Positions 1 through 64,000 of a stretch of 64,000 bases of DNA are shown here, piece by piece. Positions within the stretch are counted from its first letter, which is position 1; the number at the start of each line of letters is the position of its first letter. The stretch covers positions 4,032,001-4,096,000 of the forward strand of contig OY759316.1 of NCBI GenBank assembly GCA_963662275.1. Reading direction: 5' to 3'. The notes under the pieces are model-generated. The model had not been told where the DNA came from, made no database searches, and saw only the letters and a list, made by a program, of their open reading frames with translations. The DNA comes from Candidatus Cloacimonadales bacterium (GTDB lineage: Bacteria; Cloacimonadota; Cloacimonadia; Cloacimonadales; DAONDQ01). The translations under genes and the position numbers were made by a program.

Positions 1-289
1 CAGAACCAGGGTCAGCAAAGAGAGGAGTTCCTGCATCGGAGACCAGTGCTGCTGATTTATGTTCATCCATTAGTTTCTTCAGCAGAATCGGACTTTGTTC
101 CATATAGTTATGTTCATTGAGGAGTTCCCATTCCTGTTTGAGGTCATACGCAGAACGATAGCGGAAGCCAATCTTTCGCTCTTCGCAGATGAGGATGTCC
201 ACATCCTTCAGTACTTCCAGGGCACGGAGGGTTATATCCTTCGGATTGCCGATGGGCATGGCTACGATATAAAGAATGGGTTTGGCCAT
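1..289 (-). CDS. rsmI: 16S rRNA C1402 2'-O-methyltransferase, 5' part (runs off window start)
   Basis: Manual translation [31 protein letters not shown]...[14 protein letters not shown] matches RsmI motifs (PIGN..DIT.RA, SDAGTP..DPG); GGAG RBS; absent from ORF track. Confidence 0.93.
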
Positions 290-300
290 AATCACTCCGC

Positions 301-466
301 GTTGGAGTTCAAATCTCCTTCGTGACATACGGTTAATGCTTACCTATTGGAGATTTGGACTTCAACCCCCTATAACAAGCTCTGTTGCTAAAATCGGGTT
401 TGAAGTCCAACTTGCCTGGAAGACGAATCTCATCATCAGCAGTCTTGGCAAGTTGAACTCCAAATG
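301..466. repeat. Two tandem imperfect hairpins of the TTGGAGTTCAA...TTGGACTTCAA family
   Basis: Inverted repeats at 301-367 and 397-465; related copies at ~14797-14870 and ~42702-42779. Confidence 0.7.
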
Positions 467-490
467 AATAGGTTTGCGGTTTCGTTCAAA

Positions 491-542
491 GGTTGACCCC
501 CCTACCCCCCTTCTCAAGGGGGGAACTATCAGCTATCAGCTA
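491..542. repeat. CCCCCCTTGAGAAGGGGGG palindrome plus TAGCTGA heptamers at the yfhO stop
   Basis: 491-523 is the exact reverse complement of 59335-59367; another copy at ~54950-54979. Confidence 0.85.
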
Positions 543-3002
543 TAAGCTTACTTTCTTCCTCTTCAAATAGATCAACACAGTTCCACCAATCACAGCCAGT
601 AACGATAGCAATATTCCGATCAGGCTTAGTTTCAGGCTTAAATTATAGGATCCAGGTTCAAAGCGCATTTCCAATTTATGCTGACCTGCCGGAACAACCA
701 CTCCGCGGAGAATGTAATTCGTCGCATATATAGGGGTTTTCTTCCCATCTATAAAGGCATTCCAACCTGCAGGATAGTAGATTTCACTGATCGTTAAATA
801 CGCAGGTTTGTCTGTATATACATCAAAGGAAAGTGAATGCAGATCGAAAGTCTTCAATACAGCAGTAGTGTTAACTGGCATTTCCACACCCTTGATATTC
901 TCTTCCACGATGGCAGTAGCAGCAGGATTGAATGTATCTGAATTTAGAAGACCCCATATCTTCTTTGGCTGCTTCTCGACAATGAGATTCTTTACAAACC
1001 AGGCACGAGGTAAAGCGGTCATATTCTCGAAAACAATAAGTTTTTCCTGTTCGCTTTGATATACTGGTTTCAGGTTCGGGAAAGGCAGCATTTGTTCGAA
1101 CAGGACATATTTTACATTCAGCATATTGATGACATTCCAATTGACCTTGCCTTCAGATAGTTTTGCATAAATACAATTCTCAAGAATCTGCTGATATCTT
1201 TTCAGTTTAGCACCATGATATCCTTCAATGGTTTGATGATAATATGCCCAACGTCCTTTGATTTGTGTATTTAAAGGAAAGATTCTATAAATCGATTTAT
1301 CCTGGAGGAGGAAATCATCTACAGGAGTTTTTTCGAGTTGAGTTTGCTGGTCTTGAGGAGATTGGAGATTTATTGGCTTCAGAAATTCAGAATCAATACG
1401 CCACATATCAATGAAAATTATTACTGATAGTAAGATGAGAAAACCGAGTTTAGGAAGTTTCTTTTTGCCATACGCCCAAATCAAAGCCAAGCCGCCTAAT
1501 AACAATAACAGACTATTAGAAGTGCCTGTAATCAGCATATTCATTCTTTCAGCGCGGATATCTTTTAAGTCGTCCAATTTGTATTGTGCCAATTCAGGGG
1601 CACTGGCAAATTTGAGATGGTTAAACAGCGGTTTACCCATTAAGAACACAATGGCAAGAAGTATGACCGTGATTATGAATGTTAATCGTATTCCCTTAAA
1701 GAACTTATGATCACCTGCTTTCTGTTTTTCAATGACCGTTTTTATTCCAAATCCAGCCATGACCAGAATCATGATCTGGACTAATATCAGTATTGTTGCC
1801 GGCACTCTGAATTTATTAAACATCGGGAGGTATTTCAAGAGCAGATCTGATATCAGGTTGAAGTACTTACCAAAGGACATGATAGTGAAAATGACGGTTG
1901 TAATTGCGAGGAAGGTTACCATTCGATTTTTAGACTTGAAAACTGCTATAAAAGCAAATAAAAGGATGATTATACCAATATAATAGTAAATCTGTGTGAA
2001 GTCCATCCAACCCCAATACGTTTGTCCAACTCCACCAAAGAAATTCGGCACAGCCAAAGAAATGATTTCCCACGGATGAAATGACCAGCCTTGAGAATAG
2101 CTTTTCTCTAATCCGGAAGTACCTCCACGTATTGTATATTGTCCGTATTCATAGGTGGATAACAAGGGGTTGGATACAGCCAATGCAGCTATGATCAACG
2201 CTAAAACAAAAATACCTGTAAATAAAAGGAAGGTTGTCACATTCTTCTTTCCCGTGATTTTTTCCCTTTCAGATAATATGTTAGCAGGATCTTTTCTTTC
2301 CGGCATGAAGAAGGAGAATACCCAATATAATCCCATAAAGATCAATGTATAGTACGTAATTTGGGGATGATTTTCACGTAACTGGGCAATCAGAAACATC
2401 GATAATAAACCAAGTCCCAGCAGGTTATGTTTCTTACGAGAATAGAAGATCGCATAAAAAAGCCATGGGATATACATGATTGCCCTGAATTTTGTATTGT
2501 GCCCAATTTCAATCAGTCCTGCCCAATTACTTGTAAAGGCAAATGCCAAGGCAATAATGAAGGCAATGAAAGGTTCAAAGCCCAAGAATATCATCAATAC
2601 ATAAATACCGACGACACCAAAGAATAACATGAAGATACGCCATTTCATGACATGATCAAAGACTTTTGTCATATTTTCCACAAACGGATACTTGTTCTGT
2701 AAAGAAACCAGGTAGCCAGGCATACCACTGAACATGTTTGGGTCCCACAGAGCCTGGTCTTTATGCGTCTTATTGTATTCCAGCATAGATTGAGCCTGTG
2801 CCCTCCACTGGATGGTATCATTCGCCTGCGGATAAAAACCCTTATAGGCAACACTGAAGAAGAGACTACTCAGCATTAGGAAAAGTATTCCAATAAATAA
2901 AATATGCTGTGTATAACCGGGAAAGTGTAATACCGTCTTGGTTGCCGTTACAGGTATTCTTTTTTGATGAAGTTTTACTGGTTCAGGTTTCTTTTGTTTC
3001 AT
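540..3002 (-). CDS. YfhO-family multi-pass membrane protein (GT-C-like glycosyltransferase)
   Basis: 820 aa with many TM segments; W.P.MFSGMP, HPQITYY, FR.P, GYHGAKL, SE.YYPAGW motifs. Confidence 0.85.
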   Translation of the reverse strand: MKQKKPEPVKLHQKRIPVTATKTVLHFPGYTQHILFIGILFLMLSSLFFSVAYKGFYPQANDTIQWRAQAQSMLEYNKTHKDQALWDPNMFSGMPGYLVSLQNKYPFVENMTKVFDHVMKWRIFMLFFGVVGIYVLMIFLGFEPFIAFIIALAFAFTSNWAGLIEIGHNTKFRAIMYIPWLFYAIFYSRKKHNLLGLGLLSMFLIAQLRENHPQITYYTLIFMGLYWVFSFFMPERKDPANILSEREKITGKKNVTTFLLFTGIFVLALIIAALAVSNPLLSTYEYGQYTIRGGTSGLEKSYSQGWSFHPWEIISLAVPNFFGGVGQTYWGWMDFTQIYYYIGIIILLFAFIAVFKSKNRMVTFLAITTVIFTIMSFGKYFNLISDLLLKYLPMFNKFRVPATILILVQIMILVMAGFGIKTVIEKQKAGDHKFFKGIRLTFIITVILLAIVFLMGKPLFNHLKFASAPELAQYKLDDLKDIRAERMNMLITGTSNSLLLLLGGLALIWAYGKKKLPKLGFLILLSVIIFIDMWRIDSEFLKPINLQSPQDQQTQLEKTPVDDFLLQDKSIYRIFPLNTQIKGRWAYYHQTIEGYHGAKLKRYQQILENCIYAKLSEGKVNWNVINMLNVKYVLFEQMLPFPNLKPVYQSEQEKLIVFENMTALPRAWFVKNLIVEKQPKKIWGLLNSDTFNPAATAIVEENIKGVEMPVNTTAVLKTFDLHSLSFDVYTDKPAYLTISEIYYPAGWNAFIDGKKTPIYATNYILRGVVVPAGQHKLEMRFEPGSYNLSLKLSLIGILLSLLAVIGGTVLIYLKRKKVSL

Positions 3003-3031
3003 TAGTTACCCCTATTTTATCTTTTTTACTT

Positions 3032-3163
3032 TGAATTCATATTGGGCGTATTGCCATGCGCCCCTACTTCGAACATCTTTGAAATCATATTGGGCGTATG
3101 CCATGCGCCCCTACTTGGCATATCCTGCGCCCCTATCCCCCCTTGGGAAGGGGGCAGGAGGGT
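3032..3163. repeat. GTAG-type REP copies (GTAGGGGCGCATGGC(A)ATACGCCC on - strand) followed by a CCCCTT..AAGGGG palindrome
   Basis: Two near-identical direct copies plus a degenerate third. Confidence 0.75.
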
Positions 3164-3340
3164 CAAAATATTGCACTTCATATTTCCCTTCATGTCTTTT
3201 ATTATTGGACGACTACGTCAATAAAAAAATGGATTAGAAATTGTGACGCATCAAACTCTCCCGGCTAAAGCCACCCTCTCTTTATCCAAAGAGAGGGAAA
3301 ATTTGGAGTTCGACTTCAATGCCGACATTAAAAGAGAGAA

Positions 3341-3488
3341 GGTTCATTGAGTGATTTCTCGGTCATTGAGCGAAGTCGAAATGCGAGAAATAGTATCGAA
3401 ATGAACAGATTCTAACCTTCAAGGCTGTATAAATGCCGTCTCCTCGATACAAATAGATAAATCTATTCACTCGGAGAACTCAGCTTTC
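3341..3488. repeat. ~130-bp dispersed hairpin element with a nested REP
   Basis: Inverted homologue at 10613-10740. Confidence 0.8.
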
Positions 3489-3575
3489 AAACTCTCCGAC
3501 ACTATGCTTCGACTACGCTCAGCAACCACAACCTCTCTTAATCCAAAGAGAGGAATGGGAAACCAGCACCCCCTA

Positions 3576-5591
3576 TCATTGTAATAGTAGTTCAATCCCA
3601 AAATCCTTTGTCTCTGCTTTCTGCCATTCATCATATCGAACATAGTTCTGATGAGAACAGGGATAAGTACTTGTTTCAGTCATGATCTTCCAGGGAGTTG
3701 AGGACAGGTTTTCCAAGCTGATCATGGTTGCTTGTGGTAATTCAAGGGGATTGAAGGATAATATAACAACACCATCCTCGCCTTCTGCCTTGAAATCCTT
3801 TTCCAGCAAAGGCTGTCCTGTATTATCGTCAGAAATCACGAGACGTAAGAGTGTTCCATCAGGTGTACCATATATTCTGATACCATTAACTATGATATTA
3901 TTGTGCTTCTTGTCTATGAACGGATAGCGAACTCCAATCGCCATATTGGGATGCAGCCAGTAATCATTAATATTTGAAGCTTCCTGGTACCAGGATAGCG
4001 TTTCACGGCTATTTCGAGCAATGAGTACTTCCTGTGAGTTTTGATATGTGATTCTCCATTTCCTAAATAGTGAATATCGCACTTCTCCCTGGTTCAGTCT
4101 TGCTAATTCCGGTATATTCCAAGTGACCGGGTGGGTAAAAGAATGGGGTTCTCTATCCTGGTAGTTATCCAATCTTTCTGACCTGGAAGCGATCCAATTC
4201 TGATTATCGAACAAGTTCATTTCCAGTCTCGTAATGTTCATACAGGGCAGGATAGTGGAGAAAGTGAATCCGGTTGGTGATTGATGATACAGCAAGCCTT
4301 CGTTGCTTGTCGCCTTGTCCAGTTCAGGTTCATGCCATGAGAATATGGTATCATCAACAGTATGTTGCTTAATATCTGTCTGAAAATCATACTGTAAATT
4401 CACTTTGAAAGGAATATCCGTTTTCAGATATTTGAAGAAATAACCTGACTCATTGGTTTTAATTGCACGCTGATATAACGAATGACGAGTGGGATAAATG
4501 ATGCTGGCTCCGGCAACTGGTAATCCTTTCGTATCAAGTATCCTTCCTCTGAATGTATAGGTTTTAATTTCGCTGAACAATTCACGCAATGCTGCAAAAT
4601 GCTTGGTCAGCATTTCATCATATTTTGGTTTGAAGGGTCTGATGATACTGATTCCATCCGGTGCGATACCACAGGTTTCCACATCATAGGCAAAAGTACC
4701 ATAATTCGCATAGAGATAATCACGGGCAAAGGCGATTGGACTAGTCCAGCCGGTAGCCACACGATAATTACCTTCCGTATAATCACGAGGCAGCTTGCTG
4801 GCAAATTTCAAGGCAACATCCCTGATATCAGTCCAGTCCGGTGACTTCTGTCCATCCCAGTTCCAGGGAAAATAGATATGTTCACCAAAATTACCTGTAA
4901 TGGAGCTATGATAAAGTATGGCATATTGGAACCTTTCCCGGGCAAAGAAATTCTGCATAGCGATTGTCTCTGCTTCAGAAGCCGGGAACGGACCTTTGTA
5001 ATAATAATCTTCTGGTTCAATTCCCTCATCATTGTCCCAATTAAAGTCATAGCCTTTATTCAGGTCAACACCATCGGTATTGAGATCAAGAACACCATTA
5101 TAATCTGTATCTGTATTGTTCTTTCGGCGAAAAGGATAAAAACTGCGGCTCACATAGTTATAACCTTCAGGATTGACTGTCGGAACGAACCAGACTTCAT
5201 TATTTTGCAATATGGATGTAACAGCCGAATCTTTGCCATATAATGATACCAGTTGTTCGATATCATTCATGACGATCTCAACACCCATAATCTCTTCCCC
5301 ATGATGCTGACCAACAAAGAGTACTGCTGGTACGTCATCACGCTGTTGTTTTGCATGAACACTGAGTTTCACTGCGTAAATCGGGAGACGATCATGATTG
5401 GTTGTGCCAATGATTTCCCAATGTACAAGATCAGGATACTTGTTGTCCAAGTTACGAATTTCAGTCCAAATCTTCTCGAGATTGTGATAATAATCAGGCA
5501 AGGGCCAGGCATTACCCGTTTGGGCAACAAGTAACACAGGAACCAGGATTGAAAATATGGTGATGAATAAAGACTGACGAAATATCGTCAT
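3576..5591 (-). CDS. Secreted M14 zinc carboxypeptidase with C-terminal beta domains
   Basis: Signal peptide; HHGEE (HxxE), NPEG, RKN, GVDLN, LYHS motifs. Confidence 0.88.
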   Translation of the reverse strand: MTIFRQSLFITIFSILVPVLLVAQTGNAWPLPDYYHNLEKIWTEIRNLDNKYPDLVHWEIIGTTNHDRLPIYAVKLSVHAKQQRDDVPAVLFVGQHHGEEIMGVEIVMNDIEQLVSLYGKDSAVTSILQNNEVWFVPTVNPEGYNYVSRSFYPFRRKNNTDTDYNGVLDLNTDGVDLNKGYDFNWDNDEGIEPEDYYYKGPFPASEAETIAMQNFFARERFQYAILYHSSITGNFGEHIYFPWNWDGQKSPDWTDIRDVALKFASKLPRDYTEGNYRVATGWTSPIAFARDYLYANYGTFAYDVETCGIAPDGISIIRPFKPKYDEMLTKHFAALRELFSEIKTYTFRGRILDTKGLPVAGASIIYPTRHSLYQRAIKTNESGYFFKYLKTDIPFKVNLQYDFQTDIKQHTVDDTIFSWHEPELDKATSNEGLLYHQSPTGFTFSTILPCMNITRLEMNLFDNQNWIASRSERLDNYQDREPHSFTHPVTWNIPELARLNQGEVRYSLFRKWRITYQNSQEVLIARNSRETLSWYQEASNINDYWLHPNMAIGVRYPFIDKKHNNIIVNGIRIYGTPDGTLLRLVISDDNTGQPLLEKDFKAEGEDGVVILSFNPLELPQATMISLENLSSTPWKIMTETSTYPCSHQNYVRYDEWQKAETKDFGIELLLQ

Positions 5592-5592
5592 T

Positions 5593-6297
5593 CTATCTCA
5601 GGTTGAATTCAGTGGTTATCGTAACTTTGATATCCTTCTTCTTGGTGCTGGTACGATAAATGCCATAATCACTGACATCTGTAGAATAAGGTTCTGTGAT
5701 TTGGAAGATTCCTGCCCTGGCACTACTGATCTTTCCAACTTTAGAATGAGCAGCGGAAGCAATTTCCTTCGCACGGGCAAGAGCATCCTTAGTTGCTTCA
5801 CCAAGAAGCTGTTTCTTGATATCGGCAAGTTTTGTATTGAAATAATCGAGATTGGAATTTTGAAGAATGATTCCCTTCTCAGCAAAGAAAGTTGGGGTAA
5901 GCGCAAGTTTTTCGATGAGAGGAATATCGGTCGAAATAATAAATACATTCTGTGTTAATGTAAAGCACTTCTGAGTACCATAATTATCAAAAACCGGTTG
6001 TGAATTTGCAGGTTGGATACTGATATCCTTGTCGGCTATTCCACCCGCAATAGCATAACCCTTCAATGCTATCATATCATCAGCGATCTGCTTGTAGCCA
6101 AGTTTCAACTGATCGGGACTCACGGTACGGGTCATCGTAATATTCCATTTCACTAAATCAGAATCAAAGCTTTTCGTCGCCATCCCAACGACACGGATTG
6201 TATTTTCTATGTGTTTGGCTTTATAAAAATACGAACCTGCCGATGCTAATCCGATAATAAAGCATAATCCTAAAATCAAAGCTGTTATGTTCTTCAT
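5593..6297 (-). CDS. SIMPL (DUF541) domain protein
   Basis: N-terminal TM; I.V.G.A, ATKDA.ARAKEIA, SARAGIFQIT motifs. Confidence 0.85.
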   Translation of the reverse strand: MKNITALILGLCFIIGLASAGSYFYKAKHIENTIRVVGMATKSFDSDLVKWNITMTRTVSPDQLKLGYKQIADDMIALKGYAIAGGIADKDISIQPANSQPVFDNYGTQKCFTLTQNVFIISTDIPLIEKLALTPTFFAEKGIILQNSNLDYFNTKLADIKKQLLGEATKDALARAKEIASAAHSKVGKISSARAGIFQITEPYSTDVSDYGIYRTSTKKKDIKVTITTEFNLR

Positions 6298-6380
6298 GAA
6301 ACCTCCATTCTCTTCATGATATAATAATCAATTATTTGTAATGGCAATAAATGTGGTATCTAATCTCTGGTCTCTTCTTC

Positions 6381-8633
6381 CTAACAAGTATCCCAAGATT
6401 TTTCCTCAAGCTTAACGCCTGTTTCAGCATCAATAGCTATCCATTGCCCATCAGTGTTAATAGACCAAATTAATCTATACTCATATTCATTTGTAATCTT
6501 CGATTTAATCGGATAGAAAATTAACATAGCAGAACAGTCTTGATCACTATCTTCAGGGTTTTCATCCTCTTCCGGATTCATTATTTTTTGCTCATGCGGG
6601 AAATAGTCTTTAGATCCTGACAGCCACCTTGTTTCAGTCCAGACATAATGCGTTTTGTCTTCATAACTGTTAATTGATAGTGCTGTTTCCGGAGTAATGA
6701 TACATTCAGGCAATGGCTTCAGAGCATTGTACATGAAGAAGCTTACTTCATATTTGTTTGAATCATAGTCATAGTAAATTGACATGTTCATTTCAAAACC
6801 GGGTGAAGTAAAAACTGGAAGTAAGAGAAATCCTTCGTAACATAAGTTAAGCGTCATGCCATTAGAATATTCTCCTCCATCATTCAGTCTGATCCTGAAG
6901 GAATAATTGGGGTCTGTTATTTGATTGAGTTTAAATAAGTAACTGATGATTTTCTGACAGTTCACATGCATTTGTACTGAATCCCTGGGTTCCGGCAGAT
7001 TGAATACACCAGCAAAGGATGTTATTTTTTTTTGGATTTGATCAAATTGATAATTACTCGTATTACCGAGAGGCTTGAAAACCTCTTGGAGTTTTGCTTT
7101 TTCTTTGTTGAAAATAGTCTGGTTTGCAGCATCCAAAGGTACCGGACGTAATTCATAAAAACCAGGGTCATAGCATTGACCTGTTTGCGGTTCAAATGCT
7201 GTATAATAATTCGGGTTTGAATCCTCAAATACACACCAAGCCAGGACAACGCTCGAAATACCTTCTTCATACTGATTACCACGCGGCATCATACACAATT
7301 TAGCTGTTAAATGATTGATTGGGTCATGATACGAATTTTTATAAGTGATATTCTTTGTTGCAATACGGTTCTGATCCTTTGCGTTGAATGCCTTCACTTC
7401 TTTCTGATTATCTTTTTGATTTGCATATAAGGTTAAGATAGCTTGCGGAACTATAACCGAATCAGGATAGATGATTGGTTTGGCATAAAAATAAGGCTCC
7501 AAAGAAAGCACATTTCTCGTACAATCATATTCTGCAGTCAACCTGAAATAACCTTCCATAGATCCCTGGGGTATTGGATATTTGAACATTTGACGGTAAT
7601 AGCTTGTGTATCTTTTATTCGTATTTCCCTCCTGCTCAACGTCTGTTTTTGCATACTCGAGCCTTATATCCTGACCACAATGTTTATGCATCATTACATA
7701 GTAGGGAATAAATTTATCAATTGCCAGACGATAACTAATTGAATCATTAATTGCTGAGGAAGACAAGTCAATATCACCTAATCTAATAATGCCATACTCA
7801 ATAGAAGCATAATATTTACCTTTCAATCCTGTGTTTTTGACAAATTCAATGACAGCATTGATTTTTTTGACTTTTTCTATCCAATCCTTAGCTGTTTTAC
7901 CCAATAAATCACCCGTTTGGGCATTGATCGTTTCATTGTTACGTTTCCACTGAAGAATAAAACCAGGTGACTGCTCAGAATTCGAATCCGGATACAGATT
8001 CAGAGATAGGTTGCCATAATCACTATCATATTCTGGTCCATGGTAAAATGTGCTCATTGTATCTGTCGCTGTAAATTGCTTGGGAACATCTGAAAGATTT
8101 GGATTCATCTTTTCAGCAGCAGAAATGAAGTTAAAGATTGATATTGCTGTTTGCGGTGTCACAGCATTACCAGGTATCTGGATCGGTTGAAAATACAAGG
8201 TATTATATATCGAATACTCAGCCGTTTCAGGATGATAGGTAATCAGCAGATAATAAGGCTGGTTTACCAGGTAATAGTTTTTCCAATATTGAACATAGAG
8301 ACAGCTATGAGTATAAGCAGGGGAACTGATCATTTTCAGTACAAATGCAGCACCTTGTTCTTTGTAGAGAATCATCAAATCATTCACGATTCGATCCGAA
8401 TTCTTACAAAGAATGGCAGCATCAACAGGTTTCGGTAGATTGAATGTACCATGCAATTCAGTGAAGATTCTACCATCAGTAGTATCCGTGTGTTTCCCTG
8501 TAAAGCGTACCATGGCAGAAAACCGATCAAATAAGGAAGATGTGCTGACATCGGGTGATTTCACATTAATAGAAGATAAATAAGAGAGTGTTAAAATTAG
8601 TAAACATAACATAAAAAATATTCTTTTTCCCAT
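6381..8633 (-). CDS. Secreted hypothetical protein with three ~230-aa repeats, each ending in a PepSY-like motif
   Basis: GGAGG RBS before ATG at 8633; repeats end INAQTG, FEPQTG and IDAETG. Confidence 0.65.
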   Translation of the reverse strand: MGKRIFFMLCLLILTLSYLSSINVKSPDVSTSSLFDRFSAMVRFTGKHTDTTDGRIFTELHGTFNLPKPVDAAILCKNSDRIVNDLMILYKEQGAAFVLKMISSPAYTHSCLYVQYWKNYYLVNQPYYLLITYHPETAEYSIYNTLYFQPIQIPGNAVTPQTAISIFNFISAAEKMNPNLSDVPKQFTATDTMSTFYHGPEYDSDYGNLSLNLYPDSNSEQSPGFILQWKRNNETINAQTGDLLGKTAKDWIEKVKKINAVIEFVKNTGLKGKYYASIEYGIIRLGDIDLSSSAINDSISYRLAIDKFIPYYVMMHKHCGQDIRLEYAKTDVEQEGNTNKRYTSYYRQMFKYPIPQGSMEGYFRLTAEYDCTRNVLSLEPYFYAKPIIYPDSVIVPQAILTLYANQKDNQKEVKAFNAKDQNRIATKNITYKNSYHDPINHLTAKLCMMPRGNQYEEGISSVVLAWCVFEDSNPNYYTAFEPQTGQCYDPGFYELRPVPLDAANQTIFNKEKAKLQEVFKPLGNTSNYQFDQIQKKITSFAGVFNLPEPRDSVQMHVNCQKIISYLFKLNQITDPNYSFRIRLNDGGEYSNGMTLNLCYEGFLLLPVFTSPGFEMNMSIYYDYDSNKYEVSFFMYNALKPLPECIITPETALSINSYEDKTHYVWTETRWLSGSKDYFPHEQKIMNPEEDENPEDSDQDCSAMLIFYPIKSKITNEYEYRLIWSINTDGQWIAIDAETGVKLEEKSWDTC

Positions 8634-8788
8634 AAGACCTCCATTCATCTGAAAGTATTTATAAGTAATTATTTGTAAGTAAATAATATTAGTTAAGCTG
8701 TCAATAAAATCTTATCGTGATTTCAAAATTCAGCAAAATCATATCTCGTTTCATTTCGTAAGAGCCTACCAAAGAAGTGATTTAATGT

Positions 8789-8817
8789 TTGACAAATTCG
8801 CAACTTTCAAAAAGATA
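8789..8817 (+). promoter_or_regulatory. Putative sigma70 promoter of the nadC leader
   Basis: TTGACA at 8789-8794; weak -10 (AAAGAT). Confidence 0.45.
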
Positions 8818-8837
8818 GTTTATAGGAGATTATAACT

Positions 8838-8948
8838 ATGGAGAGAGTGCTGTTAATTCGAGCTAGAATGAATTATAAAGATAAAACAAAAAGCATTTGT
8901 CGTAACAGACAAATGCTTTTTTTGTATAAGGATATAATGTGCAATTAG
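8838..8948 (+). CDS. Putative 36-aa leader ORF overlapping a terminator and the nadC start
   Basis: AGGAG RBS, ATG 8838, TAG 8946-8948. Confidence 0.4.
   Translation: MERVLLIRARMNYKDKTKSICRNRQMLFLYKDIMCN
8888..8923 (+). terminator. Intrinsic terminator immediately upstream of nadC
   Basis: AAAAAGCATTTGTC-gtaaca-GACAAATGCTTTTTTT. Confidence 0.75.
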
Positions 8949-9763
8949 ATCATTTAATTTCTATCGCCCTGGATGAAGATATTCAAACTGGTGATATTAC
9001 TACTGAATACTTGGAACTGACGAAAGGAACCATCCAGGCATATCTTGTTGCCAAAGCAGAAGGCATACTTGCTGGTTTACCTGTCTTGGTTAAAACTTTT
9101 CTTACTGTAGATCCGCATACAACTGTCGTTTTGTATAAAAGAGATGGAGATCGGGTAAAACCCGGTGACGAGATTGCCCATATTGAGGGAAATGCTGCTG
9201 CTGTTTTACGCAGTGAACGCGTTGCACTCAATTTTTTACAGCGTCTCAGCGGTGTTGCCACAATGACACGTTCCATGGTAGATGAAATTGTCGGCACAAA
9301 GGCAAAAGTGCTGGATACACGAAAGACCACACCACTGCTGAGATCATTAGAAAAGTATGCAGTCCGTATGGGTGGTGGTTTCAATCATAGATTTGGTCTT
9401 TATGATATGATCATGCTGAAAGAGAATCATATTCGCTCAGCAGGCAGCATTACAAAAGCAGTCAATAGTGTAAAAAAACATAATTCAACATACAAGATTG
9501 AGGTAGAAGTAACAAACCTTGTGGAATGTGCTGAAGCCTTTAACTGCCATGTTGATCGAATTATGTTGGATAACATGAGCCTCGAAGATATGCGCCAGGC
9601 GGTGGATTTATATACAGGGAAAGTCGAGTTGGAAGCTTCAGGGAATGTAAAATTGGAAACCATCCGCACAATAGCGGAGACTGGTGTGGATTATATTTCC
9701 AGCGGTGCACTTACTCATTCTTACCGTTCTTTAGATATTAGCTTGTTATTCAAGGAGTCATAA
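8939..9763 (+). CDS. nadC: Nicotinate-nucleotide diphosphorylase (carboxylating), quinolinate phosphoribosyltransferase
   Basis: ED...GDITT, ERVALN, DTRKTTP, HR.GL.D, KENH, EVEV, MLDN, EASG motifs. Confidence 0.97.
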   Translation: MQLDHLISIALDEDIQTGDITTEYLELTKGTIQAYLVAKAEGILAGLPVLVKTFLTVDPHTTVVLYKRDGDRVKPGDEIAHIEGNAAAVLRSERVALNFLQRLSGVATMTRSMVDEIVGTKAKVLDTRKTTPLLRSLEKYAVRMGGGFNHRFGLYDMIMLKENHIRSAGSITKAVNSVKKHNSTYKIEVEVTNLVECAEAFNCHVDRIMLDNMSLEDMRQAVDLYTGKVELEASGNVKLETIRTIAETGVDYISSGALTHSYRSLDISLLFKES

Positions 9764-10480
9764 ATGACAGAACAATTAAAGATTCTTGTCCAGATGCAAA
9801 CATATGACGACAGGATTGGGGAAAAAGAAGAACTCAAAATACTTCTACCCAAACAATTACACGACCTGATCACTCATATGGAAACTGCCGAAGCGAAAGT
9901 TACAGAATTGCATAAAGCACAGGAAGAAAAGATCAAACAGCAGAAACAGAAAGAACTTGATATTAAAACTAATCTTGACCTGATGCGTAAGTACCAGACT
10001 CAATTGGCTGAAATCAAAACAAACAAGGAATATAAGGCGCTTAATAGTGAAGTCACAAGTTTAGGAGCTAAGAATTCTGAGTTCGAAACCCATATTCTTA
10101 CACTGATGGAAGAAGAAACTGCGATTAAGAATGAGTTGAAAAATGCTCAAACCGATCTGAAGCAAGCCAAAAAAGAACTGGAAGAACGCGAAGGTGAGCT
10201 GCGTCATCAAATCGAAGAAGTGGATAAGATGATTACCGATTACAAGGAAAAACGCAACAATCTTGGACGCAATCTGCCTTTGGCACTTGGAAAAAGATAT
10301 GTTCTCCTGATCAAGAATAAGAACCGCAAGGCTGTTGTTTTTAATAATAGCGGAACCTGTAGCGGTTGTGGATTTAGAATCAGACCACAACTTCTTCTTG
10401 AATTGCAGAAGCAGGTAAAAATGATTGCTTGTGAAAATTGTGGAAGAATCCTTGTCCATAATCTTGAGGATTTGACTTAA
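9764..10480 (+). CDS. Coiled-coil plus C4 zinc-ribbon protein (zf-RING_7; CT398/HP0958-like)
   Basis: Long coiled coil, KEY.AL..E, CSGC...CENCGRIL. Confidence 0.9.
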   Translation: MTEQLKILVQMQTYDDRIGEKEELKILLPKQLHDLITHMETAEAKVTELHKAQEEKIKQQKQKELDIKTNLDLMRKYQTQLAEIKTNKEYKALNSEVTSLGAKNSEFETHILTLMEEETAIKNELKNAQTDLKQAKKELEEREGELRHQIEEVDKMITDYKEKRNNLGRNLPLALGKRYVLLIKNKNRKAVVFNNSGTCSGCGFRIRPQLLLELQKQVKMIACENCGRILVHNLEDLT

Positions 10481-10612
10481 GTCGTGGCATAAGATTCCGA
10501 TCTTATGATTTCTTTATTGTCAAGTATGATGCTAATCATGCTGTCATATGTTTCTGACAATGATAGTAAAGGTTTTGAATTTCTCTGAAAGCAAGTTTTA
10601 GCTACTGAGGAT

Positions 10613-10740
10613 GAAAGCTGAGTTCTCCGAGTGAATTGATTTATCTGTTAGTATCGAGGAGACGACATTAACACAGTCTTGAATGTAATAACGGTACATT
10701 TCGATACAATTTCTCGTTCCTCGAAATTACTCAATGAACC
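10613..10740. repeat. ~130-bp dispersed hairpin element, copy without the nested REP
   Basis: Reverse-complement homologue of 3341-3488. Confidence 0.8.
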
Positions 10741-10782
10741 GTCTTTTAGCTTTCATAAACTTCAGAATCAATATAATTATTT

Positions 10783-11204
10783 GGTTCCAGTGAAGATCAA
10801 ATGTCTGCTCCTTCCAATCAGGAAGGGGAGGAAAGTCCGAACACCACAGGGCAGGATACTTCTTAATAGGAAGTCCCGGTAACGGGGAGCCAGCTCCACA
10901 GAAATAAACCGCCCCGCACTTATTTGAGCTCCTTTGTTTTCTCTTGTATGTGCGGAGTAAGGGTGAAATGGTAGTGTAAGAGACTACCGGATATTCCGGT
11001 GACGGGATATGCCAGGAAAGCCTTATCCGGTGCAATGCCAAATAGGAAAGTCGGGATTGCCCGTCCCTTTGTACTTTCGGGTAGGCAGCTTCAGCCGTCT
11101 GGAAACAGTCCCAGATGGGAATCGTGAGATACTGCGCAGAGGAATAGACATTACCTCACTTATTAGGTGAGGAACAGAACTCGGCTTATGATCTTCATGG
11201 AACC
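10783..11204 (+). ncRNA. rnpB: RNase P RNA
   Basis: GAGGAAAGTCC, AAGGGTGAAA.GGT.GTGTAAGAG, ACAGAACTCGGCTTA; P1 pairing 10783-10799 with 11189-11204. Confidence 0.95.
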
Positions 11205-11217
11205 TTTTTAATAAGAA

Positions 11218-11686
11218 GTAGAGACGCTCAACTTGAGCGTCTTTTTTATTTGAAAATCTGGTCGAAGATTTCGTAGAGACGCTCAACTTGAGCGTCTTTT
11301 TTATTTGAAAATCTGGTCGAAGATTTCGTAGAGACGTTCAACTTGAGCGTCTTTTTTATTTGAAAATCTGGTCGAAGATTTCGTAGAGACGCTCAACTTG
11401 AGCGTCTTTTTTATTTGAAAATCTGGTCGAAGATTTCGTAGAGACGTTCAACTTGAGCGTCTTTTTTATTTGAAAATCTGGTCGAAGATTTCGTAGAGAC
11501 GTTCAACTTGAGCGTCTTTTTTATTTGAAAATCAGGTCGAAGATTTCGTAGAGACGCTCAACTTGAGCGTCTTTTTTATTTGAAAATCTGGTCGAAGATT
11601 TCGTAGAGACGCTCAACTTGAGCGTCTTTTTTATTTGAAAATCAGGTCGAAGATTTCATAGAGACGTTCAAGTTGAGCGTCTCTAC
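11218..11686. repeat. 8 tandem 55-bp units (GTAG-REP hairpin plus T-tract) and one inverted terminal REP
   Basis: Units start at 11218, 11273, 11328, 11383, 11438, 11493, 11548, 11603; inverted copy 11658-11686. Confidence 0.95.
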
Positions 11687-11710
11687 AGCAGGTTTTTCCT
11701 TTACTGATGA

Positions 11711-11787
11711 TGGTGGGTGATACGGGACTCGAACCTGTGACCCCTACGATGTGAACGTAGTGCTCTAACCAACTGAGCTAATCACCC
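11711..11787 (-). tRNA. tRNA-Val(CAC)
   Basis: Cloverleaf, anticodon loop TT-CAC-AT, GGTTCGAGTCC, encoded CCA. Confidence 0.96.
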
Positions 11788-11802
11788 GATAGGATAAAAA
11801 AA

Positions 11803-11879
<77 letters not shown>

Positions 11880-12080
11880 AACTCATGCAAACAGTAAAAA
11901 ATCAGGCAGAGTGTCAAGCATTTTATGTACCGCATATTTCAGTATGTAAATGTAGCACCTTTTTCAGGAGGTATTTCATTTACAGTAGTATCTGCATCCT
12001 ATTTCTCTTCCAAAAAATTATTGACTTCTTACTGGTAATTCATAGGGTGCTAAACATGTATCTGTTAAGGGAGGAGAATT

Positions 12081-13067
12081 ATGCGAAACGAAAACAATTT
12101 TATTGAATATTTGAAAAACAGAAAAGCATCTGAGGAATCTATTGCCTTTTCTGTTGATTTTATTCATCAATACGAAACTTTTTCAGCGGATTTCACAAAT
12201 GATCAAACTGAAGAAAAGCTTGAAAGTATCAAGGCATTTTGCACTGAATTCATAGCAGGAAAAGAGAACGCCCTTGAAAAAATCATTGCTCTTGCCAGGT
12301 ACAGTATGTTCTCCGAGAATGAGAATGCGATAACCTATCTGATTACTATGTTTGGAACCATTGGGGTATTGGAGAGTATGGAAGAAAGGCTGACAGAATT
12401 AGTGGGAGAAAATGAAGCCTTGGATATCTTCGGCAGCATTGTAAAACCTCCACTAGGTTCAGTTTATGAATTCTATCCACCGGTTGTGAATAAACTACTT
12501 GAAACGATGCAGCAATACTTGCCCCTTTCCACCTGCCAAGAAGTTCTTGCTGGTAATCATCATAGGGTATCTGTTGAAGGTTTTCAAAAAGACAAAGAAA
12601 AGTATGAGGAACTTGGTTCATTAGATGCCTTGTTATCATATCAACATCTACAATTGCTTAATGAACTTGTAGAATGTATGCTTGGTGATAAATTATGGTA
12701 TGAACAGAAGATCACACCAGCAGTTCTTGAGTTCGTAAGAAACAACAGGGAGATACAAACCGGTGTTAGAGAAGGAAACAAGCTATTCATCACGAAAATC
12801 CCGTATCAGCCGGATGCTTTCCTGAAAGAGACCGATCCACAGAAAAAAAGATATCTTGCCTGCCACTGTCCGTTTGTCAGATCATCAATCCTGGATAATT
12901 CCAGCAAGGTTCCGAAGTTGTGGTGTTATTGCACTGGTGGATATATCAAATTAAGATATGATGTAATCTTTGGCAAGTCATTGGAAGTCAAACTGTTGGA
13001 AACTGTACTGGATGGTGATGACCGTTGTAGGTTTGTGATCACACTGCCGCCGGAGACAAAGGATTAG
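12081..13067 (+). CDS. Cys-motif hypothetical protein (DUF6144/V4R-like C-terminus)
   Basis: GGAGG RBS; CHCP, WCYC.GG, V.LLETVL.GD.RCRF. Confidence 0.6.
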   Translation: MRNENNFIEYLKNRKASEESIAFSVDFIHQYETFSADFTNDQTEEKLESIKAFCTEFIAGKENALEKIIALARYSMFSENENAITYLITMFGTIGVLESMEERLTELVGENEALDIFGSIVKPPLGSVYEFYPPVVNKLLETMQQYLPLSTCQEVLAGNHHRVSVEGFQKDKEKYEELGSLDALLSYQHLQLLNELVECMLGDKLWYEQKITPAVLEFVRNNREIQTGVREGNKLFITKIPYQPDAFLKETDPQKKRYLACHCPFVRSSILDNSSKVPKLWCYCTGGYIKLRYDVIFGKSLEVKLLETVLDGDDRCRFVITLPPETKD

Positions 13068-13139
13068 GATGCATTTCGACTTGCTCAATGACCGAGCTAG
13101 ATGACAGCTAATAAACCGAATGAAAAGCTCCTATATAAT

Positions 13140-13250
13140 GAGGAAAACAAGAACTGACAATGAAAAGAACATAAGCTAAACAAAACCTAACAAAGTCTAG
13201 ATGATGCCTAGATGATCCCTAGATTATCCTTAGATGATGCCTAGATGATT
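13140..13250. repeat. Dispersed element with CTAGATGATGC 11-mer tandem repeats
   Basis: About 5 units at 13197-13249; inverted homologue at ~42574-42660. Confidence 0.7.
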
Positions 13251-13363
13251 TTATGGGAGACTTGAATGAGAGGTTCATTTCGACTCCGCTCAATGACCGG
13301 CTATTTTACTCAATGACCGGTTATTTTCTTTGTGATGGTATAAATTGATTGTCTCTTTAGACA

Positions 13364-13477
13364 TCATGTTATGTCCAAGGTTATGCGTTCTAAAACAAAT
13401 GCTTTTAATTCTAAGGCACAGGCAATAGCTTTTGTTACTAAATCCTTATCTACTTCTGGAACTTCATCGTAACTCAT
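13364..13477 (-). pseudogene. HEPN toxin remnant (C-terminal helix only, 37 aa)
   Basis: ATGA-coupled to MNT stop; MSYDEVPEVDKDLVTKAIACALELKAFVLERI resembles the C-terminus of the HEPN at 19159. Confidence 0.6.
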
Positions 13478-13803
13478 AAAGTAACTCCTTCAGCTTTAAC
13501 ATGATAAGCCAGGCTGCCAAAAGATTCACTTTCTTCCGTGAATCGCTGTTGATTTTTGATAATCAAATCTAAAGGAGTTATTCTATCAGTTTCCCATAAT
13601 CTCTTATGGATAGCGAAAGTTAAATCACTGTATTTAAGAGTTGGCAACTCATCATCCACAAGAATCATGAAGTCGTAATCGCTTTCAGGACGTGCATTGC
13701 CTGTGGCTCGAGAGCCGAAAAGGATAAGCTTTCGAGCATGATACTTTGCCATCTCTTCTTTGATGATGGTTACAAGCTCAATGAATAATTGATTCTGCTC
13801 CAT
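13474..13803 (-). CDS. Minimal nucleotidyltransferase (MntA-type antitoxin)
   Basis: LFGSRATG...SDYD. Confidence 0.9.
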   Translation of the reverse strand: MEQNQLFIELVTIIKEEMAKYHARKLILFGSRATGNARPESDYDFMILVDDELPTLKYSDLTFAIHKRLWETDRITPLDLIIKNQQRFTEESESFGSLAYHVKAEGVTL

Positions 13804-13960
13804 TTTCTCTCCGGCAGTAATTTCAAGATTGCTTCCACATTCACGCTAACTATATAGATATATTATTTAAACTTGGTCAATTTATTATTTCAAATAATAC
13901 TGAGCAAGATTATTTTTGTTTCTACTTGCTTTGACTCCGCTCAGCAACCGGCTATTTGAT

Positions 13961-14197
13961 TCAGCATTCAAATTCTCTTCTTTCCCTGACAATCTCATCA
14001 CTCAAAGAAGCAGTAAAATCCTTGGCTATTTCTCTTGCTTTCTGGAAATGAAATTTGCTCACATCAACCTTACTTTTTTCAGTCTCGGACATATCTTCTA
14101 AAAAAGTAACTATGACTTTTAGAGGTCTATTCACCTTGATTTCTTTATCTAATATCAATCTGCCATTCTGGTAAATTCCCTTAATCGCTAACATCAT
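13961..14197 (-). CDS. DUF104/AF2212-like antitoxin without partner
   Basis: AIKGIYQNGRLIL N-terminus; 78 aa; no toxin downstream. Confidence 0.6.
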   Translation of the reverse strand: MMLAIKGIYQNGRLILDKEIKVNRPLKVIVTFLEDMSETEKSKVDVSKFHFQKAREIAKDFTASLSDEIVRERREFEC

Positions 14198-14325
14198 TTC
14201 TCCTTTGTCACATTAAATTTCTTCAACACATATTAGTTTTACTAATGATATCTATCTTTATTGACAATCTCGGTAATTCATTCTCCTGCCATCCACTCAC
14301 AAGGTAGAGAGTTTGATGAGTTCTT

Positions 14326-14652
14326 TTAGTTTTGCATCCATAATATCTTCCCATCTTTCGCGACATCATTGTTTAGTGTTCCAAGATATTCCTTATACTC
14401 TTCAAACTGTGTTCTGCTTTTCAACACAATATCCACCGAATAAGGAAGTTTTAGAAATCTCTTTTCAATCCTATATAGCAGATTTAATTTATCTTTGCGG
14501 GATATATCATCTTTCAGCAAAATCATGATATCTATATCACTATCTTTTGTTTGACTGCCTTTTGCATAAGAACCAAACAATACAATGCGATCTGGTGTGA
14601 CTTCTGCTAAAATGGCATCCCTGATAGTATCGAAATCCTGCTCTAAGTACAT
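14326..14652 (-). CDS. Minimal nucleotidyltransferase (MntA-type antitoxin)
   Basis: LFGSYAKG...DSDIDI; only a 14-aa overlapping stub follows. Confidence 0.9.
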   Translation of the reverse strand: MYLEQDFDTIRDAILAEVTPDRIVLFGSYAKGSQTKDSDIDIMILLKDDISRKDKLNLLYRIEKRFLKLPYSVDIVLKSRTQFEEYKEYLGTLNNDVAKDGKILWMQN

Positions 14653-14740
14653 AAATCTTCCTTCTATCTACAATTTGCTTTTCTTAATTTAATCAATCAC
14701 GATCAGAATAACTTCGTCAAGTTTATTCCCTTTTGCTTGC

Positions 14741-14899
14741 CTTCGACTCCGCTCAATGACCGGCTATCATGAACTATAGAGAAAGAAAAGATCGTTGTCG
14801 GTTTGAAGTCCATTTGCCCTTTTAGTCAGGTATTCAATGATAATCAGTTAGGGCAATTGAACTCCAAATCCTTAGCGGTCACTGAGCGAAGTCGAAGTG
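14741..14899. repeat. Inverted pair of CTTCGACTCCGCTCAATGACC REPs enclosing a TTGGAGTTCAA-family hairpin
   Basis: Same REP family at ~3361, 3507, 13072, 13276, 13929, 19074, 19128. Confidence 0.8.
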
Positions 14900-14957
14900 C
14901 CCGTCCAGCCACCTTCATGATACAAGGCTTGATTCCTGCTCGTAAATGAATCACAAG

Positions 14958-16463
14958 TTATGGGATGTACCAGACTTTTACATCGTCAAAGTATACATAC
15001 GCTCCAGGATAACCAGATAAAAGACGGAATCCTTGATAACCTGAAGAGTTCGTTTGACCATGTATATTATCGAGCTTAAGTTGATCATCAATCCAAACAC
15101 TTACGTTATTATGTATTGAATCAAACATTAATCTGATTTTATACCACTGGTTCGGAATATATGTGGGTAATGCTACTTGAGTATTGTCACCCAAACTGCA
15201 AAAAATTTTTCCTGATGTATAACTAATAATTGCATATTCAGTACCCCAATCGCCCTCATTTAGATTATAAAAGCCAATTCCAGTTTCATCACCTGAAGAC
15301 CTAATCCAAGCTTCAAAAAAAACGGTAGAAGGTATAGTGGGTAGTGAATGATCAATATAAGAACCGTAATTCGAGCTTCCAAGAAGTTGGAATGAATTAG
15401 AACCTGAATGTGAATACTGGTTTGTAACTATTTGATAATTATCTCCAGCACCGTTAGCTCTAATAATCCAGCCACCAGAACTGGGGAAAGTGGTAGGTAA
15501 ATATGTATCAAAATTATCATTAATTAGCATAACGGTTGTATTTAAAATGACTGTATTAATAATGTTTGTATAACTTGAGTATAAATCATCTTTTTTTGCT
15601 CTTACTCTGTAGCTGAAAGATCCAGTCTCAGTAAGATGGTCTGTATAGGTTTGAATTGAAGGTACTACCGATGCCAATAAACTATAATTTCCTTCATCCT
15701 TCTTCCGTTCAATTTGATAGCCAGTAGCAATCGTACTATTTTGTGTCCATGCAATAGTAAAATGATAGAAAGTACTATCTGTTATGATCAGATTTGTTGG
15801 CGCTCCCAAGCCGGAATAGATGACAGCCTGTTCCTCTATTGCAGAGTTTAAGGATGTATTGAAGGCATGAATCCTATAAGATAGATTCAAGGCATTGCCA
15901 GGTGTACTGGTTATCTCATCTGTATATGTCATGGTATTAGCAGGTCGTGAAGCAATTTCAGTATAAACACCGCCACTCAGTCTCTTCTCTATCTTGTAGC
16001 CAGTTTCGTTCGTACTGTTATCCAGCCAATCTAAGCGCACCCCCAGCATTTCGACTGTAGTAGCTGTGAATTCGGTTGGGGCATTGAGGATCGTTGATGT
16101 ATAGCTGGTTGCTTTTTCTTCCGAGTATTCTGTATAATATTCACCTTTCTGCACTTTCAGGCGATAGGTAAGATCATGGTTTAATTCCATATTGAGGGTA
16201 GTATCGGCAAAGACACTCGTGGAGAGTTTCTTCATGGTGACAGGTTCGTAAGCTGCATCGGCTATTTTTCTTTCGAATAGCATTATCGCTTGAGATGAAT
16301 AGGAATAATTGAGCTGTAATTTGAAGCCTGCGTTATATTGATCGATGCTGAGTATCTGGGGTTGATTAAGGAGGTCACTATCATTTTCCAGAGGACTGTT
16401 CCAGTCTCGGGAACAGGATAGTAATACAAATGCTAATATCAAAAGACCGAATAATTTCTTCAT
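14958..16463 (-). CDS. Lipoprotein with FN3 domains and a C-terminal beta-sandwich (lectin/CBM-like) domain
   Basis: LLSC lipobox; FN3 motifs W.DNS.NETGYKIE and YSYRVRA; GGAG RBS before ATG at 16463. Confidence 0.8.
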   Translation of the reverse strand: MKKLFGLLILAFVLLSCSRDWNSPLENDSDLLNQPQILSIDQYNAGFKLQLNYSYSSQAIMLFERKIADAAYEPVTMKKLSTSVFADTTLNMELNHDLTYRLKVQKGEYYTEYSEEKATSYTSTILNAPTEFTATTVEMLGVRLDWLDNSTNETGYKIEKRLSGGVYTEIASRPANTMTYTDEITSTPGNALNLSYRIHAFNTSLNSAIEEQAVIYSGLGAPTNLIITDSTFYHFTIAWTQNSTIATGYQIERKKDEGNYSLLASVVPSIQTYTDHLTETGSFSYRVRAKKDDLYSSYTNIINTVILNTTVMLINDNFDTYLPTTFPSSGGWIIRANGAGDNYQIVTNQYSHSGSNSFQLLGSSNYGSYIDHSLPTIPSTVFFEAWIRSSGDETGIGFYNLNEGDWGTEYAIISYTSGKIFCSLGDNTQVALPTYIPNQWYKIRLMFDSIHNNVSVWIDDQLKLDNIHGQTNSSGYQGFRLLSGYPGAYVYFDDVKVWYIP

Positions 16464-16483
16464 ATTGTTCTCCATTTTTATTG

Positions 16484-16562
16484 TGTGGAGTAGGATTCCG
16501 ATCCTACTGTATCGAATATTCAATTTAGATGGGTGTTTAGTAGGATCGGAATCCTACTCCAC
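16484..16562. repeat. Inverted REP doublet GTGGAGTAGGATTCCGATCCTACT
   Basis: Further copies at ~46134-46157 and a doublet at ~58644-58744. Confidence 0.85.
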
Positions 16563-16563
16563 G

Positions 16564-17910
16564 CTATTTTTTCAATTCTCTAAAACTTCTGATAAAATCC
16601 TTATTAGTAAGCACTTCTCCGAAAGAATATGCATTGGATATTGCTGTTTCACGGGTTTTTCCGAGTCCGCGAATATCGGATATAGAGGAATTCGGGAATC
16701 CAACTTCGTATATTATTTTTCTTGTAGCCAATTCAATTATTTTCATGGAGAGTGCGGGGAAAGCGATAAAGAGACCTTGTTGATGATTCTCTCTCACTTC
16801 TGTGATTCTTGGTTCAATTATCAGAAAATAGCTGATACCTTGCTCTAAAGTTTTATCCATATCCAGAAACGATAATTCTACTACTTTGCCTTCAACACCG
16901 GTAATCAAATCACTAAATGCAGCTTCTGCCTCAGGACACTTATTACAGCTATCACGGCAATACAAACCCACCGTCTTTCCCGTAAAGAGATGCTTTAATT
17001 CGAGAGTTAAGGGTACATCCCTGGAGCATTCTACATTGGGGAAACGATCTTGATCAACATTGACTCGAATTGTCGTTTCACCTGTATGTTTTGGAAAGAA
17101 GGCAACCAGGAAACCATCGCCATCTTTTGTCACCATGAGAGTATCAATCATGGCAACCGCATTATGCTCATTTACAACAAGATTACCCGAATATGGATTC
17201 CCCTTGTAGAGGCATTGAAGGCGGACACTATTAGCACCTTTCATATTAGACTGAAAAACCAAGTGCTGGTAAAATCCTTCCACTTGTTGACTTGCCTCAT
17301 TGCATTTTCTTTCCAGGAAAGCAGTATAATTGTTTGGCGCTGTGAACCAATTCTTTGAGGCAACCTGGTTAGTACTGTAGAATTTCCAGACCCGATCAAG
17401 ATTATCGATATAGTCTATTGGATTTGTAGAATCAGCTTCGGATATTTGACTTTCCACAGGTTCTATACTATTACTGGTAAGTCGAATCAATTCATCCAGG
17501 AACTTTTGCCTGACAGTATCAGAATAAGGGATGTGGCACCAAGCCTGCCATTTCAGACCTTGCGGTCCTTTGGATTGCTCTGAATAATAATTAAACTCCA
17601 AAGCCTGGTTCAGGCTTTTCGAGAGCATAGAGACATCGCTTTCTGATTTCTCATTTACCGTGCCGTTTTCTTCTATAGTTTGCGATAGATACGTGTAATT
17701 CACACTGACTCCATCAAACAGTGAGATCTGTGTCAGGGCATTACGCATCGCCTCTTCACGGGCAGTCTTCTCATCAGCGCACATTCCTGAAATACCTGTA
17801 AAAGGCAGATTCCTTAAGGATGCTTTACCCCTTACTTCTACAACTTTTGTTACAGCCATACAGTTTGCTATCAGGAATAGCAGAAACAACCATGAAATAT
17901 AGTACTTCAT
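16564..17910 (-). CDS. Secreted hypothetical protein (LPP20-like N-terminus)
   Basis: Signal peptide; A.EEA..NAL.QI motif; co-oriented with neighbours. Confidence 0.55.
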   Translation of the reverse strand: MKYYISWLFLLFLIANCMAVTKVVEVRGKASLRNLPFTGISGMCADEKTAREEAMRNALTQISLFDGVSVNYTYLSQTIEENGTVNEKSESDVSMLSKSLNQALEFNYYSEQSKGPQGLKWQAWCHIPYSDTVRQKFLDELIRLTSNSIEPVESQISEADSTNPIDYIDNLDRVWKFYSTNQVASKNWFTAPNNYTAFLERKCNEASQQVEGFYQHLVFQSNMKGANSVRLQCLYKGNPYSGNLVVNEHNAVAMIDTLMVTKDGDGFLVAFFPKHTGETTIRVNVDQDRFPNVECSRDVPLTLELKHLFTGKTVGLYCRDSCNKCPEAEAAFSDLITGVEGKVVELSFLDMDKTLEQGISYFLIIEPRITEVRENHQQGLFIAFPALSMKIIELATRKIIYEVGFPNSSISDIRGLGKTRETAISNAYSFGEVLTNKDFIRSFRELKK

Positions 17911-17912
17911 GT

Positions 17913-19034
17913 TTAAAACCGCACATTGAAAGCAAGCCCGATAGTCTTATTATCCGGTTTGTATAAGGAAATTATATCCACTTTTTTTAGCTTATTCACT
18001 TTCATAACTTCAAAAACAAACCAGGAAGCCATAACACCGGTTGTGATACCACAAATCATAGTTTTTTGGTCGTAGCTTTTGGTATCATCCTTATAGCTTG
18101 CTGATTCTGAGAGTGTCCTGGCATTCTTATATTGATCAAAACTGTCTGCACCCTGCATATAGAAATATCCGCTCGCACCGGCACTGGCAAGTGTGGCTAA
18201 TCCACTAACCCAGGCAAGTGAGGAATGAACTGTACCCTTGGGAATCATACGAAAAACGAGGGAATTAACAGTCTGGTTGTCCAGTTCAATCTCGATACGC
18301 TTCTTCTGGATACGTTCATGGATGGCATTGCGCAATTCACTAACTGTGATATTCCCTGAAACGCGATATTCATAGGCATTTGTACTCACCACATAACCGT
18401 CATAAGTATCCACTTCATCGATGCTATCAAAGAGATTATCCAATTCATTCTGCACTTCCAGCTTGATCCTGCCCTTGAAAGTGACGGTGAACATCTCACT
18501 GCTGGTGGCAATCTGTGGTATTGCTTCAGTCAAGGTGTTTTGCACTGATTTTTGAATGGCTGCTTCCTTGTTTTCCTTGTCCACACCTTCTTTCTGCACA
18601 CTCAATACGACTTGACCAGTACGCACGCTGATTAGCTTCATCCGTGTCTCGAAATGGAAGTCCTGGTAGTTTGCACTCTTATCGATCACATAAAACCACA
18701 GTACTTTATCCGCCATGTTCTTCTTACCATACTGAATGGAAGCAGCATCCATATCGATATCCTTATTCAGGCGGATTTCCTGCAATGCCTCATCCACATA
18801 GGCTTTGTCAATGACGGTGATATTCTTGGAAAGCAGTACACTGGTGATTTCGTTGTAGGCTGTATTTACACCTGTGCTTTCCATAGTTTCTGCATTCGAA
18901 GGTGCCTTTGGGTCAGGAATGATCATCACCACTGTCTTGCGGTTCTTTACTTTCTTCGTATCTGCTTTTGCCCAACAGGACAACGTGATGGATAAAATTA
19001 AGATCACAATTAAGATACGGGTTAAGGTCTTCAT
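17913..19034 (-). CDS. Secreted CsgG/HfaB-like protein with C-terminal membrane hairpin
   Basis: VID...VDEAL.E, ADKVL, MKLISV.TGQVV; C-terminal GLAFNVRF. Confidence 0.55.
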   Translation of the reverse strand: MKTLTRILIVILILSITLSCWAKADTKKVKNRKTVVMIIPDPKAPSNAETMESTGVNTAYNEITSVLLSKNITVIDKAYVDEALQEIRLNKDIDMDAASIQYGKKNMADKVLWFYVIDKSANYQDFHFETRMKLISVRTGQVVLSVQKEGVDKENKEAAIQKSVQNTLTEAIPQIATSSEMFTVTFKGRIKLEVQNELDNLFDSIDEVDTYDGYVVSTNAYEYRVSGNITVSELRNAIHERIQKKRIEIELDNQTVNSLVFRMIPKGTVHSSLAWVSGLATLASAGASGYFYMQGADSFDQYKNARTLSESASYKDDTKSYDQKTMICGITTGVMASWFVFEVMKVNKLKKVDIISLYKPDNKTIGLAFNVRF

Positions 19035-19158
19035 AAATACCTCTTTATTCTTTGATTTATTTTCTATTCAGGTCATTTCGACTTCGCTCAATGATCGGTT
19101 ATTTTCTTTTTGATGGTATCGATTGACGGTCACTGAGCGGAGTCGAAGTGCCCGTCCA

Positions 19159-19569
19159 TCAACCTTTTTGATACAAGGCTTGGATTTTTATTAGTATGAA
19201 ATCTTTTACAGATAAGGCAATGCGATATGCTTCTTGGGCATCATATTCTGAGACTTCAATAAAGTCATCAGGATACCGATTTTCTACAGAGTAACCAGTT
19301 AGTGAAATGGCAAATTCATATTTTTCAATTTCCGGATATCTTTGTGAAACTAAGTCAATTAGTACTTCAATATTATGCGTTTTTGTGAAAGGAACCTCTA
19401 AATATATGAGAAAGCCCTTCAAGTACTTTTCAACTGCTTGCTGACAGTGAAAACAGACTGTATCAAAAGGTTTATCAGATGCCACTACCTGAAAAATAAG
19501 CTCAACATTCTTTAAATCACTATCTGCCTTCTTAAACCAATTCTGGGCTAAATCAAATCTATCTTCCAT
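19159..19569 (-). CDS. HEPN domain protein (toxin of MNT-HEPN pair)
   Basis: W..KA.SDL, CFHCQQAVEKYLKG, KTHNI, RYP. Confidence 0.92.
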   Translation of the reverse strand: MEDRFDLAQNWFKKADSDLKNVELIFQVVASDKPFDTVCFHCQQAVEKYLKGFLIYLEVPFTKTHNIEVLIDLVSQRYPEIEKYEFAISLTGYSVENRYPDDFIEVSEYDAQEAYRIALSVKDFILIKIQALYQKG

Positions 19570-19879
19570 ACAACACTACCCCATCATTAATAACACCGGT
19601 AATGAATGCTGATCTAACGTCTTTCCATTTGTCGACTTCATCTTTCGTATAGATGAGGATGTCTTTTGAAAAATGGTATTTTCTCAATTTGTACAATAAG
19701 GAAAGTCCCCTTTTCCTTCTGGGAATATCCTTCTCTTTATCTGAAATAATGAGCAAATCCAAATCACTTTCTGCATTAGCATTCCCCAGAGCATAGGAGC
19801 CAAAGAGAATGATCTGTTCCGGCTGATAATCTTCTGCAATGAACAACGCTATCTCATCGATTGTCTCTTTTGAAATCAT
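19559..19879 (-). CDS. Minimal nucleotidyltransferase (MntA-type antitoxin)
   Basis: LFGSYA.G.A..ESDLDL; overlaps HEPN start. Confidence 0.92.
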   Translation of the reverse strand: MISKETIDEIALFIAEDYQPEQIILFGSYALGNANAESDLDLLIISDKEKDIPRRKRGLSLLYKLRKYHFSKDILIYTKDEVDKWKDVRSAFITGVINDGVVLYGR

Positions 19880-20005
19880 CCTTTCTCCTATAATAATAAT
19901 CATAAGTCATATACAAATCAAAAACGAATCAGGCAATATATTTCTAATTATGGCGAATTCGCCTTAATTAATTCCTCTGATAAAAAAATGGAGTTTCATC
20001 AATGT

Positions 20006-21607
20006 TCATTTCCCAGTCCATCCACCTTCATGATATAGAGCTTGGATTTCTGGTTCTGTAAGGGCACGATTGTAGATGCGGAGATCATCTATGATGCCAT
20101 TAAATTTATCAAATGTGTTATTACTATGTTTCCCAATCGTTAAATTATAAGATACTTCTACTGATACACTTGAGAACTCTCTTTCGGAAATTAATACTCC
20201 ATCCAAGAAGAATTTATTATATGAATTACTCATTACTCCAATAACATGATGCCAATGCCAATCATTAACAGGACTCTCTGATGAATTTGCGTAATTTGCT
20301 GTTTGATATAAAACTTCAAAACCTAACTTGTATGAATTATTATACATCAAAATATCATAACCATTTCTTGAACTTACTGTACCTCCAGGATAATCATCTT
20401 TTGAAAGCAAAACAGATATGTTAGTTGCTTGTTGAGAAGTTCTAAACCATAATGAAATGGTTTTGGTTTCACCTATAAGTAAATTAAAAACATTATTTGG
20501 TGGATTCCCGCAATCTATATAATCATCCACTCCATCAAAACTGTAAGCTTTAGCTGAATTACCAAAACGATCAATTGATAGTGTCGGTCCATTTGAAGGT
20601 GTCCCATTATATCCATTTCCACTTTCGTCATTCGCATTCCCATTGAATGGATAGTAGGCGACTAAGCCATTCGTTGGAATTTCAGTATCCACAATCTTAC
20701 TAACTGTATTCGTATAACTTGAATATACATCATCTTTCTTTGCTCTGACCCGATAAGTGTACGTTCCGATTTCATTGAGATAGTCTATATATGCTGTTAC
20801 TCCTGCATTTAAAGTTGTTTGAAGAGTATATCCCTCATTATTTTTCTTCCGTTCTATTTGGTAAGCTGTGGCAATCGTGCTATTCCGAGTCCAAGTGATC
20901 GTAAAATGATAGAAGGAAGAATCAGTTATGGCTAAGTTTGTAGGCGCTCCCAGTCCGGAATAGATGACATTTTGCTCTTGCCAGGCTGAGTTTAGGTTGG
21001 CGGTGTAAGCTTTTACCCGATAAACCAAACTCATGGGAGTAGGGGGCATCTCGGGAATACTGTTTAAATAGGTCTCAGTATTAGCAGGTCGATCATCAAT
21101 CTCAAGAAATCCTGCTCCATTCAAGTTTCTTTCAATTTTGTATCCAGTTTCCTTGTTACTGTTATCATTCCAGTTTAAACGGACACCCTGCATTTCGATT
21201 GTGTTGGCAGTTAATCCTGATGGAGTATTCAGGATAATAGATGTGTAATTGGATGCTACCTGGTTGGAGTATTCAGTAAAGTAATCACCTTTTTGCACAC
21301 GAAGTCGATATGTTGGATTATGGTCAAATTCCATGTTCAGAGTCGTATCTGCAAAAACACTGGAAGATAGCTTTTTCAAAGTAATGGGTTCATAAGCAGC
21401 ACCAGTCTTGCGTTCAAAGAGCATCGTAGCGCTGTTGGAGTAGGAATAATTCAGTTCCAGCTTGAAACCAATGGCGGTATCTTCTGTAATACCGACAATC
21501 TGTGGCTGATTCAGTAGGTCTGAATCGTTTTCGAGCGGGCTGTTCCAGTCACGGGAGCAGGAGAGAAGTAAAAAAGTAAGAATTAATAAACCAAGTATGA
21601 GCTTCAT
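20006..21607 (-). CDS. Lipoprotein with FN3 domains and a C-terminal LamG-like jellyroll
   Basis: Lipobox; FN3; GLVAYYPFNGNANDESGNG...DDLRIYNRAL; N-terminal ~310 aa paralogous to 14958-16463. Confidence 0.88.
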   Translation of the reverse strand: MKLILGLLILTFLLLSCSRDWNSPLENDSDLLNQPQIVGITEDTAIGFKLELNYSYSNSATMLFERKTGAAYEPITLKKLSSSVFADTTLNMEFDHNPTYRLRVQKGDYFTEYSNQVASNYTSIILNTPSGLTANTIEMQGVRLNWNDNSNKETGYKIERNLNGAGFLEIDDRPANTETYLNSIPEMPPTPMSLVYRVKAYTANLNSAWQEQNVIYSGLGAPTNLAITDSSFYHFTITWTRNSTIATAYQIERKKNNEGYTLQTTLNAGVTAYIDYLNEIGTYTYRVRAKKDDVYSSYTNTVSKIVDTEIPTNGLVAYYPFNGNANDESGNGYNGTPSNGPTLSIDRFGNSAKAYSFDGVDDYIDCGNPPNNVFNLLIGETKTISLWFRTSQQATNISVLLSKDDYPGGTVSSRNGYDILMYNNSYKLGFEVLYQTANYANSSESPVNDWHWHHVIGVMSNSYNKFFLDGVLISEREFSSVSVEVSYNLTIGKHSNNTFDKFNGIIDDLRIYNRALTEPEIQALYHEGGWTGK

Positions 21608-21836
21608 TTAGCCTCCACGGTTTCACAATTAACATATACACAATGTTATTGGTTAGTATAATTATTGTCAAGCTTCACGTGAAAACGAAGATTGTAACGC
21701 CACTTGTAACGCGTTATAAATAACGCGTTACAATAGGTTCCGCACTACCTCCTGAAGTAAGTGCTACTTTAGTTCTTGACGTAATCATTGTATCTTTGCA
21801 AATAATATTTCCAGTAAAAGAAACAAAGGATTTATC

Positions 21837-22682
21837 ATGAAAATCATAGATGCGCATATGCATTATTCAAAAATCGATTCCTTCCAGCAAGCCTCAAAGA
21901 AGAATGGTGTAGTCTATACAAGAGAAGGATTAGTCAGAGAAAATCAGAAGAACAATATTGTTGCAGGCATCTGTATGGGACTGAATGAAACAGTTACAGG
22001 CTCATTCCCTGATGATATGAGTCAAACACCAATGGGTTGTGATTTGGATGAAATACCTCGCAACCTATATTACTGTGCAGGAATAAACCCTCTTAATTTA
22101 AGAGGAGAAGCTTTGCATCGCTTAGATAGAGCCATTGATTCAAAGCAGTGTGTTGGGATAAAGATTTATGCAGGATATTACTACTTTATGGTAACCGATA
22201 AGATATATCTTCCTGCTTATGAACTTGCATTAAAATACAATGTTCCAGTTGTCATTCACAGCGGAGATACATACAGCGAACGCGGCTTGCTGAAATATTC
22301 CCATCCACTTGCGATTGATGAGTTAGCAGTCAATAATCCGGATATGGTTATTATAATCGCTCACCTGGGGAATCCCTGGCTTATGGATACGGCTGAGATT
22401 CTCTATAAAAACAAGAATGTTTATGCTGATCTTTCCGGTTTACTGGTTGGTGATAAAGCTCTGTTTGAGCGTTTCTGTTCACAAGAGTTATATATGAATA
22501 TGTTCAAAACAGCTTTGATCCTCGCAGATCATTATGATAAGCTGCTTTTTGGAACGGACTGGCCTTTGGTACCCATTGATGTGTATATTGATTTTATTAA
22601 GAAGCTTGTTCCTGGAGAACATTATGCAGACGTTTTTTATGGGAACGCTCTAAAAGTATTCACCAAATTACGAGTTGAATAA
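21837..22682 (+). CDS. Amidohydrolase_2 family protein
   Basis: IIDAHMH, GIKIY, IHSG, AHLGNP, LFGTDWP. Confidence 0.9.
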   Translation: MKIIDAHMHYSKIDSFQQASKKNGVVYTREGLVRENQKNNIVAGICMGLNETVTGSFPDDMSQTPMGCDLDEIPRNLYYCAGINPLNLRGEALHRLDRAIDSKQCVGIKIYAGYYYFMVTDKIYLPAYELALKYNVPVVIHSGDTYSERGLLKYSHPLAIDELAVNNPDMVIIIAHLGNPWLMDTAEILYKNKNVYADLSGLLVGDKALFERFCSQELYMNMFKTALILADHYDKLLFGTDWPLVPIDVYIDFIKKLVPGEHYADVFYGNALKVFTKLRVE

Positions 22683-22693
22683 AGGATTACTAA

Positions 22694-25600
22694 GTGTTAC
22701 AAGATGAAATGAGAATTGTAGAATATGATCCAATTTATGCCAAGTGTATTGCAGAGATGTGGAATAACAGCGGTTCGGGCTGGAACGGAGATAATACTCA
22801 TTATACAGAAGCTGGCGTAAGAGATAAGGAAGCAGTTTCGTCCTACCTGCATTTATATTTAGCTTTCATTGGAGATAAAGTCGTTGGTTATTGTAAGCTC
22901 TCCAAATACTTCTATGATGAGAACACTCTTTACATCGATTTACTGAATGTTGATCCGCAATATCATAACATGAAGATTGGGAAGGCATTGGTCAAAAAAT
23001 CCGTAGAGCGAACAATTGAATTAGGATATCCCAGGTTGGACTTGTTTACCTGGGCAGGTAATACAAAAGCAGTCCCGCTCTATAAGAAATGCGGTTTCTT
23101 CTGGGAAAAGATGGAAGCTAACTCCACACACTTGATGAATTTCATTCCTGCTGTATTCAACACTGCTTTGATAAAAGACTATTTTACCAGTATTGACTGG
23201 TACGATGACTCAACAAGAACAATAGACATAGTACCTGATGGAAGAACAGAGAATAACTTTGATTTCCTGACCTATTGTTGGGAAAAAGACGGTAGGAAAC
23301 TAGTCGTAGAATTTGAAAAGACAGGTAGGGGAATTCACAGTATAGATACAGATGAATTTCAGATTGTGACAGAAATAGAAAATGGGAAACTGGTGTTTGG
23401 CAGGAAATACAAAGTAAAATATGACATCTTAAATAAAACAGGGAAAGCACAAAAGGTTGAAATCAAAGGAATAGATGATAAGAATATCAAGTTTGATTTG
23501 AACTTCAGTGGAGAAGTACTTGGAAACAAAACAATCGAAGGAGAGTTTTATTTAGGCTCTATTGATTTTGAACAAAGCATGTGGAATACGCATCCTGCTG
23601 TTTGCGCTGAGATTACTTTCAACGGTAAATCTGCTATTTTCAAAACAGGTATCAATCCTCAGTTTCCTTTAAGGATGTTTGCCGGTAAGATGGAAAACAG
23701 CCTGTATACAGGTCGGAAAAAAGAGCTGTTTGTAAATGTTGAAAATAACTTTAATGAAGATGGTGAATTTGAGATAATCTTCCCAAAACAGAAGGATATT
23801 CACTTCGGTACAAGCACTATCAAAATACCCCTGGAAGCACATCAGAGAAGCAATTTCCCAATTAAAGTGACTGTCAGAAATTCTGTTCTCTACAATCAAC
23901 GGCTTGAAGTCAGAGTTCATTTAAAAAATGGTGAATCATTCAGCTATAGCCAGCCATACACGATGATCATATACATTCCAGAAGGTCGTACCTATGGTAA
24001 AAATAACGAGAAATATTCAATAATTAACGGAAAGAATGTTCTAATTCTAAATGAAGATGATGACATCAATACTCTCTTCTACAAAGTACTTAATACCGAG
24101 TTACATTGTTATATAGGCTATCCGAAAATCGGGAAACCTTACTCTTCGGAGTTCCTGCATAAGCAGCCTGATAAAATTGAAATCGTAGAAAAACACTATT
24201 CGGTAACTCTTAAAATGTATTACAGCTCTGATTCTTTCCCAGGCTTAAAGTTCATCTCCCATAATAAAGTATGTAACTCAGGAATGCTGGAACAATGGTT
24301 TGAGATTCTCTCATATCCTGATGGATGTGATGAGATATATCTGAATCGTTCCGTTATTGTCGATAATGAAAACATGACCATTCCTTATTCAGGAATGATC
24401 ATCAAAACAGATACCATAGCACATAATGATAATGCACATCTGAATTGGGATGGAGACAAAATAAATGAGAATTGGCTATATTTCACCAATAAAAACGATA
24501 GTATGTCTATTGTGTGGCATAAAAAGGATAGATTGGTTTGTTGTGAATGGTATTATGCTATCGAATATACGCTAAAAAAAGGAAAAGACTCTCGAACTCA
24601 TTCTCTGTTTATTGGATATAATGTCTTTTCTTCAGTGAAAGAGCTTCGTGAGTTTGCTCTTAGAAAGAAGGTTGAACCTGTAATTCCCAAATCATTTCAT
24701 GATCTGATCATTAACCGGGGGAATCCGTTTGTTGATGGTAAATGCAAAGTTGCTTATACTGATTATCGACAAACTCCCATGGATTGCACTGTCAATATTA
24801 ACTCTGAGAATGGAATATGCCCAAGTCTTAATGGAGTTGCAGAAAAAGATAAGGAAAAGCATGAGTTACGCTTTGAATTTAAAGCTAAAAGCAAATCGCT
24901 AATCGATATCGTAAAGGCAGAAGCTAATTATCCTACAAGGAGCTTTCACATAGAAAAGACTTTGTTTCAGAAGCAAAAGGGAGAAGTTCATCAATTCACT
25001 GAAAAAATTGAAGATCATACAGTTTATACTGTTGATAATGGCTTAATACGGTTCAAGGTTTCTCCTGGATATGCTCCAGCAGTGTATTCATTGGTTTATC
25101 AAGATCATGAATGGTTGGATAACAGCTTTCCGACCAGTTGTTCCAAATCATGGTGGAATCCCTGGTATGGAGGAGTTGAAAACAACATTGAAGCTATTAA
25201 ACGATCTTCCTGGATTGAGGAGAAACATATTATTGCTTTTGTGGAGAAAGCAGATAATTATGGTCAGATCTGGAAAGGAATAGAAATAAAGACTGCTATT
25301 GAAAACTATGATAGTCATAAGAACCTGGTTGTAAGCCAGTATTTCCTGGTACTCACTGGTCTTCCTGTCATGGCAGTATTCAGCAGTTATTTCCAGGAAA
25401 GTGGATTCTGCAGAGAACTCACGGGCTTTTCAAGAATCTTTGCAAAAGGGGACGATGAGATCACAAACTCCACGTTTGAACTAACCAGGGATGGAGAAGT
25501 TTTTGCTACTAATTGCGGTATAGAGGAAATCGACTTTAACGTTCTTGGCAAACTCCTGGCATGTGCAGGTAAGAACAGAAGAGAAAAACTGTATTTCTAT

Positions 25601-25783
25601 AATACCCAATCTCCTTTTAATGCTCACGCTGGCTCTGATTCTTCCACTATATCATTGCTCTTTTATCATCATTTATCGCTCAAAAATAATGAATGCAAAG
25701 CTACACCTATTAAATTCATAATCCTTTCAGAACTGGACATTCCGGAAAAGACACTGATTGATTTGGAGAGTATCAGGTTTTAG
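22694..25783 (+). CDS. Large protein with N-terminal GNAT acetyltransferase domain
   Basis: LNVDPQYHNMKIGKALV, TWAGNTKAVPLYKKCGF; ~850-aa beta-rich remainder. Confidence 0.8.
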   Translation: MLQDEMRIVEYDPIYAKCIAEMWNNSGSGWNGDNTHYTEAGVRDKEAVSSYLHLYLAFIGDKVVGYCKLSKYFYDENTLYIDLLNVDPQYHNMKIGKALVKKSVERTIELGYPRLDLFTWAGNTKAVPLYKKCGFFWEKMEANSTHLMNFIPAVFNTALIKDYFTSIDWYDDSTRTIDIVPDGRTENNFDFLTYCWEKDGRKLVVEFEKTGRGIHSIDTDEFQIVTEIENGKLVFGRKYKVKYDILNKTGKAQKVEIKGIDDKNIKFDLNFSGEVLGNKTIEGEFYLGSIDFEQSMWNTHPAVCAEITFNGKSAIFKTGINPQFPLRMFAGKMENSLYTGRKKELFVNVENNFNEDGEFEIIFPKQKDIHFGTSTIKIPLEAHQRSNFPIKVTVRNSVLYNQRLEVRVHLKNGESFSYSQPYTMIIYIPEGRTYGKNNEKYSIINGKNVLILNEDDDINTLFYKVLNTELHCYIGYPKIGKPYSSEFLHKQPDKIEIVEKHYSVTLKMYYSSDSFPGLKFISHNKVCNSGMLEQWFEILSYPDGCDEIYLNRSVIVDNENMTIPYSGMIIKTDTIAHNDNAHLNWDGDKINENWLYFTNKNDSMSIVWHKKDRLVCCEWYYAIEYTLKKGKDSRTHSLFIGYNVFSSVKELREFALRKKVEPVIPKSFHDLIINRGNPFVDGKCKVAYTDYRQTPMDCTVNINSENGICPSLNGVAEKDKEKHELRFEFKAKSKSLIDIVKAEANYPTRSFHIEKTLFQKQKGEVHQFTEKIEDHTVYTVDNGLIRFKVSPGYAPAVYSLVYQDHEWLDNSFPTSCSKSWWNPWYGGVENNIEAIKRSSWIEEKHIIAFVEKADNYGQIWKGIEIKTAIENYDSHKNLVVSQYFLVLTGLPVMAVFSSYFQESGFCRELTGFSRIFAKGDDEITNSTFELTRDGEVFATNCGIEEIDFNVLGKLLACAGKNRREKLYFYNTQSPFNAHAGSDSSTISLLFYHHLSLKNNECKATPIKFIILSELDIPEKTLIDLESIRF

Positions 25784-25864
25784 GTGTTAGGTGTTAGGTG
25801 TTAGGTGCTAGGTGTTAGGTGCTAGGTGCTAGGTGTTAGGTGCTAGGTGCTAGGTGTTAGGTGC
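25781..25864 (+). repeat. 12 tandem TAGGTG(T/C) heptamers
   Basis: Counted directly; first TAG is the GNAT stop codon. Confidence 0.97.
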
Positions 25865-25895
25865 TAGTGTTAATTACAAACAATAGGAGGGTAAG

Positions 25896-26258
25896 ATGAT
25901 TATCAAATCATACAAAGACTTAATTGTATGGCAAAAAGCCATGGATTTAGCCGTTGAAATTTATCGATTGAGCAAGAGTTTTCCAAAAGATGAATTGTAT
26001 TGTCTTACAAATCAAATTCGCAGAGCAGCCGTATCAATACCATCTAACATAGCTGAAGGCAAAGGTAGGAACTCAAAAGCTGAATATCTGCATTTCATTT
26101 CAATTGCACAAGGTTCGTTAGCAGAAACCGAAACACAAGTACTATTAGCTGTTCGACTTAATTATATTACTGAAACACAAGCAAATATGACGATTCAACT
26201 ACAGAATGAAATTAGCAAGATGTTGGCTACATTAAGGATAAAACTAGCTGAAGGTTAA
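25896..26258 (+). CDS. Four helix bundle protein (23S rRNA IVP family, Avd-like fold)
   Basis: SYKDL.VWQKAMDL, FPK.E.Y.LT.QIRRAAVSIPSNIAEG.GR, GSL.E.ETQ; GGAGG RBS. Confidence 0.95.
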   Translation: MIIKSYKDLIVWQKAMDLAVEIYRLSKSFPKDELYCLTNQIRRAAVSIPSNIAEGKGRNSKAEYLHFISIAQGSLAETETQVLLAVRLNYITETQANMTIQLQNEISKMLATLRIKLAEG

Positions 26259-26265
26259 AGCGATT

Positions 26266-26284
26266 CCTAGCACCTAATACCTAT
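26266..26284 (-). repeat. Inverted TAGGTGY-family heptamers containing the pyk stop
   Basis: cctagcacctaatacctat. Confidence 0.85.
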
Positions 26285-27716
26285 CCTCCTGCTGATGCTC
26301 AAGATCAATAATCTCCACCCTTGGGTTAATATGCGGATTTTCTGGAGAAGGACCTTCAGTTAATACGACTTTACTGCCACTCAAATCATAACGTTTCAGC
26401 AAGTCTTGTGCAAAGGCATTCCAGTTTGAAGGTGTTTCATTATCATGAATGGGGATGACACCATAGGTAAAAACCAATTGCTGGCAAGTACGCTTATCTT
26501 TGCATACAGCAGCTATCCAAACGTGTAGCTTAAATCGCGAAACCATACGAGAAGTATATCCAGTCTGTGTATGCACAATAACTGCTGCAGGCTCCATAAA
26601 ATCAACCGTCTGTTTAACATTATGCGAGACTACATCTGTAATAGAAAGATTGTGGATATTTCCGCATTCTGTTAAATCGGCGAGTGGTTCAAACTCAGGA
26701 CGATGCGGTTCTGTGGCAGCAGCAATGCGTGATAAAACGTTGACAGCTTCCACTGGAAACTTGCCCATTGCTGATTCTTCAGAAAGCATGATACAATCAG
26801 TTCCATCCAGCACGGCATTTGCAACGTCCGTTGACTCTGCACGTGTTGGTCTGAAGTTCTCAACCATCGATTCCAGCATTTGTGTTGCTGTTATTACGGG
26901 TATTCCCAAGCGATTTGCCATGTGAGTCAATTCTTTCTGAACGATGGCTATCCTTTCAATCTGTGTTTCAACTCCCAAATCTCCACGGGCTATCATGATT
27001 CCGTCAGCAGATTTCATAATATCCTTGATATTACTGAGTGCACCTGCCCTTTCAATTTTCGCAATAATAAAAGGCTTATATCCCATCTGGTGAGCTGCTT
27101 TGCGAACAGCATCAACATCAGCGCTGCTATTCACAAAAGACTGACTAATCGCATCCACACCATGCTTCAAGGCAAATGCCATGCATTCCTTATCTCTATC
27201 CGTAAAAGCGCACATTCCCAAATCAATACCAGGTAAATTCAACCCTTTGTGGGAACGCAATTCACCACCTGCTAACACACGGCAATGAACATCATTGCCA
27301 TGAATATGAGTCACTTGCACTTGGATGATACCATCATTCAAAAATATGATATCCCCAGGTTTAACTACTTTCGGCAACTGTGGCAGACTCACCGATACCC
27401 GTTCTTTAGTCCCTTCCACAACTTCTGTTGTTAATATCAGCAAATCATCTCTAACCTGTTCGATAGGCTCTTCAGCAAGATGTCCAATACGAATCTTTGG
27501 ACCGGGAAGGTCAGCCATAATGGCTAATCTTTTCCCTGCTTTTCTGGCTGCTTCTCTTAAATTAAGAATCGTCTTCTCATGCCAGTCAAATGCACCATGA
27601 GAAAAGTTCAATCGGGCTATGTTCATACCCGCATTAATCATATTCAGCATAGTTTCAGGTGCTTCTGAAGCTGGTCCAATTGTACAGACTATCCTTGTTT
27701 TGTTGGGCGAAAGCAT
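26274..27716 (-). CDS. pyk: Pyruvate kinase
   Basis: KTRIVCTIGPAS, ARLNFSHG, IIAKIE, MIARGDLG, TATQMLESM, TRAE.TDVANA. Confidence 0.97.
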   Translation of the reverse strand: MLSPNKTRIVCTIGPASEAPETMLNMINAGMNIARLNFSHGAFDWHEKTILNLREAARKAGKRLAIMADLPGPKIRIGHLAEEPIEQVRDDLLILTTEVVEGTKERVSVSLPQLPKVVKPGDIIFLNDGIIQVQVTHIHGNDVHCRVLAGGELRSHKGLNLPGIDLGMCAFTDRDKECMAFALKHGVDAISQSFVNSSADVDAVRKAAHQMGYKPFIIAKIERAGALSNIKDIMKSADGIMIARGDLGVETQIERIAIVQKELTHMANRLGIPVITATQMLESMVENFRPTRAESTDVANAVLDGTDCIMLSEESAMGKFPVEAVNVLSRIAAATEPHRPEFEPLADLTECGNIHNLSITDVVSHNVKQTVDFMEPAAVIVHTQTGYTSRMVSRFKLHVWIAAVCKDKRTCQQLVFTYGVIPIHDNETPSNWNAFAQDLLKRYDLSGSKVVLTEGPSPENPHINPRVEIIDLEHQQEDRY

Positions 27717-27733
27717 AGGCACTCCTTTGCAAA

Positions 27734-27907
27734 AGGTATTAGTTGTTAGGTATTAGGTACTAGGTGCAGAACAAACATTTCATACGTGATTTTTTAAAAT
27801 TCTGAAACTATTTCCCTCTCTTTGGATAAAGAGAGGGATTAAGGGTGAGTTTGATTCTCTGCTCTGATTCTGACATCTATCACCTAGCACCTAAGACCTA
27901 AAACCTT
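27734..27907. repeat. Forward (27734-27767) and reverse (27874-27907) heptamer arrays around a CCCTCTCTTTGGATAAAGAGAGGG palindrome
   Basis: AGGTATT/AGGTACT/AGGTGC units and CACCTAG/CACCTAA units; palindrome also at ~3272 and ~3532. Confidence 0.8.
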
Positions 27908-27921
27908 CTTTAATTCTCAAT

Positions 27922-28236
27922 TTATGATATTCTCACTGCCGTACCGGAAACCGCTACCATCAGCATACCTTCGCGTACAACTTCATAATCCAAGTCAACA
28001 CCTACGATCGCATTTGCACCCATTTGCAATGCTCTTTGAGCCATTTCGTTAATTGCCAAATCTCTGCCTTGCTGGAGTTTTTCTTCGTACGCTGCACTGC
28101 GTCCACCTACTATATCCGTAACCGAGGCAAACATATCTCTTATGATATTTGCACCCATGATCGCTTCTCCGGTCACAATACCAAAATATTGTTCAATCGA
28201 ATGTCCTTCTACGTTGGGTGTTGTTGTGATAAGCAT
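27922..28236 (-). CDS. YbjQ (UPF0145) family protein
   Basis: ITTT..VEG..I..Y.GIV.GE, GGRS..YE, GANAIVG, GTAV. Confidence 0.93.
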
Positions 28237-28311
28237 GATTTCCTCCTTATCCTTTTTTTGGATAGAGTTAATGAGTTAGAAAATTAGTCAATGGAAAAGA
28301 AGTTTGCAGAG

Positions 28312-28343
28312 GGTGCTATGTACTAGGTATTGGGTGCTAGTAC
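28312..28343 (+). repeat. Degenerate TAGGTGY heptamer array upstream of the ybjQ-family gene
   Basis: ggtgcta tgtacta ggtattg ggtgcta. Confidence 0.75.
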
Positions 28344-28452
28344 ATAAAAGTGGTTTTACGACAGTAAACCCTTTCAAATATGGCTAGAAATTAACAAGAC
28401 TTGCGCACTTGACCTATCATTATTGTCTGGTAATCAAACTCTCTTCTCTTCT

Positions 28453-30675
28453 TTATTTCACCAGTACCATCTTCTTATAGGCACTCTTCCCGTTTGCAAT
28501 TATCCTGGCAAAATACACACCCGAAGAAACGGCTATGTCTTTTTCGTCTGTTCCATTCCAAGAAATTGAGTGATTACCCGTATTGAGATTGTCTTTAAAT
28601 AAGCTCTTCACGAATTGCCCTTTGATGTTATAGATATCCAGATTTACCTTTCCGGGTGATGATAGATCAAAGCTGATCGTCGTAGAGGGATTGAATGGAT
28701 TAGGGTAGTTTGATAAGGTTAATGATTTATTTGGTATCACTACTTCATCATTCACAGGTACGATAATATCATCATGATCGTAAAAAGCATCCCAGTAAAA
28801 TTCAGTAAGACCGGAACGAGTTGTTCCTATCCATTTATTATCCTGGCTATCCAAGGTAAGGCAGTTTATGGAATTAACCGGCAGTATCGAATTCTCCCAA
28901 TTAATCAACTCCCAATGCTGCTCATCAAATCGGAGCAGTCCACCTGATGTCATCCACCAATTAGAATACAAACTCAGCCATTTTACATCCTGGGAATCAA
29001 TTGCAATACTCACTATCTGCTGGGGAACTGGAGAATTTGGCAGGATATAAGATGACCAGATACCATCATTGAACTTAGCTAGGCTTACTTCAAAATTTGA
29101 ACTAGAAGTATCAAAGGTACCTATCCAAAGTACACCTTCGTGATCTATGTTAATACTGCTAATAGCATTGAAGGGCAATCCCGAATTTGATGTATTATAG
29201 ATTGTCCAGGCTTCATTATGATAATTAGCAAGACCTTCTCCAGTACCGATCCAAATGTTATCGTCAGTACCGATGGCAATACATGTAACTCCATCTGAAG
29301 GTAAGGGAGAGTTTGATGAATTCAAGTATATCCAATTATTACCATCAAACCTGGCTAATCCATTATGATAGCCAAGATACCAATTTACCAATCCAATCCA
29401 TTTGATTCCCTGGGAATCTATTGAAATACTGGAAATACAATTCATAGGTGCACCTGGATTCGAAGGATTATATACAGTCCAGTTCGAACCATCAAAACAG
29501 GCAAGACCATCGAATGTACCAATCCATTTATGATGCTCTGAATCTTCCGTAATGCAATTGATCCTATTACTGGGTAAACCTGAATTATTCAGATTATAAA
29601 CAGACCAGTCGACTCCGTTGTAACAGGCTAAGCCCCCAAACGATGTACCAATCCATTTATTATTGGTAGAATCAATGGTAATACAAGTTACATCCTCGTA
29701 TGGAACACCCGAATTCGAAGTATTAAATGCAGTCCAGTTTTCACCATCGTATTTGACTATTCCAGAACTACCTATCCATTTATTACCCTGGGGATCGATC
29801 GAAATTGAAGGAATGTAGTTACTGGGTAATCCGGAATTTGATGTATCGTATCTCGTCCAGTTGTTGCCGTCAAATTTGATCAATCCATGAGCTTCCGTGC
29901 CCATCCACTTATTTCCCTGGGAATCAACAACAATTGAGGATGGAATCCACCCAATATAGCCAAGATCTTCAAATGGAGAATCATATCCTGTGCAATTACT
30001 ACCATCAAATTTGACCATTCCATGTGATAAACCCATCCAGATATTATCTTGAGAATCAATTGCCATATTCCAGATATAAGTTAAATCATAAGAATACTGG
30101 GGTATTATATTTGTCCATGCTAGATTATCGTATTTTATCAACCCGTATCCTGTTGTACCAAACCATTTATTATTTTGGGAATCAATGACAATTGAAATAA
30201 GAGAGCTGCCGAGAAGATCATATTCCTGTTGATCATAATGATACCAGTTTTCACCATCAAATTTGGCTACTCCTCCATTATATGCACACCATAGATTTTG
30301 CTGTAAATCAACAGCTAAACAGTGTATTTGATTATTCAATATAGAATTTGAAGTATTATAAACTACCCAATTCTCGTTATCGAAACTCACAAGACCTGCC
30401 TCATATGTTCCTATCCATTTGACACCATCGGAACCAATGGCGAGAGAAGTAATATGATTATAGATTAATCCCGAATTAGATTTATTGAAAAATGTCGTTG
30501 CTCCTGTTAAACGATCGATCTTGACCAGACCTCCGGTTGTTCCCACCCAGAGATAGTTTCCTTCGATTGCAGTACATGTTACATCTTTGCCATAAGTAAA
30601 ATTAACACCTTGGCTTTGAGCAAAAAGCAGTCCTATAAGAGAGACCAAGATAAATGTGAATAAGCTCTTAATCAT
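28453..30675 (-). CDS. Secreted beta-propeller repeat protein with FlgD/T9SS-type C-terminal domain
   Basis: Repeated I.ID..GNKWIGT..GL..FDG..W..YN.SNS.LP; NYPNPFNPSTTISF...GVYF. Confidence 0.88.
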   Translation of the reverse strand: MIKSLFTFILVSLIGLLFAQSQGVNFTYGKDVTCTAIEGNYLWVGTTGGLVKIDRLTGATTFFNKSNSGLIYNHITSLAIGSDGVKWIGTYEAGLVSFDNENWVVYNTSNSILNNQIHCLAVDLQQNLWCAYNGGVAKFDGENWYHYDQQEYDLLGSSLISIVIDSQNNKWFGTTGYGLIKYDNLAWTNIIPQYSYDLTYIWNMAIDSQDNIWMGLSHGMVKFDGSNCTGYDSPFEDLGYIGWIPSSIVVDSQGNKWMGTEAHGLIKFDGNNWTRYDTSNSGLPSNYIPSISIDPQGNKWIGSSGIVKYDGENWTAFNTSNSGVPYEDVTCITIDSTNNKWIGTSFGGLACYNGVDWSVYNLNNSGLPSNRINCITEDSEHHKWIGTFDGLACFDGSNWTVYNPSNPGAPMNCISSISIDSQGIKWIGLVNWYLGYHNGLARFDGNNWIYLNSSNSPLPSDGVTCIAIGTDDNIWIGTGEGLANYHNEAWTIYNTSNSGLPFNAISSINIDHEGVLWIGTFDTSSSNFEVSLAKFNDGIWSSYILPNSPVPQQIVSIAIDSQDVKWLSLYSNWWMTSGGLLRFDEQHWELINWENSILPVNSINCLTLDSQDNKWIGTTRSGLTEFYWDAFYDHDDIIVPVNDEVVIPNKSLTLSNYPNPFNPSTTISFDLSSPGKVNLDIYNIKGQFVKSLFKDNLNTGNHSISWNGTDEKDIAVSSGVYFARIIANGKSAYKKMVLVK

Positions 30676-30977
30676 CTTTCCTCCATAGTAATATCAGATA
30701 TTGCTTTTGAATATTTTGCCCCACATGGAAAAGAATTTATAACTCCATGATTTGCATGAAGTTACTTTGAACAAGACTCAATATCATTTATAAATATAAA
30801 ATTCTGCTAGCATTGCAAGATAAATATTATTTATACTTTCCATATGCACTTAATATTCCAAAATTTATGATAAAATAATTAATTATGATTAAGTAGCAGA
30901 TTATTTTCCTTAGCTTAAAACCTCTAGCCTATTCATAATGACAAATTTGAAAATATGCCTTTCCTGCTAATGTGGAA

Positions 30978-32897
30978 TCAACGCTTTTTGCTGTTAAACA
31001 TCGCCTGGTAATCCAGGATATGCATTCCATCAACCCGATCTGCAGTATAGATCTTTCCATTGCTCATCACAAAGCCAAGTGCATTCATATTCCAGGCATA
31101 ATTACTTATCTGTCTAGGTTGTTTGGGATTACTGATATCATAGATACTGAACTCTTTCCAGTTTTCATCATAAATGATCAGGTTATTTCCGTCAAAGGCT
31201 GTAGACCTAATTTTACTTGTCGGATGAGGCTTGATCGATTTCACTACAAACGGAGCTGAAGGTTTTGTCACATCTATGATGACTAAACCAGACTGCCAAT
31301 CTACAACATAGGCATAATTATCTTTGATAGAAACAAAATGCGCATCCCCCTTTGTTGAGCAGGAACCCACTAATTGCAGACTTTCAGGTTTTGATACATC
31401 CACAATTTGTAAACCTCGACCTTCATCTGCGATATAGGCAAGATGATTCAGTATTGTTGCGGAATAGGTATATCCCGGTAGAGTGCAGGAATCAAGCAAT
31501 ATCGTTTTCTTGGGGTTGGAGACATCGTATGTCAGTAGCCTGTATCCGAAAAAGTCTGTCATATAGGCTATACTTCCAATCACTGTAATGGATGTAACGG
31601 ATTTTGATTCTCCAGGGATAATGCAGGAACCAATCAGCAAAGGCTTAGCGGGGTTTGAAATATCAATGATTTTCAGACCTTGTTCAAGTGTGGTCACATA
31701 GGCAGTCTTACCTTCTACAGCTATGTAATTTGGTTGTCCTGATATTGCGATTGAACCCAGTAGCAGCAGCTTTTTAGAATCGGTTACATCCAGAATTTGT
31801 AAGCTATTTGTGTTCACAACATAGGCAGTATTTCCAACAACGTTAACAGAATAAGCAAAATCAGCAGTCTTAAATGAACCTAGGAATTCCGGATTCGTCG
31901 TACTTGACACGTCAAAGACCTGTAATCCTGAATCACCTAAAGCAACATACGCTTTGCTATTTGAAAGAACCACTGAAAACCCCATATCATTCATATTTAA
32001 TGAATACTTAAGTACACAGAGCTTTGGATTGGTAACATCAACGATCTGTAAATTGGCATCCTCATCAGTCAGATAGACTGTATTTCCTTCAAGGTAAAGT
32101 GAAAGTGATCTGGCGGGTGTTTTATAAGAACCAAGTAACAGAGGTTTGGATGGATTGTCTAACTGATATGTCTTCATACCCTGATCATAATCAATAACAT
32201 AGGCAATTTTACCCGTCACTGCAACAGAGGCTACATTCTTCAAAGAATTATCGGAACTTATCAATTTTGGATGTGAGGAGTCAGTGATGTCAATGATATG
32301 AAACCCGGCATCATTAGCTCCCACATATGCATAATTTCCTTCAACTGCGATGGACTGAGCAGAACCCTTTAAAAGTGAAGTATCTTCCGGATCATAATCT
32401 TCTCCAAAATCATCGGGTTTCATCCCGTTGGGTAATACACAGGAACCAAGTAATATCGGCTTTACAGGATCAGCAACATTGATGATCTGCAATCCTGCAG
32501 AGGCATCTGCAATATAAGCTTTACTACCTACAATTTTAACAGCCCAAGGAAAGTCAGGGGTTTGAACGGAACCTACTAATAAGGGTTTCAACGGATTGGA
32601 GACATCGAGGATTGCTAAACCTAGACTATTATCAGTGAAATATACTTTATTGCCAACCGCAGCAACAGATCGTACGTGTTCTGAAGTATCGTAAGAGCTT
32701 ATCAGGTGCGGATCCTGGGGTGAACTGATGTCAATGATCTGTATGCCCATTGTATCTGCTGCGACAAATGCCAGGTTTCCTGAAATGGAAACAGAACTGG
32801 AAAAACCTGGAGTAAGTACTTCACCTATTTTATAAACTACCGAAAATAGAGACAATGTGCAAAAAAAGAATAAAGTCATTAAGATAACTGATTTCAT
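30978..32897 (-). CDS. Secreted LVIVD-repeat protein without a C-terminal sorting domain
   Basis: Repeated AYVAD...GLQIIDVS.P..P.LLGS. Confidence 0.88.
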   Translation of the reverse strand: MKSVILMTLFFFCTLSLFSVVYKIGEVLTPGFSSSVSISGNLAFVAADTMGIQIIDISSPQDPHLISSYDTSEHVRSVAAVGNKVYFTDNSLGLAILDVSNPLKPLLVGSVQTPDFPWAVKIVGSKAYIADASAGLQIINVADPVKPILLGSCVLPNGMKPDDFGEDYDPEDTSLLKGSAQSIAVEGNYAYVGANDAGFHIIDITDSSHPKLISSDNSLKNVASVAVTGKIAYVIDYDQGMKTYQLDNPSKPLLLGSYKTPARSLSLYLEGNTVYLTDEDANLQIVDVTNPKLCVLKYSLNMNDMGFSVVLSNSKAYVALGDSGLQVFDVSSTTNPEFLGSFKTADFAYSVNVVGNTAYVVNTNSLQILDVTDSKKLLLLGSIAISGQPNYIAVEGKTAYVTTLEQGLKIIDISNPAKPLLIGSCIIPGESKSVTSITVIGSIAYMTDFFGYRLLTYDVSNPKKTILLDSCTLPGYTYSATILNHLAYIADEGRGLQIVDVSKPESLQLVGSCSTKGDAHFVSIKDNYAYVVDWQSGLVIIDVTKPSAPFVVKSIKPHPTSKIRSTAFDGNNLIIYDENWKEFSIYDISNPKQPRQISNYAWNMNALGFVMSNGKIYTADRVDGMHILDYQAMFNSKKR

Positions 32898-33070
32898 GTT
32901 CTCTCCTTTAACTTGATACGAATGAATATCTCTAGCCCTTTACAGAAAACAGTATCCATTCTTTTGTGTTATTTACTTTGCAAGAAGGAATACCCGCTGA
33001 AGTGGTTGCTACGGTGTTGCTACGGAATACCCGCTGAAGGTGATAAGTGAGACGCCCTTATAGGTCGTCT

Positions 33071-36000
33071 CTACTGCCCGTACTTCCGTTCCAAAGAACG
33101 ATATTGCATTGATTTTTCTATCTCTCCCATAGTCTCATAGATATTGGCAATGTATTCATTTGTCCGTAAAGTAGCTGGATGCTTTTCACCAAAGATATCC
33201 TGCCGTATGGAAAGAGCCTGTTTATAATAGGTTAATGCCTGTTCATATTCTCTCTTTTTATCATAAACGCAACCTATATTAATAAGACCGACAGATGTTT
33301 CGGGGGACTTTTCACCCAAGACTTCCCGCCAAATAGAAAGCGCTTGCTCATAATAAGGTAGAGCTTTGTCGAACTCATTTTTATTTTCCCAAACACAACC
33401 AATATTATTCAAACTGGCAGCGGTTTCAGGAAATCTCTCACCCAGTACTTCCTGCCAAATGGATAAAGCTTGTTCATAATATGGTAAAGCTAAGTCGTAC
33501 TCGCCTTTATGATCGTAAACACAACCGATGTTATTGAGTATGGCAGCGGTTTCAGGATGGTTATCTCCAAAGACAACCAACCGGATGAAAAGTGCTTGCT
33601 CATAACAGTTTAATGCCTTATCAAATTCGCCCATATTATCATATACATTCCCGATGTTATTTAAGCTGATAGCTGTTTCCGGATGCCGATGTCCAAGTAT
33701 TTCCCTACGAATTGAGAGAGCCTGCTCATAATAAGAAATTGCCTTTTCAAACTCACCTGTTTCACTGTAAACATCTGCGATACAATTCAGGCTAATGGCA
33801 GTTCCCGGATGCCTACTCCCTAAGACAGCCTGGCGGATTGAAAGTGCTTGTTGGTAATATATTAGAGCTTTATTGTAATCACCTTGATGATCGTAAATAT
33901 CACCAATATTGTTAAAACTGGCAGCGGTATCAGGATGCTGGATTCCAAAGACTTCCTGCCTAATTGTCAGTGCCTGCTGATAATAATTTAAAGCATTGTC
34001 ATATTCACCTTTAGCATCATAAACATTCCCCATATTATTCAGGCTACTTGCTGTATCAGGATGCTGGGAACCTAGGACTTCCCTCCAGATGGATAAAGCT
34101 TGATTATACAATTCTAATGCCTTATCGTATTTCACCATGAGATAATACATCGTGGCAATTGAATTTATACTGTCAGCAGTATTGATATTCAGATTCCCAA
34201 AAGCCTCTTCACGAATCGAAAGTGCCTGTTCAAAATAGGTTAAAGCTGTATCATACTCACCCTTTCCCCAGTAAACCTTACCGATTTTATTAAGACTTAC
34301 AGCAGTATCAGGATGCCGTTTTCCCTGGTGTTTTTGATTCAGAGCTAATACTTTAAGATATTGCTTTAAACTGGCATCGAAATGAAAAAGCTCTTTCTCA
34401 TGATTTCCTGCTTTTGTATAGTATTTTATGGCAGTTAACCAATCGTCAGCATTATCAAAGTGAAAAGCGATTTCCTCATATTTGGCTTTATCTTCAGCAT
34501 AGTGCTGCTCCATGATTTGTCCTGCCAATAAGTGCAATTTCTTCAGTTGCTTTTTAAGCTGCATCGCATAGGCAGCATCGCGCAAAAGACTGTGGCTGAA
34601 AATGTATCTAATTTCATTTACAGAATTCCAGATGTGTTCCTGTTCTCCCGCATGAAGTTGAGATTGAACAATCATATCATTCAAATCTTCGGGTCTATTT
34701 TCCAGAATTTCCAACATACCACATAGAACAATTGATGCAAACTCACAACCTAAAACACTTGCTGTCTGAACAGTACGTTTCAACTCAGCTTCCAAACGAT
34801 CCATACGAACTATCAGCAAAGATTGTACTTCAACCGGTAATTTCTCTGTTTGTTCTTTTAAATGATATAAATCACCCGAAATAATCAAGTGGTTCGATTC
34901 TAAAAGATAAATCGTGAATTGCTCGACAATAAACGGGTTGCCTTGTGAGATTGAAAATGCATATTCAGTCAGCTTTGAATCAACACCATGATGCAGTATC
35001 TCTTTCATAAACAGAGCGATTTGCTGACGATTCAATCCTACCAGATTGATTTCTTCCACTGGAACATCTTTATCCATTTTCAGGATGGTTTTTTTCCCAT
35101 GATCCAGGGGTCTGGCTGTCAGGATGAGTTTAAAAGGAATCGTGGATGCTCTCCTGGTCAAAATAACAATGACCTCCTCCGACTCTGTGTCCAACCATTG
35201 CAGATCTTCAATAACCAGGATTACTGGCTTGAAAAGACAATAAGCTTCCAATAGTGATTTTAAGGCAAATCCGGTAACAGTTGGTCTATATTTTGGTTCC
35301 AGGTTAGCATAGATACTACCTTCCCATTCCAGCCCTATCAGACCTGCTATCACAGATTCGATACGCTCCAATTCCCTGCATATTTGAGAAGAATCGGGGA
35401 CTAATTTGACCTGGTCAGTAAAATCAGCCCAATGTTTTCGGAAATCTTCTCTTCTCGAGATGATACTGCCGGTCAAACTAGTCGTAAATTGCTGTTTAAT
35501 CCAGTATGCAAATGGATTGAGAGAGCTTCGGTAAATAGAATCTGTCTGTAAGTAAAAGCACAATACTTTTTCACCCAGTTTCTGAGCCAGCTCATATACT
35601 AAACGGGATTTCCCCTGTCCTGCTTCTCCATAAATATAGCTGACTCCTGCAAATTTACCCTCTTTTAGAAGCCGGCAGGAAGCTTCTAACTCTACTAATT
35701 CAGCTTCTCTTCCAATGAATCGCCTTTGGTAAGATGAGGGATTTGAATTCTTATGTTTATGCAGTAAACGGAAGGTTGAAACAGGAAGCGGATATCCTTT
35801 AAAGACAAGGTCACCCAGGCTGTGATAAGCCACAGATTTGCCTACCGCAATTTGTATTGGATGATCAAACCAGACATCACCCCATTTTGCTTGAGTCATA
35901 AATCGGGTAGCCAGGTTTACAGCCATACCGAGAGCAGCATACTCACTTCTGTTTTGAGAACCTACAAAACCTGCAAATACCATCCCCCTGGTCATTCCGA

Positions 36001-36919
36001 TTCTAATATTTTTACCGCAGAAAGCTTGAACTTCAAGGGCAAATTCGATTGCTCTCATCGCTGTTTTTTCATATTCAAGCGGTGCTCCAAAAATCACATA
36101 CAATACCCAACCTTTATCAGAATACTCTATATTACTTAAAAAACCACCCAGATTCCTCGCTGTACAGATGATATTCTCGACCTGCTCTTTTTTTGGTTCA
36201 GCGAGATTCACAAAACAAGGTACGACTTCACGAAATTCTCCTTCTGTTGTCATGGAAGTAATCTCATCAGGCATAAATGATTGATAGGATTCTTCACTTT
36301 GAGGAGGAAAAGGTTTTAGTGGAGCTATGATGATTTTATCGATTCGGCAATGTCTATTATCGATATCCACGTAGGAACAAAGAGAAGATCCCATTTCAAG
36401 ACAGAGTTTCTGATCTGCTATCACTTCATTAGATTGGGCAATCTCCTGTGCTCCCACAGCAAGAATAATCCCTTCTCCACTGAACCAAAATGCAGATTGA
36501 ACTTCTGTATTAATTATATTCCATGCGACTTTCCCGAAAGACACTCCGATTCGTAAACCTAGTTCAAATTCTCCGAACTCAGTAGTCTTTTTACCATTCT
36601 GAACAATATAATCCCTCATCTCAAAAGCAGCAGATACTACATTCCTTGCACTTCCACCTGGAAAAACTGCGGTGAAAGCATCACCTGCAAAACCGGTAAT
36701 AAAACCACCCCGGTTTTCCACTGCTGTCAGTGCTGGAGAAAACATTGATTTGATAGTATCGATCAATACTTCAACACCAGAGTAGGAATGACGCATCATC
36801 GCCTCTGTCAAAGCAGTGAAACCTACCAAATCAGCATTCAGAACATAGGCATTAAGTATGCCCTCATACTGTTTTTGGCGGTATTTGGTCATGATGAAAT
36901 CCGGGATCAGTATCCGCAT
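33071..36919 (-). CDS. Tandem class III nucleotidyl cyclase, STAND/AAA NTPase and TPR protein
   Basis: ADLVGFT, FAGDA, AVNLATR; Walker A GEAGQGKS; Walker B LVIEDLQW; about nine HP.TA.SLNNIG TPRs; GGAGG RBS before ATG at 36919. Confidence 0.9.
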   Translation of the reverse strand: MRILIPDFIMTKYRQKQYEGILNAYVLNADLVGFTALTEAMMRHSYSGVEVLIDTIKSMFSPALTAVENRGGFITGFAGDAFTAVFPGGSARNVVSAAFEMRDYIVQNGKKTTEFGEFELGLRIGVSFGKVAWNIINTEVQSAFWFSGEGIILAVGAQEIAQSNEVIADQKLCLEMGSSLCSYVDIDNRHCRIDKIIIAPLKPFPPQSEESYQSFMPDEITSMTTEGEFREVVPCFVNLAEPKKEQVENIICTARNLGGFLSNIEYSDKGWVLYVIFGAPLEYEKTAMRAIEFALEVQAFCGKNIRIGMTRGMVFAGFVGSQNRSEYAALGMAVNLATRFMTQAKWGDVWFDHPIQIAVGKSVAYHSLGDLVFKGYPLPVSTFRLLHKHKNSNPSSYQRRFIGREAELVELEASCRLLKEGKFAGVSYIYGEAGQGKSRLVYELAQKLGEKVLCFYLQTDSIYRSSLNPFAYWIKQQFTTSLTGSIISRREDFRKHWADFTDQVKLVPDSSQICRELERIESVIAGLIGLEWEGSIYANLEPKYRPTVTGFALKSLLEAYCLFKPVILVIEDLQWLDTESEEVIVILTRRASTIPFKLILTARPLDHGKKTILKMDKDVPVEEINLVGLNRQQIALFMKEILHHGVDSKLTEYAFSISQGNPFIVEQFTIYLLESNHLIISGDLYHLKEQTEKLPVEVQSLLIVRMDRLEAELKRTVQTASVLGCEFASIVLCGMLEILENRPEDLNDMIVQSQLHAGEQEHIWNSVNEIRYIFSHSLLRDAAYAMQLKKQLKKLHLLAGQIMEQHYAEDKAKYEEIAFHFDNADDWLTAIKYYTKAGNHEKELFHFDASLKQYLKVLALNQKHQGKRHPDTAVSLNKIGKVYWGKGEYDTALTYFEQALSIREEAFGNLNINTADSINSIATMYYLMVKYDKALELYNQALSIWREVLGSQHPDTASSLNNMGNVYDAKGEYDNALNYYQQALTIRQEVFGIQHPDTAASFNNIGDIYDHQGDYNKALIYYQQALSIRQAVLGSRHPGTAISLNCIADVYSETGEFEKAISYYEQALSIRREILGHRHPETAISLNNIGNVYDNMGEFDKALNCYEQALFIRLVVFGDNHPETAAILNNIGCVYDHKGEYDLALPYYEQALSIWQEVLGERFPETAASLNNIGCVWENKNEFDKALPYYEQALSIWREVLGEKSPETSVGLINIGCVYDKKREYEQALTYYKQALSIRQDIFGEKHPATLRTNEYIANIYETMGEIEKSMQYRSLERKYGQ

Positions 36920-37070
36920 CTTGCCTCCCAATTTACACAGCAGAATGGATATCTTGAAAAGATGAGTCAAGGAATATAATCTGGGTGCGGTAACGCATTC
37001 AAATGATTGCTTCGAGAGATTCTTTGTTCTTAAGGATCTGCTGAGTTTCACTGGCAAGATGGCAGTATTT

Positions 37071-37640
37071 CTAGCGCAGCGTCTTTTTTCAAAAGGTGGA
37101 TAGGTCGTATCTTGTACGATGCAAGCTGCTGTAATTCCATGATCTGACGCTTAAAGAAACACCGGGCTGGTTTGGTATTTTGCTTCATTTAAAAAATGAA
37201 CTATCGACCTCACAAGATGAGGCGTTGCGTTTACTTTCTGTTTTTCAAAGTGTAGCGCATTTTATCAAAAGTTAGCTGGCGCAACGCCTTTTTTCAAAAG
37301 GTGGATAGGTCGTATCTTGTACGATGCAAGCTGCTGTATTTCCATGATCTGACGCTTAAAGAAACACCGGGCTGGTTTGGTATTTTGCTTCATTTAAAAA
37401 ATGAACTATCGACCTCACAAGATGAGGCGTTGCGTTTACTTTCTGTTTTTCAAAGTGTAGCGCATTTTATCAAAAGTTAGCTGGCGCAACGCCTTTTTTC
37501 AAAAGGTGGATAGGTCGTATCTTGTACGATGCAAGCTGCTGTATTTCCATGATCTGACGCATAAAGAAACACCGGGCTGGTTTGGTGTCTTGCATCATTT
37601 AAAAAAATGAACTATCCACCTCACAAGATGAGGCGTTGCT
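37071..37640. repeat. ~2.8 tandem 205-bp units, each with an inverted REP pair (GCAACGCCT...AGGTGGATAG)
   Basis: AAAAGGTGGA at 37091, 37296, 37501. Confidence 0.93.
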
Positions 37641-38261
37641 CTAATCTCTGACCCAAGTCCATTGCCATTTTTCAGGTTCATCGACAAGATTGGCTTTTAC
37701 TGGGTTCATAACTATATAATTTATTATGTTCATCAACTCTTTCTCATTTCTGACGCAGTAGTCAAAATATTCCCTTTGCCAGAGTGAACCCTGCCGATTC
37801 AATTGTCTGTTAATTTCGACAGCAGTATTACCCTTGATCTTCTTTATTACATAAGACAATAGATGCGGTTTTCCTGGCTCTCTTTCCAGAATTTTCATCA
37901 AAAGATGAATGTGATTCGGCATGATAGTAAAACATATCATTTCATATAATACATCATTGAACTCGAGAAATGTATCTTTAATACGGGAAGCAGTTTCAGG
38001 ATGTGTCAGATTAATGGGATTTGAGGTATGTTTTGCCAGCATTTGATCATAATAATCGAAAACCTTCTTTTGAACGATATTCTGATAATATGCACCTTGC
38101 GTAATCCTGGAATTAATCTGTCGTTTATATTCATTAAGATCTCCGACAAAACTGACAGGTAATGAATCCCTGATTCGAAATGTGATGAACAAAATGCCGT
38201 TTTCAGGTTGGTAATGCGGCATCCTTCGCCAGTAGAATTGATTGATGTATGACTTATCCAT
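37641..38261 (-). mobile_element. REP-associated tyrosine transposase (RAYT, Y1 HUH)
   Basis: RRMPH, FITFR, MPNHIH (HUH), WQREYFD, YI.MNPVKA; REPs on both sides. Confidence 0.9.
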
Positions 38262-38318
38262 AGTACCCTCCCATAAAGGTCACTGCTTTATCTTTAAAAG
38301 AACGATGTTACGAATGAT

Positions 38319-38427
38319 TGCATCATTTAAAAAATGAACTATCCACCTTTTAAAAAAAGGCGTTGCTTTCAATTACTGAACTTTCATTAAAAATGAACTA
38401 ACCACCTCACAAGATGAGGCGTTGCCA
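38319..38427. repeat. Two REP copies upstream of the RAYT
   Basis: aaaaatgaactatccacct...aggcgttgc, the same motif as in the 205-bp units. Confidence 0.85.
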
Positions 38428-38442
38428 CAAAAAGCGATGCAT

Positions 38443-39984
38443 CTAGTCCCAGAACTTTCTATCCAGTGACCTGTATTGCACTGCTTCACTGATGTGGAAG
38501 GGCAGGATTTCCTTACTTCCTTCCAGATCGGCAATAGTGCGTGCCACTTTCTGGATGCGATCATATACACGAGCGGAAAAGCCCATTGTATCCATAGCAT
38601 TCTTTATGATTTGCTGGCTTTCACTGGTCAGGTGGCAATACTTGCGTATCGCCCTGGAATTCATCTGCGCATTGCAATAGATCTTATCCTGGGCAAATCT
38701 CTCCAACTGTATCTTGCGGGAGGCATTCACCCGCTGGCGTATTAAACTAGAAGTCTCTCCTGTGGGCTGAGAACTCAATTCCTGGAAGAGAACCGCCGGT
38801 ACTTCAATATGGATATCGATTCTATCTAAAAGCGGTCCAGAGACACGGGAACGGTAGCGTTGGATGATTTGTGGTGCACAGGAGCAGCTATGCCCCGGGA
38901 TGTGGTTACCATAATACCCGCACGGACAGGGATTCATGGAGGCAATAAGAATGAACTCAGCGGGAAAGATCAGGCTCTGTTGCGCCCTGGAAATAGTCAC
39001 TATTCCATCTTCCAAAGGCTGTCTTAAAACTTCCAGCACATTCTTCTTGAATTCAGGCAATTCATCGAGGAAAAGAACTCCGTGATGCGAGAGCGAAACC
39101 TCTCCCGGCTTGGGATACGCTCCGCCGCCAATTAACGCAACGTCCGAGATCGTATGGTGGGGTGCCCGGAATGGACGATAGGTGACGATACCATTTCTCA
39201 GGTTCATGGATAAACCTGCAACAGAATGGATTTTGGTAGTCTCTAGAGCTTCCTCTAGTGTCATATCGGGAAGAATCGTTGGTATCCTTCTTGCCAGCAT
39301 CGTTTTCCCTGAGCCGGGAGGTCCAAGCATCAGGAGGTTATGACCACCGGCAGCAGCGACTTCCAAAGCACGCTTCACCTGGTACTGGCCTTTCACATCG
39401 AACATATCGACAGGAGCTTCATTCATTATAGAAAATATCTTGGTTTTATCCACCACCACAGGTTCTATTTCAATACGTTCTTCCAGAAAATTGACGGCTT
39501 CATTCAATGTAGCGACCGGATAGACATTCAAGCCATCAATGATACCTGCTTCCTCAGCATTTTCATAAGGCAGAATTAGCCCATCGATTTTATCCCGCTG
39601 TGCTTGAATGGCAATAGGCAATACACCTTTCACAGGACGGATAGAGCCATCCAAGGCAAGTTCACCGATCATGGCATAGCGCCCCAGGTTCTTGGATGAC
39701 ATATTGCTGGTCGATACCAGTAACGATAGTGCAATTGGCAAATCCAAAGAAGCACCTTCCTTCTTGATATCTGCCGGTGCAAGATTGACAGTATAAGAAG
39801 CAACCATGAAACGAAATCCGGAGTTCCTAATTGCACTCGTAACTCTTTCCTTGCTCTCTTTGACTGTATTTGAAGGAAGACCAACAATCGCAAAAGGTTG
39901 TGTACCACCCCTCATATCAGTTTCCACTGAAATCTTGATCGCATCGATGCCGATTGTGGCATAAGAATTTGTCTGTCCTAACAC
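38443..39984 (-). CDS. comM: YifB/ComM Mg-chelatase-like AAA ATPase
   Basis: VGLP..VKES.ERV, NLAPAD..KEG..LDLPIA, GPPGSGKT, PFRAPHH, LFLDE, NPCPCG. Confidence 0.93.
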   Translation of the reverse strand: MLGQTNSYATIGIDAIKISVETDMRGGTQPFAIVGLPSNTVKESKERVTSAIRNSGFRFMVASYTVNLAPADIKKEGASLDLPIALSLLVSTSNMSSKNLGRYAMIGELALDGSIRPVKGVLPIAIQAQRDKIDGLILPYENAEEAGIIDGLNVYPVATLNEAVNFLEERIEIEPVVVDKTKIFSIMNEAPVDMFDVKGQYQVKRALEVAAAGGHNLLMLGPPGSGKTMLARRIPTILPDMTLEEALETTKIHSVAGLSMNLRNGIVTYRPFRAPHHTISDVALIGGGAYPKPGEVSLSHHGVLFLDELPEFKKNVLEVLRQPLEDGIVTISRAQQSLIFPAEFILIASMNPCPCGYYGNHIPGHSCSCAPQIIQRYRSRVSGPLLDRIDIHIEVPAVLFQELSSQPTGETSSLIRQRVNASRKIQLERFAQDKIYCNAQMNSRAIRKYCHLTSESQQIIKNAMDTMGFSARVYDRIQKVARTIADLEGSKEILPFHISEAVQYRSLDRKFWD

Positions 39985-39993
39985 TGTTCCTCC

Positions 39994-42456
39994 TTAATTA
40001 CCCAGAACGACTGTATTTTGTTTATGAAAAGCATTTCTCTGCTCTTGATCATAAGCTTCAAAATAAACGAGATAGACACCAATTGGCAGGTTTTTGGATG
40101 ATTGATTTTTCCCATCCCAAAGGAAAGAGCCTTCTGCAGAAACAAGCGACTGATCCGCCAATATACGCACCAGCCTGCCTTTCAGATCATAGACCTTGCA
40201 ACTGACCCTACTGATGGGTCGAGAGAAAGAATAACGAATCTCACAAGTTTCCTGTCTTTTCGGAAAAAATGGATTCGGTTGAATACGGACATTTGTTGAT
40301 GTGGGCATTTGCTGAATGAAAACGCTGTTCTCCTGCCCCGGTGTCCCGCCAATAGCAGCAAGACATGGACTCCAATTGTCACTACCTGGTAATAAGGCAG
40401 GTTGGATTCTTTCTATGGAAATACCTTTATCTTTGCTCCAATCCGGAACATATGCAAACTCTTCCCATCTGTTATTAAAAGCATCTTCGATGAAAATAGA
40501 TTCTCCTGAATTAGATAAGGAAGGTAATCCTGAAATGATTTGTTCAGGATTAATAGAATATTGTTCACAAAGGCTCTCAGCATCCTGCTCATCATGAACA
40601 ATAACAAAAAACTGGCTGTCATCTGGCTGCCAGGTAACTGAATCAGCAGTAATGTGTATCCTCAATTGGGGATACTTGGGAAGATCAGCATTCCTGCGTA
40701 TCTCTAGCCACTCGGGCATGCCGGTTAATGGGTCATACATGATTTCATTTACCACGAATGGGAGAGAATTGCTGTTATAATAACTCCAGTATTCGGAGGG
40801 GGAAGAACCGCCTGAAGTCGGCGCTACATCTGAAATGAAACTGCCTGAAGTCAGTGGTACAATCGTTTTATACTCACATTCGATCTTATACTGAAAAGCG
40901 TGATAACCAATACCCGGAATAGCTTGCTTAAAGACAAAGACACTATCGTCCGTCAAAGAAAGATAAGTATCAATTATCGATTCTCCCAAGCCAGTAGAAC
41001 TGTCAAACTGAAGGCAAATCAGGTGAATATCAGATACCGATTCATCCTTATGAAATTGTACTTTATGGATTAACGAATCATTTTCAGCCATGATTTGTAC
41101 AGAATCGATGTAAACAAGTGCTTCAGGTATAACGATACTATTGGGAAGACCGGGTGTACCACCTTCTGCTAACATGCAGATATCCCATATCGGAAAGGAT
41201 AAGCCAGTACTTCGTCTTTCCAACGATCGATTGTAAGCCTGGGTTGAACCAATATAGTGTAATGAATCAAGTGTTTTATCCGCATCATCTGTTAGCCAAA
41301 TGGTTTCTTCGTCATTATTAAGTGTGACCCAATGACTCAATTTGACGATAGACAAACCAGGGCAGTTTGGATAGTTATGCACAAAATCGAGTGAATCAGT
41401 GCAAAGTACCTTGTAGCCTTGGGCAGGGATATCTAGATTGAAGGTGACCTCATTCTGGGCTTCATCCCTCAAATGCAGATTAAATAAGGATAAATCAGCA
41501 TTTCCCCGATTATATAATTCTATCCATTCCTGGTTATCTGGTGACGGTGAATATAATAATTCGTTCAAAATCAGAGATATTTCACCAACGAAAATAGAAG
41601 TTATCCACAAGTTATCCACAGGATTGATATCGTTAGAAACGTTCAAATTTAAACTGACCTTGTGTAACCCAGGTATTGTACAATGGATAGTGATATCGAT
41701 CATAATTGAATCTTGCGCTATGATATCTGGAATTTGAATGGATGAATAGATCTCGTTATCAAGTTTTATTTCCAAATATTCCTTAGAGTTATACACACTC
41801 GTTGTGGATAAGTTGTGGATAGGCGTGTTTATCTTAATGTTAAATTCAATAATCTCAATTATTGGTATCCCGATAGAAAGATTTATAGGAATAAGATTAG
41901 CACTACCAGGAGTTGGAGAAGAGCAATCAAACCAATCGGCTGAAGTATTTGTATCCACTCCATTATGCAAACGAGCCAGGCTATGACCTTCCGGTACATC
42001 CGGACACAATTCCGTCCCAATATCATGTATGTCATCAGGAAGTTGATTTGTATTTGGCGAATCATATAAAACAGTATCAGTGTAAGAACTGTCAGGGGAA
42101 GTCAGTCGAATCCCGTCAGATTCTGCACCGCCGTTTTGCAGCGTAATATTGCTCCATAAATGGGCATTGGAAAAATCTTCCTCAGCTAAAAGCAGATAAT
42201 GCTGCGGGCGCAAAATGAAAAACGGAAACGTATAAGTAGCAGAAAAATCAGAACCACCGGAATAAAGCTGCCAATCCTCCATATCAACATCCTCCGTTCC
42301 GTTATTAAAGAATTCAATCCATTCATGATAATCATCTGAACTTATAGGATCATAGCAAACTTCATTAATCACTATATCAGAATATAAAGCAGGTATACTT
42401 AATAAGCATATCAAATAGGTAAATAAAACAGGAAGGGAAATACCCTTACATATCAT
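39994..42456 (-). CDS. Secreted protein with three lamin-tail domains and FlgD-type C-terminal domain
   Basis: INEV.YDP..EWIE, LNELLYSP..EWIELYN, VNEIMYDP..EWLE; TPG..N; PNPF..WDG. Confidence 0.85.
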   Translation of the reverse strand: MICKGISLPVLFTYLICLLSIPALYSDIVINEVCYDPISSDDYHEWIEFFNNGTEDVDMEDWQLYSGGSDFSATYTFPFFILRPQHYLLLAEEDFSNAHLWSNITLQNGGAESDGIRLTSPDSSYTDTVLYDSPNTNQLPDDIHDIGTELCPDVPEGHSLARLHNGVDTNTSADWFDCSSPTPGSANLIPINLSIGIPIIEIIEFNIKINTPIHNLSTTSVYNSKEYLEIKLDNEIYSSIQIPDIIAQDSIMIDITIHCTIPGLHKVSLNLNVSNDINPVDNLWITSIFVGEISLILNELLYSPSPDNQEWIELYNRGNADLSLFNLHLRDEAQNEVTFNLDIPAQGYKVLCTDSLDFVHNYPNCPGLSIVKLSHWVTLNNDEETIWLTDDADKTLDSLHYIGSTQAYNRSLERRSTGLSFPIWDICMLAEGGTPGLPNSIVIPEALVYIDSVQIMAENDSLIHKVQFHKDESVSDIHLICLQFDSSTGLGESIIDTYLSLTDDSVFVFKQAIPGIGYHAFQYKIECEYKTIVPLTSGSFISDVAPTSGGSSPSEYWSYYNSNSLPFVVNEIMYDPLTGMPEWLEIRRNADLPKYPQLRIHITADSVTWQPDDSQFFVIVHDEQDAESLCEQYSINPEQIISGLPSLSNSGESIFIEDAFNNRWEEFAYVPDWSKDKGISIERIQPALLPGSDNWSPCLAAIGGTPGQENSVFIQQMPTSTNVRIQPNPFFPKRQETCEIRYSFSRPISRVSCKVYDLKGRLVRILADQSLVSAEGSFLWDGKNQSSKNLPIGVYLVYFEAYDQEQRNAFHKQNTVVLGN
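41276..41822. promoter_or_regulatory. Cluster of DnaA boxes (candidate oriC or DnaA-binding locus) inside a CDS
   Basis: TTATCCACA 41601 and 41612; TTATACACA 41789; TGTGGATAA 41803; TGTGGATAG 41814; TTATGCACA 41375; TTATCCGCA 41276. Confidence 0.65.
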
Positions 42457-42911
42457 GCATCCTCCACAATATTAACTCTATAAATAAAAAATAATCATTA
42501 GTTATTTTGGAGTCAAGGAATATTTATTAAGTAATTTAGAAGCACTAAACAGATGTATAAAATGAGCTGGGGTTCATCTAGGCATTATCTAGGCATTATC
42601 TAGGGATCATCTAGACTTTTTTAGATTTTCCTTAGGTTTTCATTAGTTCTTGTTTTTTTTCAAATTTCTTCATCTTCCTTAAGGCTTTACATGAAAGATG
42701 AGGATTTGGAGTTCAAATGCCCTAAACAAATTATCATTGAATACCAGATTAAAAGGGCATTCGGACTTCAAAATCGACCTTTCATCTTCAGTAGCGAAAA
42801 CTCGTTTCAGAGAACTTCGAACCTGCTGCCACGTTTTCCCTTGACAGCTCTGCCCTGCTAAAGATTTTAGCAATTCGTACATAATTTTGATTTATAGGAC
42901 AGGAGAGATAA

Positions 42912-43046
42912 ATGAAAAGAACATATCAGCCCCATAATCGTAAGATGAAGAACAAACATGGGTTCCGTTTACGCATGAGTACTAAGAATGGGCGTAAAGT
43001 CCTTGCCAGAAGAAGAGCTAAGGGCAGAAAGAACCTGACCGTTTAA
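42912..43046 (+). CDS. rpmH: 50S ribosomal protein L34
   Basis: [52 protein letters not shown]; absent from ORF track. Confidence 0.98.
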
Positions 43047-43152
43047 GGGGTTATTAAAAGGATTTGAGTGCCATGTTGATCCCAAACTTACATGGTGTAT
43101 TATTCTATTGAATCGCTCAGGGAGCAATCCCGACAGTGGGATTCTTTCCATA

Positions 43153-43482
43153 ATGCGTTACATTTGCAAACGAAGCGAATACCTGTCTTTTCAGAAATCA
43201 GACATGATCATTCGTTCAAATTATTTTCTGGTTCTGTGTCTTCATGATACAGAACCGTTTTTTTCAGTTGGGATCACCATCAGTAAAAGAGTTGGAAACG
43301 CAGTCGTACGTAACAAGATCAAACGAAGAATCAAAGCATGCCTGAGAGAGAAAAATACCGAGAAAGTGTCGGGGTGGAAAATCAACCTGATTGCCAAACC
43401 GACAATAGCAATGATAGATTGGCTCACTCTGAAGTCAAGCTTGGAAGATGTCATACAGAAACTGGAGAAGCAGGAAAATTGA
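43153..43482 (+). CDS. rnpA: RNase P protein component
   Basis: [23 protein letters not shown] (RNR motif); synteny; start uncertain. Confidence 0.93.
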
Positions 43483-43706
43483 CTCATCTCTTGATTTGGA
43501 ATTCTCCTATTGTCTGGTTGATTCGATTCTATCAGCGCTATATATCAACCATGCTCCCACCGACTTGCCGCTTTGAACCTTCCTGCAGTCAATATGCGCT
43601 TCAGGCTTTTCACAAATACCCTTTTTTTAAGGCTTTTTATCTTTCCGTAAGCAGAATACTTAAATGCCATCCTTTTCATAAAGGTGGCTATGATCCCTTG
43701 CCTTAG
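43479..43706 (+). CDS. yidD: Membrane protein insertion efficiency factor
   Basis: [32 protein letters not shown] start inferred. Confidence 0.93.
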
Positions 43707-43714
43707 GAGGAATT

Positions 43715-45376
43715 TTGGATCGTAGAACTTTACTTGCAATTGCTCTAATCGTTATCATATATCTATTGAGCAATGAATTTATCTGGAAGAAGAAAGAAGC
43801 GCCAGTCGCTCCTTCCAATCAATCCACAACCCAGGCTGCTTCAACATCTCAACCTGCACAGAATGGTACTCAAACAACATCCCCGCAAGCTGTTAGCCAG
43901 GCGGTACTCTTACCTGATACGTTAAAAACAGGTATCCCTGTTGATAACAACATTGTTCTTCAGAATGATTCTTTGAAAGTGGTTTTTTCTAATGAAGGCG
44001 CAATAATCCGAGAAGCATATTTATTGAATTTTAAGGATGTTGATCGTAAATCTCCTGTACAATTGATAGCCTCATCAGAAGGGATTTTAGGTTCTCAAAT
44101 AACGACAGCTTCCGGTTCATTAGATCTTAACAAAATAGTCTTTTCTTATGAGCGTTTTGATCAAAATGGATATCCTGGTCTTCGTTTTCATTGGGACAGG
44201 AATGGTAGTGTTCTCATTGAAAAGAGATTCATTCTCTTGCCCAATAATACGTTAGATATGCAATTCAATGATGTGAATTTCGGGGCTTTGAATGGATATC
44301 AGATTGGGTTTGATGCAGGCATCAGGGATACCGAGCATAATGCAAAAGCTGGTAAGCCAAACAAGATGAAGGGACAGGATTACAAATTCATTGGGCAGAT
44401 CGATAATACACTTCAGTCTTTTTATCTCTCAAAATTGAAAGAAAAAAAGACAATTGCAGGTAAAGTGAATTGGGCTTCCGTGCGTTCCAAGTATTTCCTG
44501 ATAGGACTTATCCCTGATAAGAACGTGTTCGTAGTAAATACGGTGGCCTATGATAATAAAAATACACCCGCTTTTGATGTCACAATCAAAACAGATGCTC
44601 CAAGAGCTTCCTTCAATGATCACTACTTCTTGTACCTTGGTCCGGTAAAAATGAATCAATTGAAGAAGTTCAACATCGGTTTCGAAAACGCTGCTGAACG
44701 TGGTGCTAAATTACTAAGATGGTTATATACCATATTTAATTCCTTCCTCAGTTGGCTTTTTAAACTTATTCCAAATTATGGAATTGTCATCATTATTTTC
44801 AGCATTCTCTTGAAGGTTGTACTGCATCCCCTGACTCATAAAAGTATGGAATCTGGAATCAAGATGCAACGGATTCAACCTTTGATCAGAGAGGCTCAAG
44901 CCAAATATAAAACTGATCCGAAACGTATGCAAACTGAGTTGAGTGCAATTTATAAAGAGAATGGTGTTAGTCCGTTAGGGGGGTGTTTACCTCTCTTATT
45001 ACAGATGCCTATTTTTATCGCCCTGTACAGCGTTTTGCGTTTTTCACTGGATATGCGCCAAGCATATTTTGTTGGTTGGCTAAATGATTTATCTGCTCCG
45101 GATCCAATCTATGTGCTACCCATACTAATGGCGATATTCATGTTTGTACAACAAAAGATGATGACTCCCAAAACGACACCAGGCGAGGAAGTGGATGAAA
45201 AACAGGCAGCTATGATGCAAAGCCAAAAAATGATGATGTATGTCATGCCCGTCATGATGTTCTTTATCTTTAAAAGCATGCCTGCTGGATTGGTTCTTTA
45301 TTGGACGATATTCAACATTCTTTCTATCATTCAGCAGTATTATTTAATGAAACATTTTGAAAAAAAGGCAAAATAA
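43715..45376 (+). CDS. yidC: Membrane protein insertase
   Basis: LYLGP, NYG..II, GGCLPLLLQMPIF.ALY, W..DLS.PDP, GLVLYW. Confidence 0.97.
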   Translation: MDRRTLLAIALIVIIYLLSNEFIWKKKEAPVAPSNQSTTQAASTSQPAQNGTQTTSPQAVSQAVLLPDTLKTGIPVDNNIVLQNDSLKVVFSNEGAIIREAYLLNFKDVDRKSPVQLIASSEGILGSQITTASGSLDLNKIVFSYERFDQNGYPGLRFHWDRNGSVLIEKRFILLPNNTLDMQFNDVNFGALNGYQIGFDAGIRDTEHNAKAGKPNKMKGQDYKFIGQIDNTLQSFYLSKLKEKKTIAGKVNWASVRSKYFLIGLIPDKNVFVVNTVAYDNKNTPAFDVTIKTDAPRASFNDHYFLYLGPVKMNQLKKFNIGFENAAERGAKLLRWLYTIFNSFLSWLFKLIPNYGIVIIIFSILLKVVLHPLTHKSMESGIKMQRIQPLIREAQAKYKTDPKRMQTELSAIYKENGVSPLGGCLPLLLQMPIFIALYSVLRFSLDMRQAYFVGWLNDLSAPDPIYVLPILMAIFMFVQQKMMTPKTTPGEEVDEKQAAMMQSQKMMMYVMPVMMFFIFKSMPAGLVLYWTIFNILSIIQQYYLMKHFEKKAK

Positions 45377-45377
45377 C

Positions 45378-46130
45378 ATGAAAGAAATTCAACGAAAAGG
45401 AAATAGTGTTCAAGAGATTTTAAAAGAATTCTCACTCGAGCAGAAGATTAATCAAAATCAAATCAGGTATAAAGTTATCCAAGAAAATACGCCGGGATTC
45501 CTAGGGTTTTTTGGTAAGAAAAAAGCCATTATTTCGATTCAATTATCCGATGTTGCTGAGATGATGAAAGAGTTTACAGTACAACTACTGACTAAAATGA
45601 ACACCGAATTCGATTCTGTAAAGGTGATAAAAGAAGGGGAATCATACCAGGTATCTGTCATTGGAACAAAAGAACCGGGTTTTATCATTGGGAAAGAAGG
45701 AAGGATGCTGGAAAATCTGCAATATCTAATGAATCGTGTATTTGAAAAAGATGCCGGTTTAGATAAAATATACTTCGATGTTGATGGCTATAAGGAACGC
45801 CAGGAAGAAAAAATGCTTCGACGTATCAAACCAATGATAGACAGAGCAAGAGAAAAGCAGCAATCAATCACACTAGACCCGATGAATCCAGCAGAAAGAC
45901 GAATTGTTCATAAATATGTGGAAAATGATAATCAACTGCGTACACTTACTGTTGGTGAAGGTAAAATGAAACGTATCGTTATTTTCCCTGCCAAAGGAAA
46001 GAGTTCAGGTCAATCGCAACAGGCAAGACCACAACAGAATCGTCCTTTAAGAGCAAATACAAATCGTCGTCCCAATACACTCCGAACACCCAACCCCAGA
46101 AAAAAGAGCGATGAAACTCGGTCAGATTGA
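45378..46130 (+). CDS. jag: Jag/EloR KH-R3H RNA-binding protein
   Basis: GFLGF, IIGKEGR.LE.LQ, LDPMNPAERRIVH. Confidence 0.92.
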   Translation: MKEIQRKGNSVQEILKEFSLEQKINQNQIRYKVIQENTPGFLGFFGKKKAIISIQLSDVAEMMKEFTVQLLTKMNTEFDSVKVIKEGESYQVSVIGTKEPGFIIGKEGRMLENLQYLMNRVFEKDAGLDKIYFDVDGYKERQEEKMLRRIKPMIDRAREKQQSITLDPMNPAERRIVHKYVENDNQLRTLTVGEGKMKRIVIFPAKGKSSGQSQQARPQQNRPLRANTNRRPNTLRTPNPRKKSDETRSD

Positions 46131-46172
46131 ACTGTAGAGTAGGATTCCGATCCTACTGGAATTGGAGATGTA

Positions 46173-46967
46173 ATGAAACTCGGTCAGATTGAATTATTCA
46201 AGGTTTCAGCAGGACATTACTGGTCTGATGGTGGAGCTGCCTTTGGTGCTCTTCCTAAAGTATTGTGGAATAAAACCATCAAAGCAGATGAGGAAAATCG
46301 TGTTATTTTTGAGCTGAACCTGCTGTTAATTAAGACAGCGGACAGAAATATACTGGTTGATACAGGTTGTGGAAATCATCTTTCTCCAAGACAAATCAAG
46401 ATCTACGACCCTTCTGAATTTATCCTCTTTGAAGAACTTGAAAAGTATGGAATAACCCGCTTTGACATCACTGATGTTATACTGACTCACTTACATTTTG
46501 ATCATGCCGGTGGTGTGATCAGTGTTTGTAATGGAAAATCGGAGCTTTCCTTTCCCAATGCCATTCACTACATCCAAGCAAGTGAGTGGGAAATGGCAAA
46601 GAATCCTGATGAGCTTAACCAAGCTGCATATTATTTTGATGAACAACTTTCACTTTTAGCTTCCGAAGGAAAATATGTATTACTTCAGGGCAATTATCAT
46701 TTGATTCCAGAAGTTGAATTGCGATTAGTTGGCGGTCATTCGGTTGGAACCCAGGTCGTCTGTTGTGAAAGTGAAGATGAATTTGCAGTTTATGCCGGAG
46801 ATATCATTCCTTCTCAACCGCATCTCACATTACCCGTAGTATCCGCTTATGATGTGAGCAGGATTGATACTTTCAAAGTAAAAAAAGCCATGATAGCTGA
46901 AATTAGGCAGAAAAAAGGATGTTTGCTATTGAATCACGATAGCAGTGAATTTGCATTGAAATTGTAA
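46173..46967 (+). CDS. MBL-fold metallohydrolase (YtnP-like)
   Basis: DGGA.FG..PK.LW, THLHFDHAGG, GH, GD. Confidence 0.9.
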   Translation: MKLGQIELFKVSAGHYWSDGGAAFGALPKVLWNKTIKADEENRVIFELNLLLIKTADRNILVDTGCGNHLSPRQIKIYDPSEFILFEELEKYGITRFDITDVILTHLHFDHAGGVISVCNGKSELSFPNAIHYIQASEWEMAKNPDELNQAAYYFDEQLSLLASEGKYVLLQGNYHLIPEVELRLVGGHSVGTQVVCCESEDEFAVYAGDIIPSQPHLTLPVVSAYDVSRIDTFKVKKAMIAEIRQKKGCLLLNHDSSEFALKL

Positions 46968-47036
46968 AGCAAGACGCCGTTCTTGCTATTATATATATTA
47001 GCATAAAACAACAGCAAGAACGGCGTCTTGCTTTAC
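46964..47036. repeat. Inverted REP doublet GTAAAGCAAGACGCCGTTCTTGCT supplying both convergent stop codons
   Basis: Perfect inverted arms; single copy at ~58612-58633. Confidence 0.85.
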
Positions 47037-47185
47037 TTTTTATCACCCGGAAATAATCTGTTAAGTCCATGAATTAGTAAATAGAATATGCCCATGAAGA
47101 TAAAGATCCCCAGCATACCTTTCCACATGACATCCAACGACAATACAAAATTACTGATTGTTTCTAACGAAAATACTTGAATCAT
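47033..47185 (-). CDS. Small single-TM OadG-related membrane protein (50 aa)
   Basis: MIQVFSLETISNFVLSLDVMWKGMLGIFIFMGIFYLLIHGLNRLFPGDKK; AAGGA RBS; below ORF-track cutoff. Confidence 0.65.
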   Translation of the reverse strand: MIQVFSLETISNFVLSLDVMWKGMLGIFIFMGIFYLLIHGLNRLFPGDKK

Positions 47186-47201
47186 TTCGATTATCCTTCT
47201 A

Positions 47202-47666
47202 TCAATAGTGATAGGGTTTGTTATTCATGATCATAAAAGCACGGTACAGTTGCTCCACTAACATCAGTCTGATCATTTGATGCGTAAATGTCATTTTCGA
47301 AAAACTAAGTATTACATCTGCTTTTTCACGTATTGTAGCATGTAAGCCATAAACACCGCCGATGACAAAACAAAGATCTTTAAAACCTTGCTGCTGTGAA
47401 ATCCATGTTGAAAATTCCAGTGAAGAGAACTGTTTACCGGTTTCATCCAGCACGACTAGAAATTCCCCTGGTCTAATAGATTTTCCAATAATTTCTGCTT
47501 CTTTCAATTTGACATCTTCAGAACCTGATGACTTGCTAAGACTGACATCAGGTAATTCTATAATAGTTACTTTATGATATGCATGTAAACGTTTCAAATA
47601 CTCGTTTATTCCTTCAATGAGATAATCCTGTTTCGTTTTCCCGAGACAAAGAATGCGTATGCTCAT
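47202..47666 (-). CDS. rlmH: 23S rRNA pseudouridine-1915 N3-methyltransferase
   Basis: LDETGK..SS..F, FVIGG..GL, SFSKMTFTHQM.RL.L.EQLYRA, PYH. Confidence 0.96.
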   Translation of the reverse strand: MSIRILCLGKTKQDYLIEGINEYLKRLHAYHKVTIIELPDVSLSKSSGSEDVKLKEAEIIGKSIRPGEFLVVLDETGKQFSSLEFSTWISQQQGFKDLCFVIGGVYGLHATIREKADVILSFSKMTFTHQMIRLMLVEQLYRAFMIMNNKPYHY

Positions 47667-48565
47667 TTGGAGGAAGCTAAAATACCGAGAGCCATGCATA
47701 GCATCTTGGTTTCACCGCTATCAGCTCGAGAAGGTATCAGGATTGGAACCTTTGTACCCATGACGACATGAGCTACCCGATATTTGCAGTAATAGGTAAG
47801 TGTCTTGCCAAAGATGTTTCCTGCTTCAATATTGGGGACGATTAAAATATCTGCATCTCCAGCGACAGGTGATTTGATTTTTTTGATTTGGGCTGCTTCC
47901 ATATCAATGGCATTATCAAAGGCTAGAGGTCCATCAATCATACAACCTGTGATTTGACCCCTTTCCCACATTTTAACGATTACTGAAGCATCAATTGTGG
48001 GAGGCATTTTGATATTTACAACTTCAACAGCACATAAAATAGCAACCTTGGGATTTGGATTACCTAATGAATGGGCAACAGCAACAGAGTTATTGATAAT
48101 GGCTACCTTTTCATTCAGATCGGGATAAAGGTTGATTCCACCATCACTCATAAGAACAATCCTGTCAGGATGTTCATAGGCAAGCACATCGCTGATGACA
48201 TCACTGGTACGAAGACCGTTTTCTTTATCAAGAACTGCTTTTAAGAGTATTGCCGTATCTGCTTTTCCCTTGAGAATAACATGCCCTTTCCCCTCTTTTG
48301 CCAATGCGACAGAGATCGTGCAGGCTTTTTGTAAATCTGTACCTGTATCGATGATTTCGAAGCTATTTTCATATTGAGGATCCATTTCTTTCAGTAAGGA
48401 TAAAATTGCTGTTTTATCACCCACGAGTATACAATCTGCTATGTTTTCTTTCTTTGCCAAGATAGCAGCTTCGATTGCAGAATCGGTTTGAGCTGCAGCA
48501 ATAATGACTTTCTTCCCAATTTGTTCTTTCACCAATGCAAGCATTTCGTTGAAATTAAGAATCAT
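47663..48565 (-). CDS. ptb: Phosphate butyryltransferase / phosphate acyltransferase
   Basis: LKG..DTA, DGPLAFDNA, GDADIL.VPNIEAGN, SRADS. Confidence 0.88.
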   Translation of the reverse strand: MILNFNEMLALVKEQIGKKVIIAAAQTDSAIEAAILAKKENIADCILVGDKTAILSLLKEMDPQYENSFEIIDTGTDLQKACTISVALAKEGKGHVILKGKADTAILLKAVLDKENGLRTSDVISDVLAYEHPDRIVLMSDGGINLYPDLNEKVAIINNSVAVAHSLGNPNPKVAILCAVEVVNIKMPPTIDASVIVKMWERGQITGCMIDGPLAFDNAIDMEAAQIKKIKSPVAGDADILIVPNIEAGNIFGKTLTYYCKYRVAHVVMGTKVPILIPSRADSGETKMLCMALGILASSK

Positions 48566-48588
48566 GAAACTACTCCTTATATGATCGA

Positions 48589-49458
48589 TTACACAGAATC
48601 ATGTGAAATAAAATAATCCACATAGTTTTCATCTTTAGGATAAAAATCCTTGAGTATTTTCTTCAAAGCCTGTTTCTGAATCTGTCTGACTCTTTCGCGT
48701 GACAGCCCCAAATCTTCTGCAATCTGGGCAAAATTCTTTCCTTTTTCTCCAAGAAGTCCGAAATATGTTTTAATGATATACGATTCTCGAGGTTCAAGAT
48801 TCTTAATTGCCTGATTCAAATCATTTCGAAACTTCTCACTGAAGTAAATTTGTTGTGGATCCTTTGACTCTGTATCTTCCAGGTAATCAGAAAGAAAGAC
48901 TTCCGAGCTGTTTTGACTGAATGACGGATCATCAATAGAAACTGTTTCAATGATTTGACTCTGAATATTTCGAATCATCTTACCTTCGAGATCCATATGT
49001 TTTTCGAGTTCTTCAATTGTCGCAGCTTCACCGGTTTCATTGAAGATACGTTCCTGTTTGGCTCGAATCCTATTAGCTGTATTTGTTTTACCTAGAGGAA
49101 CACGGATCAGGGAACTCTTTTCAGAAATAGCCATCATAATACGCTGTTTGATCCACCAAATTGCATAGGAAATCAGTTTGATGTCCATGTCAGGATTGAA
49201 TTTTTCGAGTGCTTTCATCAACCCAATATTTCCCTCACTGATGAGTTCAGAGAGAGAAAGTCCCCTATTTTGAAACCGAGTAGCGATTTTAACTACAAAT
49301 TTCAGGTTTGCCTGGATAAGACTGTTCAGTGCATTTTTATCACCGTTTCTAGCTTGAATAGCTAATTCATGCTCCACTTCCCTGGGCAAAGTTTGAAACT
49401 TGGATATTTCACTCAGATAATTTTGTAATGCGCGATCAGCAAAAACATTCTCGCTCAT
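48589..49458 (-). CDS. Sigma-70 family factor (RpoD/RpoS-like, lacking region 1.1)
   Basis: YL.EI, ANLKFVV, LISEGNIGL.KA.EKF, SYA.WWI.Q, LSRERVRQI. Confidence 0.93.
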   Translation of the reverse strand: MSENVFADRALQNYLSEISKFQTLPREVEHELAIQARNGDKNALNSLIQANLKFVVKIATRFQNRGLSLSELISEGNIGLMKALEKFNPDMDIKLISYAIWWIKQRIMMAISEKSSLIRVPLGKTNTANRIRAKQERIFNETGEAATIEELEKHMDLEGKMIRNIQSQIIETVSIDDPSFSQNSSEVFLSDYLEDTESKDPQQIYFSEKFRNDLNQAIKNLEPRESYIIKTYFGLLGEKGKNFAQIAEDLGLSRERVRQIQKQALKKILKDFYPKDENYVDYFISHDSV

Positions 49459-49526
49459 GATGCCTCATTCATAGAATCCATGCGTACAGTTAATTTCTAT
49501 CAATATTTATTCAATTATGTCTAATC

Positions 49527-50918
49527 TTAATAATCTGGCAAGACTTTTTTCGGATCGATTGCCTTACCTTTTACACGATACTCAAAGTGCAAATGAGACG
49601 CTGTTGCATTTCCTGTTGAACCAACTAACGCAATCTGCTGACCTTGTTGGATATTATCTCCGACTTCAACCAAATTTCTTTCATTATGAGCATAAACAGT
49701 CATAACAAAATCAGGATGCTCTATTACGATCACATTTCCATAGCCACTTTGCATACCTGCATAGACGACTCGACCATCCAGGACAGAATAGATGGGTGTA
49801 CCGGAAGGAGCTCCAATATCTAATCCCTTATGCGGTCTGCTCTGACGTAAACCAAAGCTTGAGATAACATGTCCGATAACAGGTCGAACAAGATCATTAC
49901 GCAAGCGGGAAGGATCTTTTAATTGTGGCAGCTGCTCAGTTTCAGGCTCGATTTCAGTAACCGGTTTTTGATACCTGCGAATTTTTAAATAAATCTTCTG
50001 TCCGACAAATATTTTGTTGTTACTTAGGTTATTCACTCTTCGTAATTCTTCAACAGCGATATTATACTTTCTAGATATCGAAGATAACGTTTCATGTCTT
50101 TGCACAATATGATAGGCTTCGACCAAATCCATAGAATCCTGTTCAACTTTGATCTTTTCAGGAACTTTGTTCTCTTCTTTTTTTTGATTTAATGCTTGGA
50201 CTTCATCCTCTTTCTGTTGTTTGATATTGGCTTGCATAACTTTCAATTGTTCTTCACTTACTAGTTTTATCTTTTGTCCTTTTTTGATTGAATAATTATC
50301 CATATTATTTAAGCTCATGATTTCTTTCATATCAAGACCATACATCTTGGATATCCTAAATAGATTCTCTTTTGCTTTCACGATATGATAACCTTCTTTG
50401 GGAATGGGTATTACATTTATTGTGGTTACTGCTGGGGTTTCAGGAGCTGTTTGTTGTGTTTCCGGAACTACTTGTGCTGGTTTTTCACCCATCAGTTCTT
50501 TAGTTTTTTGTAATAAACCTTCTGCTAAGCCCGGTTTTGGCTTCTCTTGAAGTTTGTTGAAATCCGGGAAAGAAGTTCCTTTTTGAGTTTTTATTTTAGC
50601 ATTTTCTGAAGTTGTTGTATTTGATTCATTCACGCTCTTTACTGGTACTTTCTTTGTTTTCTCAGTATTTTTTTGTGCGATAGCCTTACCTGGAATTTTG
50701 AGCTTTTGACCTAAACTGAGATTGTTACCGGTCAACTTGTTAGCTTGCTTGATTTGATCAACCGTTACGTGATATGTTTTTGAAAGCTGATAGAGAGTAT
50801 CACCCTTACGGACGGTATGTACCTGGTTTGATTGTGCTGCGACAGATAATATCTGAAAAACAAAAATGCAGATCATAACGAAACGAATAAGAATGTTACT
50901 TCGAAGATTAGAAGGCAA
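49527..50918 (-). CDS. Three-LysM plus M23 peptidase protein (NlpD-like)
   Basis: LysM motifs H.V.KGDTL; HKGLD, YAHN, HLHFE. Confidence 0.9.
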   Translation of the reverse strand: MPSNLRSNILIRFVMICIFVFQILSVAAQSNQVHTVRKGDTLYQLSKTYHVTVDQIKQANKLTGNNLSLGQKLKIPGKAIAQKNTEKTKKVPVKSVNESNTTTSENAKIKTQKGTSFPDFNKLQEKPKPGLAEGLLQKTKELMGEKPAQVVPETQQTAPETPAVTTINVIPIPKEGYHIVKAKENLFRISKMYGLDMKEIMSLNNMDNYSIKKGQKIKLVSEEQLKVMQANIKQQKEDEVQALNQKKEENKVPEKIKVEQDSMDLVEAYHIVQRHETLSSISRKYNIAVEELRRVNNLSNNKIFVGQKIYLKIRRYQKPVTEIEPETEQLPQLKDPSRLRNDLVRPVIGHVISSFGLRQSRPHKGLDIGAPSGTPIYSVLDGRVVYAGMQSGYGNVIVIEHPDFVMTVYAHNERNLVEVGDNIQQGQQIALVGSTGNATASHLHFEYRVKGKAIDPKKVLPDY

Positions 50919-51183
50919 TCAAAAAATCCTTATATTCTTTCGATGAAGAAAATTGCTCAATTTCAGAGGATGTGATTAACGCAATATCATGACCTTCCTG
51001 AACCAAAGGAATAAACACATCCAATTGGTCTTGTTCGCCTTGAGCGACGATTAGAACATTCCCATTGATCTGATTTTTTACGTATCCCGTGATACCTGTC
51101 AACTCGGCTTGACGTTTTACGAACCAGCGATATCCAACACCTTGCACACGACCTCTCATGATGATTTCATAAGTTACTTTCAT
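50908..51183 (-). CDS. acyP: Acylphosphatase
   Basis: GRVQGVGYR, G.TGYVKN..NG.V. Confidence 0.93.
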   Translation of the reverse strand: MKVTYEIIMRGRVQGVGYRWFVKRQAELTGITGYVKNQINGNVLIVAQGEQDQLDVFIPLVQEGHDIALITSSEIEQFSSSKEYKDFLIAF

Positions 51184-51455
51184 AGTCACCATTATTTGCT
51201 TAAAGCAATAATTCTTCCACTCAACTTCATGAATAGACTCCAACTCTATTAACTACCTCAGTTTGCAACAAATTATAGATTGAGAATAATATGCTACTCA
51301 ACAGCTCTTACTTCTGACTTTTTATGTATTTTGTCAAGTTTTCATATCTCGCTTATTCAGAACACTGCATTTGTAACATCTATAAAAGCGCTGTTAATTA
51401 CCCATACCTCATACAGTGTACCGTTGGAAATTGTTTATAGTTGGTTCTGAATTGT

Positions 51456-51896
51456 TTATCTTCCTACAATATCCAACCCATGCTTCAATAACAACGACCG
51501 ATATTCATCTTGGAAACTATGCTGTTTATGATGCTCTTCCTGGTTATGAATGTATGTTTTCACCGTTTCGATCATGGAATATGAACACGTGAATGCGCCA
51601 TATCACTCTTGCCATTCAAAACGACATTTCAATTCCGGTAATGTATTTAAAAACCTACTCGTATTTGCTTTTACAACTTTAGCAATCTCCATGACTGTGT
51701 GTTTTGCCGGCATATTGATCAACAAATGGACATGATCGGGCATGACAAACCCACATTCCGAATGACATTCGTATTTTTTGCAGATACCTGCCATGTAATT
51801 CATAACCATATCACGTTTTTCAAGTGCAAATATCGGGTAACGTGATTTTGGTGCAAAGACATAATGGATGAATAGTTGAGTGAATGTGTGAGACAT
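51456..51896 (-). pseudogene. tnpA: IS200/IS605-type TnpA (Y1) with in-frame TGA
   Basis: H.VF..K.R, PDHVH, then FEWQE*YGAF (TGA at 51603-51605 in the conserved Gly position), continuing YIHNQEEHH to TAA at 51456. Confidence 0.88.
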
Positions 51897-51922
51897 AGTA
51901 CCCTCCCTAATTTGTTTTGGTT

Positions 51923-52050
51923 CCGTCCTGCGGACTAGATTCATTCGTACCTTAAGGACTCTTGTAGCGCTGACTTCAGGCGGTTATTTCACGATCATCG
52001 CTAACCCAGGAAGGACTTCCTGGGCTAACAGAATAACGTCCTTCGGACTG
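51923..52050. repeat. Palindromes beside tnpA (CGTCCT.CGGAC and CCCAGGAAG..CTTCCTGGG)
   Basis: Short hairpins of the kind found at Y1 transposase ends. Confidence 0.6.
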
Positions 52051-52073
52051 GACTAGATGGTCGTTCACAGACG

Positions 52074-53030
52074 CTATTGAATGATCACAAATTTCCCTGT
52101 TGCTATTTGTCTTCCTAAATCTATGCGATAGAAGTAGATTCCCGGCATCACCTTATTCTGCTTGAGGTTTTTTCCATTCCATGTGATGGTTCTGTTTGCC
52201 GTTTGTTTATCCTGGAAAACCAACTCCCCTTTGATGTTATAAATACTGACGTCGAGGTTATCTGGCTGTTTTGTTGAAACCTGCAGGTTGATGATGTCTT
52301 TTGACGGATTTGGATATACTGTAACTTTCTGAATTATTGGAGATGCGATCTGGTCATCAGAGGCAACGATATTCGGTTGCGCTTCATTCAGTACATAGAC
52401 CAATCCACCATTCAAAGAGTTGGAGAAAACTTCAATCCCATATTCCTTCGTTTCCCACTGGTAGGCATCATATTCAGTATTGCTGCTATAATGAAATTTC
52501 ACTAACACTGCTGAGTGCGTACCCCAATGCGTCGTAAGTTGTCCCTCTGCAATTACCGAACCTGAAATAGTATAATCTACACTACCATATTCCGAGGTAT
52601 AGTTATATGTTCCCTGCCATGTTTGATTAAAGAAATGAGGTAAACCAGTCGGAACACCTGGTGTCCAAACATACGTTCCTACACTTTCATAGCCTAATTG
52701 TACAAAATCATCTATGGTTTGTTGAAAATAGTTATTTCCAATCAGCAGCCCATTAACTCGTCCTTCATCACTTTTAATGAAATTGGCATTGGGGAAAGCA
52801 GGAACATTTGAACAAAAGCTGAATGTATTATTTTCATAACCTTGAGAAGGAATAGTAAAGTTCCAAACCTTTCCTGTCCCTGGTGTCAGATCTGTTGAAG
52901 ACTGGTTCCAACTTCCTTCCTTGTAGTTACGAATCTGACCTGGAATCCATCCATAATCCGCTTTTAAAATCGTCAACGCTGTAAGCTGGATGGTGAATAA
53001 ACCCAAAACGATAGCACAATATAATCTCAT
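52074..53030 (-). CDS. Secreted protein with T9SS/FlgD-type C-terminal domain
   Basis: Signal peptide; VYPNP, IYNIKGELV, WNG, GIYFY. Confidence 0.8.
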   Translation of the reverse strand: MRLYCAIVLGLFTIQLTALTILKADYGWIPGQIRNYKEGSWNQSSTDLTPGTGKVWNFTIPSQGYENNTFSFCSNVPAFPNANFIKSDEGRVNGLLIGNNYFQQTIDDFVQLGYESVGTYVWTPGVPTGLPHFFNQTWQGTYNYTSEYGSVDYTISGSVIAEGQLTTHWGTHSAVLVKFHYSSNTEYDAYQWETKEYGIEVFSNSLNGGLVYVLNEAQPNIVASDDQIASPIIQKVTVYPNPSKDIINLQVSTKQPDNLDVSIYNIKGELVFQDKQTANRTITWNGKNLKQNKVMPGIYFYRIDLGRQIATGKFVIIQ

Positions 53031-53111
53031 GATTGACCCCCTTTTATGGTTTGATTTATTGACAACATTCATTTGAATCTGTCAAGTTACTAATAAAAAC
53101 AAGGAGATTTT

Positions 53112-53513
53112 ATGGGATTACAACTAAATACGAAACGTTTTGTTTTAATGCTAATTCTCTTGCCTATTATTGTTGTTTTCGGTCTTACCACCAAATGGTA
53201 TAAAGGACCATATCATTCCTGGGTAAATGATTCTTTTGGGGGAGTTGTTTATGAAGTGTTCTGGTGCTTGTTGTTCTCACTCCCGGGAATCTGGAAAAAG
53301 CTAAATATTGCCCTCGGTGTATTCATTGTCACTTGTCTCCTGGAATTCCTCCAACTCTGGCATCCACCATTTCTAACGCTGATTCGTTCCTATAAACTCG
53401 GGGGATATTTACTGGGAACAGTCTTCCAATGGAAGGATTTTCCTTATTATGGGATCGGCTGCTGGTTGGGATATAGGTTGTTGAAAGGATTAGATAAATC
53501 TGGTCGTAAATAA
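53112..53513 (+). CDS. DUF2809 membrane protein
   Basis: GG..Y, EFLQL.H, R....G..LGT.F.W.D. Confidence 0.85.
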   Translation: MGLQLNTKRFVLMLILLPIIVVFGLTTKWYKGPYHSWVNDSFGGVVYEVFWCLLFSLPGIWKKLNIALGVFIVTCLLEFLQLWHPPFLTLIRSYKLGGYLLGTVFQWKDFPYYGIGCWLGYRLLKGLDKSGRK

Positions 53514-53946
53514 CAGTAATTCACATTACGTAACTCATGTATAACACTTCATCAGATACATGAGTACAAATACATACATATCAGATCACTATGATTATAC
53601 AAAGTTCAATCCAAGTTCATATCAGTTTGATTCCTGTTTCATTCCTGTCTCGAGAGATTGGAATGGAACAAGATTAGCTTTGGTTTAGGTTTGCTTTTAG
53701 TCCGGTAGTATCCTTTGAGAACGAAGTCTATGCAAAGGAAGGGATTAGAAATCGGAACGCTGTTTTCAAACGGCTATGCATTTTCAAATGGCAAGATCAT
53801 AGCTTACTAAATTAAGCGTTCCATCCGCATACTTTCAGACTCCGAGGTTGCAAACCATCGGATAGAACAAGATACAATCTTATGTTACAATACCCCGAAG
53901 TAATAAACATCGGGAATTAACAAGATACAATCTTATGATACAACAA

Positions 53947-54852
53947 TTAGGTAAAGAAGTAGATGACCGCAGGCAGATAGACGATAGCAATGAGGATTGA
54001 TAAAGAAACGCAGGTGGCAGCAAATTCAATATCCATTTCTTCCAGTTTGGCAAAGATCAGCGTATTGAACCCAATTGGTGTGGAAGCGCTGGCAATGACG
54101 ATCGTACGGTTCATACCTTCCAGACCGAAGATGTAGCTCAATAATATGCCCAATCCCAGACCGCCGACCATTCGAATAAGGATAGCAACGAGAGCTTTGT
54201 CCATAATTTTTAGTTTCGGTTCAAAGAATAAGCCGAGAGAGATCATGATTAACGGAGTGGTGGGATTACCTACCAGGGTGAGGAAGTTGGTTCCGATTTC
54301 AGGTAATTGAATATTGCACACACGGAGCAGGATACCGATGATCAATCCCCAGAGAGGGGGCAGTTTCAGAAACTTGATCCAATCCACTTTGTCATGGTGG
54401 ATACTGTGTTTTCCATGCCTGATAGCAACGTAGTAAATGAAAGTAAAGATGAGCAGGCTGTTTCCCACATCAAAAAGTGATGCTCGGGCAAAGCCTTCCT
54501 GACCGAAAGCGGCATAAAAGAAAGGCAGGGAAAAGCCGGTATTCATGATCATTGTTCCTACGAGGAAACTACCCATTGTTTGTTTGGGAAGCTTCAGCAG
54601 TTTACCTATTCCTGAAGAGAAGAAGTAAACGATAAAGATGATCAATTGTGCTATGAGTGGAATATAGATAAGTGACCAGGTCAGTTGCAGTCTAAGGATG
54701 GATAGTATCTGCAGGGCAGGAAGAGTGACGGAAAGCACAAGTTTCAACAACAGGTGCCCATCGTCTCTCTTCAATAACCCAACACGTTTGATAAGAATAC
54801 CGAGGAAAAAGGTCAGGATGACAGGGATTATTTTATGTATAAATTCCTGCAT
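53947..54852 (-). CDS. AEC (auxin efflux carrier) family transporter
   Basis: About 10 TMs; V.LPAL, NTGF.LP, PL..I.LG motifs. Confidence 0.88.
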   Translation of the reverse strand: MQEFIHKIIPVILTFFLGILIKRVGLLKRDDGHLLLKLVLSVTLPALQILSILRLQLTWSLIYIPLIAQLIIFIVYFFSSGIGKLLKLPKQTMGSFLVGTMIMNTGFSLPFFYAAFGQEGFARASLFDVGNSLLIFTFIYYVAIRHGKHSIHHDKVDWIKFLKLPPLWGLIIGILLRVCNIQLPEIGTNFLTLVGNPTTPLIMISLGLFFEPKLKIMDKALVAILIRMVGGLGLGILLSYIFGLEGMNRTIVIASASTPIGFNTLIFAKLEEMDIEFAATCVSLSILIAIVYLPAVIYFFT

Positions 54853-54890
54853 ATTAATACCTTACATTATGAAGATCGCAGAGAAGATGG

Positions 54891-55001
54891 ATTCCCGATC
54901 AAGTCGGGAATGACAACTCGCATTCGCAAAGATGACAAACCGAGAACTATCCCCCCTTGAGAAGGGGGGTAGGGGGGTCTCTTCGTTCGTACTTCGCACT
55001 T
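54891..55001. repeat. ATTCCCGA-N5-TCGGGAAT palindrome, CCCCCCTTGAGAAGGGGGG palindrome and GAAGTRC heptamers after the ileS stop
   Basis: 54984-55001 reverse complement AAGTGCGAAGTACGAACG is identical to part of the ppx insertion left arm. Confidence 0.8.
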
Positions 55002-58000
55002 CTAAGATATCCTGTCAATCCGCATGACAACATGCTTACCATTGATATCAAATATCTTCATGGTATCATCTGATTCGCGTATACGGGATATCTGCTTCGC
55101 TAAAGTTTCAGCTTGAATGTAGTCTCCATGTTTCACAAAGACTGCTTCAATTTCATCATCACCATACCATTCAATCTCGATTCTATCAAGAATATCGAAA
55201 TCTTGTTCCTTGCGGGTAAACTGTATCTTATTCACCAATTCACGGGCATAGCCTTCTTCTATCAGTTCGGCAGTCAGTGAAGTATCGAGAGCTACAAATA
55301 GATCACGGTACTGCTCAAAGACATAGCCTTCTCTCTGTTTTAAGGAAACTGCAAGGTCTTCTGCAGTTACAGAATTCTTCTCACCATCCATTTCAAATTC
55401 AAAGGGCTTGCCTTCCTGGAAGGAAGACATGATGATCGCAGCATCCATCTGTGAAAGCTTATCGGCAACCTGCTTCATCTGCTTTCCAAACTTAGGACCC
55501 ATGACTTTGAAGTTGGGCTTGATTTCATATTGCACAAAATCATCATGCTCGGAAATGAAACGGATTTCCTTCACATTGATCTCTTCATAGATAAGCTCTG
55601 ACATACGATCTGCCACTGCTTTTGCCTTGATGGGAACATACAGTGCCTGGAGAGTCTGTCTCACTTTGATCTGGCAGGTATTACGGGCAGCTCTGCCCAA
55701 TGAAACGAGGTCAATGACCATCTTCATTTCTTTTTCCAGTTCAGGTTTGATATAGGATTCATCAAAAGACGGATAGTCTGTCAGATGAACGCTGTCCTTG
55801 CCTGTCAGGTTTGTGAAGATATCTTCAGCCATGTATGGTGTGAATGGTGCGATGAGCTGGCATACCTTGATCAAGAGATGATGCAGTATGCTGTACGCAT
55901 TCTTCTTATCAGAGGTCAGTTCCATAGCCCAGAATCTTCTTCTGCTGCGGCGTACGTACCAGTTGGAGATCTCGTCCTGGACGAAGTCCTGGATGAGTCT
56001 CACGGAACGTGTGAAATCAAAATCCTCATTGTTCTTGTTCACTTCCTTGATGACAGAATGCAAACGGGACATGATCCAGGTATCGATCTCTGTCATTTCA
56101 GAAACGGGTACTTCATAGTTATTGGCATCGAAGTTATCGATGTTGGCATAGGTCACATAGAAGGAATAAACATTCTTCATGGTGCCCATGAACTTGCTGA
56201 TGATCTCTTCCACACCCTTGGGGTCGAAGCGTTTCGGCAGCCAGGGATTGCTGATTTCGATCAAATACCAGCGTATCGCATCTGCGCCATAATGTTGCAT
56301 CAGTTGCATGGGATCGAGCGTATTGCCCTTGCTTTTGCTCATTTTAATGCCATTCTTATCGAGGATGAGGTCATTCACCAAACAATTCTTGAAGGGTGCG
56401 ACGCCTTTGATCATCGTCGAAATAGCGAGCAAGGTATAGAACCAACCGCGTGTCTGGTCGATACCTTCTGAGATGAAGTCAGCAGGGAAGAGTTCAGAAT
56501 CAAAGATTTCCTTATTTTCAAAGGGATAATGCCATTGGGCGAAAGGCATGGCTCCGCTGTCAAACCAGCAGTCAATGACTTCACTAGTACGGTGCATCCT
56601 GCCATTACATCCGAGGCATTTCATTTCAATATTATCCACATAAGGTTTATGCAGTTCGATATCTTCGGGAACGGGTGAGCCGTCCGTGAGTGTGCCTTTC
56701 TCTCTCAGTTCAGCGATGGAACCGACAGAATCGAGCTTTCCACAATCGTCACAAACCCAGATATTGAGCGGTGTGCCCCAGAAGCGGTCACGAGAGATAG
56801 CCCAGTCAACGTTGTTTTCCAGCCATTCACCGAATCTCTTTTCACCGACGAAGGGTGGGAACCAATTCACAGAGGCATTGTTCTGCTTCATGAGGTCTTT
56901 ATATTCGCTGGTGCGGATGTACCAGCTATCACGCGCATAATAAATGAGCGGGCTGTCACAGCGCCAGCAATGAGGATAGCTGTGCAGTATCTGTAAACGC
57001 TTGTAGAGATTGCCTGATTCCTTCAGATGCTTGATAATATCCTTATCGGCAGCTTTCACAAATATGCCTGCCCAAGGTGTTATCATCTGGTTGAACTTGC
57101 CTTCTCCATCCACAGGTTGAATGAAGGGCAAGTCATACTTCAGGGCAAGCTGGTAGTCATCCTGTCCAAAAGCAGGAGCGGTATGCACGATACCGGTACC
57201 GTCATCCATGGTGACATAATCAGCCAAACCAACGTACCAAGCTTTCTTATCCGGTTCAACGAAACGGAAGAGAGGTTCATAAGGCTGGTATTCAAGCGTT
57301 TTGCCTTCGAATTCAGAGATGATTTCATATTCTCCATCGAGGATGGTAAGACGTGCTTTTGCCAGGATGAGGATTTGCTCATTGTGTTTCACTTTCACAT
57401 AGGTTTCATCGGGATGAACAGCCAAAGCCACATTGGATATTAAAGTCCAGGGCGTGGTTGTCCAGGCGAGGAACCAAATATTTTCTTCACTCATCGACTT
57501 GAATTTAACGAATACGGAAGGGTCTTCCACATCACGGTAACCCTGTGCCACTTCATGGCTGGAGAGGGGAGTACCGCAGCTAGGGCAATACGGAACGATC
57601 TTGTAGCCTTTATAGATCAAGCCTTTCTGATACATCTGGTTCAAAAGCCACCAGACAGATTCAATATAGTTGTTCTGCAAAGTGACATAGGGATGCTCCA
57701 TATCGAGCCAATAGCCCATTTCATCTGTCATTTCCCGCCAGAGGCTTTCATATTTAAAAACTGATTCCTTGCATTTTTTGTTGAAAGGTTCGATTCCATA
57801 CGCTTCAATATCTTTTTTATTGCTGAGTCCGAGTTCTTTTTCCACTTCAATTTCCACGGGTAAGCCATGGGTATCCCAACCGGCTTTGCGTTTGACCTGG
57901 AAACCCTTCATGGTTTTATAACGGCAGACAATGTCCTTCAATGTACGGGACATCATATGATGAATCCCGGGACGACCGTTGGCAGTGGGTGGACCTTCAA

Positions 58001-58130
58001 AGAAGACGAACTGTGGGTTTCCTTCCCTGTAACTTACACTTTTATCTGGGATTTGATGTGTTTTCCAATAAGCACGAACACGTGCTTCGAGATGGGCAGA
58101 CTTTTCCTTCAAATCGATGGTTTTATACAT
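55002..58130 (-). CDS. ileS: Isoleucine--tRNA ligase (type 2)
   Basis: EGPPTANG.PGIHH, GWDTHGLP, WTTTPWTL, GTGIVH.APAFG, EGIDQTRGWF, KMSKS. Confidence 0.97.
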   Translation of the reverse strand: MYKTIDLKEKSAHLEARVRAYWKTHQIPDKSVSYREGNPQFVFFEGPPTANGRPGIHHMMSRTLKDIVCRYKTMKGFQVKRKAGWDTHGLPVEIEVEKELGLSNKKDIEAYGIEPFNKKCKESVFKYESLWREMTDEMGYWLDMEHPYVTLQNNYIESVWWLLNQMYQKGLIYKGYKIVPYCPSCGTPLSSHEVAQGYRDVEDPSVFVKFKSMSEENIWFLAWTTTPWTLISNVALAVHPDETYVKVKHNEQILILAKARLTILDGEYEIISEFEGKTLEYQPYEPLFRFVEPDKKAWYVGLADYVTMDDGTGIVHTAPAFGQDDYQLALKYDLPFIQPVDGEGKFNQMITPWAGIFVKAADKDIIKHLKESGNLYKRLQILHSYPHCWRCDSPLIYYARDSWYIRTSEYKDLMKQNNASVNWFPPFVGEKRFGEWLENNVDWAISRDRFWGTPLNIWVCDDCGKLDSVGSIAELREKGTLTDGSPVPEDIELHKPYVDNIEMKCLGCNGRMHRTSEVIDCWFDSGAMPFAQWHYPFENKEIFDSELFPADFISEGIDQTRGWFYTLLAISTMIKGVAPFKNCLVNDLILDKNGIKMSKSKGNTLDPMQLMQHYGADAIRWYLIEISNPWLPKRFDPKGVEEIISKFMGTMKNVYSFYVTYANIDNFDANNYEVPVSEMTEIDTWIMSRLHSVIKEVNKNNEDFDFTRSVRLIQDFVQDEISNWYVRRSRRRFWAMELTSDKKNAYSILHHLLIKVCQLIAPFTPYMAEDIFTNLTGKDSVHLTDYPSFDESYIKPELEKEMKMVIDLVSLGRAARNTCQIKVRQTLQALYVPIKAKAVADRMSELIYEEINVKEIRFISEHDDFVQYEIKPNFKVMGPKFGKQMKQVADKLSQMDAAIIMSSFQEGKPFEFEMDGEKNSVTAEDLAVSLKQREGYVFEQYRDLFVALDTSLTAELIEEGYARELVNKIQFTRKEQDFDILDRIEIEWYGDDEIEAVFVKHGDYIQAETLAKQISRIRESDDTMKIFDINGKHVVMRIDRIS

Positions 58131-58133
58131 GAA

Positions 58134-58508
58134 TTATTTTTCTCCAATCTTACGAGTACCGGTCTTTCTTACTGGAGCTCCGGCAGCGAACTTAGGCTTT
58201 GGTTTCTTATCTTCGTGATGAGGTGCCTTGTGATGATCTTCCTTCGCGGCATCAGCAATCATTTCTTCCGTTGGTTCTTCAAACAGTTCATGGAAATGTT
58301 CCTTAAGTTCAGGAATCGCTTCCACATATTCCTTCCATTCTGCCATTGCTTTAGGTTCATCCACACATTTAGGACATAAAATCAGGGTATTTTCTTGTGA
58401 TACACCTGTGTAAGCACGGTCATAACATAAATGACAGCTTTTTTTTGTACGATTCGCCAACGCAATCTGCTTGGCTTTTTCCAAATGGACTTCTTCTAAA
58501 TGATACAT
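58134..58508 (-). CDS. Hypothetical protein with CxxC...CxxC motif, upstream of ileS
   Basis: CHLC, CPKC; AGGAG RBS before ATG at 58508. Confidence 0.7.
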   Translation of the reverse strand: MYHLEEVHLEKAKQIALANRTKKSCHLCYDRAYTGVSQENTLILCPKCVDEPKAMAEWKEYVEAIPELKEHFHELFEEPTEEMIADAAKEDHHKAPHHEDKKPKPKFAAGAPVRKTGTRKIGEK

Positions 58509-58799
58509 AACACACTCCTCTTTTGAGTTTATCAGTGTTTGGTTCAAGATTATTACTTGGTTGATTTAAGCAATTAATTTTTTATTCCCTTTGTCAAGTT
58601 TTCAATATTGTGAAGCAAGACGCCGTTCTTGCTGAACCTCTTTGTGGAGTAGGATGCCGATCCTACTGAACACGAAACCCAAGAGTTTTTGAATTCCTCT
58701 TTTTCAGTAATCACTTTTTCAGTAGGATCGGCATCCTACTCCACGCATATAACAACATTGCACCTTGACAAGATAATGCATTCATGGCATAAGAAGAAC

Positions 58800-59897
58800 A
58801 TGAAAAAATTGATAACCAATAATCGTGTAGCTATCCTCGACTTAGGTACAAATACATTGAAGCTTCTCATTGCTGAACAAAACGATGGACAGTGGGAATT
58901 TATCCTTGATACAGCCATATCATGCCGTTTGGGTGAAGGTTTGAAGCAAAGCAAAAGACTTTCACCGAATGCTAAACAACGTGCCTTGGATGCTTTGGAT
59001 AAGGCAATTGCACTTTGTGACCGGAGTAAAGTTAGTCAAATATATCCTATCGCTACTGAAGCATTCAGGATAGCAGATAACGGAGAAGATTTTCGTCTGA
59101 AAATAAAAAAAGAACTGAATCTGGATTTTAAGATAATCTCAGGAGACGAAGAAGCTGCTCTTGCCTTGGAAATGCTAAAATATGAATTCCCCCTCAGTAT
59201 GAAGGAAACCCTTATCATTGATATTGGGGGCGGAAGCACAGAGATAAGTGCGAAGTACGAAGTGCGAAGTACGAACGGGAAGACGAAGGAAGAAAGTTCG
59301 AAGTACGAAGTGCGAAGTACGAACGGGATAATATCCCCCCTTGAGAAGGGGGGTAGGGGGGTCAACCATATTTCTTCGGACTTCGAACTTCAAAATATAG
59401 AATCCCCCTCCACCAACTTCGAACTTCGAACTTCGGACTTCGAACTTCGAGTGAGTTTGCCGATGGGATGTGTTACCCTCACAGAAGAGTTTTTACCCTC
59501 TGATCCGCCTACAGAAGATGAAGTGCTTGCATTACAAGACCATATCAAGTCTATTATCAGTCAATTCCCCAAACCAGAGAATCCTTTATCATGTATAGGT
59601 TTGGCAGGAACATTAGTGACTCTTGGCTCTTTGTTCCTGGGTGAATTCAATGCAGAAAACATTCATGGATTGACGATGACTTATGATCAAATTGATATCA
59701 TCTCTTTAAATTTAAATCATATGACCAACGAAGAAAGAAAGACAATGCCCGGCATGATCCTCAATCGGGAAGATGTCCTGCCTGCCGGTGCAATTATGCT
59801 GCTGGAGATTATGACTCATTTCCATATTGATACTGTTACTATCAGTACACATGGGATTCGGCACGGGTATTTGTACAGCCTGGAACGCTGTCTTTAG
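58800..59897 (+). CDS. ppx: Ppx/GppA-family exopolyphosphatase (short form) with a 68-codon repeat insertion
   Basis: ILDLGTNT.KL, RLGEG, ATEAFR.A.N, ISG.EEA, DIGGGSTE, SLPMG, GLAGT, R.DVL.AG, GIR.G. Confidence 0.9.
   Translation: MKKLITNNRVAILDLGTNTLKLLIAEQNDGQWEFILDTAISCRLGEGLKQSKRLSPNAKQRALDALDKAIALCDRSKVSQIYPIATEAFRIADNGEDFRLKIKKELNLDFKIISGDEEAALALEMLKYEFPLSMKETLIIDIGGGSTEISAKYEVRSTNGKTKEESSKYEVRSTNGIISPLEKGGRGVNHISSDFELQNIESPSTNFELRTSDFELRVSLPMGCVTLTEEFLPSDPPTEDEVLALQDHIKSIISQFPKPENPLSCIGLAGTLVTLGSLFLGEFNAENIHGLTMTYDQIDIISLNLNHMTNEERKTMPGMILNREDVLPAGAIMLLEIMTHFHIDTVTISTHGIRHGYLYSLERCL
59246..59450. repeat. Intragenic heptamer inverted repeat (CGAAGTR)n...(ACTTCGR)n enclosing a REP palindrome
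   Basis: Seen directly; reading frame preserved. Confidence 0.92.
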
Positions 59898-59939
59898 ACG
59901 GTGGGTAGTTTGCTTTTAAGCGATGCAAAACTAAAAGAG

Positions 59940-61106
59940 CTATATTGAAATGTTTTTCACTAGAAGATCAACTTGGGTATATGGGACAAATCTGTCGTTA
60001 TTCTTTTCCCAAGCCAAATCACCCCCATAGACAATCGCAGCTTCCAAATCCAGACCTAATGTCTTGCGAAATGAGTTTATGTTCTTTAAGACAGATGTAT
60101 TCATATTCTGTGTTGATTTAATCTCAACCGAATAGAGTTCAGCCCCATTTTGAATAATCAAATCGATTTCAGTTCCATTTGATTCTCTGTAAAAATATAT
60201 GGGAGCTTCCATTCCCCTATTGTAATAGCTTTTCAGGAATTCTCCAATAATAAATGTCTCAAATATCTGCCCACGTAAAGGGTGGGTTACTAAGTCATCA
60301 GCGTTTCGAATTCGCAACAAATTACATACTAGTCCCGTGTCATAGAAGTAAAGTTTTGGCTGCTTAACTAGTCTTTTATTTAAATTCGAATGCCAAGGCT
60401 GCAACAGATAGATGATAAAACTTGTTTGCAGGATAGACAACCAATTGTTCACTGTCTTTCTATTGATCCCGACTTCATTCGCTAATGCTTCCTTATTTAG
60501 CAGTGAACCACATCTACCGGCACATAAAGTGAGGAATTTATGAAATAGGTTTAAATCATGAACATTGGTTAACAATCTGATATCCCTCTCTAAATAAGAA
60601 CTAATATAGGATGCATAAAACATGGAAGGATTCATTTTCTTATCGATTAACCTGGGATAAAAACCGTTATATAGTGCTTTATCCAGGATTACCTTCTTAT
60701 TTTCATATATCTCCTGCCAAGTAAAAGGCAATAAATTGAATATCGCAGTTCTTCCAGCCAATGATTGTGATATGCCTTTCATCATCGAAAACTGATTACT
60801 TCCGGTTAACACAAATTGTGCTTCGATGTTAGTTTCATCAACGATGACTTTAATATATGAAAGTAACTCAGGTACTAGTTGGAATTCATCAATAATGTAC
60901 TTCATTGATAAATCAGATAATAGACTTTTTGGGTCTTCCAGCATAATTAGTCTAGTATTAGGATCTTCTAAATCGTAATATCGATAATCTGGAAAACTCA
61001 TTTTTGCTAATGTTGTTTTGCCGGATTGACGGGGACCTGTAATCGTTATGACAGGAAAACCAGCAGCGATTTCCATCATATATTTTTGCATCGTCCTAGT
61101 TATCAT
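59940..61106 (-). CDS. AAA_14 ATPase with DUF4143 domain
   Basis: GPRQSGKTT, IIDEFQ, LTGS, LAGR, GFYP, PKLYFYDTG, EID..VEIK. Confidence 0.9.
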   Translation of the reverse strand: MITRTMQKYMMEIAAGFPVITITGPRQSGKTTLAKMSFPDYRYYDLEDPNTRLIMLEDPKSLLSDLSMKYIIDEFQLVPELLSYIKVIVDETNIEAQFVLTGSNQFSMMKGISQSLAGRTAIFNLLPFTWQEIYENKKVILDKALYNGFYPRLIDKKMNPSMFYASYISSYLERDIRLLTNVHDLNLFHKFLTLCAGRCGSLLNKEALANEVGINRKTVNNWLSILQTSFIIYLLQPWHSNLNKRLVKQPKLYFYDTGLVCNLLRIRNADDLVTHPLRGQIFETFIIGEFLKSYYNRGMEAPIYFYRESNGTEIDLIIQNGAELYSVEIKSTQNMNTSVLKNINSFRKTLGLDLEAAIVYGGDLAWEKNNDRFVPYTQVDLLVKNISI

Positions 61107-61340
61107 AACTTACCTTGCTTGTCCATTTATTTTAGAATATCCAACATCAGTATCATTACTTTTCTTACAGTATTTTCTCTCTGTTATTTATGTAAAGTGG
61201 GTAACGCTATACCTATATTACATAGTATTCATGATGTGATTTCCTGTCAAGATTGCTTTTTTGGGAATGCTTACATGCAGATTCATCGTCAACGATGTGG
61301 GAACAAGTCGCAGACGCTGTGTTCCAGTCTGCCCTTCTTA

Positions 61341-61371
61341 ACTAGCACCTACAACCTAACACCTAGCACCT
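61341..61371 (-). repeat. Reverse TAGGTGY heptamer array upstream of the LVIVD gene
   Basis: actagcacctacaacctaacacctagcacct. Confidence 0.85.
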
Positions 61372-61451
61372 TCTGCAAATCTTTCCTTGACACCGCATTA
61401 ATCCTTAATCTATTTTGCAAATATACTTAACTACTCAAATATATTGGAGAA

Positions 61452-63617
61452 ATGATGAAATCTTGGATTATGCTTATTTTACTTTATCTTTGTTTCCTAC
61501 CTATTTTTGCTGTGATTCATAAGATTGGAGAATATGATACGCCAGGTTTGGCAAGATCAGTTTCCATAATAGGAACAATTGCATATATTGCAGATGGCGA
61601 TTCAGGATTACAAATAGTCAATGTATCAAATCCTCAGAATCCGTATCTATTGGGTTCATATGATACTCCTGGCTTCGCGATTTCAATTTCAGTAGTTGAT
61701 GGGATTGCTTATATAGCAGATTACACTTGTGGTTTGCAGATCATCGATGTTTCTGATCCTCAGAGTCCGTATCTACTTAGTTCATATAATACTCCAGATC
61801 GAACACGCTTCGTTTCGGTTGTGAATAATATTGCCTATATAGCAGATTGGGAATCTGGTCTGCTGATCATCGATGTATCCGATCCTGAGAGTCCGTATCT
61901 ACTTAGTTCTTATGATACACCGGATATAGCATATTCAGTGAATATAGTCGGAAGCACTGCGTATGTAGCTGATGGAGTTACCGGTTTGCAGATTATTGAT
62001 GTTTCCGATCCTCAGAATCCTTTCCTACTTGGATCATACGATACTCCTGGTTACGCAGTTGACGTCAATGTTGTGGACTCTATTGCCTACATAGCGGACG
62101 GCGCTGATGGAGAATCTGGGCTGCAAATTATTGATGTGACAAATCCTCAAAATCCACAACCCCTTGGTTCATATACAACTCCCGGTTATACATTCTCTGT
62201 TGCTGTTCAGGATAACATTGTCTATGTTAGTGGTATGAATTTTCACATTGCTTATCCTTATTTTGAAATCCTTGATGTATCAGATATACAAAATCCACAA
62301 TTACTTGGGTCTTATGATACGCCTGAATCTGTATTTTCGGTCAGCATTTTAAGCAATTTTGCTTATTTAGCAGATGGCTCATCCGGTTTACAGATTATTG
62401 ATGTTTCCAATATCCAAAACCTGTCATTTCTTGGCTCTATATGTACTCCTGGTAACGCAGAAGCTGTCACTGTCATAGGTAATTTTTCTTATACAGTAAA
62501 AGGCAGTTCCGGTATGCAAATCATCGATGTAAATAATCCTCAGGATCCACAAATACGAGGTTCTTATGACACACCTGGTTACGCTTACTCTATCAATGTT
62601 GTGAATAATATTGCTTATATTGGAGATGGCAATTCAGGTTTACAAATAATTGGTGTTTCAAATCCCGATAATCCACAACCTTTCGGATCATATGATACTC
62701 CTGGAAATGCCAAATCCATTGCCGTAGTGGGTAATATTGCTTATATTGCGGATGAGTATTCTGGAATACAGATTATTGATATTATTGATCCTCAAAATCC
62801 ACAACTCCTTTGTTCCTATACTACCATTGAGCCTGCTGAATTTATCTTTGTTGTGAATAACAAAGCTTACGTGATAGAAAGCGAATACATGCTTCAGATA
62901 ATTGATGTTTCCGATTCATTAAATCCTTTTTCACTTGGGACTTATGAAACTCAAGGATGGCTTAAATCTGTTAGCGTTGTTGGTGATATTGCTTTTATGG
63001 CTGGTGGTTATTCTGGCATATTAATTATCGATGTATCCACTCCTGCGACTCCTACATTAGCAGGAATAATTTCAAGTAATCACCAAACAAGCGTAGTAAC
63101 TGATGTTTATATCAAAAACAACTTCCTTTTTGATGTTGATAATAACTGGAATGAGATAGGAATTTATGATATTAGTAATCCCTCTGAACCAATTCTTATT
63201 AGTAATTATTCATGGAATCTAAGGACGGTCGATCTTGTCATGGAAAATGGGAAACTCTATATAGTTAATGTCAGTAATGGTTTGAGTATCTTAGATAATA
63301 ATGCTATCGTTCCAGTTGATGACCCAATAGTGATTCCTAAGAATGAACTCTCCCTCTCCAACTATCCCAATCCATTCAACCCTTCTACAACAATCAGCTT
63401 CGATCTTCCCAAAGCAAGTTTAGTGAACTTGGATATCTATAACATCCGTGGTCAAAAAGTGAAGAACCTTATGAATGAGCATTTTACGCAGGGGAATCAT
63501 ACTGTATCTTGGAATGGAACAAATGATGATGGACATGCTGTTGCTTCCGGTATATATTTTGCCAGGATGAGCAATGGTGGTAAGGTTGTCAGCAGGAAGC
63601 TGGTGCTGGTGAAGTAG
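61452..63617 (+). CDS. Secreted LVIVD-repeat protein with FlgD/T9SS-type C-terminal domain
   Basis: About 14 repeats AYIAD...GLQIIDVS.PQNP.LLGSYDTPG; NYPNPFNPSTTISF; TTGACA at 61387. Confidence 0.9.
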   Translation: MMKSWIMLILLYLCFLPIFAVIHKIGEYDTPGLARSVSIIGTIAYIADGDSGLQIVNVSNPQNPYLLGSYDTPGFAISISVVDGIAYIADYTCGLQIIDVSDPQSPYLLSSYNTPDRTRFVSVVNNIAYIADWESGLLIIDVSDPESPYLLSSYDTPDIAYSVNIVGSTAYVADGVTGLQIIDVSDPQNPFLLGSYDTPGYAVDVNVVDSIAYIADGADGESGLQIIDVTNPQNPQPLGSYTTPGYTFSVAVQDNIVYVSGMNFHIAYPYFEILDVSDIQNPQLLGSYDTPESVFSVSILSNFAYLADGSSGLQIIDVSNIQNLSFLGSICTPGNAEAVTVIGNFSYTVKGSSGMQIIDVNNPQDPQIRGSYDTPGYAYSINVVNNIAYIGDGNSGLQIIGVSNPDNPQPFGSYDTPGNAKSIAVVGNIAYIADEYSGIQIIDIIDPQNPQLLCSYTTIEPAEFIFVVNNKAYVIESEYMLQIIDVSDSLNPFSLGTYETQGWLKSVSVVGDIAFMAGGYSGILIIDVSTPATPTLAGIISSNHQTSVVTDVYIKNNFLFDVDNNWNEIGIYDISNPSEPILISNYSWNLRTVDLVMENGKLYIVNVSNGLSILDNNAIVPVDDPIVIPKNELSLSNYPNPFNPSTTISFDLPKASLVNLDIYNIRGQKVKNLMNEHFTQGNHTVSWNGTNDDGHAVASGIYFARMSNGGKVVSRKLVLVK

Positions 63618-63619
63618 GA

Positions 63620-63650
63620 AGGTACTAGGTGCTAGGTGTTAGGTGCTAGT
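63620..63650 (+). repeat. Forward TAGGTGY heptamer array after the LVIVD stop
   Basis: aggtactaggtgctaggtgttaggtgctagt. Confidence 0.88.
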
Positions 63651-63674
63651 AAGACTCAGAGAATAGACCAGTTG

Positions 63675-64000
63675 CTACTTTAAAAGGGTTATCTTCCCGA
63701 CAGCCGTCTCATATCTATCATTCATGTATTTGAAAAGATAAATACCATTGGGACATATAGTTCCGTTCAGATCAGTACCATTCCATGTAGCTTCAGGTAA
63801 AGACATGCTTCTGACTAATTGCCCGTGGATATTGAAGATTTCAATGGTTCCCTTGTTAATAGTTCTACCGTCCTGTTGCAGGGAGAAGTGAACTTGTTCT
63901 GCAAAGGGATTTGGATATGCAGATAGTTTAATCACAGGAGATGCTGTTTCGTCTGAAACAGGGGTTGACTCTGAATAAAACTGGATGTCTGTGGGGGCAA
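63675..64000 (-). CDS. 3' end of a secreted protein with T9SS/FlgD-type C-terminal domain (runs off window end)
   Basis: AYPNPF, IFNIHGQLVR, WNG, GIYL. Confidence 0.75.
   Translation of the reverse strand, partial: APTDIQFYSESTPVSDETASPVIKLSAYPNPFAEQVHFSLQQDGRTINKGTIEIFNIHGQLVRSMSLPEATWNGTDLNGTICPNGIYLFKYMNDRYETAVGKITLLK

Follow-up and report, generated by a model that had tools for sequence, protein, structure and literature searches.

The window analysed here, 64,000 nucleotides of a Candidatus Cloacimonadales bacterium, contains a small gene of the PF05635 family that lies between a GNAT-domain gene and the pyruvate kinase gene pyk, and not within a 23S rRNA gene. Tandem arrays of the heptamer TAGGTGY, or of its more relaxed form TAGGTRY, stand at the ends of these genes and of the neighbouring ybjQ. 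The features are collected in Table 1.

Table 1. Genes, heptamer arrays and boundary motifs at the locus and in the distal part of the window
Feature	Position	Strand	Remarks
GNAT-domain host gene	22694..25783	+	1029 aa; GNAT domain N-terminal
5' cassette arm, purine-rich	25774..25867	+	(TAGGTGY) x12 plus degenerate end units
Four-helix-bundle gene, PF05635 / TIGR02436	25896..26258	+	120 aa; preceded by AGGAGG; PF05635 E 9.5e-44
3' cassette arm	26263..26283	-	3 units, TAGGTRY on the - strand; first TAG is the pyk stop
Pyruvate kinase (pyk) host gene	26274..27722	-	Between two elements; not a cassette itself
Boundary motif TTTGCAAAA	27726..27734	+	In pyk sense TTTTGCAAA, immediately followed by the pyk ribosome-binding site
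Gene-less hairpin, arm	27733..27767	+	5 TAGGTRY-like units; 3' arm in the ybjQ-pyk transcript
Inner 11-bp hairpin, TCCCTCTCTTT / AAAGAGAGGGA	27813..27838		In the loop of the gene-less element
Gene-less hairpin, other arm	27873..27900	-	4 units; 22 nt past the ybjQ stop, gene sense
ybjQ host gene	27922..28236	-	PF01906
Boundary motif TTTGCAGAG and solo array	28303..28337	+	3 degenerate units
Gene-less inverted pair, GAAGTRC family	59246..59451		Units 59246-59323, complement 59374-59451
TAGGTRY array	61338..61372	-	722-aa gene (61452) about 80 nt downstream; array followed by TTCTGCAAA and a TTGACA box
TAGGTRY array	63619..63646	+	2 nt past the stop of the 722-aa gene; gene sense

Exact TAGGTGY occurred 23 times in the whole window, compared to 8.3 +/- 2.8 expected, and this number was reached in 0 of 100 shuffles. 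Twelve consecutive exact units stand at 25781-25864 on the + strand, where TRF counted 14.1 copies (25775-25872). With the two-unit pattern TAGGTRYTAGGTRY and at most two mismatches, we obtained 32 matches in the window against 2.5 expected and a shuffle maximum of 7. They recovered the five TAGGTRY arrays from the GNAT gene to ybjQ (the first at 25774-25864 and the last at 28317-28337), which alternate strictly as +,-,+,-,+ at the positions given in the earlier note, and the two arrays around the distal 722-aa gene. The same note had observed that the GNAT gene and pyk stop within heptamers, and the coordinates of ORFs and arrays agree with this: the first heptamer provides its TAG as the GNAT stop (25781-25783), and the - strand heptamer 26270-26276 does so for pyk (26276-26274, - strand). 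The motif ACC-YTYTGCAAA, also reported there, was found upstream of pyk as ATACC-TTTTGCAAA and of ybjQ as GCACC-CTCTGCAAA, and a motif of this type precedes a third gene, at 61452 (CACC-TTCTGCAAA). It is part of a genome-wide boundary motif, GCAGA. Of the 259 purine-oriented arrays, 80 have GCAGA within 20 nt on their 3' side and 67 within 25 nt on their 5' side, where about 5 are expected per 16-position stretch.

Arrays on both sides of pyk and ybjQ had suggested that these genes are bracketed cassettes. An integron-like system would use the arrays as recombination or pairing sites and make pyk and ybjQ mobile, gene-sized units. A reverse array does precede each of the two genes, as well as the 722-aa gene, and a forward array follows it, and TAGGTRY arrays flank 11 genes of the genome on both sides, against 3.2 expected and a maximum of 10 in 2000 permutations. 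However, a genome-wide map showed the pyk-type layout at only 4 of these 11 genes (three in the window; one of the four is a 51-aa ORF) and the opposite, hairpin-type layout at 6. The alternation in the window is fully accounted for by two purine-first pairs and one solo array, and no partner arm was detected for the array at 28317-28337. Such arrays were absent from the pyk loci of all 11 relatives compared, no recombinase was found among the genes neighbouring pyk and ybjQ in the window, and both are ordinary housekeeping-type genes. The only genome of the same genus was not syntenic in the GNAT-pyk-ybjQ region. We consider mobile pyk and ybjQ cassettes very unlikely; the two genes are better seen as probable bystanders, which happen to have two hairpin elements and a solo array as neighbours. 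What forms a meaningful unit is the PF05635 four-helix gene, looped out between two inverted arrays.

The product of this gene, whose ATG lies 31 nt after the end of the 12-unit array, scored 148.4 bits with PF05635 (cut-off 33.8) and 137.6 bits with TIGR02436 (cut-off 24), and the Pfam search gave no other domain. Its structural model (pLDDT 96.3) has helices at residues 10-26, 31-56, 61-87 and 93-119, and resembles 2gsc (TM 0.91-0.97) and the DGR protein Avd (4dwl, TM 0.80/0.89); DGR ribonucleoprotein entries were also matched. The PDB relatives 2gsc and 2rld have five chains each, and Avd occurs in an RNA-protein complex according to PDB entry titles. Identity with the accessory protein Avd itself was rejected, as the NCBIfam model NF033474 gave 38.4 bits, under its cut-off of 80, the gene is flanked by the GNAT gene and pyk, and the RVT_1 hits of the genome are located elsewhere.

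The four-helix gene has a polarity opposite to that of pyk, with a purine array upstream and its complement downstream. This peculiarity, pointed out in the earlier note, turned out to be a family signature conserved across phyla. Around the gene in the window, terminal inverted repeats are present, and with a score of 31 the complementarity of the flanks exceeds the threshold of 29.26. Among 66 PF05635 loci in 20 genomes of this order, 45 (68%) exceeded the 99th percentile of 375 cross-locus flank pairs and 21 fell under it; among 77 loci of relatives from many phyla, 50 (65%) exceeded the 99th percentile of 454 such pairs and 27 did not. The cross-locus rate is 1% by construction, and the baselines in this genome were 84 of 2970 for all genes (2.8%) and 16 of 368 for small genes including the four-helix genes. 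The arms are tandem arrays with a period of 7, sometimes 8 or 9, and the purine-rich arm is the 5' one in 41:4 loci of the order and 41:9 loci of the many-phyla set. The units differ between loci but keep an A-R core (position 7, A 0.91; position 1, G 0.73 or A 0.26), and the unit logo holds 3.68 bits of information, compared to at most 3.10 in 20 shuffles. The distance between units climbs as protein identity falls, from 1.0 at >=80% identity to 3.2-3.6 below 50%. Gene and arms descend together, the layout around the gene is kept in many phyla, and its handedness is fixed. In a draft relative, several four-helix genes were located at contig ends.

If the arrays arose by plain slippage, they would be simple-sequence repeats of the STRR type, which meet four-helix genes by chance or because both favour long spacers. 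Tandem repeats of heptamers have been described from several phyla, as the excerpts of PMC4679880 and PMC4692102 indicate, and most arrays in this genome are solo. This explanation is hardly credible in view of the same-locus complementarity, the handedness and the joint divergence of unit and protein. The view that the arrays are polarised, not due to chance and linked to the four-helix gene is upheld.

We suggest, with a probability of about 0.6, that the element is a free-standing hairpin cassette of the intervening sequence (IVS) type, accompanied by gene-less relatives. The PF05635 gene occupies the loop between (TAGGTGY)12 and the three complementary units, and the cassette is wedged so tightly into the convergent GNAT-pyk junction that a heptamer TAG terminates each of the two host genes. 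The adjoining gene-less hairpin between ybjQ and pyk is of the same repeat family, and a solo array lies beside it. All these elements are members of a population that comprises several hundred heptamer arrays across the genome, in a handful of unit families. In a transcript driven by the host, the arms could pair into a long stem with the ORF in its loop. RNase III, whose gene is present in this genome, may then cut the stem as shown for an ORF-bearing 23S rRNA IVS, and a paired stem cut in this way would make the cassette a self-contained hairpin that can be inserted as a unit. Solo arrays and pairs without a gene may be derivatives of cassettes, which is an assumption for the 317 of 357 arrays that lack an inverted partner within 1.5 kb. 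The target of the Avd-like protein is probably the nucleic acid of its own element, and the cassette may be subject to both RNA processing and protein binding. The earlier idea of an RNA unit that loops out fits this layout, which matches that of ORF-bearing 23S rRNA IVSs.

In RNA folding, the ybjQ-pyk spacer reached -60.6 kcal/mol (z -5.2) with its arms paired, and the outer stem of the cassette was present in both the MFE and the centroid structures. The whole cassette RNA (526 nt) folded no better than shuffles (z -0.24), and no Rfam match was obtained in 25000-29000. Mismatches between the arms in gene sense at 106 loci comprised 166 of G.U type, 210 of A.C type and 471 others; there is no wobble signature, and thus selection for pairing in the sense RNA is not visible.

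The lack of a G.U excess is in favour of an origin at the DNA level, and so are the very unequal arms (12 and 3 units here, 9 and 47 at another PF05635 locus). The arms would then be made or maintained in DNA, for instance if purine-rich repeats were added from a template to the two 3' ends at a break or insertion site, or by hairpin-mediated transposition, and their complementarity and handedness would be by-products of insertion and not of an RNA function. By geometry, two 3' ends extended with the same repeat should yield the purine-first handedness. Moreover, arrays begin exactly at or in stop codons, and TAG is the stop of 28 of the 47 genes with an abutting sense array, compared to 751 of 2971 genome-wide. 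Avd itself partners with a reverse transcriptase, and 18 RVT_1 hits were obtained in this genome. However, by their coordinates these hits are far from the four-helix genes, beside none of which in this genome a reverse transcriptase, transposase or integrase was found, and a single template is hard to reconcile with so many different units and with three periods (7, 8 and 9). We regard such an origin as rather improbable.

The genome as a whole is rich in these repeats, with 559 runs of period 7 compared to 26-90 for periods 4-6, 8-10 and 12. Apart from the 68 of 471 merged arrays inside ORF calls, the tandem 7-nt arrays are intergenic, and a typical array has 3-5 units; arms range from 3 to 47. 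The purine-rich arm is 5' in 21 of the 23 inverted pairs, as read from the pair listing. All four intact PF05635 genes and one broken copy adjoin heptamer arrays (TAGGTGY twice, ACAGGGT, AAGATTT and GAAGTTC/GAAGTAC). Inverted pairs occur at four of the loci, the broken copy counted, and the fourth intact gene is flanked on either side by arrays of the same sense, with inverted copies farther out.

These observations could also be explained by a repeat-binding network, in which a ring-forming, Avd-like four-helix oligomer binds NNAGNNN heptads in ssRNA or ssDNA, one unit per subunit, and each paralogue reads its own heptamer family. Through the solo arrays in their 3' ends, many mRNAs would make up a post-transcriptional regulon, and the arms around the gene would serve autoregulation. 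It is consistent with this that the arrays beside the five loci represent four of the dispersed heptamer families that are most abundant, but the match is also expected if cassettes share common repeats. Arrays within 22 nt past a stop codon are purine-rich in gene sense at 60:4, independent of replication strand and replichore, but this polarity follows automatically from a purine-first hairpin beside a stop codon. In one relative (G003), the 9-mer flanking one four-helix gene had 237 genome-wide hits against 0 for a control, while the 8-mer of another four-helix locus was confined to that locus. The A-R core kept at a 7-nt period, the usual 3-5 units, the five chains of 2gsc and 2rld and the RNA-protein complex of Avd all accord with such binding, and protein-binding roles have been proposed for TAACTGA heptamers (MacGregor 2015, PMC4679880, in the excerpted text). 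We take the network to be a possible though minority explanation. A bolder form of it, which is speculative and on balance doubtful, would make each dispersed heptamer family the footprint of its own four-helix paralogue in a REP/RAYT-like partnership: the Avd-like ring would recognise the NNAGNNN heptads and, together with host enzymes (RNase III or a reverse transcriptase, for example), start or keep up arrays at gene 3' ends.

If these footprints were real, the arrays would supply stop codons and shape mRNA ends, and STRR-type repeats and 23S rRNA IVSs would be two faces of one system. To our knowledge, PF05635 is a very large family whose function is not known and which has been linked only to rRNA intervening sequences. 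Likewise, bacterial heptamer repeats (STRR, TAACTGA, GGGAATC) have been catalogued for decades, and we know of no partner or mechanism for them. Both puzzles are joined by a complete genome whose four-helix genes all adjoin dispersed-heptamer arrays. For annotation, such arrays matter in that they supply stop codons to host genes, give rise to spurious ORFs and interrupt assemblies made from short reads.

Among known systems, Avd of DGRs shares the fold of the four-helix protein, but the Avd profile stays under its cut-off here and a reverse transcriptase is not nearby. REP sequences and the RAYT transposase form REPtrons, in which the flanked gene is a Y1 (HUH) transposase. As in these, short dispersed repeats are found here at gene ends and also inverted around one small gene. 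However, the repeats are tandem heptamers and not single palindromes, and the flanked gene encodes a 120-aa helical bundle without a nuclease or transposase motif. Since this gene matches PF05635 only and no Y1 (HUH) transposase, we rejected a REPtron identity; RAYT-like genes are also present in this genome. The STRR of cyanobacteria, reportedly described by Mazel et al. in 1990, are many-copy intergenic tandem 7-mers like ours, as are the TAACTGA and GGGAATC repeats. In the excerpts of PMC4679880, forward repeats of Beggiatoaceae overlap stop codons, and the TAACTGA repeats stand before start codons, whereas ours abut stop codons. In those of PMC4692102, 70 to 75 sites of the Xanthomonas GGGAATC repeats are convergent inverted pairs, one per strand. 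The terms 'intervening sequence', 'four helix' and 'S23' do not occur in the former excerpts, nor 'intervening', 'S23' and 'four-helix' in the latter, and we found no paper that states a general rule tying heptamer arrays to a PF05635 gene.

The closest counterpart is the 23S rRNA IVS, which resides in helix 25 or 45. ORF-bearing examples are known from Leptospira (Ralph and McClelland 1993, as cited in the excerpted PMC4990558). In the helix 45 IVS of C. burnetii (Warrier et al. 2016, PMC4990558, same excerpts), RNase III cuts a 28-bp terminal stem where the first of 2-3 tandem heptamers (GACAGAT) begins; these heptamers lie upstream of the S23p ORF and vary in copy number between strains. 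The same study concluded that S23p is probably not produced in vivo, a point against our reading. Our element differs in that it lies between protein-coding genes and not in rRNA, its arms are long arrays (3 to 47 units), arrays also occur without a gene at hundreds of sites, and its excision is inferred. It shares with the IVS the S23p / PF05635 family, the terminal inverted repeats with the ORF in the loop, and tandem heptamers just upstream of the ORF, variable in copy number in C. burnetii and 12 units long here.

The window contains 23 exact TAGGTGY heptamers, where 8.3 ± 2.8 would be expected and none of 100 shuffles gave as many, and 12 of the copies follow one another directly at 25781-25864. 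We took the array positions from a search with a two-unit pattern allowing up to two mismatches, which gave 32 matches where 2.5 were expected; TRF was run as well. The arrays came in the order +, -, +, -, +, as the earlier note had described, and the stop codons of the GNAT gene and of pyk were each the TAG of a heptamer. The ACC-YTYTGCAAA sequence reported before pyk and ybjQ was found there, and also before a third gene at 61452. The strict alternation is due to two inverted pairs, each with the purine-rich array first (25774/26263 and 27733/27873), plus one solo array at 28317. Rfam gave no match in 25000-29000 at E values up to 1, and a promoter and terminator scan yielded no more than shuffles would, with no hit at the arrays.

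Features of the window, with positions in window coordinates
Feature	Position	Strand	Basis or remark
Array	25774-25864	+	two-unit pattern
Array	26263-26283	-	two-unit pattern
Array	27733-27767	+	two-unit pattern
Array	27873-27900	-	two-unit pattern
Array (solo)	28317-28337	+	two-unit pattern
GNAT-domain protein	22694-25783	+	1029 aa
Four-helix-bundle protein	25896-26258	+	PF05635, E 9.5e-44
Pyruvate kinase (pyk)	26274-27722	-
YbjQ	27922-28236	-
Open frame, 403 aa	58689-59897		runs across GAAGTRC heptamer hairpin (59246-59451)
TCTTTCCTTGACA-like sequence	61373-61451		-35-type TTGACA box
Period-11 array	13195-13235
Period-11 array	42573-42646
Period-11 array	53623-53651
RAYT-like Y1 transposase gene and adjoining 205-nt tandem repeat	37074-37639 and 37641-38261		gene: 207 aa, motif TIMPNHIHLL; repeat: 2.8 copies
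55-nt tandem repeat followed by 92-nt repeat	11218-11879		8.5 copies of the 55-nt unit

The genome is a single contig of 4.38 Mb with 39% G+C, in which we counted 559 tandem runs of period 7, 277 of period 11 and 26-90 for each of the periods 4-6, 8-10 and 12. The period-7 runs fell into the families TAGGTGY, GAAGTTC/GAAGTGC/GAAGTAC, ACAGCGT/ACAGGGT, AAGATTT/AAGATTG and AAGAATT and a class made of A and T only. Merging gave 471 arrays, 68 of them within crude ORF calls and the remainder in 275 of the 2971 intergenic regions. Several heptamer families lack a stop codon in any frame, so that spurious ORFs can arise from arrays or be extended by them; a 403-aa open frame in the window runs across a heptamer hairpin. 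The density was 0.82 arrays per 10 kb, compared to 0.11 per 10 kb at 80 unrelated metagenome pyk loci (5 such arrays in 460 kb). Three-unit TAGGTRY matches numbered 329 in this genome, 10 in the only same-genus genome, a draft of 240 contigs, one each in two other genomes and none in the remaining 27, and the built-in control gave zero in all genomes. Arrays were present in 46 of 333 convergent, 38 of 332 divergent and 132 of 2305 tandem spacers; since the tandem ones are much shorter, we read nothing into the difference.

The 60 A/T-only heptamer runs of the AAAAATT type lay in gene sense 28 times and antisense once within 40 nt after stop codons. These runs could represent something else, for instance phased A-tracts or the tails of terminators. 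The 277 runs of period 11 merged into 197 arrays, with families including AAACAGGAATG and AATGCTACCGT, and those abutting a stop codon were purine-sense in 5:0. The arrays of this class were mostly solo (5 of 197 had an inverted partner), and the clearly readable pairs among those listed were pyrimidine-first; we set the class apart.

The orientation of the arrays was not tied to the replication strand, since TAGGTGY arrays were leading in 34 and lagging in 40 cases and the other families were similar. It followed the genes instead. When arrays were oriented by purine content alone, those lying up to 150 nt downstream of a stop codon were purine-rich in gene sense in 79 cases and antisense in 24, and within 22 nt the ratio was 60 to 4. 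A family-signed count of 75:10 was discarded in favor of this criterion, because the sign of each family had been picked from the same data. The stop codon was TAG in 28 of the 47 genes with an abutting sense array, compared to 751 of 2971 genome-wide. In a relative with 9-mer arrays, 14 of 20 sampled plus-strand arrays had a plus-strand left neighbor by our own reading of the map (7:3 within 40 nt), which points weakly to the same direction of polarity.

A boundary motif was also common to the arrays of all families. Of the 259 purine-oriented arrays, 80 had GCAGA within 20 nt on their 3' side and 67 had it within 25 nt on their 5' side, where about 5 would be expected per 16-position stretch. 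The enriched words suggest the consensus TGCAGAAGG-array-GCAGAGAAGAG, and the YTYTGCAAA of the earlier note is this consensus on the opposite strand. After some pyrimidine-side arrays, one of them in the window and another on the genome's contig at 2,321,9xx, the motif passed into TCTTTCCTTGACA-like sequence that carried a TTGACA box of the -35 type. GTCAAG was enriched in the corresponding flank (13 versus 1.7 expected), a hint that some elements carry an outward-facing promoter.

The protein of the window's cassette was predicted with confidence to be a four-helix bundle (pLDDT 96.3). Foldseek matched it to 2gsc (Xanthomonas XCC0516; TM 0.91-0.97) and 2rld (Bacteroides BT_0352), both of which have five chains in the entry and are also sequence matches. 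Next came Avd, the accessory protein of diversity-generating retroelements (DGRs), and DGR ribonucleoprotein entries, with a TM of about 0.8 and 10-12% identity. The protein fell below the cut-off of the NCBIfam Avd model, and RVT_1 was not found near the four-helix genes, the genome's 18 hits being elsewhere. Most of these 18 formed groups of identical score with open frames of 444, 459 or 465 aa, a pattern that suggests a retroelement in multiple copies, for instance a group II intron.

The genome has four PF05635 genes that are intact and a fifth copy that is broken, and all five adjoin heptamer arrays. Two of these loci have TAGGTGY as the adjoining unit; the others have ACAGGGT (with a weak upstream arm), AAGATTT and, for the broken copy, GAAGTTC/GAAGTAC. 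At the AAGATTT locus the nearest arrays on both sides had the same sense, and inverted copies lay about 150 nt further out. We dropped the match of family to locus as evidence of its own, because chance sharing of common repeats gives the same picture.

PF05635 was found in 19 of 31 genomes at the level of the order, often in clusters. Of 67 loci, 66 had flanks that could be compared, and all of these were used; in 45 of the 66, the complementarity of left and right flank exceeded the 99th percentile of 375 cross-locus pairs. As a baseline, 84 of 2970 genes in the window's genome passed, and 16 of 368 encoding 90-160 aa, four-helix genes included. An independent set of 80 loci from Chromatiales, Clostridia, Kiritimatiellia, Bacteroidota, Acidobacteriota, Planctomycetota, candidate phyla and others gave a similar result, with 50 of the 77 loci that had both flanks exceeding the 99th percentile of 454 cross pairs and with arms almost always of period 7. 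The purine-rich arm was 5' in 41:4 in the order set and in 41:9, with three ties, in the diverse set. The units vary by locus and share a phased core, in which A takes position 7 (0.91), G (0.73) or A (0.26) takes position 1, and A is absent from position 6; its total information was 3.68 bits, whereas 20 sets of shuffled units averaged 2.95 and did not exceed 3.10.

The distance between units was 1.0 at protein identities of at least 80%, 2.3 at 70-80% and 3.2-3.6 below 50%. Because unit distance rises as protein identity falls, the gene and its arms descend together, with both arms changing in step. This shows common descent of the cassette and not recognition, because relatives share labels. 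Co-orientation of neighbors, seen for 65 of 78 on the upstream side and 56 of 73 on the downstream side, did not differ from the 78% genome baseline and was not used as a signal. In the same-genus draft, several four-helix genes lay within a few hundred bases of the ends of contigs C28, C40, C27 and C107, as would be expected if the repeat arms break short-read assemblies.

The non-four-helix genes that passed the flank comparison were RAYT-like transposases with REP-like flanks and DUF559-like genes. A RAYT-like gene in the window adjoins a 205-nt tandem repeat, and REP-like inverted repeats flank several of the gene's paralogues at other places in the genome. Each DUF559-like small gene (motif ELDGSQH / EIDGDSH) is flanked by inverted hairpin repeats of the GGGAGGGG type; these genes lie on the genome's contig at about 3,580,988-3,587,702, 1,436,999 and 3,032,567, some as a tandem cluster of 134-aa paralogues. 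Another repeat in the window has a terminator-like GC hairpin and a T run in each 55-nt unit and is followed by 1.8 copies of a 92-nt repeat resembling duplicated tRNA genes.

Inverted pairs of arrays also occur with no gene between them. For 40 of the 357 arrays that are not A/T-rich, an inverted array of the same unit lay no more than 1.5 kb away; 77 had a direct partner within that distance, and a reversed-unit control gave two. The 40 inverted arrays make up 23 pairs, of which 21 have the purine-rich array first and its complement second by our own reading of the listing, a layout that is the same on both strands. The spacers of 58-480 nt contain a four-helix gene or nothing recognizable. 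In the ybjQ-pyk spacer, the minus-strand transcript folded at -60.6 kcal/mol, compared to -37.5 ± 4.4 for shuffles (z -5.2), with the two arrays paired and an inner hairpin enclosed. The hairpin in this loop is similar to the GGGAGGGG type that flanks the DUF559-like genes.

The earlier note had proposed that the arrays may define gene-sized cassettes or loop-out RNA units handled by the four-helix protein, with pyk and ybjQ among the bracketed genes. TAGGTRY arrays in both flanking spacers were found for 11 genes, where 3.2 were expected and the maximum of 2000 permutations was 10. Six of the 11 have the hairpin layout, including two four-helix genes and two tiny doubtful ORFs, one is mixed, and four have the layout of pyk, namely pyk, ybjQ, the gene for 722 aa at 61452 and a 51-aa ORF. 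The pyk loci of 11 relatives carried no arrays of the TAGGTRY type. In the same-genus genome pyk has 66% identity and other neighbors, and the GNAT homologue (32% identity) is on a different contig; the best pyk match among metagenome contigs has 63% identity. Nothing in these data suggests mobility of pyk and ybjQ, which are genes between elements. The proposal is partly supported, in the tie of the arrays to the four-helix gene, and the observation behind it is confirmed.

In the available text of PMC4679880, heptamer repeats are treated as a class, with TAACTGA repeats among those described, and the words 'intervening sequence', 'four helix' and 'S23' do not occur. That of PMC4692102 describes the Xanthomonas repeat GGGAATC, including 70-75 inverted pairs that are convergent, and 'intervening', 'S23' and 'four-helix' are absent from it. 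A general rule linking heptamer arrays and four-helix genes was stated in none of the papers listed by searches that covered literature outside subscription journals. New from the complete genome are the full array census, the independence from the replication strand, the 60:4 polarity at stop codons with its TAG enrichment, the shared GCAGA motif and the adjoining of every four-helix gene to arrays of one of the genome's major dispersed heptamer families. The finding brings together two features that have long lacked an explanation, and it can be tested directly.

We suggest that the window's element is an IVS-like hairpin cassette, named after the intervening sequences (IVS) of 23S rRNA. It would be transcribed from the promoter of the GNAT gene, the arms would pair within the transcript, and the paired stem could be cut by RNase III, whose gene is present in the genome. 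The outer stem was present in the centroid structure; the arm lengths are very unequal, and the whole cassette RNA folded no better than shuffles (z -0.24). Arm mismatches in the gene-sense transcripts of 106 loci had no excess of G.U (166 G.U-type, 210 A.C-type and 471 neither), which goes against a simple picture of selection on RNA. The arms might instead have originated at the DNA level, or the heptads might serve in protein binding. Any model, the IVS-like cassette included, must explain the purine-first handedness.

The nearest system studied by experiment is the ORF-bearing IVS of 23S rRNA. According to the accessible text on Coxiella burnetii (PMC4990558), RNase III cuts a terminal stem of 28 bp. 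The S23p ORF is immediately preceded by a tandem series of two or three GACAGAT heptamers, a number that varies among strains, and the 5' cut falls where the first of them begins. We read the window's element as IVS-like by analogy, because the C. burnetii IVS likewise combines a stem, heptamers and an S23p ORF. The unit GACAGAT, as given there, fits the core that we found around PF05635 genes. Unlike the 23S rRNA IVS, however, the cassette in the window lies outside rRNA and is linked to heptamer arrays dispersed in the genome.
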